From the NCBI RefSeq assembly GCF_016432865.1, contig NC_067398.1, forward strand, positions 370,388,001 to 370,452,000: a stretch of DNA of 64,000 nt, given 5' to 3'. The notes below the pieces were generated by a model, which saw nothing but the letters and a program-made list of their open reading frames with translations, searched no databases and was not told the DNA's origin. The stretch is from Antechinus flavipes (taxonomy: Eukaryota). The translations under genes and the position numbers were made by a program. Each line of letters starts with the position of its first letter. Position 1 is the stretch's first letter. Below are positions 1 through 64,000 of the stretch, piece by piece.

Positions 1-59
1 AAGAACACTGGATCCAGGATCAGGACCTTAGATGTGTCTTGAATAGTTAGAAAGTACAG

Positions 60-200
60 ATTTAGAGTCACAGGTTCCTGGGCTCATAATCAAGCTCTTA
101 TATTTACTACCTCTTTGACCTTGATTAATTAATTTAACTTCTCTGATCCAGTTTCCTTATCTGCAAAATAATGGATTTGGATTAGGTCCTTTCCAGTTCT
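60..200 (+). mobile_element. MIR/Ther-type CORE-SINE fragment
   Basis: CORE-like ...ttctctgatccagtttccttatctgcaaaataatgg... followed by tail ...ggtcctttccagttctaaatc; boundaries approximate. Confidence 0.55.
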
Positions 201-689
201 AAATCAATAATTCCATAATTATAAATTACCTATTTTGGACCTCAGTTTTTAATTTTTTTTTCTGGAAAAGTGAAGTTTGGACTATATTTTTGCCTGAGAT
301 TTCTTAAGCTCTTGTATCCTGTAATCATATATTTCCAGTGATCCAAAATATTTAATCATAACATTAAAGAGAATGATGAGCTAGAAATATTTAATGCAAG
401 ATTAACAATTAGAGCTATGAAACTTCTAAAAACTTTTCAAAATATTTTGCTCCTCATTTGATTGTATAAAGTTGTACCTTTTAAACACAAATAAAATACA
501 AAATGCCATTAACTTTGATACAATGCATGATTTTCAATATTTTACCAAAAGTGGAGATGAGGTAGCATGGAATAATTGGCATACCTAAGGTTTACTCTAT
601 GAGAGAACTCTGGCATATATTTGAGAGATTAGAGAAATCTGTAACTTGAAAAAAAATTTTTTTTAAAGTTATGAGATTCTGGTCAAGGC

Positions 690-830
690 CCTTGAATTTT
701 CTTAGACTCAGTTTCCACATTTATAAAATGAGGATAATCAAGGCACTTATTTCAAAGGGATCTTGTGAAGAAGAAGATGAAGGTAATGCATATAAAATAT
801 TTTTCAAATCTTAAAGCAATAAATAAATGT
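690..830 (+). mobile_element. MIR CORE-SINE fragment
   Basis: gactcagtttccacatttataaaatgaggataat...gatcttgtgaag...aggtaatgcatataaaatat; MIR core plus tail. Confidence 0.55.
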
Positions 831-1004
831 TATCTATTGTCAGAATTATTATTTATAACTTAATAGTTTGGTTTAATTTAATAAATATTTATCAGGTATC
901 TCTATGTGCCTAATACTGTGGTAGTTATTATGAAATATTCAAAAGAAATATATTAAGTGATAGAAAGAGAAAGTTGGGCCTAGAAAGAAGTCTATGGGCT
1001 GTAA

Positions 1005-1130
1005 GATCCTAGATTCAGAACTGGAATGGACATTAGAGGTCTTCTATTCCAATCCCTCTCATTTTATACTTGAGAGGGCCAAGACTTAGATGCTGAAGTA
1101 GAATGGAAAACAGGCCCTCCCACTCTATAG
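1005..1130 (-). mobile_element. MIR fragment
   Basis: agaactggaatggacattagaggtcttctattccaatccctctcattttatacttgag is the reverse of a MIR tail/core. Confidence 0.45.
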
Positions 1131-2655
1131 CCACTTTAATTCCATTATTCCTATCTGCCCTTTACCTAGTACAAACTCTTTAATTTGCATACGAGGTAAT
1201 TGAATCACTACAATAAAAGTCTGAGAGAAGAAGAGAAAGGAAGGAAAACAATAAAGAGAAAGAAGATACTTTTATCTCAGGGGCCCCTTAGTTTTTTCCA
1301 AATAATCTGAGAGTTCTGATCCATTAACTACTAATCTTTAGGAGGATTAGAGAACAAAACCTAATTGTCATCAAATCATAACTAAATAAATATTGTGATA
1401 TTCTTTACATACAGCAAATCACAAAACATGTTACTTTTAAATATAAAACAAAATCATAGCTTGATGGGCTGAATATTGAACAGAGATGTAAGAAGAATCA
1501 AATGAGATGTTATGTGAAAAAACTGCAAAGCTTCACACAAATGTCCTAAATAAAAAAAGACAAACAAACCTCCAGCATGGCCCTTCATTGTCACTGTGAA
1601 TCATCCAGGGATGATAATGAAGAATTGTCTTTTCTTTATTGCTTTGGCTGATGCCTGGGGTTACAGAGCCAAGAATCTGGATCTCCCAGTGCCAGGCACT
1701 AGAACAACAAGACATTAGCATTAAATAATGGGATCTCTGGTGCCTAGATGGCTCAGGAGGAAGGGTTAACTAAGCAGCCTGGGCTTTGTACAGCAGAAAC
1801 CTCCATCTATAATCTTGACTTTTTCTATACAGGGAGGAGGGGAAAGGAGCTTTGGGGAGGAAATCGCAGAGAACCCTAATCTTATGATAAAAATAATATG
1901 ATTCCTACACCTGCTATCTCTCCCCACCAGGTCTCTCCTCCCTCCACAGAACACTAGTAATGCCCATAAATGTCGGATAAAATAAAAATTTCTGTTCCAT
2001 TAAACATATGAAAAATATGTTGCATTGAATACAGTTGGTTTGGGAAATCTGTTTTTATCCATCCAAACCAATCGTCCATACTAACTGCAGCTGCCACAAG
2101 TGGTACAGACTTTGCATGTTTTAGTGCCCAGATTTTGTGGTGACCTTGGTCTACTTGCTGCACACACCCTAGGGTCAAGGGGGTTCAACATGGGCACCAG
2201 GAGTCCAATTCATTCTGGTTGAATTCATAATGACACAAGGATGTTAACCATCTGATAAGAAATGGTAGGTATTAGAACCCTCAGGTCCCAAGTGGGAGAT
2301 CCTCTATTATGTTCTGATAATTTGAATCACAATGAAAGACCCACTGGTGTCGAGTTGGAATCTCCTCAGCAAGTACTCCCTCTGAGAGGGAAAGTCATCC
2401 TGGTTTAAGCTAATTACCCAGTAATGCTGAATGGAGAAGCCCAGTGGCTCACTTCACAAGAAGTGAGGAGAGAGCATCAGCCACCCAGCAAACATTTCTT
2501 GCATCCCTACTATGTGTAAGGTATTCTACTAGATGCTGTGCTGGAATCTTGAAACATATCCCTGTTTAGAGAATCACAGAGGTTTAAGAACTGGAGGAAG
2601 CCTTTTAAAGGGGACATCCCAAAGTTTCTCTTCTGAATGCTTTCCATTTTTACAG

Positions 2656-2673
2656 TATTGTTGAGCAGAAAAG
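2656..2673 (+). other. candidate 18-nt microexon of an unidentified plus-strand transcript
   Basis: tttctcttctgaatgctttccatttttacag|TATTGTTGAGCAGAAAAG|gtaagt; polypyrimidine acceptor, consensus donor, length divisible by 3, non-repetitive flanks. Confidence 0.5.
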
Positions 2674-3188
2674 GTAAGTGTACAAAAGAACACCAAAATG
2701 CTTATTTTAAAGAATCGCCCAATCAATGTTAGTAGCATTTAGAGTCTTAGGAGTTTTAGGGGAAACTGAAAAAAAATTCTCCAATGGATGATTAATGAGA
2801 ACCATGCAGAAGGTGTGAATGCCTTGAACCTGTATAATTCTTAAGATTCAATCCCCCCAGGAAGAGAAGGGAGAAGAGATGAAGGCTCTGGAAACAATGA
2901 GGAAAACTGGGAGAATGACAACAGAGACTTTACTTAAGGTTATGTCTCAAGAGTGTAAATGGGCACTTGTAAAAATATGTAAATTAACAAAAGGTTGTAA
3001 AGATAATTTTCCACTCTCATTTTTTTATGGAGACTTCCATCTCTCGCCTCCTCCCCCAATACACAGTTCAGGCTCATTTTAGGCTGAGGGAAATGTGACC
3101 TGCATAGTTATATTCATTGCATTTAATCTGGGCTTTACAACTTTGTGCAATCACTCCATTCCATTTAGCAAACCTGAGTCCAGATTTT

Positions 3189-3621
3189 ATTATTTTTCTT
3201 TTTTTTTTAATCAATGGCTTTTTATTTCCAAAATATATGCAAAGATAGTTTTTAACATTCACTCTTGCAAAACCTTGTATTCCAAATCAGATTAAAAAGA
3301 AAAAAAAAAAAACAAATGAGAAAAAAAGCAAGCAAACAACGGTAAAAAGGTGAAAATATAATGTTGTGATCTCCACTCAGTACCCACGGTCCTCTCTTTG
3401 GGTACAGATGGCTCTCTTCATCACAAGTTTATTGGAATTGGCCTAAATCACCTCCCTGTTGAAGAGCCGTGTCCATCAGAATTAATCATCACATAATCTT
3501 GTTGTTGCCATGTACAATGTTCTCTTGGTTCTACTCACTTCACTCAGCATCAGTTCATGCAAGTTTCTCCAGTCCTTTTTGAAATCATCCTGCTGACTTT
3601 CTTATAGAACAATAATATTCC
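3189..3621 (-). mobile_element. older marsupial L1 3' end, 5'-truncated, with TSD
   Basis: T-rich tail at about 3190-3208; L1 3' sequence ...ctactcacttcactcagcatcagttcatg...atagaacaataatattcc; flanking near-duplication aaacctgagtccagatttt (3170-3188) vs aaaactaaatccagatttt (3622-3640), 16/19 identical. Confidence 0.8.
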
Positions 3622-4149
3622 AAAACTAAATCCAGATTTTCTGTCTGCATAAATTATGACATGAAAATATTTTAAATGCATCAGAAACATATAAACAAAA
3701 TTCATATGTGACATCTGAGGAGGAAAAGTTTGTTATTTACCAGAAGTATTAGGGAAAGATTTCTGAAGAATGTGACATTAGAATTTAACTTCAAAGGATG
3801 AATGAAAACTCAATAGGTAAAGAGGGAGATGGAAGACATTACCTTCAGTTTTGGGAAATGAGAAATTTGGGTATTTGGGGGAAGAAGGGAACAATTAGTG
3901 GAATGTAACATATGCTTTAGAGAGCTGTATGAAATAAGGTTGAAATGGAATCAGGGTGACAGAATGTGGACTATCCTTTTCACCTTTTTTCCTTTGGGAT
4001 TTTTTTCCTCCTGTCTCTCTGATGTTGCTGTCACAAAGTTTTTCCTGATAGTTCAGTGGAGGAAAGCTAAGGGTATAGTATTCCATCAGTAGCACACAAA
4101 TCCCTTTCTCTTCTTGCTGTTTCTGCCCTACAAATATTTATAGATACCA

Positions 4150-4330
4150 TTATGCCTCCCTTAGCTATCATTTATCCAAATGGTAACAGTGCAGCTTTTC
4201 CCATCTTTCCTCATAAATCAATCCCTCCAGCCCCTGTAATAATCTTACTGCTCTTCTCTGAACTCTCTCCGGTCTGTCAACATCTTTATAAGGTGCCCAA
4301 AGTGAATGTGTTGCTCTGAGACTGGCCTCT
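4150..4330 (-). mobile_element. L3/CR1 ORF2 C-terminal fragment
   Basis: ORF 4168..4368 contains WAPYKDVDRPERVQRRAVRLLQGLEGLIYEERWEKL, matching the CR1 motif LERVQRRATKMI.GLE.L.YEERL. Confidence 0.8.
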
Positions 4331-4713
4331 CCCCACCATGCCATTAAGACAATCCCCTTCTTGTCCAAGGGATTGTCTGTTCAAAAGAGCTACTTTGCCT
4401 TTATTGGAACCAACAGGTAGCTTATGCTTATTTCTCATTTGTGGCTCTATTTTCCTTTTAGGATTTTTTCTAATATGCTATTCCTGTTATGTAACTCCAG
4501 TAATTAAGTAAAACTTCGAAGGAGGGAACAATAGACTAGTTTGCTCCCATTGCCCTGTAATGTCACTCCTTCCTCCAGATCCTTTGCCTTTCTCAGGGCT
4601 TCATGATGATCCCTATACTATCATATTCCATTGAAAGCCCTGACTCCTGAGTACCTCTTTTTTTTTTAGCCTTTTTTTTTCTTGGAGGCTGTTGCAAAAA
4701 TGACCACTCCAAT

Positions 4714-4841
4714 NNNNNNNNNNNNNNNNNNNNNNNNNNNNNNNNNNNNNNNNNNNNNNNNNNNNNNNNNNNNNNNNNNNNNNNNNNNNNNNNNNNNNNN
4801 NNNNNNNNNNNNNNNNNNNNNNNNNNNNNNNNNNNNNNNNN
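4714..4841. other. assembly gap
   Basis: run of N. Confidence 1.
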
Positions 4842-4959
4842 ACCAGATAAATGAATCCCTGCTTAAGTATAATTGAAGAATAATGATGCAATGACAATAA
4901 AAACAACAACAATAATAGAGTAGTGATTTGAATGTTGGATTTTGAGTAGATACATGGAT

Positions 4960-5140
4960 TCAAAAACCACTTCTGTTACCTAGGCAATTATCATGGGTAA
5001 GACACAGTCTCTCTGAATGTTAATTTCTATATATAAAATTTCTATATATAAAATATATCTTCACTTGGGCTGAGACTCAAATAGGTGAATGTATGTAAAA
5101 TGCCTTACAAAGTCTAAAGTACCCTATGAATATTAGTCAT
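4960..5140 (+). mobile_element. MIR fragment
   Basis: cttctgttacctaggcaattatcatgggtaagacacagtctctctg...gtgaatgtatgtaaaatgccttacaaagtctaaagtaccctatgaat. Confidence 0.5.
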
Positions 5141-5184
5141 CATCATCATCATAAGCATTATAATTATCTACATCAAGTATCAGT

Positions 5185-5395
5185 AAATTATAACCAGGCC
5201 CTGTTTGGGTACTAACCCAAACTAAGAACTTTTTTACATTTTGCAATAATATTACATTTTATTTTAAAATATGAAAACTATACTTAGCTCACGGACTGTG
5301 TTAAAAAACAAAACAAAAACAAAAACAACCAACAACAATTAAAACATGAATTAGGCTGAATTTGGTCTATGGGTCATAATTTCTTGAACCCTGAT
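5185..5395. mobile_element. MER58-like hAT-Charlie non-autonomous DNA transposon
   Basis: cttagctcacggactgtgttaaaaaac...aggctgaatttggtctatgggtcataatttcttgaaccctg resembles the MER58 terminus (recalled consensus). Confidence 0.55.
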
Positions 5396-5407
5396 TTACA
5401 CGAATGA

Positions 5408-5564
5408 NNNNNNNNNNNNNNNNNNNNNNNNNNNNNNNNNNNNNNNNNNNNNNNNNNNNNNNNNNNNNNNNNNNNNNNNNNNNNNNNNNNNNNNNNNNNN
5501 NNNNNNNNNNNNNNNNNNNNNNNNNNNNNNNNNNNNNNNNNNNNNNNNNNNNNNNNNNNNNNNN
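5408..5564. other. assembly gap
   Basis: run of N. Confidence 1.
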
Positions 5565-6287
5565 AATTGAATTTTTTATATGAGACTCTGAAATTAATCT
5601 CTAGAGGTAAAAATCATCCTTTCCAAGATTGCCTCATTGTAGTTTGGCAGTAACTTTATTCTTCACTGCTATGCCAGTGGAACTCAAGTTTTGGCTGCTT
5701 CTAATTAAACAAGAATGGCCGGATTCCAGTATGGGCTGGCAACATGCTGCATGTTTATCATCTGAGGACCAGCTTCCCTAAATCTGGGGAAGCTGATGAC
5801 ACAGATTGGCCACAGGGCAATTAATTTTTTGGCCACAATAACTCATTAAGATCGCCAGCTAAAACAGAGAAGGGCCTTGATTGGTGTCAGCAGAAAGAAT
5901 ATGCATAGCCCTGAAATGACAGGATTTTGAAGTGTTAAAGTAAACTATGGCAAACTCATTGGGAAATATTTGGGACCAAAGGAGAGTTTCTGATATTTCT
6001 TAATAAAGCTAGTCTGCACATGATTAACATTAGTGTGGGACTAATTCTTTGTAGTAGTCAAGCTTTCTAACCCATCAGTTTGCATCTAGACCAGATGTAG
6101 AAAATGAGGGGGGAAAAAGCAAAACTATAAACTTAAAACTTCCTATTTTGCCTCAATTACCTGGTGGTATTCTTGAGTTGTTTCAGTTGTGTCCAACTCT
6201 TTGTGACTTTATTTGAGTTTTTCTTGGCAAAGATATTGGAGTGGTTTACCATTTCTTTCCCCATTCTACAGATAAGGAAACCTCAGT

Positions 6288-6368
6288 TTCTTCTTCTTCT
6301 TCTTCTTCTTCTTCTTCTTCTTCTTCTTCTTCTTCTTCTTCTTCTTCTTCTTCTTCTTCTTCTTCTTC
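6288..6368. repeat. (TTC)27 / (GAA)27 trinucleotide microsatellite
   Basis: perfect 81-bp run; source of the poly-Leu ORF 6164..6445. Confidence 1.
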
Positions 6369-6513
6369 ACCCTAACAATACCATTGCTCACCCCCCACAA
6401 TCATACAACAAAGATACCCCATTCCAATCCTGTCCTACACAATAATTACCCACCGAATCAAATAATTCAACAGCAGTAATAACTTCAACTTCCCCAGTTA
6501 TCATAAATCAAAA
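6367..6513 (-). pseudogene. ND6: NUMT: mitochondrial NADH dehydrogenase subunit 6 fragment (C-terminal half)
   Basis: Minus strand in the vertebrate mitochondrial code reads FWFMMTGEVEVITAVELFDSVGNYCVGQDWNGVSLLYDCGGWAMVLLGW (49 codons, three TGA=Trp). This matches the ND6 C-terminal motif ...D..GV..LY..G.W..V..GW. The plus strand has mtDNA-like C/A-rich composition. Confidence 0.9.
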
Positions 6514-6829
6514 CCTCAGTTAAGCAAACAAACTTAAGTGATTTTGTCCAGATTTAAACTCTGGTCTTCCTCAAAAGAACACAAGAAGTACCTGACTCTA
6601 TTGTCTTTCTCCCAAATACACTACAGGTAGGATGGCTCCCCTGCCTTCTGCTCCCCTATACCCCCACACCCTCATACCCCAATTGGAAACCACAGTCCAG
6701 CATGCCATACGAAATTGTGAATATGGGCTCACATCATCCCTCCCAACACCTTTCTCCATTTTGAGGATGGAGAAGGAGAACCAGATCTGGGAACCTCAGG
6801 GAAACTTAGGGAAGGAAACATGCTGTAGT

Positions 6830-7020
6830 AGAAAGAACTCTAGTTTTGGAGGCAGTGGAGTGGCTACATGAACTTTTTAAATATGTGGCCATGGGTTCCT
6901 TCAATACCTCCATCCCTCGTTTTATCATCTGTAAAATATGATAGCTGAAATATCTACTCTACAGGATTGTTGATTATTTGCTAACCTTAAAGTAAATCCT
7001 ATACAAATGTCAGTTCTTAG
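6830..7020 (+). mobile_element. MIR fragment
   Basis: ccatccctcgttttatcatctgtaaaatatgatagctg...tactctacaggattgttg...gctaaccttaaagtaaatcctatacaaatgtcagtt. Confidence 0.55.
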
Positions 7021-7174
7021 TAATAAGTGGCACTGCCCCTACCCCGCCTTCCCCACCTGACTATGTGGAACTTTGCATTTATCATCTTCTTTATTTTGCA
7101 TGTGGGTTTAAAGTCTGCCATGGGGCTTGAAGCCTGAAAACTGCTTCTATTTAGTTTTCTTATTCTTTTGCCCA

Positions 7175-7490
7175 AAAATCTAACAGGAGGAAGGTAGAAC
7201 AGAAAGAATGTCAGCTCATTAATAAGTCAAGAAGCAGCAAAATGAATTATGATTCTGAAGCAGCAATGTTGCTGCCCAAAAAAGAAAAGAAATTAGCAGC
7301 AAAGGAAAATTTCAAAGTAATAGATTTCTTGCAAATATTTGTATTGATGAAAATCAAGTAAAGATTGCTTGTAAAACCTGTGCCAACTTATATCAGTAAG
7401 GCCAGACAATAAAATACCCAGGGAATGAAGAGAATTAATAGAGTGACCAAATGTATTTTTGAAAGTCACAGAGAAATGGAAAGGTGCTTG
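7175..7490 (+). repeat. copy A of an old ~300-bp locally duplicated, unidentified unit
   Basis: aatgtcagctcattaataag...aaaatgaattatgattctgaagcagc...aaattagcagc...aaatatttgtattgatgaaaatcaag...gaaagtcacaga aligns with 9415-9492 plus 12319-12570. Confidence 0.75.
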
Positions 7491-7704
7491 CCCCCAGGGA
7501 AAGCAAAATCTGCCAAAGTGTGCTATTCTTAGTAGCTTGGATTTTTATTAGCCAATTTTTATGCCTTTCAATTTAACCCTTAAAGATAAGGATATATTGA
7601 AAGGTTACTATATATGTATATTTGATGGAGGATGGAACTTCAGGCAATGACAAGCATACGTTGGAGATTCTATATATGAATCAGGGAAAATTCTGTGCAG
7701 GAAT

Positions 7705-7960
7705 GGCTCTGGATGGTGTTATATTTTTATCAGAACTTAGATGAAGCCTCAGATGTCATGCTTATCAAATCTGCTATTGGTATGAAGGTGGAAAGGATAA
7801 CTAATACGATGGATGACAGAATTCAGATCCATAAAGAACTTGACAGGCTAGAATGATGGGTTGAATCAACTAAGATGAAATTTGATGGTCATCAATGTAA
7901 ACTCCTCCAATGGGGTTCAGAAAATCAACTGTGCAGACACAACATGAAGTAGTTATAGCT
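7705..7960 (+). mobile_element. L3/CR1 reverse-transcriptase fragment
   Basis: Decayed match to CR1 RT (..FINDLDEG..MLIKFADD....NT.DDRI.IQK.LDRLE.W.E..KMKF...KCK.L): gatgaagcc...atgcttatcaaatctgct...gatgacagaattcagatccataaagaacttgacaggctagaatgatgg. Confidence 0.8.
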
Positions 7961-8409
7961 AACCAATAATTCCTATAAAACAATCTTCTCATTCTTTTGA
8001 TTTTTAAGTTTTATTGATGTGTTTGTTTTTAAATTACATATAGTTATGTTATTCCCACTTCATGAGAGATCTTATGTAACAATTAAAATTAATCACGAAT
8101 TGACTTCACTTGAGAATGTATATATTTTACATCTGTAATGCTCTCATATTTCTACGTATTTTTAAAGCAATTAAGACCTATCCACTTTTTTTTTTAACAA
8201 TTTCTTTTAACAAAAATACAGTCAAGCAAAACATTCCCTTGACAGCTATTTACATTTCTTGATCTAACCATCCACCTATCTAAATCTATCTATCCATCTA
8301 CCATTTATACACACATGTATATGTATGTTATACACATGTTTGTATGTCTGGATGTACATGACACACATATCTATATCATTCTATATTTTAAATCTCTCAT
8401 ATCATTCTT

Positions 8410-8635
8410 GGCTCTGAAATCAGCAAGATCTGAATTCAACTGTGCTCAGATGCTTACCAGTTGAGTGATTCTTTAACTGCTGCTTCTCTCAGTTTCCTTA
8501 TCTGTAAAATGAGGATAATAATAACAAAACTACCAGGTTTGTCCTGAGGATCAGATGAAACAATAATGGCAAGTGAAACATTTGGCATAGTGTGTGGCAC
8601 ATAATAAGTGCTATATAAATATTAACTATTAGCTT
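8410..8635 (+). mobile_element. MIR/Ther CORE-SINE
   Basis: gaaatcagcaagatctgaattcaa...ctcagtttccttatctgtaaaatgaggataataataac...gaggatcagatgaaac...ggcacataataagtgctatataaat. Confidence 0.7.
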
Positions 8636-8639
8636 TTAT

Positions 8640-9330
8640 TAATAGATAGTATATTTCATTATCAGTGCTCTGGAATCATAGATGGTTAATGGGTTGATCA
8701 TAGGTCTTAATAATTTTCAAAACTGTTTTGTTTTATAGTGCTTTTGTTACTGTATAAATTGTTCACCTTGTGCTGCTCATTTCATTCCTCCATTTTAAAG
8801 AGTTTTTTTAAATTGTTCATTTTTATAATATTGATTTTAGGGCATGCTTTTTTCTCCTGGTTTTGTCTCACTATTTATCAGTACAAATAAATTTTTCCAT
8901 ATATTTTAAAATCATGTATTTCCTCCTTTCTTCAATAAAATAATACAATGCAATAATCTAAATTCATGCACTATATATTCTATAAATTCATATACCACAA
9001 CTTATTTGAGCCATTCCTCAATTGAGAATTATTCCTATAGTTTCCAGTTTTTTTTGTCACCACAAAAAGGGACTTAGAATATTTCATACCAAGAGGACTT
9101 TTTCATCTTTTTTTGATTTCTTTTAAGAATATAGGTCTACAAGCTCTTATAGCTGGGGTAAAAAATATAGATAGTGTTTAAGGATTTTTTAATAGATAAT
9201 TCCAAATTGTTTTCCAGAATTGTTGTACCCATTTGCAGATCCACCAGCGGGCATAAATGAGCCTGTTTTCCCACACTCCCTCTAGCATTTATTATTTTCC
9301 AACATGCCAAAGCAAGCATTTCTCTCAATC
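8640..9330 (-). mobile_element. old L1 3' region
   Basis: ...tcatataccacaacttatttgagccattcctcaattgag...tttccagttttt...ttccaaattgttttccagaattgttgtacccatttgcagatccaccag; reverse of L1 ORF2 C-terminus/3'UTR. Confidence 0.7.
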
Positions 9331-9492
9331 CTAAGTAAAACCGAGCAATATCAAGGAGACAGGGTTCGTTAATGTGTAGGAGTCAATCTAAGAACTGGTT
9401 TCTAATTGTATAAATCCACATGAAGATTAAGTCATAGACTAGGGAAAATATCAGCTATTGAATAAAGAGACAGTAAAATGAATTATGATTCT

Positions 9493-12318
9493 CTGTTTTT
9501 ATGAAGAAATTATCTTTTAAAAAAAGTATTTTTTTCAATCATATAAAAAAACAATTTTAATATTCATTTTTGCTAACTGTATTTCTCTTCATCCTATTTT
9601 TCCCCATTATATGTTTTTTCTCTCTCCTTTAACTGTCTCCCTTACCAGTGTTTTGCTTCTATCTCTTCTCTTAATCTGTCATCTGTTCTATTAGTTCTCT
9701 CCCTTTTCATGTCCTTCTTTCTTTGTACTTCCCTATAAGGGAAGAGAGATTTCTATACCTAACTAAATGTACATGTTAGAACCAAATATGATGAGAGTAA
9801 GGTTCAAGGGATGTTCACCTATCTCTCTTTTTTCCCCCTCCACTTTAATAAGTCTTTTGCCCCTCTTCATGTGATATATTTTACTCCATTCTGCTTGTCC
9901 ATTCTCCCAGTGCAATCTTCTCACCCCTAAATTAAAAAAAAAAATATCACATGCAAGCCAGTTTATGCCCTCACTCTCTGTCTACATTAAAATAGAGATA
10001 AAACTTCTTAAAAGTTACAAATCTCACCTTCCCATGTAAGGATTTAAACAGTTTATGTTCAGCAAGATATTTTTATTTTGCCCCCCCCATTTACATTTTT
10101 ATGTTTCTCTTGTTTCTTGTATTTTAAAAATTGAATTTTTGTTTACCAAAAAGACAAAAGTATTTTAATCGGGAATGTTTGAAAGTTCCGCATTTCATAA
10201 TTTCCCCCTTCCCCCAAAAGATTATGCTCAGTTGTTCTAAGTAGTTGATTTTTGTGGCAAGCTCTGTTGCCTTTGTAATATCATATTCCAAGCCCTCTGA
10301 TTCTTTAATGTAGAAGTTGCTACATCCTGTGTAATCCTGATTGTGACTTCCTGATGGTTGATTTTTTTTTTTCCTTTCTGACTGCTTGCAGTGTTTTCTA
10401 CTTAAACTGAGGATTCTGGAATTTGTATATAATATTTCTGGGAGTTTTCATTTTGGGATCTCTAAGAAGGTGATTGGTATATTCTTTCAAGTACTATTTT
10501 ATTTTTTTTTGTAATAGGATATCAGGGCAGTTTTTCTTACTAATTTCTTAATAGACACTGTCCAGGTCCTTTTGTTCCTTTTTTAAATCATGACTTTTAA
10601 GTAATACAATAATTCTTGAATTATCTTTTCTGGGTCAGTTTTTTCAACACGAAATTTTATATTTTCTTTTCTTTTGTTATTACTTTGATTTTATTTTACT
10701 GATTGTTGATATCTAATAGCATCATTAACTTTCATTTGTACAATTGAAATTTTTAAAGAATTTTTTTTCAGTTAACTTATACTTCTTATTGCATTTGACT
10801 AATTCTACTTTTGAAAGGGTTGTTTGCTTTTTCAATTTTTAAGCCTCCTTTTCAAAGGAATGCTTTCTTCTCCTCCTTCCAATTCTCTTGCTTAATTCTT
10901 ATTTCTCATGTGCCAAAATGTTTGTAGCAGCCCTGTTTGTAGTGGCTAGAAACTGGAAAATGAATGGATGCCCATCAATTGGAGAATGGCTGGGTAAATT
11001 GTGGTATATGAATGTTATGGAATATTATTGTTCTGTAAGAAATGACCAGCAGGATGAATACAGAGAGGACTGGCGAGACTTACATGAACTGATGCTAAGT
11101 GAAATGAGCAGAACCAGGAGATCATTATACACTTTGACAACGATATTGTATGAGGACATATTTTGATGGAAGTGGATTTCTTTGACAAAGAGACCTGAGT
11201 TTCAATTGATAAATGACGGACAAAAGCAGCTACACCCAAAGAAAGAACACTGGGAAACGACTGTGAACTATCTGCATTTTTGTTTTTCTTCCCGGGTTAT
11301 TTATACCTTCTGAATCCAATTCTCCCTATGCAACAAGAGAACTGTTCGGTTCTGCAAACATATATTGTATCTAGGATATACTGCAACATATCCAACATAT
11401 AAAGGACTGCTTGCCATCTAGGGGAGGGGGTGGAGGGAGGGAGGGAAAAAAATCGGAACAGAAACGAGTGTCAATATAAAGTAATTATTAAATAAAAATT
11501 TAAAAAAAAAAGAAAAAAAATATTTCTTATTTCTCTTCCCAATTTTTCTTCTGCCTCTCTTATTTAATCTAAAAAATTTTTTGAGTCCTTCCAGAAGGAC
11601 TTTTTGGGCCAAAGAACATTTCTTATTTCTTTCTTTCTTTTTTTTTTTTGAAGCTTTACAGGCTATTGTTTTAATCTTGTTGAACTCTTCTGAGTTTATT
11701 TCAATCTTCTCTATCTTCACAGTTGCTTTTTATGGTCAGTCCTTTTTGTTGTTGTTGTTCATTTTCTGTCTTTTTAATTAATTTTAAAGTTGATTTCTGT
11801 TTCTAAGATATAGGAAGAGCTGTCCCAAGCTTCTTGCAAGGGCAGGAGGGGAGGGGAAAAGGGAGAATAAAGGGGCTGGGTACTGGGTTTTTGATAATGA
11901 ACTGAGTTGAGGCTGCCCAGCTTAGTTTAGCTGGCTGCACTAGGGGCCTGCAAGACTGTCAGGCCTGATAACTAGCCTATTGCATCAGAGCTGGAGGTCT
12001 CACAGGTGGTCCTTTGTGCTCCTGACCTTTTGATCCAGGACTACTGGCCCTTGGCTACTGATTTGTGCTGGGGGTAGAGGTCTCCTACTGGTTTGCCTAG
12101 ATACTGATTGAATTGGTTTCTTCTTTTATCAAAGTAAAACAGACCTTTCCTTTAATCTTTCTAAAAGTTATCTTTGGCTATAAAGTTATTTCACCCCATC
12201 CTTTGAATACTGTTGTTCCAGAATTCATTTTGAGGTGTGATTCAAAATTGTTTCAAGGAAAACTAGGGAGAGTTCAGAAAACTTTCTGTTTTTAATTCCA
12301 TCATTTTAGCCCCACTTC
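9493..12318 (-). mobile_element. HAL1-like (ORF1-only L1 derivative) element with 15-bp TSD, containing a nested young L1
   Basis: 5' end ...ccatcattttagccccacttc at about 12318; decayed ORF1 at about 10100-11800; ORF1 followed directly by 3'UTR with no ORF2; TSD atgaattatgattct (9478-9492) vs atgaattattattct (12319-12333). Confidence 0.75.
10908..11523 (+). mobile_element. young L1 3' end (5'-truncated) nested in the HAL1-like element
   Basis: ORF 10888..11166 CAKMFVAALFVVARNWKMNGCPSIGEWLGKLWYMNVMEYYCSVRND is the L1 ORF2 C-terminus; G-rich 3'UTR tract, AATAAA and A-tail about 11500-11520; TSD aattcttatttctc (10894-10907) vs atttcttatttctc (11522-11535); same subfamily as 35521-39588. Confidence 0.95.
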
Positions 12319-12570
12319 ATGAATTATTATTCTAAAGCAGGTGTGGAACTACCTAAAAAGGAAAAAAAATTAGCAGCAGTAAAAAATTCAAAATAACAGA
12401 TACCTTGAAATATTGGTTTTGATGAAAATCAGGTTGTAATGCATTTTTAAAAGTTGTATCAGTATACTTCTTTGAGGCTAGTATGTCTAGGGAATGAATC
12501 AATTCTACTTAGGATAATGACAGTTAAAAATAGGAAGCCATTATACTCTTTGAAAATCACAGAAACATGA
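12319..12570 (+). repeat. copy B (3' part) of the duplicated unit; its 5' part is at 9415-9492
   Basis: atgaattattattctaaagcagg...ctacctaaaaaggaaaaaaaattagcagc...aaatattggttttgatgaaaatcagg...gaaaatcacaga aligns to 7242-7480. Confidence 0.75.
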
Positions 12571-13399
12571 AAAACTTTCAATACTTTTTTGGGGAGAGGA
12601 AGTATAAGGGCATGTATTCATAACTGCAAGGGTCAGTATGGGATCTCCTAGTCACATTCTTTTCCCTAAATTGTATTATCTAAGTGGCTTTCAGGGCAAC
12701 TCAGGACTTAAACATGTGGAAGAATATTTCCATTCCATTAACATTTCATTTAATCTAGTTAAAGTCTCCACAGCATTTCTTCCTGCATATTTCTAGCCAT
12801 ATTGCCTCCACTAGAATTCAATTAGGCCATTATCTTTACTCTTTTCTTCCAGAAAAATGCATTTTCTATCCAGATCCTTCCTACGCTTTGATAGGTCCAC
12901 CAACTTTCCATTTTCCTTTTATGTGTTATCTTTGACCATCAAAACTATATAGTTTTTATATACATATATATGTATATACATACATACATACATACAAACA
13001 TATATATATATGTATATACATACACACACATATATTTATAAAACTATGCAGGGACTATCTTACTCGCTTTTCTTTACATCTCCCCTGCTTTCCACAGAAT
13101 CAGGTAAATAGTTCCATTCCTTTGTCTGTCTGTCTTTTTGTTTTTCTTTTTCTATGTCTCTGCCCCCCTATTTCTCTAACTCCAATTTTCTCATTTATCA
13201 CCTTAAACCTTTCTTTCTTTGTTTCTATATTAAATGACGTTTGTGAACTGCAAGCACCACTTGAGTCAAGAGTATAGCATAGCAACCCAAAAACCTAATA
13301 AGCTAATTAGATCTTATGCTGTGTTAAGAGAAACAATGTCTCTAAAAGGAGAATTCATATAATTTCATGGTAGCTGGCCCTAGTCTGATTATATGTACA

Positions 13400-13695
13400 A
13401 TATTGTTTTCAGGCTTCAGCCCCCAGTTTGAGAAAGAGACATAAAAGAGTTGAAGTATATCTAAAAGAGGATGATCAAGAGAAAAGTGGAGATCATGCTG
13501 TATATGAAAGAACAGGATATTTAGCCTAGATAAGAGAAGACTTGGAGGATGACAGAATAGCTGTCTTCTAGTATTTAAGTACCTGTCATGTGGAAAAAAG
13601 ATGATATTTGTTTTACTTTGCCCCAGAGGGAAGAATTAAGATCAGTGGGTGGAAGCTGTAGGAGAAAGGAATTAGTTTCATGTAAGGGTGAAACA

Positions 13696-13745
<50 letters not shown>

Positions 13746-13900
13746 ATTATGTACAATTAGAGTTGTACGAAAATGGAATGGACTGCTCCAGAAGTAGTGA
13801 GTTTCCTGCCCCTGTGAATTTTCAAATGGAACATCAATTGCTATTTTCCAGGGAAGTTAAAAAGAAATTCCCTTTCTGGTTCAGGTTGTATTAGTAAAAT
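13400..13900 (+). mobile_element. L3/CR1 3' end with an (AC)n insertion
   Basis: atttagcctagataagagaagacttggaggatgacagaatagctgtcttctagtattt...acaattagagttgtacgaaaatggaatggactgctccagaagtagtgagtttcctgcc. Confidence 0.75.
13693..13740. repeat. (AC)n microsatellite
   Basis: near-perfect AC run. Confidence 1.
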
Positions 13901-14329
13901 CCAAAGTATGACCAACTCAGAGATTTTATGATTCCAAGAAATGACCTACTCTAGATAGGATATAATATATATATATAATCTGTATTCACATAAACTCTGG
14001 GGGTGGAAGCTGCAGGAGAAAGGAATTAGTTTCATATAAGGGTGAAACACACAGTATTGTCTTTTGATTCTATCTCTAATACTTATCACTGTGCCTGGCA
14101 TAGAGTTAATAATAAACTTAATAAATGCATATTGAATAACTGGCAATTTTCTTAGCTCCTCTACATATTATAATAAAACAAGAACTTTACAGTAAAAAAG
14201 AGAATTTCAAAAAAAAAAATAAGGAATAGTCTTCCTATCCCCACCTGTCTATGAAAATTCTACCCATTGTTCAGTGACTAATATATCTCATTTCTTCCAT
14301 ATCTATTTTACTTTAAAATGATCTATAAT

Positions 14330-15960
14330 CTTTTCTGAAATTTTTTGAGTTGAGATTCAAAACAATGGTCAGAATTTAGATGTATACAGGGGATAAAGGG
14401 AGTATATTCAAGGCAATAGAGGAAAGTGTCTGAGCCATGAAATAGAGAAAAATGAGAAGACCAGTTTGATAGGAATGGTTGGTGGAAATCAGTCCATAAG
14501 CAATTGCTTATTGTATGCCAGAAATTGGGCAACATAGCTCCTAATCTAAGAATGAAAATACCAAAAATATCGTGCTAGTGTATAGAGTAGATTCAAGACT
14601 CTCTGAGAGAAGATATGGATGACACTGATAGTTTTGGAGGTCATCTGCAAAAGGCAGGACATGAGATGAATCTTAACAGAAGGCAGAGAAATCAAGATGT
14701 GGAGATAAGAGTACAGAACATCCCACAGATGGCACAGCAAGTGAAAAACATGAAGAGAGGAGATGGAGAAGTGTGCTTGAGGAACAACAAGTAGGGCAAT
14801 GAAACTGCACTTTGAAGTGCATAAAGGGAGTAAATTGTAAGAAAACTGAAAAGATGACGAGCCAGATAATAAATATTTTAATAAAAATGGGAATTTTATA
14901 TTTAATCTTAAATGTCATAGGAAGCAATTGGAACTTATTGAGCAGGTGGCTAGCATGATCAAAACTGTACTTTAGAAATATCATATTGGCAGCTGAGTGA
15001 AGAATAGATTGGAGCAGGGAGAGACATAAAGACAGGAAGAACAATTACAAGTCATTTCAATAAGTCAAATGAGAGATGATGAGGAACAGATCTAGTACTG
15101 TACCTATATGATTAGAAAGAAATCATGAAAGATGTATGACTGCAAAAATGACAAGATATGATAACAATAAGTCTTTTGGGATGAGTGAGAATAAAGGTGG
15201 GGCAGCTAGGTAGTATAGTAGATCCAGAGGCAGGAAGATTCATCTTCATCTGTCCAAATTCAGCCTCAGACATTTACTAGCTGGGTGACCCTGATCAAGT
15301 CACTTAATCTTGTTTGCCTCGGTTTCTCTTCTTTACTGAGAAGAAAATAGCAAACCATTCCAGTAATTTTGCCAAAAAAAAAACTTCAGATTTTGTCACA
15401 GAAAAGTGACAGAAATGACTGAATGGCAGCAGAGAATGGGGTGTCAAGGATGACACTGAAGTTATATGTCTGATTGACTGAAATGATTGTGATATTCTTA
15501 ACAGTAAAAGAAAACTTGGGAAGGGCAGAGTGTTTGGAATGAAAGATAGGGAGTTCTGCTTTAGAAATGTTGACTTTGAGAAGACTATGAAACATTCAGT
15601 TGGAGATAGCTAAGAGGCAGCTAATTAGTTGCTAGTTATATGACTGTAGCTCAGGAGAGAGACTTAGGGCTACATATATAGTTTTGGGACATATCTGATG
15701 ATTGAACCCATGCTATGACAAGGTCATTACCTAAGAGAATACAGATTGAAAAGAGCAAAGACACTTAGTAGGCACCTGTGATTAATAATCATAGCAGAGA
15801 AAACCTGAGAGAAGCAGTTAGATAGAGGAATCAGGTAAGACAAGCTTTATAAAAACCCAGTGGAAAAAGTATTCAGGAAAAAAAAATGTTATGGATGAAG
15901 TGTTCAGGAAGAATTAGTAAGATGTGAATAGAAAAAGTCAGGTCAGACCAGATCAAGAAC
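14330..15960 (-). mobile_element. L2 LINE fragments interrupted by MAR1
   Basis: purine-rich L2 antisense signature: gcatgatcaaaactgtactttagaaatatcatattggcagctgagtgaagaatagattggagcagggagaga...gagttctgctttagaaatgttgactttgag. Confidence 0.6.
15199..15383 (+). mobile_element. MAR1 SINE
   Basis: ggggcagctaggtag...gaggcaggaagattcatcttc...gtcacttaatcttgtttgcctcggtttc...gagaagaaaatagcaaaccattccagtaattttgccaaaaaa. Confidence 0.8.
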
Positions 15961-16199
15961 TGAATAGTATAGCTATAGGAAAATTGAATAGGAAAATATT
16001 TAGATTTGTGAATTCAGATTTGTCAGCTTCTAATTTTTGTTCATTTTAAAGGAAGGTAAACAGATGTCAAGTACCAGTATGACTTAAAGAAGACTTTATG
16101 TTTTATCTAATCAGAAGAATTGATAGAGTATTGATAAGAGAATAGTTGTGATGAGAAAGTGATATCTAATTACTTGAAAAATAAAAGACATTTTAATTT

Positions 16200-16900
16200 T
16201 TTAAAAAAATATTGATCTTTTGTATTTAAATCACCATTATTTCCAAATATATAAGTCTTTCTTTCCCCTTCTGCAGAGTCATTCTTTTTGACAAAAAAGG
16301 GAAGGGAAGGGATATTACATAAAAATTATACAAATTCAGTCTGATAGTATATTCAAAGTTCCACTGCCTTAGTTTTTCACCTCTTCAAAGAAAGGATATA
16401 GTTTCCCATCTCTTCAAAGTTAATGAATATTTTCATTTTTTGTTTTTGTCTTTTCATTATTGTAATCTATATGTACAAATACATATATCTTCATATACAA
16501 AGTACATATGTTTATCTTTATAGCCTTCCCATTCTTCTACTTATCATCATATTCATATTTTGCAGTGCAATGATATTATATTAATATATCACAATTTGTT
16601 TAATCATTCCCTAGAATAATAGATCTTTTCAACATTCTTTTTCCTACATTATCTTTTTTATTTTATTTTATATTCCTCTCTCTCCCTACCACTATTTTTG
16701 CCCTCCTCTCATTCCTAAAATTCTCTTTCATTATTTTCTTTTTTCTTGAATATTCTCTTTTTTCCACTCTCTCAATCCTATACTCTGGAACTTTGCAGTG
16801 CAACCCAATTCCCGAACTATGTAGTGTATTCACAAACACATCAGACATCCTCTTCCCTCTATTTTTACCATTTCCTGTCAATATTAAAAAAAAATAAGGA
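16200..16900 (-). mobile_element. old L1 3'UTR fragments
   Basis: ttttaaaaaaatattgatcttttg...ccttcccattcttctacttatcatcatattcatattttgcagtgcaatgatatt...tcacaatttgtttaatcattccc. Confidence 0.5.
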
Positions 16901-17139
16901 CTAAGCTTATGATTTTATTGGCAAAAGGAAGTCATAATAAAGACTCTCTGTAGATTTCTCCTCACTTGTCACATACCTTCAGCTATAAACCTCCTCTATA
17001 TATTGTCTTTTACCATTGGACTATAAAGATTGTATGTTTTGTTGGTGTTTTAATATTGTGCTTTAGCTTGTGCTTGCATGTCTAACCCTTAGCAAAGTAT
17101 CTGGCATGTCATACAATAAGCATTTACTATGTCAATCCC

Positions 17140-17310
17140 TCCCTCCTTTTCTCTTTCTCTCTGTATCTTTCTATCTATCTGTCTGTCTCTCTTTTTCTCT
17201 TTCACTGTCTCTGTGTCTCTTCTCTCTCTCCCTTCATCCCTCTCTGTCTGTCTCTCTCTTCTCCCTCTTGTACTCACTTTGTTCTCACTTATTCTTTCTC
17301 CCAATGTGAA
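17140..17310. repeat. (TC)/(TCTG)-rich low-complexity tract
   Basis: ctctctgtatctttctatctatctgtctgtctctc... Confidence 0.9.
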
Positions 17311-17725
17311 TGGACATCTGTCTTGCAGTTTATTGGCTTAGAGAGTATCCTGAAGCACTAAAAGCTTGGTTGACTTGCCTGAGCTCACACAGACAGTATA
17401 CATAGAAGGAGGGATCTGAATCCAAGTTCTCCTGACTCTCTTGGGCTGACTCTGTTACTCCTGTGAAATTCAATTTTGCAAATCATTTTTTTAGCAACTA
17501 ATGTACACCCAACATTGTGTTAAGACATTTTGGGTGGTATACGAAAACAAACAAACAAAAAATGAAACTAATGGCCAAGTGTTTCTGGTAAAGACAAGTT
17601 TTAGATACATGAAATATTTAGATGACTATTATAGTTCATTGACTAATATCATGTTTTATAGTTTTAAAAAAATGCTTTGTATGTAACATTCTTGAATTAG
17701 ATAATATCTTTTCTCTCTCTCTCTC

Positions 17726-17885
17726 TTTTTTTTTTTTTTTTTTTTTTTTGCTGAGGCAATTGGGATTAAGTAACTTGCCCAGAGTCACACAGATAAAAAG
17801 TGCTAAATGTCTGAGACCAGATTTGAATTCAGGTCCTTCTGACTTCAGGGCTGGTGCTCAATCCACTGTGTCACCTAGCTGCCCC
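17726..17885 (-). mobile_element. WSINE1 SINE
   Basis: T24 tail + gctgaggcaattgggattaagtaacttgcccagagtcacac...gacttcagggctggtgctcaatccactgtgtcacctagctgcccc. Confidence 0.9.
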
Positions 17886-18744
17886 TGGTGCCTATTCTTT
17901 AAGTAATGAAAGTAATATCCTTATTTGAAAATAAGGAAACAGATACAGAGAGATTAGAGAATTTGACACAATAGAAGGTTTTGTAGCACCTCTGATATTT
18001 ACTACTGGTATTATCCTGAATGAGGCATTTAATTTTCCTATATCTCAGTTTCCTTATCTAAATGAGGGAGTTTAATTAAATAATCTCTGATGTCTGGTTC
18101 ATTTCCAAAACTCCAACACTGTGATTTACCCAAAGTATTATAATTAGTTGACCTAGGTGCTACAATCAAATTCAGGTCTTCTGAAGGGAAATCTATTTTT
18201 TCTCCCTACTATCCATGAATTGTATGTATTATGTATGTCCATGTATACACATACAAACATGTATGTACATGAATATATACTTTTATATTATTAAAATTGT
18301 ATATTGGGGATAAATAGAACCTTTTAGTGGCTATGTCAACCCAGGATGAAATCGTATAAGAATAAAAAAAGACACGTCAATATGTTTTCCTACTCTTTGT
18401 TCTGAGTTATTCATTCCATTTATTTATTCAGTTTTTTTAAAATCTTTTATCCAGTCAGAATTTAGCAGGCATTGAGTGCAGGAGTCTATTTTAGTCACTT
18501 GGTCAGATTATCACCATCCTAAACAATTTTCTTTCAGAACACCCATATCTTTTGTACTTTCTTCAGTTCTCTAAATTCAACATTTCTTTGGTTAGTTCTA
18601 CTAAAATAGTTTTCTCAGTTTTAAAGTTTTATATTTCCAGAACCATTCCTGGGGCTAAATGAATTGAATCAATTACTTGAGACTTGCTCTGCATTTGTAA
18701 GAAGAGGAGGAGGCAAGTCAGGGAGATAGTAGGAAAGGCAGCCA

Positions 18745-18975
18745 TTGTTGCCTAGTGGTTAGAGACTAGCTTTGAAATTAAGAAGGATGGGTGAGGTTTA
18801 AGTCCCATCTCAGCCACATAGTGGCTTTGGGGCTCTAGGAAAATCACTTGATCTCTCAGTACTCTAGGCAGCTCTTAAGACTAAAAGTTCTAAAAATGTA
18901 CAAGTGTATATTATTAGAAGTTTTTTTTTCTTTTAATCTGGTAGTTCCCTATATTAAGGAAATCCCAAGTCCAGT
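18745..18975 (+). mobile_element. MamSINE1/WALLSI4-like tRNA-derived SINE
   Basis: tRNA-like head gcctagtggttagagac...; tail cagtactctaggcagctcttaagactaaaagtt...gtagttccctatattaaggaaatcccaagtcc (recalled consensus). Confidence 0.5.
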
Positions 18976-21900
18976 AGTATTCCTATGATGAGGCAAGGTC
19001 AGAGATTTAGCAAAGATAAAGATCTACAGTTATTAGTAAACAAACAAATAGTATGGACGTTTCTTTACAGTTTGTGCAACCATACCATCAAAAAAGTAAA
19101 ATAGGTAGGTCAATACTTTCCCCCTTTTATACTCTCTATTGCCCAACACTATATATTGCCTTTTCATCAATCCTTTTCCTATCCAAACCTGTCTTTGGTT
19201 TTCATTTTAATTTGATTTATGATTTTCATGGGTCCATGAGCCCACTGGAATAGTTTGCTTCCTCCATCCACACAAACTCTATTCTAGCCATGACTTTTTA
19301 TAAATCCTCTGTAAGCATTTTGGAAATCTTCCTCTGGTACTTTTGATATTTCTATATGACTAACTACTTGGGCAGTCCATCCATTTTCTCTAATTCTTTT
19401 CACATGATCGTCCCACCTTCTTTTCCAAGTCATTTTTATACTGTTTATTTATGTTACTTCTAACACAGTGAACGTAATGAACAAAAATGTTCACCAAACA
19501 TTTTTGTTAAGATACTATAGCCTATGAAAACCCTCATGCATTTTTCATTGTTTTTTAGTTAAATGACAATTTTGATTCTTCTGAGATATAATTGATTCTC
19601 CATGATTCATAGGCTTACTTTTCCATCAGGGGAACATAGGGGATAGCAAGATAGACTTTTTTGACAATGAATGGATTGTGCTATTTGAAAGCATTACACA
19701 TTTCCCCCAAAACAGTCTTCTCTTCCTACTCAGCTATGACTCTAACTCATCATCCATGTGTAACATCTATCCAAGAAATGCATATTGATGAACTGCATCA
19801 GTAATCTGACCATCTTGCTGTGGGTCACTAATCTGGGCAATTTGCATTTTTCAACCATTTTGTTTGTCCAGTGAGGAGAATAAGACAAATTTTGTTCATT
19901 TAAAAAAAAAAGCATATTGGAATTTCTCTTGGGTAGAAAGAAGGACCAGAGATATTTAAAGACTATTATGAGAAAGATCATTTTAGGAATACTTTTTTTT
20001 CTGTAGGTCTTTCCCAGTATTCCTAACATTTAGGGCCTTCCCTTATGAGATTATCTTAATTTACTCTTACATATTTTATATATACTTTACTGTTTACATT
20101 TTGTCTACCCCATTAGATTGTTACTTATTTTTTTTTCTTAGTAAAAAAGACTTTCCCCCCTTTGTTTGTATTTCCAATACTTAGAGCAGTTCCTTGTATA
20201 TAATAAGGATATAAGGAATGCTTATTAACTGGCTGGTAATGAGTGGAAGTACAAGCAGACAAATTCTGGCTCAATATTAGGGTTATTTTCTATCTGAGCA
20301 AAATTAGATTGCTTTAGCAATTGTTAATTTTGTATCACTAATGTGTTTAAACATATTTGGGGTGACTATCAATGAGGAATATCAATTTTTATCTTCAACT
20401 CATCTCTAACAGTTAAAATCCTCTACATTTTGAAAGACTCACAAGTTAGTTCTGCCATGAACACTTCATTGATTCCATTAATCAAACTTGTTTTTCATAT
20501 AGCTCTAAAATAATGCACTTTCAAAAATCTGATATCCAATTTATTGATATATCATTTATTTATTCATCTATCTATTTATCAATTTTAATGTTTATTTAAT
20601 CCCCTCTTTTACATGGTAAACTCTAGGAAAGTAGGTCAAGAATTTCTTCCAGTGCTTATCAAAGGACTTTAAATACAATAGACACTGAATACATGTTTAT
20701 TCAGTTAGCTAGACTCTTAATATATTTAAATTGAATTCTAGCATTGTTTAGGGGTAGTTAGATTTGATAATTAGTAAAGTTCCTTCAATGAATATTAAGA
20801 TATTATTAATATTTATCCTCTTTTCTCCCAAGCCTCCCCATTTTCATACTTCTCTGCAGGGATCACTGCCTTTTAGAGATCATTCACTTATTTTAACTGA
20901 TATACTTGAATTTAAAATAATGGAAAATTGAGGGCTTCTGAGCTTTGATATAATTTGTTGTGCATAATTTAGGGGAAAAATCAATAAAACACTATGTATT
21001 TTAGCATCCACTTGACCTGGAATAAAAGAAAAAAATTATGGGGAAAGTAACTCATCTCCTAAGTCAAAACTCCATGTAGGACATTTTGAGATGCTGTTTT
21101 TACCTAGCCACAGGAGGAATGTTGCAGAAAAAGGAGATTATGTAAGGAGAACTATTTTAAACACAGCGCAAAAGAGCTCAGAAATAACTAAGAAAGGGTC
21201 TACATCAAATAATTTGTTCACTTAACAAGCATTAATTTTGTATCTACTTGGTGGTAGGCACTATGCCAGGTGCTGGGAATCAAAAGAAAATAACAACAAA
21301 ATAAGAACCTGCTTTTAGCAGGTGATGTGATATCACAAAAAAAGTTCATTTGATTTAGAGACAGATCTGTCCTAGAGACTCAGCCATTTCTTAGTTTCTG
21401 TCATCTAGGACAAGCTACTAATATTCTCTGATATTAATAATTCTTCCTTATCAATAAACAGAACTGGAAAATCTTGAAGGAAATACCAAGTTATTCAGAG
21501 AATGTCTAGTATCTGGGTCTTTAGGGTTGTGAGAAGAATGTATCCAGAATTTTATTTGAGTTTTTTTCCCAATTATGTTTGGCATTGCATAGATACAGCC
21601 TGACTCTAGCTTTCATAGACTTGTGGGTTATATATATACCATTTGTTCAAATCCAACTTCAGCTTCGCTTCAGAGAATTTAATTTACCCCCAAAAACAAA
21701 ACTGAAGGAAGATGCTAAAGTGACATCATTCCCACCAACTCTTTTTTCAGAACTCAAAAAAAATGTATTGGCTTTTTGTCTCTTCTGACAGAATAAATTC
21801 AGCCAAGTTAGCCTCCAAAGAGGAAAAAAGAAAGAATGAAAAAAAAAAAAGATGTGGTCATTTATTCCTTAAATTAATCTACCATTCTTTCTAGGTCCTT

Positions 21901-21993
21901 TTCAACTCCATTTTGTGGGGAGTAGTCAAGGATTTATTCAAAATCATGCGATCCCTAAAATAATCATTATTCCCTATATTATGGGTAGTATTA

Positions 21994-22245
21994 NNNNNNN
22001 NNNNNNNNNNNNNNNNNNNNNNNNNNNNNNNNNNNNNNNNNNNNNNNNNNNNNNNNNNNNNNNNNNNNNNNNNNNNNNNNNNNNNNNNNNNNNNNNNNNN
22101 NNNNNNNNNNNNNNNNNNNNNNNNNNNNNNNNNNNNNNNNNNNNNNNNNNNNNNNNNNNNNNNNNNNNNNNNNNNNNNNNNNNNNNNNNNNNNNNNNNNN
22201 NNNNNNNNNNNNNNNNNNNNNNNNNNNNNNNNNNNNNNNNNNNNN
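21994..22245. other. assembly gap
   Basis: run of N. Confidence 1.
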
Positions 22246-22620
22246 TTGGCAATTTCAGGGGAAGGCAGCGGCTTGTCTCGCTCCGTTATTTTAAATATAT
22301 ATTGAAAACGCTGAGACTCTTATGTGGCAGACTGGAAATGCTAATGCGCTGTGCTCTGTTTTCAGCAGTAGCCAGACAGCCTACCCCCTGCCCCCAAATC
22401 AAAGGGAGCTATTGGAAAAGGCCATCAAACTCCCTGCCCCTTTACCTATACCTGGGCATGGGGCAGAGGGAAAAGTTGCCCACAAATCTAGTTTGACATT
22501 TGGGGAAGTCAAGAGGAGATTCAAGGGCTACAGTGACAGGATTCCTGAAATGATGGGCAGTTAAAGCTGGGGACCCCGTGGCTGCTCTGATAATGGTATT
22601 AGTCACTGAGTGAGACCCTC
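22246..22620. promoter_or_regulatory. GC-richer, CpG-retaining non-repetitive block (candidate regulatory element or exon)
   Basis: several CpGs (gcagcggc, ctcgctccg, aaacgctg, tgcgctg, ccccgtgg) in a strongly CpG-depleted window; abuts a gap. Confidence 0.3.
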
Positions 22621-22821
22621 ACTCCTTACTTGTTTACTCCCCAAGGAATTTGGTAGCTGAGAAAATCCTCTGCAAGCAAACAAACAAAATTACCTACCCC
22701 ACCCAAGCTGAACAGTGTCTCATCAACCATGGCCAAAACAATTCTGTCTCAATAATCATCAGGGGACTTGGGATACCTGTCATTGATTTTGTTCCAAATG
22801 AGCACACAGAGAAAACATACT

Positions 22822-23076
22822 ACTGAGTGTGGTAACACATGCCTGTGATACCTGCTCCTGGGAAAGCTGAAGCTAGTGGATCTCTTGAGCTTAAGAGTTC
22901 CCAGGAAGAGTAAGATAAGTGATAGGTATTGTCCCAGTAGCAACAGAGCAGGTCTATGTTCCCATGTTGAGTGGTGATAGCATTGAGCCCATTGGTAGCC
23001 ATTGCAACTTATAAATCTCCAATTTGAGAGGCAGATGGAGCCAGTTTTAAATCAAACAAATCAAAACAAACAAAAA
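22822..23076 (+). mobile_element. 7SL-RNA-derived SINE/pseudogene (P7SL-like)
   Basis: gagtgtggtaacacatgcctgtgatacctgctcctgggaaagctgaagctagtggatctcttgagc matches the 7SL Alu domain 5' part; gcaacagagcaggtc...tcccatgttga matches the S-domain GGAAACGGAGCAGGTC motif; A-rich tail. Confidence 0.8.
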
Positions 23077-23179
23077 TTCTTTACCATTGCCTTTTGATTA
23101 TGAAGCGTTTTATTAAGTTGAACTGAATTGAACAGACACTTATAGGAATACAGTAGATATTTGTTGATATTTCTGTTTA

Positions 23180-23425
23180 ATTATTTCACTTAAGTCTAAC
23201 TATTTGTAATCCCATTTGGATATTTCTTGAAAAAGATACTAGAGTAGTTTGCCTTTCCCATATCCAGCTCATTTTACAGATAAGAAGCTGAGGTAAATAG
23301 GGTTAAATGACTTAACCAATACCACCTAGATAGTAAATGTCAGAGGCCAGATTTGAACAAAGAAAGATGAATCTTCCTGACTTCAGGTCCAACACTCTAT
23401 TCACTCTGCTACCTAGTTGCTCATA
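23180..23425 (-). mobile_element. MAR1 SINE
   Basis: cccatttggatatttcttgaaaaagatactagagtagtttgcc...cagctcattttacagataagaagctgagg...ctacctagttgctc. Confidence 0.85.
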
Positions 23426-24204
23426 GTACACATGATGGTTCTTATTATAAGTTGTTGAATTGTTCAGAGAGAAACTTGGGGAGAAGAAGTTTTAAAGAGG
23501 AGAGATCAGGAGGAGTAAGAAGAGGTCAAACTGGTTTAATACTGCCTTTAAAGAGTTCCATACTGAACAAGTTTTGCTTCTCCCTCTTTCTCTACTTCTT
23601 CCTTTTGCTTTTTTTCTTTTACGATTGAATACTGATGGCCTTTATCCTATATTAAAACACAGAAATAAACTTATGAGAAAAATATCCCAGGTTTTAGTTT
23701 AGGAAGGAGCAGATTTTATTTGTTAAAAAAAAATATTTCATGGAATGATCAAGCTTCATCAGTAATATTTAGCTCCCTCTCCCTTTTAGAATATTTCTTT
23801 ACAAATTCGATGAGGAAAACCAATATATATATACTCATGGAATTCACTTTTTTTAAAATTTAGGTGAAGACAAGGTAAATCAAGGAAAAAAAGTGAGGTT
23901 TTGCTTAGAGCCCACTATTCTCCTTTTTACCCCCCTTAGGTTCTGCTCCTAATGACCCACAACTATTGTAGTGCTCTCATATTCTTTTTCCAGCCCATCA
24001 AATTACCAATTCTCTCCATTTTACTCTTTCCTTAGTAAGTTACTAGAGTTTACCATTCATTTTGACATCTATAAACAACTTTATAAAATGATTCAGACAA
24101 TGGCCTAAATAGGGAATATCTCTCTGGAGATATTCACAAGTCTGAGCCAACACTTGGTATTCTCTGAATTAAGTTCTAAAGCACTGGAGAACCAAGAAGT
24201 ATTT

Positions 24205-25480
24205 TTAATAGTATATTATTTTTCCCAATAATATGTAAAGACAATTTTGACATTAATTTTTATAAGATTTTGAGTTCCAGATTTTCTCCTCTCCTTTCCC
24301 TCCCTCCTCTCTAATATGGTAAATGATTTGATATAGGCTTTTATATGTGCAACTATATAAAACCTATTTCCATATTAGTCATGTTGTTAAAGGAAAAAAA
24401 AAACAATTTACAAAGCACACTTGAAAAGAAAAAAGACACAAACAATAATAAAGCGAATGTAGTATTCTTTGATCTGCATTCAGATTTCATCAGTTCTTTC
24501 TCTGGATGTGGATAGCATTTTTTATCATGGCTTCTTTGGAATTGTTTTGGATCATTGTATTGCTGAGAAGAACTAGTCAATCACAGTTGATCATCATAAA
24601 ATGTTGTTACTGTGTACAATATTCTCCTGGTTCTGCTCATTTAATTTTGCATCAGTTCATGTAAATCTTTCTAAGTTTTTCTGAAATTTTGCTCATCATT
24701 TCTTATAGCATAGTAGTATTCCATTACATTCATTTATCACAACTTGTTCAGCCATTACCCAATTGATGGACATCTTTTCAATTTTTAATTCTTTTCTATC
24801 ACAAAAAGAACTTTTACAAGTGTTTTTGTACATGTAGATTTTTCCCCCTCTTTAAAAAAGACCTTTATGGGATATAGTAATAGGAATATTGGTGGATCAA
24901 AATGTATATACAACTTGATTGCCCTTTGAGTATGGTTCCAAATTGCTCTCCAGAACTGCTATATCAGTTCATGACTCCACCAACAAAGCATTATCCTCTC
25001 TAACATTTATCATCCTTTTCTGTCATATTAATCAATCTGATAGGTGTGAGGTATACACAGCCATTTTATTATACATTTATCTAGTTAATAATGATTTAGA
25101 ACATTTTTAATATTTACATGCAGAGAAAGAACTAATAAAATCTTAATGCAGATCAAGGAATACTACATTTATTTTATTATTATTTTGTTGTTTTTTTTTT
25201 CCTTTTGCAAAGTGTATTTGCAATTTGCAAATTGTTTTGCAATTTTTTTTCTTCCACAACTAATATGGAAATAGGTTTTACATGATTGCACACATATGGC
25301 CTACATTAAATTTTTTCACACAGATGGTTTTGATTTCTTCATCTGAAAATTGTCCATATCCTTTGAACATTTATCTATTGCATATTGAATTGTACTACTC
25401 ATATAAATTTGACTCAGTTCTCTGTGTATTTGAAAAATGAAGCCTTTTCCAGAAATAATTACTGTAAAATTCCTCCTAAC
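24205..25480 (-). mobile_element. old L1 3' end(s), compound
   Basis: ttttaagattttgagttccagattttctcc...ctggttctgctcatttaattttgcatcagttcatg...ggttccaaattgctctccagaac; a second 3' end begins about 25165; ORF 25316..25537 contains IHRELSQIY...IDKCSKDM (L1 ORF2). Confidence 0.75.
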
Positions 25481-26291
25481 CCTGTTTTCTGCTTTCTTTC
25501 CAAGAAAGATTTCTAAGGAATGTGATTGCCAATCCATAACTCCAGAAACTTGTCTTTATTTTCCAAATCTCCCCTTTTGTTCTCTTTTATTCATAATTGC
25601 TGATATTCTTCTTGTCTTTGCCCCAAATACAAACTTTTCAGACACCTAATATTCTCCAGACACAGGAGAATATTCTCCTTAAGATATAAATGGCTAAAAA
25701 TGAAGTTAAAAGAGTATAAGTGAGTCCACTCTTTAAGAAGCTAAATTTGGTGCTGATCCACATTGATAGTAGAAGTTTTCTCATCAGGGAGTTTTTTGTG
25801 TCAATGAAATCCTAGGTCTGGTTACTTTCCCTCCATACTTATAAGAATTTTGAAAGGGATCAAAGACTTAAATAAACGAAATAAAGTTTAAGGTAGTTTT
25901 TAAAAAAAATACCAAGTCCTCAGAACTCAATACAATTCATCTCCAGTGGTATTTTCTACTAATATTTTCCCTAAAGAATTAGTTTTTTTGTCTTTCTTTT
26001 TATCTCCCCATTTATCAGGGTATTTGATACATAGTGAGAAATAATAAATATTTGTTGATTGACTGGTTAGCTATTTATGTTGCAGTTCTGATATTCCTGA
26101 AGTATGTGAACGGGTACCAGTTGACTTCCCAACATTTTATATGATTTCATCTGAAATTTCAATTTATTAAGTGTTTAAAAAGAGGATATTAACATTATTT
26201 AAAATCCTTATTAGCCATAGAGTACAAAACTTGAAAAGACTCATTGGATCATAATCATTGAATGTTATAACTTTAAGTGATCTAGACGCTA

Positions 26292-26458
26292 NNNNNNNNN
26301 NNNNNNNNNNNNNNNNNNNNNNNNNNNNNNNNNNNNNNNNNNNNNNNNNNNNNNNNNNNNNNNNNNNNNNNNNNNNNNNNNNNNNNNNNNNNNNNNNNNN
26401 NNNNNNNNNNNNNNNNNNNNNNNNNNNNNNNNNNNNNNNNNNNNNNNNNNNNNNNNNN
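26292..26458. other. assembly gap
   Basis: run of N. Confidence 1.
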
Positions 26459-26859
26459 TCAATCTTATTTTTCTTAACTTTATAGGTATTTCTGTAAAGA
26501 GCATCCTCTCTTGATAATCTCATTCAACTCTCCCTTTTATTAAAGAAAAAGAATTACATAACAAATGTTTTTGTAATAACTGAATCTGATGTTAACATTT
26601 TACTTTTGTGTTTCAAAAAGTCTTTTGCTTCTCTCTTTTGTGAGGAGAGTTATGCTTCATTACTTATTTGTGGGAGCTTCCCTGGCTTTCAATTACTCAG
26701 AGCTCAGTTATCCTTTAACGATCTTCATTTTATGACTCAATCAACGTTTAAAAAATTCCTACTATGTGCCAAACATTTCACTAATGCTTGGAATACAAAA
26801 AGAGGCAAAAGACAGTCCCTGCCCTCAAGAAAGTCAGTGAATATGTTATTCTTTTGGTG

Positions 26860-27370
26860 TTATTTTACTTTGAATCAGTTTATATAAATCCTTCCATAAT
26901 TTTTGAATTCCTCATATTTATAATTTCTTACTATGCAATAGTATCACATAATATTCCAATACTATAATATATTTGTATTTCTAGTAATATATTATCATAA
27001 AATATTGCTCTGCTGTGAAGATTTGATTTGCATTGGGCCTTTCTCTCTTTGATTTCTTTCTATATCTTTAGGGTTGTGACTTTCTGTGTCAAAGGCTATG
27101 GACAGTTCAATCTAGACACTTTCTTGCATAATTCCAAAATGATATCTAATTTGAAGCTTCACCAACAATTTTATGATGCTTCTATCTTTCCACAGTGCCT
27201 TCAACACAGCCTGTCTCTATTACTTGTCATCTTTGCCAAAATTTAGCAAATGAAATGAAACTTCAATGTTTCAATTTGCATTTCTTTTCCTATTAGTGAA
27301 GTATATTTTCATATAGTCACTTATAATTAGCATTTTCCCCTCAAAATTGCTTGATTCAGTCTTTTGCCCA
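26860..27370 (-). mobile_element. very old L1 3' fragment
   Basis: ttctgtgtcaaaggctatggacagtt...ttccaaaatg...caccaacaatt...atctttccacagtgccttcaacac...gtcatctttgccaaa...aatttgcatttc. Confidence 0.55.
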
Positions 27371-27584
27371 TTTATCTCTTGATCAAGTCTCTTATCTTAC
27401 AGATGTGGAAATGAAATTATTTGTACAAGGTAACTCAACTATTAAGCGGCAGAGGACTCTAAGAACCCAGAAATTCTTATTTTCATTCTAGTTCTTTTCC
27501 CAAAACACTTAACTCAACCATAATTCTGGAACAAGATTAATGACCATCTAATTCCCTTCTAATTCCTGATGAGCAAAGTAATAA

Positions 27585-27840
27585 AAGAAATAAACATTTA
27601 TTAAGCACTTACTATATGTCAGGCATTATGTTAAGTACTTTACTAACATTGTCTCTTTTGAGTCTCATAATAACCTTAGGAAGTATGTGCTATTTTTACC
27701 CCCATTTTGTATTTGAAGAAACTGAGGCAGACAAGTGTCAAATGATTCACATAAGGTTACATAGTGAGTAATTGTGTGAAACCCTGAATTCAGATCTTCC
27801 TGACTCTCTGATCAGTGCTCTATCTACCACATTGGCAATT
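27585..27840 (-). mobile_element. MIR SINE
   Basis: aaacatttattaagcacttactatatgtcaggcattatgttaag...cccattttgtatttgaagaaactgaggcagac...tcagatcttcctgactc. Confidence 0.75.
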
Positions 27841-28940
27841 GCCTCTGAAAAACAAACAAACAAATAAAACCCGCCCACTTAGAGAGGTTTGATGACTTTC
27901 TGAAAGTCATTCAGCTAATGAGGTCTCCTGATTCTTTATCCAGATATTTTTTAGAACCTACATTGAATAATATCTGGCACTTGTGCTTATGATGTTTTAA
28001 AAATCTCAAATGCATTGTCCTCCACAAATATTTTGTCTTCTGAGAATATTTTATTTGATAATTAGAAAAAAAACAAAAACCTCATCTCAATTAAAAGAAT
28101 GAATAAGTGACTTCCTTAATTAATAAATATCAGAGTTAAAATCAGGTCTTTTGATTTTAAATGCAGTAGTCTTTCTTCTATACTACAATTATATTATTGC
28201 ATTCTCTCAGAAAGTTTGTGAAAGAGGTGGGACAAATATTATTCTCATTTGACCTAATAGGAAACTACAGCTGAGAGAGGGGAATTGATCTGGGATTATT
28301 GAATGCTAGAGGTAGAAGGGATATTTGAAATCAACTAATCCAAACCCCATAATTTTCCAGATGAGGAACTTAATAAACTGAGAAGTTGAGTAGCATGTGC
28401 ATAGGTTAGTGGCAGATCAAAGCTTAACCAGAGCTTAAAAGTCCTCACCTTTTACTGTGCTGTGGTAATGCATAACTTGAATTATTTTACCCATATACGT
28501 GGTAGCCTAAAATCTGAGTTCTCATGGATAGAGCTGATCTTGTGTTTTTATTCTTCCTATCATGACTCTCCGGAAAATTCAATTGAATTTCTTCTTCACA
28601 GCTGGCTTTCCTCAAGCCACACAATAGCATGGCACAGATAGTTTCTCTAACAACTCTCTTTTCTATATTAGACCAAATTCCAAAATATTAACTTTTCCAC
28701 AGATAAGCACTCTCCTTGGCCTTCATTTTTTGGAACAAATGCTTCCAATCTGTACAGCTACCTCTTAATTTACTCTGGTGTTTTCAACACCATATTGCAA
28801 AGTGCTACGCTAATAATAAGCTTGTTTTCAATTACATTTATCCATGCTTCAAGTTGATAAAGCCAATATGGTGTTTGTTGAGGAGGGAAGAAAATGCACA
28901 TACACATATATACAAACAAAAATAAAATTAAAAACACAAC

Positions 28941-29185
28941 TATTCAACCTCTTCAAACAAAGAAAATGTAAGATAGTATTACACTTTTGGGGAAGAGGAA
29001 AGGTCATTTCTTGCTAGTGTAGAAGCGAAGTTTAAGAATACAGCCTTTTGACATTGGCTGAATTCATCTTCACCATTAACAAGAATTGCATAAAGAATCA
29101 TCTAAATAGCTCCGCTTTGAGTTCATAGACTTTGTCACAAGCAACTTTGTAGTTGCTGTAGATGGAAAACAAAGAACATGAGATT
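28941..29185. repeat. 245-bp direct repeat, copy 1
   Basis: identical to 30347-30591 except 2 substitutions (gatagtatt/gatattatt; ataaagaatc/ataaaaaatc). Confidence 0.95.
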
Positions 29186-29294
29186 AGTTGGATCCAGCTC
29201 AGGCAAATTTATGAGGTTGTTGAAGTTTGGCTTTGGTCATTTTTCTTTCTGGGCTTCTCTGCATTATTTTAGAGTTCTTTTTTCCAGTCTTGTA

Positions 29295-29501
29295 NNNNNN
29301 NNNNNNNNNNNNNNNNNNNNNNNNNNNNNNNNNNNNNNNNNNNNNNNNNNNNNNNNNNNNNNNNNNNNNNNNNNNNNNNNNNNNNNNNNNNNNNNNNNNN
29401 NNNNNNNNNNNNNNNNNNNNNNNNNNNNNNNNNNNNNNNNNNNNNNNNNNNNNNNNNNNNNNNNNNNNNNNNNNNNNNNNNNNNNNNNNNNNNNNNNNNN
29501 N
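29295..29501. other. assembly gap
   Basis: run of N. Confidence 1.
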
Positions 29502-30346
29502 TTCCCTCTATATCTATTTATCTATCCACTCTTTTCATTTACCCCCACTATTGTCACCTCTGACATATGTCTTAGAAGTTATAATACTTTCCTAGCTGAC
29601 ACTTTTGGAAAGTAGTTTGATGGAACAGAATTCTAATGAAGAATTAATAGATTACCTTGCTATCCCTAGGGTACTTGAATTTTAACAAAGAATTTTGGAA
29701 ATCACAAAAATCTTCAAGATGGAAATGATTGAGTCCTACAAATGTTTAATGGCCACTTCCAGGAACTCTTCTTTAAAGTAATGGGTAAATTTACCTAGAA
29801 TAATAATGATAATAACAACAGCTGACATTTACATAACATTTTAAAGTTTACAAAGCACTTTGAATATGTTTGTAATATTGTGCACATCCTACAGAGGAGA
29901 AAATTGAGATGATTTGTTCAGCCTACCATTTCTAATAAGGATCTGAGGTAGTGCTCAAGGCTCACATCTTCCTGTTCCAAGTGCAATGCTCAGCTAGGGC
30001 CTAGGATGCCTTGCTGTCTTTATTCTTACAAGATGTGCAAAGCTGTATCTGACCACAGCCTTTATCATATGTGAAGTTTCTCAAATTCTGGAGTATGTTA
30101 TATTGTTGGCTCAAAACCAGCAAAAGCCACAGTGGTGTATTTGACACAGATACACAAGAATATCATTCTGAAGTCATACCATTGTAATGATGACTCAAAA
30201 ATACAAGATTCAGGAGGAAATGCCTTAGTTATTTTGAGTCTCCCAAGTCCACAGGTATTTCCCCAAAAATCATTTTACAAGTGCTCACCTTACTGCCAAG
30301 AATCGGTTAATATTACCCAACCAATCCCATTCCCATAATCCCATAA

Positions 30347-30591
30347 TATTCAACCTCTTCAAACAAAGAAAATGTAAGATATTATTACACTTTTGGGGAA
30401 GAGGAAAGGTCATTTCTTGCTAGTGTAGAAGCGAAGTTTAAGAATACAGCCTTTTGACATTGGCTGAATTCATCTTCACCATTAACAAGAATTGCATAAA
30501 AAATCATCTAAATAGCTCCGCTTTGAGTTCATAGACTTTGTCACAAGCAACTTTGTAGTTGCTGTAGATGGAAAACAAAGAACATGAGATT
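30347..30591. repeat. 245-bp direct repeat, copy 2
   Basis: see copy 1; flanked by (CCCATAAT)-like and TA-rich low-complexity sequence. Confidence 0.95.
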
Positions 30592-31646
30592 GTACATATA
30601 TGTACATATACATACATCTCTATAGAGGTATAGATATATAGATATACATGTTGAAGAAACTGGGTAAATTGGAAGGCTGCTGAGTAGCACTAAACCCCTT
30701 TTTAACCCTTTCTTTGTACAGTGTAGCATTTGGATTTGCAACTCAGTACATTTTTCATCTATAAACTCTGTTTCAAATTAATGAAACAAAATGACGTCTG
30801 GTGCCCCACACTTGTGATTTCTTTTTGTTTTTTGTCTTCCTCCATTAGATTGTAAGCATGTTGAGATCAGGGACTGCCTTTATTTATTTATCTAATTATT
30901 TATTTACTTAATCTCTATTTAATTTAATTTAAGGCAGTGCTGCAAAATATGTACTTAATAAATGTTTATTAAATTAAATCTTTTAAAAAAATTTTTTTAG
31001 CTTGGAGAATTAGGAGAACAAACTAGTCATCTTTGAATATTTGAAGGACTACTCCAGATTTGTTCTTGATTAAAATTCTACTCTGCTACTCTATTTTTTG
31101 TCTGATAGAGACTATGGCAAGCTCTAGCAGGCCCCTTAAGCCAGAAAAAAGATTGGGGTAGGTACCAAACTAGCTAAGAGAAGGAAAGTTATAAGTCAGT
31201 TGGTCACTAGATGCTGAATTCTTCCATTGTACCATTTGTCAGTTAAATTTAGATCAATTAGGAGGAACATGTGTGTAGAATATGCATAGAATATCACCAG
31301 ATCTTACAACTATTATTACTTAACTTTTTATTTGTGAAATAACTAAGTCTATATAACAAAATCTGTCAATCATATTTTGCCATGTTTCTCAGTTGTTTCA
31401 TGTATGTGAATCTTTTCCCTTTAGCTACATTATAAGCTCCTCAAGGGCAGAAACTGGATCTTTTTCATATTTCTCTGCATTTTTCCTGGTACACTTGATA
31501 AATAATTGATAGTTTGACTTAATATAACAAGCTAATGATGTGATTTGAGACTTAAATGCAAATTTGAAAATAAGCCTAGATTTGGCTTTTAAGAGAAAGT
31601 TCCTTGTTTTATCAAAGCCCAAAACACACCCACATACCCACATATA

Positions 31647-31844
31647 TTTTTTTCCTTTCTTTTTCTTTCTTTCTTTTTTTTCCCTTTTTTTCCTTTCCTT
31701 TTTTTTCCCCCTGAGGCAATTGGGGTTAAGTGACTTGCCCAGGGTCACACAGCTAGGAAGTGTTAAGTATCCAAGACCAGATTTGAACTCAGGTTGTCCT
31801 GACTTCAGGGCTGATGCTCTATCCACTGCACCACCTAGCTGCCC
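31647..31844 (-). mobile_element. WSINE1 SINE
   Basis: T-rich tail + ctgaggcaattggggttaagtgacttgcccagggtcacacagctaggaagtgttaag...atccactgcaccacctagctgccc. Confidence 0.9.
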
Positions 31845-33189
31845 TCACTTATTCTTCTTTCTTGAAGAGAGATAGAAGCAGGTTTAGGGAGAACTGGAGA
31901 AGTAGACTGAAGCATTTGAGAAGACATGGACAGTATAATCCATTTATAATATTTCAGAAGGGCTCCAGTTGACTGTTAAATCTAAAAGTTTGACTGTCAT
32001 TTAGACATATTAACAAATGATCTTGGGAAAATTCAGGTTCTCTTCTTTCTGGATTATCTTGCTATTCCAGCATTATAGAAGGAGAAAAGAAAGATAGACT
32101 TTATTTCTTTTGCTGTTACGGTAAATTTGAGGGTCATTGAGAATATCTGAGTTTCTTATTGGTTGAGTATTAAAATAAGCATGGCAGCTACCAGTGGAGA
32201 CCAATTTAAGGCTTCTAATCAATAAAGTTGATATAGACTATTCTAACTTTGCAAGGTCAGAGAGACCTGGTTAATTCAGTTCCTTTTCCCTGTCTCCTAT
32301 CAGATGTCTTTTTTCCCTCAATTTTAGCTCATTTAGTACAGTCTGATGAGTTTTAAATGTTTAGTTCTATTCTTATATTTAACACATGATTTGGCAGGCT
32401 GCAGAGAGACTGACAGGGGCTTTAAATACATCAATACAAATCTATTAATTTTTAAAAAATGGATTAATTTGGCTGTGGTGGAAACATCTTCTCTGTGGTA
32501 TTAAAACCACTGTTGAGGTTAGGGATGAGTGGAAATGCCATTCATCTATTCAATGACAGTGGCTAAATAGTTAGGATGTTATAGATTAAAGAGGTCTATA
32601 TCTGCTCTGCTCATTTCCCTGCCTAATAAGAAAAGACTGAATTTCTGTAGAAGTCACTGTTTGGTATGGAAACAAGCTGGTGAACATAAGAGGTTAGAAT
32701 TTTATACTCTCTTTTCTTTCCACCTTTTCTTTTCTGTTTCCTATTCTTCCCCATTATACCACTCCTTTCTCCTCTTCCTACCTCTGTTTTTATTTTGAAT
32801 TTTCCACATTTTTAATAGTCCAGGTCTGTATGGCCTTTATTGTCCTGTTATATGTTCACTGACATCCATCTTCTGTGAATTCTTAAGGCAATTATAGGAC
32901 CTACCATTCAAAATGCCAATCCAGAACAATCTCCTGGGATCTTTGGGAGGAAAAAGCATTGTTCATATCTTTCTCCCCCTAGTGCTATACAGAAAGAATC
33001 TCAGGAAAATAACTGGGGTGTTGTTATTTTGCCCTCTAAATGTGATAAAATAGTGAAATGAGCAATTGCTTATTAAGAGATAGTGATTCCTTGTTACTGG
33101 TAAAAAAAAATAGAAAAATAAATTAGTGGAGTTAACCAGAGAAGAGAGAACCTGAAACAATCAGAATTAATAACCCAGTTCTTGACTAA

Positions 33190-33800
33190 CCAGAGAGCAT
33201 CAATTCCTCAAAGAATTCTTGATTTGATAAGGACTTTTAAGGAAATACAAAAACAGTTTGGCAGAAATTAAGTAAGTGCTCATTAATTGGGGAATGGCTA
33301 AACTGTGGCCATTGAATGCAATGAATTAATGAATTATATTACATTTGTGAATGTAATGGAATGTTGCTGAACCATAAGAAATGGGTGTATTGAAAGCACA
33401 AAAGCACAAAATGGAAGACATATGAACTGATATAGAGTGAATGGGGCAGAATTAAGAAACATACACAATAACTGGAAAAAATATACATGAGAAGTTAAAA
33501 ATGAATCTGAATGCTATATAATTTTAAGTATTACTTTTGTACCAAAATGAGAAAGGAGAAAACATACTGCTTTCCTGTATTTGTGGGGGTGCAGGAACTA
33601 TTGGCATTGAGCATTATATATGCTTTCAGAGTTGATTGATGTTTCGGTGAAATGCTTTTTGTCTCCCTTTTCCCTTCTTCTATCATATTCTTCATGACAA
33701 GAAATTTCTCTTCCGCATAGGGGTTAGAGCAGTATATTAAAATGTGAAAGTCACTTAAAATATCAATTAAACCTTTAAAAAAAGTAATGAAAATCAATCA
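33190..33800 (+). mobile_element. old L1 3' end
   Basis: ggggaatggctaaactgtggcc...tgtaatggaatgttgctg...ataagaaatg...atggaagacatatgaactgatatagagtgaatggggcagaa. Confidence 0.65.
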
Positions 33801-34931
33801 AACATATGTAAAATGAAAGGATAAACTATTAATCTTGGATAAATCCATTCTGGAACTCAGTTTCCCCATCTAATACAATAAGGAGGTTGAATTAGATGAC
33901 TTCAAATATTATTTCCAGATTTGGTATAAGATGTTAGAATTAAAAATGTAGGTCTGGAATAGATTTTAGAAACTATATAGTTCAATTTTCTCACTGTGTA
34001 TATGAAAAAAATAGAGACTGGCAGAAGGTAAAATGATCCAGAATTTTGTGTGTGTGTACACAAAGTTGGATCCAGATAAATTAAAGTTTCTTTATCCATC
34101 ATGTGGCTAGGTGAGTATAGTCAATAAAACTTTCTGGCAAACTAAGATTGAATATTTTTTCTTGACTCTAATATTTTGTTGACCTTTTAAATGAACATTT
34201 CTATGTCCAGCAGAAAACTTCAGCAAATCCTAACTTCTTTGAAATTTCATAGTCTAATGAAAGTGAATGAGAGTTAAGTCCCAGAAATACAAGGCGCCAA
34301 ATGAAACTAATGCAATATAACTCTTAAAACTAAAGCAAACAGCTAGACCCCATTGACTCCAGTGTAAAAGTTGATATTCTTTGTTTCTTCAAAAAATAGA
34401 ATGAAAAATAGCAGGAAGGTTAGTTTCAAAATAAGAAGCATTCTTTAAACTCTAGCCTTTTATAGTTGGAAAGAAATTTAACTCTGTAAACTTTAAAGTG
34501 CAATATAAACACAAGTAGTTATTTTCTCCATTATACTAATCTATTCTCTATCTCTCATTTTAGAGTTAAGAAAAATAAGGACAAGAAGTATTAAGTGACT
34601 TGCCTAGAATGATAAAACTGATAAATTGGAGCACTAATAATAGACCACCATTCTTGAAATTTTAAGTCCGATATTTCTTTTTCTAGCAAATGAATTAACC
34701 TATAGTGGCTGTCTAACAGAAAATGGACCTTGGAGCCTTCTTTCTAGCCCAGTGTTCTCTAGAACTAAAGATGTAGCATTTTAAAAGGCTTAAGTACTTT
34801 GAAGTAATAGATAATCCCCTTATTGGATTTTCATGAAGAAGATCTGATGACTCAGTTAATGTGCAAATTAAAAAAATATATTATGGATGTTATAGAATGA
34901 TTTTATTTCATGTGGATTGTGTCAATATAGT

Positions 34932-35178
34932 TTTTGTCATTATTCTCTCATTTCAGTCATCTCTGACTCTTTGTAATCTCATTTGGGGTGTTCTTAGCAA
35001 AGATGATGAATTGATTTGCAATTTTCTTCTTCAGCTAATTTTACAGAGGAGAAATTGAGTCATACAGGATTAAATGACTTGTTCTGAGTTACATAGCTAG
35101 GAAGTCTAAGGCTAGATCTGAACTTAGAAAGATGAGTCTTCCTGACTTCAGACTCAACACTGTATCACCTAGCTGCTC
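34932..35178 (-). mobile_element. MAR1 SINE
   Basis: tcatttcagtcatctctgactctttgtaatctcatttggggtgttcttagcaaag...attttacagaggag...gatgagtcttcctgacttcag...cacctagctgctc. Confidence 0.85.
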
Positions 35179-35435
35179 TGATGTATAAATTTAAAAACAG
35201 GAATTACTCTTTCCCCTCCCTTTTCTCTCACCTCCCTTTTTAACCTTTGCATTATCAGGACTATTTTGATCTTCTCCCAGAAAAAAATGGGAAAGAGGGT
35301 GAGGTTTGATTGACTGCCTTTAAATAAGCCAATGACTATGTGAAAATGTAGTAGACCTTTCTTGGTGATCTTCCAAATTTCTTGGGCTAAAAGATGGTTT
35401 CACCCCATCTTTTTTGATACTTGTGTTCTTTACAG

Positions 35436-35472
35436 GATTTGTTTTGGGACACTATTTTATAGTTGTTTGCAG
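35436..35472 (+). other. candidate 37-nt exon
   Basis: atctttttttgatacttgtgttctttacag|GATTTGTTTTGGGACACTATTTTATAGTTGTTTGCAG|gtaaat; two of three frames open. Confidence 0.35.
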
Positions 35473-35520
35473 GTAAATAGGAAAGATTTACTGCAGTGAT
35501 TTACTGCTTACTCTGCCATC

Positions 35521-38500
35521 TTTTTTTTTTTTTTTCTATTTTATTTTACTTAATAATAACTTTGTATTGACAGAATCCATGCCGGGGTAATTTTTTTTTT
35601 ACATTATCCCTTGCACTCGTTTCTGTTCTGATTTTTCCCCTCCCTCCCTCCACCCCCTCCCCTAGATGGCAAGCAGTCCTATATATGTTAGATATGTTGC
35701 AGTATATCCTAGATACAATATATGTTTGCAGAACTGAACAGTTCTCTTGTTGCACAGGGAGAATTGGATTCAGAAGGTAAAAATAACCCGGGAAGAAAAA
35801 CAAAAATGCAGATAGTTCACATTCATTTCCCAGTGTTCTTTCTTTGGGTGTAGCTGCTTCTGTCCATCATTTATCAATTGAAACTCAGTTAGGATTCTTT
35901 GTCAAAGAAATCCACTTCCATCAGAATACATCCTCATACAATATCATTGTCGAAGTGTATAATGATCTCCTGGTTCTGCTCATTTCACTTAGCATCAATT
36001 CATGTAAGTCTCTCCAAGCCTCTCTGTATTCATTCTGCTGATCATTTCTTACAGAACAATAATATTCCATAACATTCATATACCACAATTTACCGAGCCA
36101 TTCTCCAATTGATGGGCATCCATTCAATTTCCAGTTTCTAGCCACTACAAACAGGGCTGCCACAAACATTTTGGCACATACAGGTCCCTTTCCCTTCTTT
36201 AGTATTTCTTTGGGATATAAGCCTAATAGAAACACTGCTGGATCAAAGGGTATGCACAATTTGGTAACTTTTTGGGCATAATTCCAGATTGCTCTCCAGA
36301 ATGGTTGGATTCGTTCACAACTCCACTAACAATGCATCAGTGTCCCAGTTTTCCTGCATACCCTCCAACATTCATCATTATTTTTTCCTGTCATCTTAGC
36401 CAATCTGACAGGTGTGTAGTGGTATCTCAGAGTTGTCTTAATTTGACTTTCTCTGATCAATAATGATTTGGAACACTCTTTCATCTGAGTGGTAATAGTT
36501 TCAATTTCATCATCTGAAAATTGTCTGTTCATATCCTTTGACCATTTATCAATTGGAGAATGGCTTGATTTCTTATAAATTTGAGTCAGTTCTCTATATA
36601 TTTTGGAAATGAGGCCTTTATCAGAACCTTTAACTGTGAAGATGTTTTCCCAGTTTGTTGCTTCCCTTCTAATCTTGTTTGCATTAGTTTTGTTTGTACA
36701 AAGGCTTTTTAATTTGATGTAATCAAAATTTTCTATTTTGTGATCAGTAATGGTCTCTAGTTCATCTTTGGTCACAAATTTCTTTCTCCTCCACAAGTCT
36801 GAGAGATAAACTATCCTATGTTCCTCTAATTTATTTATAATCTCGTTCTTTATGCCTAGGTCATGGACCCATTTTGATCTTATCTTGGTATATGGTATCA
36901 AGTGTGGGTCCATGCCTAATTTCTGCCATACTAATTTCCAGTTGTCCCAGCAGTTTTTATCAAATAATGAATTCTTATCCCAAAAGTTAGGATCTTTGGG
37001 TTTGTCAAACACTAGATTGCTATAATTGACTATTCTGTCTTGTGAACCTAATCTTTTCCACTGATCAACTAATCTATTTCTTAGCCAATACCAAATGGTT
37101 TTGGTGACTGCTGCTTTATAATATAATTTTAGGTCAGGTACAGCTAAGCTACCTTCATTTGATTTTTTTTTCATTAATTCCCTTGAGATTCTCGACTTTT
37201 TATTGTTCCATATGAATTTTGTTATTATTTTTTTCTAGATCATTAAAATATTTTCTTGGAAGTCTGATTGGTATAGCACTAAATAAATAGATTAGTTTAG
37301 GGAGTATTGTCATCTTTATTATATTCGCTCGGCCGATCCAAGAGCACTTAATATTTTTCCAATTTTTTAAGTCTGACTTTATTTGTGTGGAGACTTTTTT
37401 GTAATTTTGCTCATATAATTCCTGACTTTCCTTTGGTAGATGGATTCCCAAATATTTTATGCTATCAACAGTTATTCTGAATGGAATTTCTCTTTGTATT
37501 TCTTGCTGTTGGGTTTTGTTGGTGATGTATAAAAATGCTGAGGATTTATGGGGATTTATTTTGTATCCAGCTACTTTGCTAAAATTATGAATTATTTCTA
37601 ATAGGTTTTTAGTAGAATCTCTGGGGTTCTCTAGGTATACCATCATATCATCTGCAAAGAGTGATAGTTTGGTTTCCTCATTGCCTACTCTAATTCCTTT
37701 AATATCTTTCTCGACTCTTATTTCAGAGGCTAGTGTTTCTAATACGATATTGAATAATAATGGTGATAGTGGGCAACCTTGCTTCACTCCAGATCTTACT
37801 GGAAAAGGTTCTAGTTTTTCCCCATTGCATATGATGCTTACTGATGGTTTTAAATATATGCTCCTGACTATTTTAAGGAAAAATCCATTTATTCCTATGC
37901 TCTTAAGTGTTTTTATTAGGAATGGCTGTTGGATTTTATCAAATTCTTTTTCTGCATCTATTGAGAGGATCATATGGTTTTTGTTTGTTTGGTTATTGAT
38001 ATAGTCAATTATGCTAATAGTTTTCCTAATATTGAACCAGCCCTGCATTCCTGGTATAAATCCTACTTGGTCATAGTGTATTATCCTGGGGATGATTTTC
38101 TGTAATCTTTTTGCTAATATTTTATTTAAGATTTTAGCATCAATATTCATTAGGGAGATTGGTCTATAATTTTCTTTCTCTGTTTTCAATCTACCTGATT
38201 TAGGTATCAGTACCATGTCTGTGTCATAAAAGGAGTTTGGTAGGACTCCTTCAATCCCTACTTTTTCAAATAGTTTATTTAGCATTGGAGTTAATTGTTA
38301 ATTGGAGTAAATTGTCATTTAAAGAATTCACATGTAAATCCATCTGGTCTTGGGGATTTTTTCTTAGGGAGTTTGTTGATAGTTTGTTCTATTTCTTTTT
38401 CTGAGATGGGACTGTTTAGGATATTTACTTCTTCCTCTGTTAGTTTGGGCAAGCTATATTTTTGGAGGTATTCTTCTATTTCATTTAAGTTATCGAATTT

Positions 38501-39588
38501 ATTGACATAAAGTTGGGCAAAGTAACTTCTAATTATTGCTCTAATTTCCTCTTCTTTAGTGGCGAGTTCTCCCTCTTCATTTTTAAGACTAACAATTCGA
38601 TTTTCCTCTTTCCTTTTTTTAATCAGATTTACTAAGGGTTTGTCTATTTTGTTGGTTTTTTCATAGAACCAACTCTTAGTTTTATTAATTAATTCAATAG
38701 TTTTTTTACTTTCAATTTTATTGATCTCTCCTTTTATTTTTAGAATTTCAAGTTTAGTGTTTGACTGGGGTTTTTAATTTGTTCCTTTTCTTGCATTTTT
38801 AGTTGCAAGCCCAATTCATTGACCTTCTCTTTCTCTATTTTATACAAATAGGCCTCTAGAGATATGAAATTTCCCCTTATTACCACTTTGGCTGCATCCC
38901 ATACATTTTGGTATGATGTCTCATTATTATCGTTTTCTTGGGTGAAGTTATTAATTATGTCTATGATTTGCTGTTTCACCCAATCATTCTTTAGTATGAG
39001 ATTATTTAGTTTCCAATTATTTTTTGGTCTACTTTCCCCTGGCTTTTTATTGAATGTAGTTTTCATTGCATTGTGGTCTGAAAAGGATGCATTTACAATT
39101 TCTGCCTTACTGCATTTGAGTTTGAGGTTTTTATGTCCTAATATATGGTCAATTTTTGTATAGGTTCCATGAACTGCTGAAAAGAAAGTGTACTCCTTTC
39201 TGTCTCCATTTCATTTTCTCCAGAGATCTATCATATCTAATTTTTCTAGTATTCTATTTACCTCTTTGACTTCTTTCTTATTTATTTTGTGGTTTGATTT
39301 ATCTAATTCTGAGAGTGCAGGGTTGAGATCTCCCACTATTATAGTTTTGCTGTCTATTTCTTCTTGCAGCTCTCTTAATTTCTCTTTTAAGAATTTAAAT
39401 GCTACACCACTTGGTGCATATATGTTTAATATAGATAGTGCTTCATTATCCATGCTACCCTTTAGCAAGATATAGTGCCCTTCCTTATCTCTTTTAATTA
39501 GATCAATTTTTGCTTTAGCTTGATCTGAGATCAGGATGGCTACCCCTGCTTTTTTGACTTCACCTGAAGCATAGTAGATTTTGCTCCA
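35521..39588 (-). mobile_element. young marsupial L1, about 4.07 kb, 5'-truncated within the endonuclease domain
   Basis: poly-T tail at 35521; 3'UTR with G-rich tract; contiguous ORF2 homology (see ORF2 entry); no TSD found. Confidence 0.97.
35921..39588 (-). pseudogene. disrupted L1 ORF2 (endonuclease / reverse transcriptase / C-terminal domain)
   Basis: ORFs 39211..39600 (KKAGVAILISD...LNIYAP...IIVGDLN, endonuclease), 38740..39066, 37200..38285 ([18 protein letters not shown]...[18 protein letters not shown]...LFADDM, RT), 36326..37174 and 35921..36259; broken by stops and frameshifts. Confidence 0.97.
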
Positions 39589-39623
39589 TATGTTATTCAA
39601 TCTTAACTCACTATTTATTGCTG

Positions 39624-39726
39624 TACATTTGTCTTTTTACTCTTTCTTGTTGTGCTTTTTTATGCCTCTCTGAACTACATTTGTTTTTTTACTCTTTCTT
39701 GTTGTGCTTTTTTATCCCTCTCTGAA
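39624..39726. repeat. 52-bp tandem duplication (2 copies)
   Basis: tacatttgtctttttactctttcttgttgtgcttttttatgcctctctgaac repeated with about 3 differences. Confidence 0.95.
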
Positions 39727-39759
39727 TTGTAGTTGTTCCAGATTTCTTTTACTTTCTCA

Positions 39760-40720
39760 AGGAACTAACAACATCCTTACCGCTTCTCCCTCAATACAGA
39801 ACTTTGCTTCATACTTTACTGAAAAAAACAATTGAAGCCATCTATTTCAGTTTTTTCTCTCCTTCTCAATTCAAAACTTTGAATCAACTCAGTATTATCC
39901 CATACCTTTCTCTCCTTTGCTCTAGCCTTGAAGAATAAGTTCCTTCTTAATGGCCTTCATTTATGTTTTTTATGCCATTGCTTTTCTTTTTTTCTTTAGT
40001 CCCTTACTCTCCTTAATTATTTTCAGCACATCCTGATGTACAATATTTCTTTCCCTGTTAATTATAAACATTCCTGAATCCTACAGGTTTATCAATATGA
40101 TACTTTAGCTTGATTCTACCACCTACTTCATAAGTCTTTTTTGATTTCACCTCCCTTTCATAACTAAACTACTAGAAAAAGATACCTATACCCATTGCTT
40201 CTACTTTTTTGTCTCCAATATACTTTTAAACCTTTGCAATCCCATTTCTTTACTACTCAACTAAATCTGCTCTTTCCTATGTAACCAAGGGTCTTTACAA
40301 TGCTAAATTCAATGCTTTTGTCTTAGTAATAATCCTAACTACATTTGCAATATTTGACAAAACTAATTACTACCTCCTAGATATTCTCTTATCCTTTTAT
40401 TTTTGTATTGTTGCTAACCTGGTTTGTTGGTACTGGTCATCCTTACTTCTATTTCTTGTATCACAATCTCTGTTCAAGTCTCAGTACATATATCAACTCC
40501 TTCCAGTGTCCTTTCTAGATTTACTAATTTGTTAGTATAGGCCATTTCAATCCCTATGTATTTATTTTGTACTTATCCTATGTATATTATTTATGAACAT
40601 GTTTTATCTTGCCTAGTAAATTTAAACTTCTCAAGGGCAAGGACTGTTTAGCTTTTTCCACTTAATGCTCACTCTATCCCACAGTGCTTATATATAGTAG
40701 GTGTTTAATGTTTGTTTATT
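39760..40720 (+). mobile_element. L2 LINE fragments
   Basis: actttgcttcatactttactgaaaaaaacaattgaagccatc...ctactcaactaaatctgctctttcctatgtaaccaag...; L2 3' tail ttctcaagggcaaggactg...cacagtgcttatatatagtaggtgtttaat. Confidence 0.65.
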
Positions 40721-41377
40721 ATTTTCATGTTGTATTCCACAGTAGAATTTTAATTTGACACGTTTATATATGTCCCTTTTGTACCAGTCATTGTGCTAGA
40801 TAATAGGAATACAAAGACAAAAATGAAACATTGCCTGCATTCAAAGAGCTGCTATTCTACTAGAAGAAAACAACATATGTATAAATAAGTACAAATTACA
40901 CACAAAATATATAAAAAGATAATTGGGTGTGAGGCAAGGCAGCACTTATTATTTTGTGAATCAAGAACATTCTTATGTATGATGTGACACTTATTGTGAG
41001 CCTATAAAAGAGTGATGGATGCAAGGAGAGAGAAGTAAAGATGTAGAACATTATAGATATGTAGGAGAGTTTATATAAACACAGAAAATCTGGAGAGAGG
41101 ATATCATGTATAAGTAATGCAGTTTCATTTGATTTAGAATCCATGAGGAAATAATGTCATATCAGTACAGAATAAAGAGTAAAATAAAATGTATTTTTTT
41201 AAATGTCAAAACAATTCTTTTTTAACTTAAATTTTATTTATTTATTTATTTAAAACTTAAATACAAAATAGAAAAAGAGAAAATAAAACAATGCTATGTA
41301 TATAGCATAACATAAGAAAGGATTTAAAATATGAAAATATGAAAAAATGAAAGCCTATATAAAAAAAATACTACATA

Positions 41378-41573
41378 GGGGCAGCTAAGTGGCCCAGTAG
41401 ATAGAGTACCAACTTTAGCTAAGTGGTTCAGTGGATAAAGTACCAGCTTTAAAGTCAGGAGGATCTGAGTTCAAATCTGATCTCAGACACTTAACACTTC
41501 CTAGCTGTGTGATCCCGGGCAAGTCACTTAATCCCAATTGCCTCAGCAAAACAAAACAAAAAAAACCAAAACT
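41378..41573 (+). mobile_element. WSINE1 with duplicated 5' head, nested in HAL1 3'UTR
   Basis: ggggcagctaagtgg...aagtcaggaggatctgagttcaaatc...cccaattgcctcagcaaaacaaaac; short flanking repeat actacat (41370-41376 / 41571-41577). Confidence 0.9.
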
Positions 41574-43241
41574 ACATTTTGTGTTCAGAGCTGTCCATCT
41601 TTTCTTTGTTTCCTTATAGGTTTTCTATTGTTCTCTGCTGTGCCTTTTTTACTTTATTTCCCCCTTATTTGTCTTCCCCATCCCCTCTTAGAAGGCTACA
41701 ATTAAGCATGGATATCTTTATCTATAAATACACATAGATATATGTATATGTATACATATATATGTGTATATAAATAGGTATACATACATATACATATGTA
41801 TACACATGTACATTCATATATATCTATGTTGCCATGCTATGCTTGTTTTTCTTCGATTTCTTTTAAGGTAAATAGCATCCTTTCCATATTTTTAAAAATC
41901 CACTACTCATTCCTGCACCACAGCAATATTCCAATCTTAAACTGCCTACTTATTTTAAATAGTTTTAAAAATATTGATTAATATGGCTGACATCTAGTGT
42001 TTCCATATTTTTCTCTTTTGATTAAATCTATTTTAGCTTTAACTTTGTCTGAAATCAATGGTTATTAAACTTGCTTTTTTCCTAATAGATTCCACTCCTG
42101 ATCATAATTATTTTTGTGTATATCTCTTATTTCCTATCCCTGCTGACTCCTCTGCTTCAACCCATTATTTTGCCTTGCTATTATTTAACTTATTCCCCAC
42201 TCCAAGGATCCCTCCCTTATCTTGTCCTTCTACCTTTTCCCTCCCTCTTTATCCCATTCCTGTTTATCTATACATCCTTCTACATCCTCCCTTATTCTAT
42301 TCCCCCTTCTTATTTCTTTATAAATTTAGATTTTTATACTCATATGAAGATATGTGTGTGTATGTATATATATTTACATGTACACAACGTATTGTTTTCT
42401 GTTTAACCCATTCCTGATGAGAATAAGGTTCCAGAACTATCAGCCCTCCTTCCTCATCTAAATTCTTTGTGTCATTTCTTCTCACGCCTCATTTGTATAA
42501 TTACTAATTTTTTTTTACCTTTTCCTACATAGTTTTGCTTTTTAGAATCACATCATACTGAGCTCTACCCCCAAGCTTCCTTTCAAACTATCCAATTACT
42601 AATGATAATCTTAGATGTATAGTTGACATTTCCACAAATTAAACTTTAATTGTTTTTCTTATTGAGTCCTTTGTAATTAGCCTTTGATATTTATCTTACA
42701 TTTCTATTGGATCTTACATGTCAAATTTTCTATTAAGTTCAGGGTTTTTTTTGCAACAAAATTCTGAAAGTCTAGCAATTTATAGAATATCTTTTTATTT
42801 TATTTATTCATTTTGATTCAGGATTATGCTTAACTTTGTTGGGTATTATATTTTATGCTGTAACCTCAGTTCTTTTGCTCTTCAATTTATAATGTTCTTA
42901 TGTTCTTTTAAGGAAGTCACTGCTAGGTCTTGTATGATTCTAATTGTGCCTCTGCTATATTGAATTGGTGGGGATTTTCATATTTGGCTATGTTATTCCT
43001 ATATGTTTTGCTAGAAGAATCTCTTTCATGTAGAGATCAGTGCATTATTTTTTTTCTTTTCCTGTTTCTACTTTTTCCTTTTGTTCTAATACTTCAGGAC
43101 AACTTTATTTATTTCTTGTATCATTGTATCAAGATTATTTTTTTGATCATAGCTTTCAGGAACTCTGCTTATTCTTATGTTTTCTTTTCTTGATTTGTTC
43201 TCCCAATCAGTTGTTTTTCTTATAAGATGTCTCACATTTTC

Positions 43242-43245
<4 letters not shown>

Positions 43246-43282
<37 letters not shown>
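43246..43282. repeat. (AC)n microsatellite inside HAL1 ORF1
   Basis: perfect AC run followed by gtgcgcgc. Confidence 1.
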
Positions 43283-43288
<6 letters not shown>

Positions 43289-44369
43289 GCTTGCACATAT
43301 ATAATTCCTTGGTCTTATATAACTTTGCTAGCTTCCCCTTGCCCAATTCTAGTTTTCAAGCATCTTTTTATCCCTTAAGATTCTGGATCTCCTTTTCTAG
43401 TTGTCTGATTTTCTTTTCATAATCTTGTTTTTTCTTGGATTGTTCTCTCTCTTTGTCTCTGTCTCTCTGTCTCTCTCTTTCTGTCCTCTCTCCCTTTCTC
43501 TTTCTCTGCCTCTCTCCATTCCTGCTTCTCCCTCCTTTTCCCCTCTCTCCTCTCTCAGTTTTTTCCTTATATTTCCCTCATTTAATTTTAGAAGTCTTTT
43601 TTGAGTTTGATGAATTCTTTTTGGACAGGTGAACATTTAACATTACTCTTTAGGATAGGAGAGATTTTTTTTTAAACTTTATTATTCTCCTTTGAAGATA
43701 AACCCTAGTTTTCTCTAGTCTCATAGTAACTTTCTTTGGTTTGGTTCTTTCTCCTCGCTTGCTCTTTAAAAAAATATAGCAGATTTTTAGTGTAGTAACC
43801 TCCAATCCTCAGGCATGGGGGATGGTGCCTCTGGTTTTAAATCCTCCTTCAGTTCTCCCCTTTGGCTTGGAAGCCAAGATCTCTGCCTTCCTCTAAATGA
43901 CCATAGACATTAGAATTTCTGTCCTACAACTTCTGTATTCACTAGGGGAGTGCTGGTTTTGTTTTTCACCTAGGACTATGTCTGGACAATATAGATGACC
44001 TAGAGTCCCTTATCAGCAGAAATTCCCTCAGGCTTCTCTGTCTCAAATGCCTGACTCCCCATCCACCTGAGAAATGAAAATGCCTGTGGCTGGGGCTCAG
44101 GCAAACTTCAGACCAAGCTAGCTCCAGAACACATCACTTGCTGTTTCAGCAGAGCCAGCATGAAGGTGTTTATATTTCACAGAGGCCAAATGCATCCTGA
44201 TATCTTTGTTTGGATCTTCTCAGGTTGTCCTAGAAAGTTTGCTGTAATGCCCCAACTCTTGTCTGCTTTTCTACATTTGTCCTGAGATGCTATTTTTGTC
44301 TTGCATGTGAGGGAAATCTGGAGAAGTTAGAATTTTTTTACCTACTTGGTTATCTTCCCAGACTCCTCT

Positions 44370-44460
44370 CCCAAAAATGTTTTTAGCTCTCCCTTTGTAT
44401 AAAAACCAGCATTTAGCTGGATTTGGCCTACAGATCATAGTTTGACTACCTCTGAAGTAA
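44370..44460. mobile_element. MER58-like terminal fragment
   Basis: gtataaaaaccagcatttagctggatttggcctacagatcatagtttgactacctctg. Confidence 0.45.
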
Positions 44461-46529
44461 AATGATAGGTTGAGGCCAGACTGTGAAGGGTTTTCAATAA
44501 TAAAAATAGGCATATGTATTTTATCCTAGACTCAATAAGGAGTTGCTAAAGCTCCTTGAGTAGATATTTTTGAATAACTTTAGAAACTTAAGTATCAGAT
44601 TTTTCTAAATATCAAGCTGGAATTTGCTTCTTTTCAATTAATCAACTATAGATAGAATTGCATCAGGACCCTGACCTCATAACTATCTAGTTCCTCTCTC
44701 CCCCTAGTTATTTTATGGTCCTTGATAATAGGAACATTTTTTTTCTTTTTTTAAAAAATCATTGTGTTTTCTCCATTTTGATATAGTCCTTTCAGATTGA
44801 GTCAAGCCTTCTTTTCCAGAAATTCCCTTAGTTGTTCTAGTGGAGAGGAGCAAACTAACCCAAAGAATTAATATAGTAACTCGAGTTAAATATGTATTTT
44901 TTAAAAATTTGAATTGTATCAAACAGTAATTAAAAGAGAGGTTCCTACAGAAATGATTTCAAGATGATAGTTCTCCATGCTCAATCACAACTTTGTTGGT
45001 AGTAAAATAAATGTCACAGGACTTCATAATTATCCTTCTCAATTACAAAATTGGGGAGAGGCAAAAAAGAAATAAATAAACAAATAATGGTCCTCAAGGG
45101 AAGAGAGCTGAACATCACCTGTCATCAATAATTAAAAACAGATTGAAAAAATATTAGGCCTAGTTCTACCTACATTTACAGAAGTACATGTACATTGGAT
45201 ATGCATGCATGTTTGCATGTGTGGTTGTGTATTATCCAAAGAGGAAAAAAGTGAAAAGGTCATCTTATCACTGTAAATAAAAGTCATTGACTTTTCCAGG
45301 AAACTGTGATCTCAGATTTTGGTCAGTTCAAGCCAAATAGTCATTGTGCTATTATTAGTGGTGACTAAAGAATGAGGATCACTTTAATAGTGAAGTGGAA
45401 GTAGGTAACTATAGCTGCTATTATTCAATTGAACTGATAAGCATTATATGTTTCTCTGTTTATGCATTTCTTCCTGTGTCAATATATTATTTTTTTTATG
45501 TAAAAGATGCTGAAGGCCTTCTCTGATCCATCATTTCATTTTTTCTGTAATTGTCGACATCTTTGAAGAAAATATTGCCACTTCAGTTTAATTAAACCAA
45601 AATCTATATGCATTGATTCTAAGTGTTCTAAAGTTCTGGAAGGACAGGAGGTCACCATTACCCCACGATCTCTGGGGAGATTACAACATCAACCTCTGTT
45701 CTTTGAAATATATTTGCTAGGTTGCAGGTTCTACTTCAGGAATCCAGTGGGAAATCGGTCGCATAGCAACATGGGGCTGAGATGGGGTCATTGTGTAGCT
45801 GTGATGAAGGAAACTTTATGAAAGGGCTTATCAGGTTCTAACTGGGTCAACCCTCCCAGATCCCTGGGTGCTTGGCTTGCTGAGTTGGGTGATTTTGTGT
45901 GACCATGGAATTCATCTCATTGACAGTTGTGGGTCCCTTACAGGCGCTGAGGTGTATAAACAGTAGGTGCTTAGTAAGTGCTTTTGAAAAGAATGAAGGC
46001 TTTTGATTTCACTTTGTCAAAGAGTATATAGAACAACCTAAAAATCTTGCTTATATTTTGTGCCTAGGAATTTGTTTATGTTTTGGTAGCAATTTATTAA
46101 ATTTACAAACATATGTAAGGCACTTTGCTAGATGAAGGGGTCACAAAGATTGAGAAAATACAAGTTTCTCAAGGAGTTTACAAACCAAATGTCTATTATA
46201 CAGTAAATTATCTGGAGGAGAGCATGAATACTAAGAGTTTTCCAGGTGGTTAGGACACCTGGGAAATGTAATATGGGGCTAGCTAAAAGTAGTCCTGGAG
46301 AGTAATACATTATATTTATATTCATTGCATATCCTAATCCTCTCAACTCTAACATATAGAAACACTGACTTTTCGAATCATCAACTCCCCCATTTGAATA
46401 TTGTAAATTTCTGTTTTTTTAACCTGTTTCTATCCCTGCTTAGCCTTTAAATTTTGAGTTACTTTTCTCAGCTTCTACTTTCATTAATGAATTATTTTCC
46501 AAGAGTTTGGTTATATACATCTTCACTTC

Positions 46530-46980
46530 TGAATTCTAGAGGAGTATCCTTCCGGAATTGGAAAAATGTTTCTTTAATGTTATCTGAATGAGCATTCATT
46601 ACAGCAAATTCTTTATAACAAAGTGCCTCAGTTTTCTTTAACTAAATGACAATTACCTTTTTTAAAGGAACATATAATAATAATAAATAATAAAAAACAT
46701 TTCCCCTAATATCTGAGGGCATCTCTTCTCTATCACTTCAGTCCCTGATAGAGAGTCGAGTCAATCTTAGGGCAATTTCTCCATAGCATTTACCCCTTTA
46801 AATTCACTTCTAAAAATAATATAACTGAAGGATGGATGAATCTGCATTTCTGTTACCACTAACTAGGTCTAGTGAGTCACTATTTCTGTTTTTGGTGGCT
46901 AGCTCTCTTTTGGCTGGTCTTTCACAAACCTCCCAAAACTCAAGCTCCTGGACTTCTGGTGTAAACTCACAAGGTCTGCT
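46530..46980 (-). mobile_element. very old L1/HAL1 ORF1/5' fragment
   Basis: atgtttctttaatg...acagcaaattcttt...cagttttctttaactaaatgac...ttacctttttaaagga...gagagtcgagtcaatc; decayed, recalled similarity only. Confidence 0.35.
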
Positions 46981-47030
46981 CTCTCTCTCGCTCTCGCTCT
47001 CGCTCTCGCTCTCGCTCTCGCTCTCGCTCT
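46981..47030. repeat. (CTCTCG)n hexanucleotide microsatellite
   Basis: ctctctctcgctctcgctctcg... with 7 CpG-containing units. Confidence 1.
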
Positions 47031-47554
47031 CTTTTCATTTTAAGGCAGTGGAGAGAAAAAGCAACATCAGAGCCATGTTTTAAATGGGATACTTGAGGCC
47101 ATTGAGGGTTAATGCTTAACTACTTGTTCAAATACAGCATCAGGGAAGGAGAAGACCCCTCACTTAGGCTTAGTTAGTGACTTTTGAATTCAGCACAGTT
47201 GTGGATCAGGAGTCAGTAATTATTTCTTTCCACATGGTTAGCAGTTATTCAGTATCTTTGCATTATCCATATCAGAGAATCTGGGCCTTTTTTGTCATGG
47301 CTTTCCAGAATCAGGCTCCTACTATTGCTTCTTCTACTTCCATCTAGCTGACTGCAAGCAGAATACATCGTACATACCCTGAGGGTAGAGGTCAATTGTA
47401 TAGGCTTTCTATAATAGCTGACATCACATTTTACCTCTGGCCTTTTCCAGAGAATTAACCCATCACACTGGCTTTTGCTATGGACAAATTCTTTCTCATA
47501 TCTTAACTTCACCTGTGCAGGAATGTCTTTATTATATTTTCCTTCTCATTCTAG

Positions 47555-47583
47555 GAAAAGGTTATTGGATTATAGCTTTGAAT
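47555..47583 (+). other. candidate 29-nt exon
   Basis: tctttattatattttccttctcattctag|GAAAAGGTTATTGGATTATAGCTTTGAAT|gtaagt; long polypyrimidine tract, gtaagt donor. Confidence 0.4.
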
Positions 47584-49086
47584 GTAAGTACCTCAGAAGG
47601 AAAGGGACCTTAGAAGCCATCTGGCCTAACCAATCTCATTTTGCAGATGAGTACACAAAGGTTAATTTATTTGCCTGAGATCACATAGGTAGCAAATGGT
47701 AGATCTGGAATTTGAACTTTGGTCATGATAGTTTGATCCATATTATGGATTCTTCCAAATCGTATATTTTCCTTGCCCTTGTATAGAATTCAGTTAGATG
47801 CTGGGTCATTTTTAAGTACAATTGGTAAGGAAATGTGCAGTCAATCAAATAGCAATTATTAAGCATCTACTGCCATGCACTGCATTACATTTGGGGGATA
47901 CAAAGAAAGACAAAAATAAACAAAAAATAAAAAAAAAAACACACAACAACAACAACAAAAAAGTTTATTGTCTAATTTGGGAGACAGCATAAAATCAAAA
48001 ATAAATATTATATGAGAAAGTAAGATAAATGTTAAGGATGTGTAAAATTCTGTTTAATTTAGCTTGCTCCTCTCAAATGAGTATTTTGGAGGAGGAAAGA
48101 GATGAATTGACTTATTTTGGAGAGACAATATCAAAAAGAAAAAGGACAATTTATTGAACCATTGTAATTGACTGAACACTACAACTGAATCAAGTTTGGG
48201 AGCAAAAGAGCCAGTTACAGTATCAGGAACTTCCTCTGCTCAATGTAAATTCTTCACTACAAATAATGGAAACATTTCAGTTATTCTTTATTCCAAATTT
48301 ACTTTCAATTCTTAAGTTTCTGTTTAATCAAAGGGATTCACTGTATCATATTTCTTTTGAGTCCTCCCTTCTATAATGTTGGGCATATAACAGGTGTCCA
48401 ATAAATTCTTATTGGTTTTTGAAACAAAAAGACTATGCCTTTCGATAATAGAGGAAGGGGAGATTTAAGATAGTTATCTGGATTGTTCAGACTGCTATGT
48501 AGGGGGAAAAAGATGACTTTCTGCATCTGATTTTTCAAGCTTAATAGTATTCAGTAATTATCTTAACTATAGAATTACTTTGATCTTACCTTTCTTGTAT
48601 AGCTATTCCTAAAAGTGCTTTGTTCCTTATTCTATAGCAGGATCATCTGTTTCCCCAGTAACAGAACTGAGGAACATGAATGTCTTGGAAATTGAGAGTA
48701 AAGTTTTCATTTCAATTCTACTTGGTTTTTTTTTTTTTTTTAATGAGCTAGGGTTCAATGTGATGGTGTTGTGAATGATTATAATTTTCTCTGTTTCCTT
48801 CTTCTCCACTTACCAATAGATACCTAGAAGTTATCTAAATTCCATCTGCACTTTAATATCATACCAGGGAGGAATAACATTGAAATAGAAAATTATTTAA
48901 TCAGGACAGACTAGAAAAACCAAGCTTTTCAAATCAATTCTATATCTCAGCATTCATTTGAAAATGAATTCTTTCATGATTCCTATTATAAAAGTCTGAG
49001 TAAACTCCTCTAAAATCTACTTTTCTGAAGCAAGAAAAGAGATCTCTTCTTTCCTTGAATCAAAAAAAAAAAAAAAAAAAAAAAAA

Positions 49087-50092
49087 GGTTAACAGAGCCT
49101 CCAGTGCATCTTTCCTTTTCATCTTTCCTAACAACTATCTGCCAGGATTGTACAGTTTTTGCTTATCTTTTTCCATTTCACAAATTCTGTTTTTCAGGGA
49201 ATTGTTTTCTTTTTCCCCTTCCATTTTCCAATCATCAAATCTATTTTTAAAGGAGTTATATGCTTTTTCCATTTCACTAAGTCTATTTTGAAATAATTTT
49301 TTTCAGATAATTTCTCTTTCCTTTTCTAAACCCTCTTGCAAAGTTCTCATTTCCTTTCCCCATTTTTTCCCCCTCTCTTTTAATATCCTTATAAATTTCT
49401 TCTAGAAGAGCCTTGTGTGATGGGGACCAATTTATATCACCCTTTGGGACTTTATCTGGAGATGATCTGCTTTTAATCTCTTCAAGTTTTGAAATCTGTT
49501 CTTCTCTTTCACCATGAAAACAATCTATGATCAGAGTTTGTTTTGCTTTTTTATTCATTAAAAAAAAAAAAAAGTTAGGATCTGCTTTTAGGGCAAGGGA
49601 GATTGTCCAAGCTCCAGTGACAGCACTGGGTCCATGCTGACTCACTTCTGGGGCTGACTGGGCATGGCTAGATCCTGTGAAATTCTGCCATTTCAGGGTT
49701 CACTATTTACCTTTTGTGTTTGTGTTGCATGTTTTCTAACTTCTCTGCTAATCTACTGACTCCTCAGGGTAGAGCATCCAACACTGCTGTAGATTCCTCC
49801 CTGTAGATTCTCTGACCACAGAGCCCATACCACCTTGGGCCTGTGCCACCTGCCCTGGGAATCTGTGTTCAGCCTGCTTGAGCTTGGCCTGCTTCCCTCT
49901 GGCACAGATTGAAGAGATCTTTTCTGGAGAACTTCGAAATTATCTTCTGCTGGTAATTTGTTGCTCTCCCAATATTCTTGGATTCTGGCAGTCCAGAGAT
50001 AATTCAGAGGCTAGATTTGCTGTTAATCTAAGGGTAATGAGAGAAGGTCAGAAAGAAATGTGTGTCCTCTCCATCATCTTGGCTATGCCACC
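49087..50092 (-). mobile_element. HAL1/L1 5'UTR + ORF1 N-terminus, 3'-truncated
   Basis: 5' end ...ccatcatcttggctatgccacc; ORF 49283..49645 has SPDKVPKGDINWSPSHKALLEEIYKDIKRE (marsupial ORF1 N-terminal type); stops abruptly at an A25 run (49062-49086). Confidence 0.7.
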
Positions 50093-50369
50093 ATATTTTA
50101 TAAGCATTTTGATTATAAGGACTTTTATTTCTTTTTGTACTTCTAGTACCTGGTTCATAACCTTAGTAGATGATTAACAAATATTTGTTGAACAATTGAT
50201 TGATTTTCCTCATTGTCCTTATAACACAATTTTTCCTCTTCTACACATATAGTGCCATAGGGATTCAAGCCTTTAGAATTTTCTCAGTGAGTGTCATTTT
50301 AAGTATATAAGCATTTTGGGAAATACAGACTGTTGATATCAAAAATTATATGTTAAATTTATAAATACC

Positions 50370-50501
50370 ATTTTAAAGTCTCCTACTATTATTGTATTAC
50401 TAGCTCTTTTTTGTTAATTTGATTAATTTTTACTTTGTGAATTAAAATGCTGTATGATTTGGACTGTATCAGTTTTATTGATATTGATCTGTTGTATAAA
50501 G

Positions 50502-50538
<37 letters not shown>

Positions 50539-50720
50539 ATATATATATAATTTCCTTATCTATTTTTGTTTATAATGCTAGTTTTTATTTTATTTTATTT
50601 TACTTTTTTGCTTTGTTTGATGGTACCTCTACTTTCTGAGACTCACATAATGCATAGAATATTTAATCTTATTTTTTATTTAAATTTTGTATATGCCTTT
50701 GCTTTTCAACTTGGTTTCTT
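50370..50720 (-). mobile_element. old L1 ORF2 endonuclease fragment with (CT)n
   Basis: aagtctcctactattattgtattac...aaaatgctgtatgatttgg...atttccttatct...tctgagactcacataatgcatagaat; same region as 39330-39580 of the young L1. Confidence 0.6.
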
Positions 50721-51500
50721 CTGAATAATCACACTTTGGAAGAGAAGCAACTTTTCCAAACATATTTCATCCTCTTTAGCTTCAGGAGCCAATAATATGG
50801 GAAACAACCCCGGTCACCAAAATTAATCAAGGGAGTAAACTATGCTCATTCATTAAGGTTTCAGGTACCATAAGTATATTTACGGGATATGCCTTTTACA
50901 TATCTTTAGACATAGTTAATCTTAATAAATTGAGTAGCAAACTCATCAAATTGCTTCTTTAGAATCATAATCAATTCTACTCTGCCACTATTTTAGAATG
51001 AATAGTTTAAGGAATATTATCAAAGTGGTATTAGGGATATTGTCTTTGATCTACAGGCACAAATTCTTTATCAGAGCTCCTCTGCTAATTGTGCCTAAGA
51101 CCACAAACAGTTTATAGTCTGATTCAAAGAACAATACTTTTTTTCTATTTAAAAATTATTTTAATCGTTTATTATTTTTCCAATTACAAGTAAAGATGGC
51201 AAAACTTCTACAGAAGCACATACAGCACAAAAATATAAGGAACACTGTTCCAAGATATACAATCCCATGATTTCACTGAAATAAAGTAATCTCTCTTGAC
51301 TTTATTTTTTTTCTTCTTCATTAGTGCAATGTGGATATCTATAAACCATCAAGTAAAGAAGATTTGCTTCTTTTTACTTTTATATGATGAATACTCTCAA
51401 CCCTATCATGGAAAAGAATGATAGGAAAGCTGATAGTATTCCCAAGTTTGACTCTCCTGTCTTCATATTATCAAAAATGAGTATTTGCTCCTGCTGCTGC

Positions 51501-51823
51501 TGTTTATGATGATAAAACATTGATGATTTCTATACTAGGCTATGTCACCACAATTGGCGAACACATTTTCTATGTGAACTTGCTACGTTGCTATGTGTTT
51601 GCTAGGTTAGCTTTCACTGGGAACATTGGCCATAAAAATCAAGATTCATATGAAGCAGTTATAGATAGTATCATTAGCCATCTCTATGCTGGAAAATCAT
51701 TGTAAATAAGTAAAACTAGACTTCATCAGGAAGTCTTCCTAAAGTAGTAAGACAAGGGCTTAGAGGAAAATAGACCTCTGTCTGGCACTCAACCAAAAGA
51801 GAATATACAAAGCAGGACTTACA
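51501..51823 (+). mobile_element. possible LTR of the Gypsy-like element
   Basis: TGT...ACA termini (tgtttatg ... ggacttaca), 40 bp upstream of the gag ATG; no second LTR and no clear PBS seen. Confidence 0.3.
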
Positions 51824-51862
51824 GGCTATTAGGATGATAATTGCTTATAGAACTGCTAGAGC

Positions 51863-52105
51863 ATGGCATCATTTCAAACTAGTCCACCTGAGAAATTCAA
51901 CTTCAGTAAGCCCAAAGAGTGACTGAAATAAATTAGGTGATTGGAAAGATTCAGAATCGCATCAAGCTGAGAGAGCAAGGGGAAAGGAATCAGATAAATA
52001 CATTAACACATACAGTGACGGATGAGGCAGATGACATTTTATGCTCCTTTAAACTGACTGATGAAGATCAGACAAATTAGAAATAGTTGTGGACAAGTTC
52101 AAGAC
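51863..52105 (+). mobile_element. decayed Gypsy/Ty3-type LTR-retrotransposon gag N-terminus
   Basis: MASFQTSPPEKFNFSKPKE*LK*IR*LERFRIASS* then, after a frameshift, NQINTLTHTVTDEADDILCSFKLTDEDQTN* and EIVVDKFK. Matches the recalled Gypsy gag motif PPE.F.F.KPEEWPKWIRRFERFRIASGL...QVNTLIY.MGDEADDIL.SF.L... Confidence 0.8.
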
Positions 52106-52589
52106 GTCTTTCTATTGTGTATTAAAAGGGAATCTCAAGAAGTAGTACCTAGAGAGGATGGACAAAGGAGTAATAGAATTAATTGTCTGAGAACTCCATT
52201 TTTTTCAAACCTCTTCTATGTTCCTTAAAAAGAGATCCTTGGCTTTGCATGTTGAAATAAAGCACAGTTATATAAAGAATTTGTGACTAAAACAATATCC
52301 ATGTAATGATAAAATAGCATTTTTATAAATAATTGCTATATGTTGGTATAGGCTTTAGTTTCTTTGCCTGGAGTAAAATGAAAATCATTAATTAGTTAAA
52401 TCATATAATACAAAATTGAGTAAAATTTTTTTAAAAATCTCAAACTACCCACACTTTAACCAATATTATCTATTCTCTATAGCCATAAGAACACTGGTTA
52501 ACATTCAAAGAAGAGAAAATAATTAGCAAATTCATATGTTAAAATTCTATTAACTCTTTCATTCTCACTGCTAACACTTGTTTGCTCAA

Positions 52590-52990
52590 TGTTGATAATC
52601 TCTCTGTTGGCTATCCCTTCTGCACTGCTCAGACTGTTATCACCTAGTTCCAAACCTCATCATCTCTTACTTGTTATTATTGTAATGACTAATCAACCCT
52701 AGCTAGTGAAATCTTCCATCATTGTCCAGTTTATATTGCATCCCCTCTATGATTTCTTCCATGAGTATTCTTGCTGGAAGTAGTTTGTCCCTCCTCAAAA
52801 TTTTTTCAAACACAGTTTCTGATTGTAAACTATTTTGCAAAATGTTTATTTGTATAGATGTCATATTTTGCAAGCCTATTGATTGCAAAATCTTCAGATC
52901 TTGTTTTACTTTTGCATTCCCAGAAGCAAACATAGTGCTTTGTGTATAATAAGTGTTTAATATATGTTTGGTGAACTGAACTGAATTGAA
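52590..52990 (+). mobile_element. L2 3' fragment
   Basis: ctgctcagactgttatcacctagttccaaacctcatcatctcttacttg...; tail cttttgcattcccagaagcaaacatagtgctttgtgtataataagtgtttaatatatgtttggtgaactgaactgaa. Confidence 0.55.
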
Positions 52991-53262
52991 AGAAATCCTT
53001 CCATTTTGGTTAGACAGTCAGAACACAAAAGTATTTACTGAAAGAAAATATAGTATTATGGAATTCAAAGATTCTTGTGGGAAATAAAAATATGTCTATT
53101 TTGTTAATGTTGTTGAGATGTAATATTTTACTTAAACCAGCAAGTAATCAGCTTGCATAGTTTCTAAAGGTAGACAAGTAAAACATTTGCATAACAAGCA
53201 AGGCTGATTTTATTTGGCAAAATATTTGCTTCTCATCATAAGTATGTCCTCTCTTTCCACAG

Positions 53263-53282
53263 GTCTGGAGGATGGTAACTGA
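53263..53282 (+). other. candidate small exon (12 nt to a gtaact donor) or start of a terminal exon
   Basis: tatgtcctctctttccacag|GTCTGGAGGATG|gtaact; strong acceptor, moderate donor. Confidence 0.3.
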
Positions 53283-53694
53283 TAATGGTTTCAAAAAGGG
53301 TTGATACTCTGGCACACATTATACTAATCAAGGAAAACTTTTGGAGATAGAGCAATTTTGGAAGGCAAGATAACCCTTAAATTAAAAAGAAAGTTAATTT
53401 TTAAAAAAAGGGAAATGCCATTATTACGTAGTATGTTTTCTTCCCTGAATCCTTATGCTATAGCTAAGTCACTTCAGTCATGACCAAACTTAGTCCTTTT
53501 GGATTTTTAGAGATTTCAAAGTAATTAGGTAATGAACAAGTAATCATCACATGTTTAAACACTCATTAAGTTAGAAACTGAGTACAAGATCACAACTGGG
53601 TAGCACTGGGGACACATCACTTTTTTGGGACAAAGGCCCTTCTTCCTTCTCAGCAAACAAACAAAAACAAAACAGAACCATTCCTTACAATGTT

Positions 53695-53925
53695 TTTTTG
53701 CTGATTAGTCATTTTCCAATTGGGTCTGATTCCTTGTGACCCAGTTTGGGGTTTTCTTGGTAAAGATACTGGAGCAGTTTGTCATTTTCTACTCCAATTC
53801 ATTTTATAGATGAGGAAACAGACAAACAGGATTAAATAATTTGCCGAGGGTCACACAGCTAGTAAATTTCTGAGACTACATTTGAAATTATTTCAGACCT
53901 AGCACTCTCTTCACTGTGCCATCTA
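53695..53925 (-). mobile_element. MAR1 SINE
   Basis: gtgacccagtttggggttttcttggtaaagatactggagcagtttgtcatt...ttttatagatgaggaaac...gggtcacacagctagtaaat. Confidence 0.85.
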
Positions 53926-54699
53926 ACCTTTCCACTTGTTACAATGGTTGAAACTATACTAAACATATTTCTAGAATGTTTTATAATGTATATGACATTT
54001 TAAAAACAAAAATCCTATGCGACAGAATTCTTAAGAATGATCACCTCCCTTTTTTATATTTGAGACTAAGATCCAGAGATATTAAAAGATCCTCAAATTT
54101 ACCTAACTAGTATGAATTAAAAGAATTTATTAAGTGTTTTGTGCGCCAAGCACTGTGCTATATTCTAGGTATATAAATTCCTAAGCAGGCTAGAATTTTG
54201 TTCTCATAAAGCTTACATTCTAAAGAAAGAGATGATGAATAGGAAGGGATAGCCAGAGAAGAGAGTTATTACCATGTGAGCTACAGGAACAGTGATTAAA
54301 GCCATAGAACAATTGATTACCATACCTTTTAAAGCAACGTAATGTTGATTTAATTATGTTTCTTTGAAACACAGCGAAGACATATATATATTTCCCAATA
54401 GATTAGATGGCAAGAAATTTAAGGTGAAAGAATTGAAGGCATAATATAGGGCTGGCTAGTTACAGGTGTGATTGTAGTCATTTGTTCTTTAATCCTAAAC
54501 TCTAATTTCAAATCTAGTGGAAAAACTAGTGCATGAAGGTAGACATAATCTCTAGAGGCCTTGTTTGGAGGGTTCTGTTCCAATTAAGAAAATGGGTATA
54601 AGCAAAATAAATAACTAAATTAAATAAAATAGGCAATTCAGTGTCTAGAAAGGTTTATTTATCATGGCCTAGATTTCATTAGGACCCTCCTTATGTCCC

Positions 54700-55977
54700 T
54701 AACTCATTTTTCTAGTATTATATCCCTCTGATTTCCCATATGAACTTCTTTTTCTGTCAAGAGATCAGCAGCATTCTTAATCATCCATCGGTCCTCTGGA
54801 ATTATGTTGATTATTTTGTTCATCAGAATTTTTTCCTTTCATAGCTATTTTCAAATGGTTGTTGTTTAAGTATAAGTTATTCTCCTGACTCTGCTCACTT
54901 CACTCTGCATCAGTTAAAAATGAATGCCTGTCTACTCACCCTGCCCCTTCCTCACTTGTTTCTTTCTCACTTTGTCTCTTTTTTCTCACTCTTTTCTACT
55001 TTCACTTGTTATCATGTGAGAAAATAAGTTCTACCTCTATTCTTAGCATTTTCCCTATGGTGTATACTTTTCTATCTCTTTTTCCTTTTTCTTTTTAAAG
55101 ATCATAACAACATTACAAAAATCTTCCTTTTTTTTCAATTCTTTTATCTATCATTCTCATTTCACTTAAAATAGTTTAAATTAATAAAAAATCTTTACAA
55201 ATTCTAGGAATTTGAGTGGATAAGCATTTTTTTTAGACTTTGTTATAGGTGTTTATTAATTTCCTCTTTTGGCTTTGAGTTTTGATATCTTTGACCTTAT
55301 AATAGATTTTTTTTATTTTTTAAAAATTATCTGCTCTCTGCAAACATGTGGGAAATGTGAGAACTGACACTAGGATTTTGGTACTTTGAAGAAACTCCTT
55401 ATACTGCTATCTAGGGCAGTAGACTAATCTACATTCTGTTCTAGGTCAACCAGATCTTGAAGTTCTGGGAATTTAATCTATGTTTCTGGCTCCCCTGAAA
55501 TATCCCAAGCAGCTGGACTTGTAGAGGTCCAAGTCAGAAATTAGCTCTTGATATCTTTGTATTTTATATCTTGTGACCTGGACACTGTCTGTTTTCCACC
55601 TTTTTTTGTGTCTTCAAACTTTGGCCCACATCAGGACACAGGGGACTGAATCAATATTCTTGCGCCCACTGGAAGATTTCTTGATGTTGATATGGAACAT
55701 CAGCCCTGGATGTTTCTGGGATGCTTGTCTAGTTTGGAGCACTGAGCGTTGTGTTGATGATCCTGGCCAAGTACTGTTCCACGGTTCCTGCTCTGGTTTC
55801 TTGCCTGGAAATTGAATTTATAATCTTCGATTACAAAGATGACTCACTTCAGTTTCTCTTTTGATTTTCCAATCACTATTTGGTCTGACATTCTCCTTGG
55901 ATTATTGTTGGAATAGTGATCAGGGAGCTGAGCTGTACTACTTCCTCCTACCATCTGCCATCTTGGCTAGCCTCCCC
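54700..55977 (-). mobile_element. degraded L1/HAL1 pieces (5' end at 55977; 3'-UTR-like fragments about 54700-55300)
   Basis: ctacttcctcctaccatctgccatcttggctagcctcccc is an L1-type 5' terminus; ctcctgactctgctcacttcactctgcatcagtt is L1 3' sequence. Confidence 0.5.
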
Positions 55978-57272
55978 ATCAAAATGAGTTGTATAAAACA
56001 TGTTGATTTTATTACTGGTTGTGAACTTCCAACATTATGCTCAAAATACACAAGACTAATAAGTCTGAAACACCTAAAGAATCTTAATTACTCAGTGAAT
56101 CTAGTATTTTAGGGTCCAATTTTCAAATGGTACCAGAGGCAGGAAAGATCACCCAGGATTACATTGAAAAATTATTACACAGAATATACAAAGCACATTT
56201 GTAAGCCATTGTAATTGAATTTTAGTTTTCAGGATATGACAGTGAAGCTTCAGAATAGATCATAGATACTAAAATCTGACAAACTAGTGGATTCACTTTT
56301 ACTTGCTGTCTTTCTGAGAAAACTGAAGGTCAATTATTTTGAACCATAGGAGTGTAGGAATATAAGCTTGGTGCATGGTGAAATGGTATGGATTGGATAT
56401 GTTCGGATATATATTCAAAATAACCTCAAAGAACATGAAAATACTGAGTTCTATCTGAAATAGGATTTCAACTTAGGACTTTTTGACAGTAAGTGCTGTG
56501 GTCTACCCATTGCATCACTTGATTTCTTGAATCACACTTTTGTGGGGCAGCATTAGATGTAGCTACCAGCAAATTCTAGTTAAATAGCCTAAGACTGGCC
56601 TTTTGATGATTTAATTACTAAGGGAGAGAGAGTCAAGTATAAATAAGCTTCCAGGATTTCTATAATGAAGACTGTAGGATTTAATAAGAAATCAAACAAT
56701 CATGGAAGCAATCAACAAGGATTTATCAAGTTCCTAATATATGCTAGGTACTAAGCACAAGAAGACCTGTGTTCCAATTCTTACTTAAAAACTGAGTAGT
56801 TTTGCAATCCTGAGGAAGTCCCATAATCTCTCTGATTCTCAATTCCCTTTCTATCAAGTTAACTGGTATAACTAAATGGTTCTTGGGTCTCTTTTAATTC
56901 TAATTTTAAGATTATATAACTTGAGACATATATTTTTATGTAATCTATGATTCTTAAAGATAAATTTTCTTATTTCTTTTTTTCCCCATCCCCTGAAGTG
57001 CCAATCAGCCAAAAGGCATTTGTGTTTTCCTTCCTTGGGCATGTGGTATTCTTTGGCTCCCTACCCTAAGCCCCACCTCAGTTAGTAGGACCCTAACTTT
57101 CTTATGAGGGCTGGTTTTATAATAAGGTCTTACAGAAATAGGAATCCATTCCAAGACCATGTACCATAAGCCTTGTGTTTGTTTGAGAATCCACACATAG
57201 TAGCCTAGATTGAGAGACTAAGTAGATATAGTACTTCTAGGCTCATGTTCCAAGGAGATCTGACCTACCTAA

Positions 57273-57390
57273 CCTCCTTTCCTTCCTTCCTTTCTCCTTC
57301 ACTTCTCTCCTTTCTTTTCTTCCTTCCTCTTTCCCTTTCTTTCTTTCCTTCCTTCTTCCCTTCCCTTCCTCCTTCCCTCCCTCTCTTCCT
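57273..57390. repeat. (TTCC)/(CT)-rich polypyrimidine tract
   Basis: cctccttttccttccttcctttctccttc... Confidence 0.9.
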
Positions 57391-57649
57391 GTCCATTATT
57401 GTAAATATATCTATTTGGGAGTGGACTGAGGTCTATATACTGGGTAGGAAGACAGTCTGTGAGAAAATTGTAATTATAATGTGGAGACAACTAGTCATCA
57501 AGTCTTATGGGAGTTTCTTCTATTTTTCCTGTAAGACAGAGGACCATAATCAAAACAGCGCCATTGGGTATCTCCTAAGTCTTCTCAGGCATTTCTTGTG
57601 GAACAAATTTATATTGGTATTAACAGCTTCCCAAGGTAGCTTACATACC

Positions 57650-58380
57650 CTTAGATAAAGGTGTCCAAATAAAGCTTCATAAATACCATTGATTATTCCC
57701 TGCAGGTCCACCTGTCACACATGATTCACTATCTTCCTGTCCTACCCCATTTTTCAATGAGTCTCTCTCTACTGACTGGATGTTTCTGTTATATTCCTTT
57801 GTCTGCTCCATTTTCTGAGTCTTACTAGAAAACTCTTGCCTGGGAAATTTATGACTCTGTGATTCTATCCCTTTATTCTAACTTCTCTATTACTATGCTT
57901 TTGGACTTGCATCTATTCCCATCATTCAATCAGCTGATCATAGAGATTAACAGTAACTCTATCATTCCTACCAAGTCTTCTGGGACCAAAAATCAATTCT
58001 TATTCCTGGTTCAAGTCTTTCCAAATGTATTCCCCATGACTACCTCATCCCAACCCAGAACCAGTCAAACTATCTAAATTTATTGATATAGATATTAGTG
58101 ACCAATTTTCCTTTATGTTTCTAATACTGGCTATTGTATCTCATTTATGTTGTGACTACTCACATCATAAAACTCTAACCAATAAACTTCCCATAACTCT
58201 TCATAATGTGTTCCTCTACAACACTAAGGGAACAATCTACCTAAGTGTAAATCTTCTTGATTTATTTATTTTGGGGTCACCTGAGCTCAACCTGATGCAA
58301 AATTACAAAACAGTGCCTAAAAGCTTACTTTTCCTGTTAAACCATTCTTTCCTTTCATAGTTCCTTAAATACAAGCAACA
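57650..58380 (+). mobile_element. L2 fragments
   Basis: ctctactgactggatgtttctg...cctgggaaatttatgactctgtg...tcctggttcaag...ccaataaacttcccataactc. Confidence 0.4.
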
Positions 58381-58721
58381 ATATTGCATCAGACTTATGT
58401 GGACCTGGGGCTTTAGCCATCATGATGAGATAAATGGCTTGATCTTGCTTTCAATACTTGCTTGCCAATCACATCCTACAAGTCACACACATCTTCCTTG
58501 AGCCTTCCTTCTCTGAGACAGGAGGTCAGTGAAACAGAAAAAGAGTACTATCATCATTACAACTATTATGTATCTGGGACTCTCAAAAACACTGTGTGCT
58601 TGAGGGGTCATTCTTATAAAACTTCCTTGTCATAGCTGTGACCCATGCTGTCTCAAAGAGGCAGTACCCAAGATTTCCCAGACTGGAAAGCTAATTTCCG
58701 GCAACTTGAGCCAGAACTTAC

Positions 58722-58810
58722 TATAGACACAGCAAATAAGATGCCTTAGGTGAATAGAAAACATAGCAATATTGAGTTGTTCTTTGCCTATATTCCCAAA
58801 GGTTAATATC
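58722..58810 (-). other. candidate 89-nt minus-strand exon (possibly a pseudoexon)
   Basis: tgtttctgtgtctcttttag|GATATTAAC...GTGTCTATA|gtaagt; two frames open (DINLWEYRQRTTQYCYVFYSPKASYLLCL). Confidence 0.25.
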
Positions 58811-60288
58811 CTAAAAGAGACACAGAAACATAATTATATAAAATAAGGCACTGCAGAGGGTCCTGAAGAAGGCAATCCTGTCTATCTCATGACTTAATAA
58901 TTAACTGGCCAAAGTGCTTTCTACTAATAACTGAATCTGCCAAAGGGCTCCACAATTTAGGCCATTCTAATTGGCTATTTCTCTTAAATGTTCCATTCCC
59001 AGACTCTAATAGTAGAGAAGAAGAGCAGGTTTGACAACATTTATTGAATTTTCTAACCAAATGACCATATGACTAAGCTGCTACTGACTCGGTTGCTTTC
59101 TCTAGCTATGGTATCAACATCTTAATTTATGGGGATATTTCATTTTCTAAAATATATTGAGGAGATGTGGAAGGATTTTCATTATTCCCTTATGCCATGA
59201 GTTCCCTTTTTTTTTTTCTTATAAGATCTAGACTGACTTTTTCTTAAGTTTCATGATCACTCAAAGTGACATGGGAGGCACTTTATCTTAAATTCCTGAT
59301 CCAGGGAGAGGGTTATGACAGCTCTTAGAGAATGGTAAAGTTTAGGGATTCACTAGCAATTTAACATTAACTGACAAATGATTTAGGTTTTAGGTCATTT
59401 CAGCCAATTGCAAACTAAATGAGTAAAGGGGAAGAGAAAAATTAGTCGTAAGAGACACTATGCAATAAGACATCATTTACCTTGTCTATTTGGTGATAAC
59501 CTGATGTTGCAACATTATATTCATGTTAATTTTTAGAAACAAAACAAACCAAACCAACCAGTACAATGGAAGAGTGTTGAGCCTGGTTCTCTAACTGATG
59601 AGTTTGACCCTTGGGTTCTGTATATCTGTGCAAGATAGGGAAGCATAAACTCAAATGTCATAGAAAAGTTACGTTCTTTCAGCTGGGGAGGTCATTAGGA
59701 AGCCACTTCTTTGTTATCTATTGAATATCCTGCAGATGACCAGCTCTGTGGGAAAGTGGACATTTGATTGTATTGTTGAACTATAAACCTGGGACCTGGA
59801 ACTCCAACAAAACCACTGACGATCAGGATTGATAATTGCTTCCAGAGGGGCTTCCTCTTCTCAACTGAGATAGATAGACTATGTACCATGACTCATCCAC
59901 GCACTTAAGGTCAAAGGTTGAACATACTATGATATCAGTACTGGCGCCCATTATTTCAGATAAATGGGAAAACCTCTTAACCTGAACCAAGTGTGATACA
60001 AGGTAAGAAATCAAAGATAAACCTGACTTGGGACTCTCACTCTCATATTGAAATTCTGCAGTGTTATCGTTCTCTCAGAAGACCCAATAGAATACACAAT
60101 ACACAGTAAGGTCATTTCAGCCCTAGGTGAACTATTGGGATTATTCAAGCTCTAAACTTCCATTTTCCTGAATTTTCTTGTTAATATAAATGCACTTTAA
60201 TTGTAAAGGTATCATTTTTTTCACTTAATCTGTGGGCTTTCTTTGACATAGATTTGCATCAAAGTTTCAAGAAGTCAACTTCAATGGT

Positions 60289-60327
60289 ATATGTATGTGT
60301 GTATATATATGTATATGTATTTATATG

Positions 60328-60368
<41 letters not shown>
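60289..60368. repeat. (TA)n(TG)n compound microsatellite
   Basis: atatgtatgtgtatatatat...gtgtgtgtgt. Confidence 1.
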
Positions 60369-60370
<2 letters not shown>

Positions 60371-62429
60371 TTGGGATGTGCGTATACAAAGACAAGCAAT
60401 TCTTGGACTTTACTTCAATAATGTTACCCTTCCTTCTCCATATCTTGCTCTTGAATCTCTAATTGAATGCATCTGTGACATCTATGAAATAAGTTAAAAT
60501 AGTGAAAAATGCTTTCTTTTTTCTTTTTAATCTAGCTATTATAAGATACAGGATTACAGTAACTAATAATGAACTGGCCTTAGATAGAAGAATATATGGA
60601 TTCAAATCCTTCCTTTTATGTACATGGAATTTGTAATCATGGGGAAATTACCTATTTTTGTGATCTTGGGCAAGGCACTTAATTCTGATTAAAGTCTAAT
60701 TTCTATATCTTTAAAATTAAGGAGTGGGACTAAATGTCCTTTGAGGTCTCCTCAAACTCTAAATCTATGATTTTATAAATCTTTCAATGTTCTCAGCCAC
60801 TTTCTAAGACTATAGTTTAAATATGAATTGCTAACCTGCAAAGTTGGAGAGAGTTTCTACATGGGATTTTCCTAGACTAATTGACTTTACAAGTCAAGGC
60901 TGATCAATCAATTAATGTCTCATATAATAAAATAATAATAATAATAATAACAATAAATAATGGAAACCCAAACCCAATACTGCATTCCTTTAAAACACAT
61001 AAAAATTAACAGAGTGAACTAGTCTGGTGATATATAGATATGTTTGAGAGTATAACAAATAAGGCAAGTAAGGACTGCATAATTTGAGGAAAAGCAGGTG
61101 GCTTGTGAGTGATCACAATTATTTTCCCTCCCTCTCACCCCCAGATGCTGTGAATGAATGTATATGTTTTTTATTTTCCTTAGATTTCTCCTCCCCAGAT
61201 CTAGCTGCAAACAATTAAATTTTTCAACAATATTACTGTGCCTTATTGTGAGTAGTCACATTAAGGAATGCTCTTCCCTGGACACACTGGATTTTCAGAG
61301 ATTTCTGTTTAGGATGATTCTACTTTATTACCTTTCCCCCCCTCTCAGCTGAGGAAATATAGGCTGATAAATGCAATGATCACATGTTCAGGAAGGTCAG
61401 TGAAATGAGTCTTCCAAGCTTTCTTCCTCACCACCAAGCCCTGCTTTCTTTTATCAACATTAGTATAATATAGTGGCTATATATGTTTTCATAAAATTGA
61501 CCAGGGCCATAAATAATATTTGCTTCTCAGTAGAAATGGGTACCTTGATACTTTTCCTTCTTATAAACAGAACTTTATAAAGCTATCTGTGGGAAACTTT
61601 CAAAACTCTTCCTGGCTTATCGTAGGCTGCATTCATCTTACTTTCATAAATGATGACAAATCAGCTAAAAAATTTCCCAAATGCTTCAACGAAAAAAAAT
61701 CAAATGATTATTTTTTTTTTCTCTTTTTGGCTTTTCTGCTTCAGATGTGGGGAATGTGCCATGAACCTTGACTGTCGACTTTTCATTTCTGATTTGTTTT
61801 CATTAACATTTAACTCCATTGTTCCATTCTTGTCTGATTCTATTTTGCCCTATGCTTTCTGCTTGAATTCAAGCTGTTTGTCAAATGTGATAATGGGCAG
61901 GAAGGCACAGCATGAACAGTTAGCCTCCTTGTCTTTGGGCATTCTTCCTGGGTTGTAATTTCCCTGATATTAATGCAACTATACATTTGACTTACAAATT
62001 CCAAAGCCCTTCAGAAAGGGCAGTGTGATTGCTTGTGTAAACACAGGAATTCTTTCTTTTTATTTTGTGGTTCCAGTCATCTTCATTTTATGGGCTCAGG
62101 CTTATTCTGAATAAGCAGATTTAGAAAATCTAACTGCCTTATTCCTAAGAAGAAGTTATTTGACATTCTATTACTGGCCTCTGCTATGGAACTCAGGGAG
62201 TCTAGTAAGAAGCCTAGACAGTGCCTAACAGGCTTCCCAGGCAAGAACTATGTCACTTTGTCTTTCCTCTATCATCTCCCATTAACTATTTATATCACCT
62301 CTCTGCTATCATTGTATGATGTCCATCTCCAATTTTCCTTTTTCAACTTTTTTCAAATACAAAGAATTACTCAAAATTAAAAAAAAATTGTAACAAAGTA
62401 AGAGGGGAAGGGGAAGCCAGTGAAAAAAT

Positions 62430-62655
62430 TGAGAGCTAGTGTTCATGATTCCTGGGCTCTAACTGTACATCTGTAGCTAACACCCTCTTTGGCCTTGTGC
62501 AGGTCACTCCAATCCTCCAAGTCTTTGCTTTCCCATCTGTTAAAAAGTGGATAATAATATTTGCCTCACCAGGGTGTATTTATGCTTAATTACTGTAATT
62601 GCTTGTAAACAATTTGATATCCCGGGATAAAACATATGACAGAGGAGCAAAATTA
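62430..62655 (+). mobile_element. ancient MIR (MIR1_Amn-like) SINE
   Basis: CORE ctttgctttcccatctgttaaaaagtggataataatatttgcctcaccaggg plus tail gcttgtaaacaatttgatatcccgggataaaacatatgacagagg. Confidence 0.45.
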
Positions 62656-62939
62656 GAGGAGACATTTTAATATCTACCTTTTTTTATGACACAACTGACT
62701 TTTCTGAGTTCATTTGAATTGATTTGGTTTGAAAAGTTTTCCTGCTAGTTTGGAAAATAAAAAAATAAAAAAATAAAAAAATAAAAAGCTAAAGGTAGAA
62801 GGCCAGATGACTTAATTTCATTTCTAGTATACCAACTTGTATGGCTATCAACATGTCAACATAGCTCTCTAGACCACAATTTTCTTATTTGTCAAAAGGT
62901 AATGGAACTAAAATTTCTTCCTACTTGATAAGACAATAA

Positions 62940-63150
62940 TAATCATCAACTAATTTAATAGAAAATGCAATTTTGGTTAATGTTTTGGTTAGTTTTTAAA
63001 ACTTTTTTCCTTTTGTTTTTAATTTTTGTTTTTGCATTAACTCTCTAGGAGGGAGAGAGGAAAGGAAATGGAAATAAAAATAGGGAAATTCAAATGAAGT
63101 AAAATAAAATATAATTTACAAAACTAAAAAGAAGAAATTAAGAAAAAGGA
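62940..63150 (+). mobile_element. old L1 3'UTR terminus
   Basis: ttttccttttgtttttaatttttg...aggagggagagaggaaagg...aaatgaagtaaaataaaat plus A-rich tail. Confidence 0.4.
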
Positions 63151-64000
63151 AAAGTATCTTGCAAAGTTAAAAGTGCTAAATTACATCCTGTTTCTGCTTG
63201 TCAATCTGATGGAAAAATTTATAGAATGCTTTCCCTGAAAGAGCAAATAGGACATTTGGAAAACTACAAATTTTTCTACAAATAGATTCTTCCATAGACC
63301 AGATAACTATTTCATTGGGAAAAGAACTTCCTCACACACCCTAGGAATTAATGAGTAATTATTCTTCACTTTCCACAGTCTACTTTGACTAAAGTTCATA
63401 CATAAGGTTGGTGTCAGTGCTATTTACTTTGTAGAACAAAGATAATCCTTTTTAGAGGTATTTTTTCTCATCAAACCAATTCCCCAACCCACAAGACTAG
63501 CTTCTAGATAGTAAGCAACATGATCTTTTTGAGAGGTCTTGAGAAGAACCCCACACTTCCTAAATATTCCCTTTATGTTGAAACCTGAAGTTCTACACAT
63601 AGAGATTTATGGCTTTTGATTAAACGATTATGTGACCTGAGAGTTCATATTCAAATGAAAATTCTCTTTCATTGATAACAATTAATATATAAGTGGAAAT
63701 GTACTTATTAGATTTACTTAACTTGACCTTTACATATTAGAATGCGACAGACAAGTTTTGAATAAAGAAGAAATATTTGAAGCACTGTAGCAAATCTGTT
63801 ATGAATGCTATGGGGAAGACTGCAGAAAACACTAGGATTTTAGATTATGAAACAAACACAATTAAAATGTTACAGAAACACAACACAAGAGATCTCAAAA
63901 GAAACTCCTTTATAACAACCCTGAAATATGGTCATTCAGCCTTCATTTGACTACATCTAGTGAGGGAAACTTTTTTTTTGGAGAAATCTAATTTTAGAGA

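What the first reader, a model, noticed from the sequence alone, without database searches (positions are those of the whole stretch)
6278..6521. Mitochondrial ND6 fragment built like a retroposed RNA: sense NUMT + (GAA)27 tail + perfect 11-bp TSD, inserted into a MAR1 SINE
Seen: on the minus strand the order is aactgaggttt (6521-6511), then 49 ND6 codons open in the mitochondrial code (FWFMMTGEVEVITAVELFDSVGNYCVGQDWNGVSLLYDCGGWAMVLLGW), then (GAA)27, then aactgaggttt again (6288-6278). The target reads gctt|aact, a TT|AA-type site. Removing the insert and one repeat restores a continuous MAR1. Established: NUMTs are generally DNA fragments captured at double-strand breaks, usually without TSDs or tails, whereas TPRT products have a TSD, sense orientation and an A-rich tail; such tails can evolve into GAA repeats. 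Inference: a LINE-mediated retrocopy of an L-strand mitochondrial transcript (RNA-mediated NUMT), or a NUMT captured with an RTE/L1-style tail. The intact frame suggests a fairly recent insertion.
Basis: partly seen in the sequence, partly recalled or inferred. Interest (0 to 1): 0.82.

Follow-up and report, generated by a model that had tools for sequence, protein, structure and literature searches.

The report
Young mitochondrial insert with retroposon hallmarks
A recent ~140-bp piece of mitochondrial sequence sits inside a marsupial SINE, flanked by a duplicated target and carrying a pure GAA-repeat tail; this is the signature of a LINE-1-type insertion and hints, without proving, that mitochondrial RNA was copied into the nucleus.

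Summary
On the minus strand the order is an 11-mer (6521-6511), 147 nt open only in the mitochondrial code, a perfect (GAA)27, then the same 11-mer (6288-6278). All of it lies inside a MIR/Mar1-type SINE.

Public reads support a mitochondrial origin. Contigs at 20x to about 1,160x nuclear depth, varying by sample, match 6381-6510 at about 90-99%. The copy looks young: few differences from the mtDNA of two close organisms, 13/130 from a third.

The name ND6 could not be confirmed by any database. It rests on strand composition, the open frame (P about 0.006) and remembered motifs.

The nick site (TT/AA, about 0.9% of positions), the 10-11-bp duplication and the tail's side all fit LINE-1-type target-primed insertion. 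Three things weaken the RNA claim:
- Orientation is uninformative, because both mtDNA strands are transcribed.
- The tail is not poly(A), and a pure GAA tract is hard to evolve in a young insert.
- The 3' junction and the empty site remain unverified. Sister-organism contigs stop matching 2 bp outside the repeat, unexplained.

Tailed, TSD-flanked mitochondrial retrocopies were already proposed in humans (PMC11727581). The scan holds one other NUMT note in this genome, with no tail or TSD in its title.

The parts
6511..6521 (-). 5' copy of the duplicated target (aactgaggttt), preceded by tt (TT/AA site)
   Evidence: A contig of run X17 with no differences bridges 7100 to 6441 across this junction (record 16).
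6367..6513 (-). Mitochondrion-derived fragment, putatively ND6 sense strand (49 codons open in the mitochondrial code). Its first 1-3 letters overlap the target repeat (microhomology).
   Evidence: Translation and composition. Shuffle test. High-depth, sample-variable contigs match 6381-6510/6512. 6367-6380 was masked by the reads tool and is assigned by reading frame only.
6288..6368 (-). Perfect (GAA)27 tail on the 3' side of the fragment
   Evidence: TRF: 27.0 copies, 100% matches. It is the only such array in the window. It could not be checked in reads because of the mask.
6278..6288 (-). 3' copy of the duplicated target (aactgaggttt); first letter shared with the last GAA unit
6522..6650 (-). 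5' half of the host MIR/CORE-type (Mar1-like) SINE
   Evidence: Alignment with two other copies in the window. Other copies in reads resume matching at 6524-6552 (table 5).
6165..6277 (-). 3' half of the host SINE (RTE-like tail region, very high copy)
   Evidence: Summed depth at 6217-6263 is about 47,000-83,000 times single-copy depth in all four runs (table 2).

Best explanation
This is a young, lineage-specific NUMT made by a LINE-1-type, endonuclease-initiated target-primed insertion.

Proposed steps:
1. The window's + strand was nicked at ...CAGTT/AAGC.
2. The freed ...TT-3' end primed on the A-containing 3' tract of an RNA. Reverse transcription ran through the (GAA)n tract into an ND6-sense (L-strand) mitochondrial RNA. 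That RNA was either a truncated, tailed decay fragment or was reached by template switching from a GAA-bearing RNA.
3. The second strand was cut 10-11 bp away, giving the target duplication.
4. The 5' end was joined through 1-3 nt of microhomology (ttt).

Shown: the anatomy, the mitochondrial origin, the youth of the insert, and recent L1-type activity in the lineage. Inferred: the nick, the RNA template, and the nature of the tail at the time of insertion.
For: - The 10-11-bp perfect duplication is unique in the window.
- The boundary falls on TT/AA, which occurs at only 0.9% of positions in this window.
- The tail lies on the one side where the nicked strand's ...TT-3' runs straight into the complement of the tail.
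- Mitochondrial origin: contigs at about 20x (X17), 57x (X22) and 1,160x (X19) nuclear depth match 6381-6510. The host SINE's depth ratio varies less than twofold across the four runs.
- Youth: the high-depth contig of the window's own organism differs at one listed site (6433). A second organism differs at four, a third at 13 of 130. Paralogous NUMTs differ by 9-18%.
- Recent L1-type retroposition in this lineage: a SINE with a perfect A24 tail at 17726-17885.
- Polyadenylated decay fragments of mt-Nd6 and other mt mRNAs exist in mouse (PMC5435911).
- Tailed, TSD-flanked mitochondrial retrocopies have been proposed in humans (PMC11727581).
Against: - The tail is (GAA)27, not poly(A), and there is no AATAAA. 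L1 is known to need a 3' A-tract (from established knowledge, not tested here).
- In a young insert a pure GAA array with sharp edges is hard to derive from poly(A).
- Orientation carries no weight, because both mtDNA strands are transcribed.
- The fragment ends inside the presumed ORF, not at a known RNA 3' end.
- The orthologous contigs of organisms G and H stop matching at 6524. They carry 9 unmatched letters where a simple empty site would match (records 24 and 32).
- The 3' junction and the repeat are unverified because the reads tool masked them.
- This is one locus only.
Confidence: 0.4

Rival explanations
1. The event was L1-initiated but the mitochondrial piece entered as DNA. An abortive target-primed event copied only a short simple or A-rich tail. 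The open intermediate was then closed by end joining that captured a free mtDNA fragment.
For: It has the same TSD, TT/AA site and tail side as the main explanation. NUMTs are generally taken to be DNA-mediated in animals (PMC1925129; PMC11393654). The 1-3 nt microhomology at the 5' junction fits end joining equally well.
Against: It needs two coincident processes. Nothing in the locus demands DNA, and filler capture of about 140 bp at L1 5' junctions is uncommon (from general knowledge, not tested here).
Confidence: 0.25
2. The insert arose by endonuclease-independent break repair. A break at or beside a fragile GAA/TTC tract was repaired by end joining with capture of mtDNA (or cDNA). The 11-mer was duplicated by fill-in of staggered ends or by short templated synthesis from the far side of the repeat.
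For: - The tail is a pure microsatellite rather than poly(A).
- Sister-organism contigs diverge from the window 2 bp outside the repeat, which a simple TSD model does not predict.
- The restored SINE has 5-7 extra letters just at the site.
- The 21 nt of the fragment next to one repeat copy resemble the 21 nt of SINE next to the other copy (12/21 with a 7-mer in register, P about 0.004 post hoc). This could reflect homology-guided annealing.
- In humans, mitochondrial inserts belong to the class without TSD or tail (PMC5110952).
Against: The TT/AA boundary (0.9% base rate), a perfect 10-11-bp duplication enclosing both parts, and the tail on the side TPRT predicts would all have to be coincidence.
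Confidence: 0.25
3. It is a secondary copy: a retrocopy or duplication of another nuclear NUMT locus that already lay next to a GAA repeat, rather than a direct transfer from the mitochondrion.
For: Each of the four genomes holds at least 12-15 single-copy-depth contigs matching this same segment. A NUMT burst in dasyurids is published (PMC10764098).
Against: Those paralogues differ from the window by 9-18%, whereas the high-depth mitochondrial contigs of the closest organisms differ at only 1-4 listed sites.
Confidence: 0.05
4. It is an assembly artefact: a mitochondrial read or contig wrongly joined into the scaffold.
For: The 3' junction and the repeat could not be checked (mask 6279-6380). 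The best-matching run may be the sample the assembly was made from.
Against: A contig at nuclear depth (30.9) with no differences runs from unique flank through the 5' junction 70 nt into the fragment (record 16). The copy differs from the organism's own high-depth contig at 6433. The 11-mer duplication is not what a chimeric join would produce.
Confidence: 0.03

Closest known systems
NUMTs (nuclear mitochondrial DNA segments), including the published NUMT burst in Dasyuridae
   Same: It is a short mitochondrial fragment in nuclear DNA, inside a retroposon, unreadable under the nuclear code. Many paralogous NUMTs cover the same region in these genomes (PMC10764098).
   Different: Typical animal NUMTs show end-joining junctions without a TSD or tail. 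This one has a 10-11-bp TSD, a TT/AA boundary and a 3' simple-repeat tail.
Class 1 templated sequence insertion polymorphisms / L1-mediated processed retrocopies (PMC5110952)
   Same: TSD of 5 bp or more, insertion at a T-rich/A nick site, a single 3' tail next to the downstream TSD copy, and 5' truncation with microhomology.
   Different: The tail is (GAA)27 rather than 10-40 A. There is no polyadenylation signal. The source is mitochondrial, whereas in humans such inserts fall into class 2 (no TSD, no tail).
Putative retrotransposed mitochondrial RNAs reported by RetroSeeker in human (PMC11727581)
   Same: Mitochondrial gene sequence with a TSD and a 3' tail, read as an L1-mediated route to NUMTs.
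   Different: Those have standard poly(A) tails and include whole rRNA or mRNA units. This is an internal ~140-nt fragment, presumably of ND6, with a GAA tail, in a marsupial. Both rest on sequence anatomy alone.
Chimeric retrocopies formed by L1 template switching (U6-L1 type)
   Same: They would explain a 3' part unrelated to the 5' part within one TSD.
   Different: Here the 3' part is only a simple repeat, so no second parental RNA can be identified. Recalled from memory, not tested.

Membership tests
NUMT | Lies in nuclear DNA, continuous with nuclear flanks | tested here: met
   A contig at single-copy depth with 0 differences spans 7100-6441 across the 5' junction. The flanks are a SINE present at tens of thousands of copies plus unique sequence. 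The 3' junction was not testable because of the mask.
NUMT | Sequence homologous to the organism's mitochondrial genome | tested here: met
   The evidence is indirect. Contigs at 20x-1,160x nuclear depth, with a ratio that varies by sample, match 6381-6510 with 1-13 differences. No named mitogenome was available to align.
NUMT | Assignable to a mitochondrial gene (here ND6) | tested here: inconclusive
   There was no ND6 hit in PDB, Pfam, 1.84 billion protein representatives or the ESM Atlas. Support comes from the G+T-rich, C-poor open strand, the open frame (P about 0.006) and remembered ND6 motifs only.
L1-type target-primed retrocopy (class 1 TSIP) | Target-site duplication of 5 bp or more enclosing the whole insert | tested here: met
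   The duplication is 10-11 bp and perfect, and the 11-mer is unique in the window.
L1-type target-primed retrocopy (class 1 TSIP) | 3' poly(A) of 10-40 nt, usually after a polyadenylation signal | tested here: not met
   The tail is a perfect (GAA)27 with no flanking A-run. There is no AATAAA or ATTAAA in the fragment.
L1-type target-primed retrocopy (class 1 TSIP) | Insertion at a 5'-TTTT/A-3'-like nick site | tested here: inconclusive
   The nicked strand reads AGTT/AAGC. The TT/AA core is present (0.9% of positions in the window) but the two upstream T are not. The boundary is ambiguous by one base.
L1-type target-primed retrocopy (class 1 TSIP) | Derived from RNA (processing marks, natural RNA 3' end) | not testable with these tools
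   Mitochondrial genes have no introns, and both strands are transcribed. The fragment ends inside the presumed ORF. No mitogenome or RNA data could be aligned.
L1-type target-primed retrocopy (class 1 TSIP) | Empty site in relatives with a single copy of the target | tested here: inconclusive
   The orthologous contigs of organisms G and H (1.0-1.4% diverged) match only from 6524 and carry 9 unmatched letters.
End-joining NUMT (class 2 TSIP) | No TSD and no tail; microdeletion, microhomology or filler at the junctions | tested here: not met
   A TSD and a tail are present. Only the 1-3 nt microhomology at the 5' junction fits this class.

The most novel reading that the evidence does not exclude
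This is a true RNA-mediated NUMT in a mammal. A truncated L-strand (ND6-sense) mitochondrial RNA left the organelle and was reverse-transcribed into the germline by LINE-1 from a purine-rich tail that was not poly(A) at birth. That would mean either that L1 can prime on GAA-type or heteropolymeric tails, or that it switched templates from a GAA-bearing RNA onto mitochondrial RNA. It could also link part of the dasyurid NUMT burst to L1 activity.
Probability: 0.3. Interest if true: 0.65.

Novelty: new member of a known kind. Interest (0 to 1): 0.45.

Why it matters
Animal NUMTs are textbook DNA-mediated break patches. An RNA/L1 route has been proposed only from a few human cases. A young, cleanly bounded example in a genome with both a NUMT burst and active L1 offers a test case. 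If a census of this genome finds many tailed, TSD-flanked NUMTs, part of the burst could be attributed to retrotransposition. On its own, this single locus does not settle RNA versus DNA. A pure (GAA)27 tract in what is probably an intron also bears on repeat instability.

Tried and rejected
Attempts to name the gene:
- PDB phmmer and Pfam scans of the stop-free 39-aa piece, and of the 49-aa mitochondrial-code translation, gave no ND6 hit.
- HMMER against 1.84 billion representatives gave only 8 repetitive, unrelated proteins.
- The ESM Atlas feature search gave only low-score lectin-like hits.
- The word-index protein search was not run. Its length window (0.55-1.75x) excludes full-length ND6.

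Attempts to read the sister-species allele:
- An exact look-up of ten ATG-started ORFs around the site, meant to fetch the sister-species contigs, found none in the collection.
- Two joints landing at 6524 in X19 and X22 (table 5c) were considered as empty-site alleles. They were rejected because their intervening letters are those of other SINE copies, not a 1%-diverged orthologue.
- Fetching the orthologous intron from other marsupial assemblies through the host gene's protein was not possible.

Hypotheses rejected:
- An RTE-driven origin, because stringent LINEs need their own 3' end (general knowledge).
- A tail that evolved slowly from poly(A), judged unlikely because of the insert's youth.

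Full report
WHAT IS THERE

Read on the minus strand, the locus is:
- SINE sequence ending ...tgtttgctt.
- aactgaggttt at 6521-6511.
- 147 nt at 6513-6367, overlapping that repeat by up to 3 letters.
- A perfect (GAA)27. TRF places it at 6288-6368 with 27.0 copies and 100% matches.
- aactgaggttt again at 6288-6278.
- The rest of the SINE.

The 11-mer occurs nowhere else in the 64-kb window (0.10 expected, no shuffle reaches two). One letter (6288) belongs equally to the last GAA unit, so the duplication is 10-11 bp.

Under the standard code the frame has three stops. The other five frames are closed. The open strand is T58 G49 A33 C7, with no C at third codon positions. A frame this long stays open in 127 of 20,000 shuffles.

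IS IT MITOCHONDRIAL, AND IS IT ND6?

No named mitogenome could be searched with these tools. The following gave nothing related:
- PDB and Pfam scans of the stop-free 39-aa piece and of the 49-aa translation.
- A full HMMER pass over 1.84 billion protein representatives (the 8 hits are repetitive unrelated proteins).
- An ESM Atlas feature search.

The useful evidence comes from public reads. I laid contigs of four runs from four coded organisms (F, G, H, A) on 5700-7100.

Unique flank has depth 27, 49, 15-18 and 31 in the four runs. Contigs matching 6381-6510 reach:
- about 542 in X17 (organism F);
- about 57,000 in X19 (organism G);
- 1,036 in X22 (organism H, record 29, 13 differences in 130).

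That is 20x, 1,160x and 57x the nuclear depth. The host SINE's depth ratio stays within 47,000-83,000 in all four runs. An excess that is large and differs by sample is what organelle DNA gives. These matches, and those of paralogues, all stop at 6510-6512, the edge of the target repeat. This is as expected if the window holds a piece cut from a longer mitochondrial sequence.

The gene name ND6 rests on three things. The open strand is G+T-rich and C-poor; by established knowledge, only ND6 among vertebrate mitochondrial protein genes is read from that strand. The frame is open. I also remember ND6 motifs in the fragment (EVEV, F-x-SVG, LY-x-x-G-x-W...GW). This last point is a lead from memory, not a test.

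AGE

All this comes, table 3.
- At the listed variable sites covered by organism F's high-depth contig (about 6405-6470), it differs from the window only at 6433.
- F's nuclear contig ends at 6441. If the contigs come from 31-letter words, this implies a further difference at 6471 (inference).
- Organism G's high-depth contigs differ at 6433, 6451, 6455 and 6475.
- Organism H's differ at 13 of 130.
- At least 12-15 contigs at single-copy depth per genome match at 82-91%. These are older paralogous NUMTs, in line with the published NUMT burst in Dasyuridae, which names the yellow-footed antechinus (PMC10764098). An earlier scan note names that species for this genome.

The window's copy shares states with the F and G mitochondrial lineages against H and against the paralogues, for example at 6471 and 6480. 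So it is a direct and recent transfer. It probably postdates the split from H's mitochondrial lineage.

JUNCTIONS IN READS

X17 (organism F) has a contig with no differences that runs from beyond 7100 through the 5' junction to 6441 (record 16). This run may be the assembly's own sample, so it may not be independent.

The reads tool masked 6279-6380 as repeat. The GAA tract and the 3' junction therefore remain unverified.

The orthologous right-flank contigs of G and H are 1.0% and 1.4% diverged over 577 letters. Both begin 9 letters left of 6524, and those 9 letters do not match the window (records 24, 32). A simple empty site, with one copy of the 11-mer plus aa, would have matched. So G and H differ from the window starting 2 bp outside the repeat.

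Two further oddities sit at the same spot:
- The restored SINE has 5-7 more letters between TGTTTG and TTTCC than the two other copies in the window, and other copies in the reads resume matching only at 6524.
- The 21 nt of the fragment next to one repeat copy resemble the 21 nt of SINE next to the other copy. The match is 12/21, including TTCCCCA in register, with P about 0.004 post hoc.

MECHANISM

Three features fit L1-type target-primed insertion.
- The duplication is 10-11 bp.
- The boundary on the strand that would be nicked reads ...CAGTT/AAGC. TT/AA occurs at 0.9% of positions in this window.
- The tail is on the one side where the ...TT-3' primer runs directly into the complement of the tail.

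The lineage has recent L1-type retroposition with pure A tails: a SINE with a perfect A24 at 17726-17885. Unchecked scan notes on young L1 copies say the same.

These features match two of the three criteria of class 1 templated insertions (PMC5110952). The poly(A) criterion is not met.

Tailed, TSD-flanked mitochondrial retrocopies have been proposed in humans (PMC11727581). Polyadenylated decay fragments of mt-Nd6 and other mt mRNAs are documented in mouse (PMC5435911). A truncated tailed ND6 RNA is therefore a plausible template.

- Orientation says nothing. Mitochondrial primary transcripts cover almost the whole genome (PMC5435911 abstract); that this holds for both strands is from established knowledge.
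- The fragment ends inside the presumed ORF, not at a natural 3' end.
- A pure (GAA)27 with sharp edges, in an insert that differs from current mtDNA at only one or two of the listed sites, is unlikely to have evolved from poly(A). The tract was probably GAA-like at birth or came from another source.

I therefore rank the explanations as follows:
- L1-type event with an RNA template: 0.40.
- L1-initiated event with captured mtDNA: 0.25.
- Endonuclease-independent break repair at or beside a fragile GAA tract, with staggered-end or templated duplication: 0.25.
- Secondary copy of another NUMT: 0.05.
- Misassembly: 0.03.

COMPARISON AND VERDICT

It is a NUMT; its membership features are met, apart from a named gene match. 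It works like a class 1, L1-mediated retrocopy, but it fails the poly(A) criterion and should not be filed as a proven one. The idea of RNA-mediated NUMTs through L1 is already in the literature. This is therefore at most a new member of a proposed kind: the first noted in a marsupial, and unusual for its GAA tail. It is a good, checkable locus rather than a discovery. The decisive data are a mitogenome alignment, the sister-species site, long reads, and a genome-wide census.

Noticed in passing
window 6515-6523 versus contigs of runs X19 and X22 (records 24 and 32): The orthologous contigs of two sister organisms match the window from 6524 rightwards at 98.6-99%. Each starts with 9 letters that do not match, where a simple empty site would. 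The pre-insertion sequence is therefore not what the TSD model predicts, or those lineages changed at the same spot.
   Followed up: partly
window 6257-6277 and 6490-6510: The SINE sequence beside one repeat copy and the mitochondrial sequence beside the other match at 12 of 21 positions, including a 7-mer (TTCCCCA) in register. P is about 0.004 post hoc. This may be homology that guided the joining, or chance.
   Followed up: partly
window 6381-6512 (reads of four organisms): Each genome has at least 12-15 single-copy-depth contigs matching this same mitochondrial segment at 82-91%. They are older paralogous NUMTs that extend beyond both ends of the window's fragment. This is consistent with the published dasyurid NUMT burst.
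   Followed up: partly
window 17726-17885, minus strand: A tRNA-derived short SINE (WSINE1-like, named from memory) ends in a perfect A24 followed by (GA)n. It is evidence of recent L1-type retroposition with pure poly(A) tails in this lineage.
   Followed up: partly
window 49062-49086: A perfect A25 run, possibly the tail of another young retrocopy. The element and its TSD were not identified.
   Followed up: no
window 6782-6799: A third, partial copy of the MIR-core motif around the target (CAGATCTGGGAACCTCAG, 83% like 6269-6286), 260 bp from the SINE. It is probably an unrelated old MIR fragment.
   Followed up: no
window 4714-4841, 5408-5564, 21994-22245, 26292-26458, 29295-29501: Five N stretches totalling 911 letters. 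Two lie within 1.6 kb of the insert, so the nearest exons, if that is what they are, could not be used to name the host gene.
   Followed up: no
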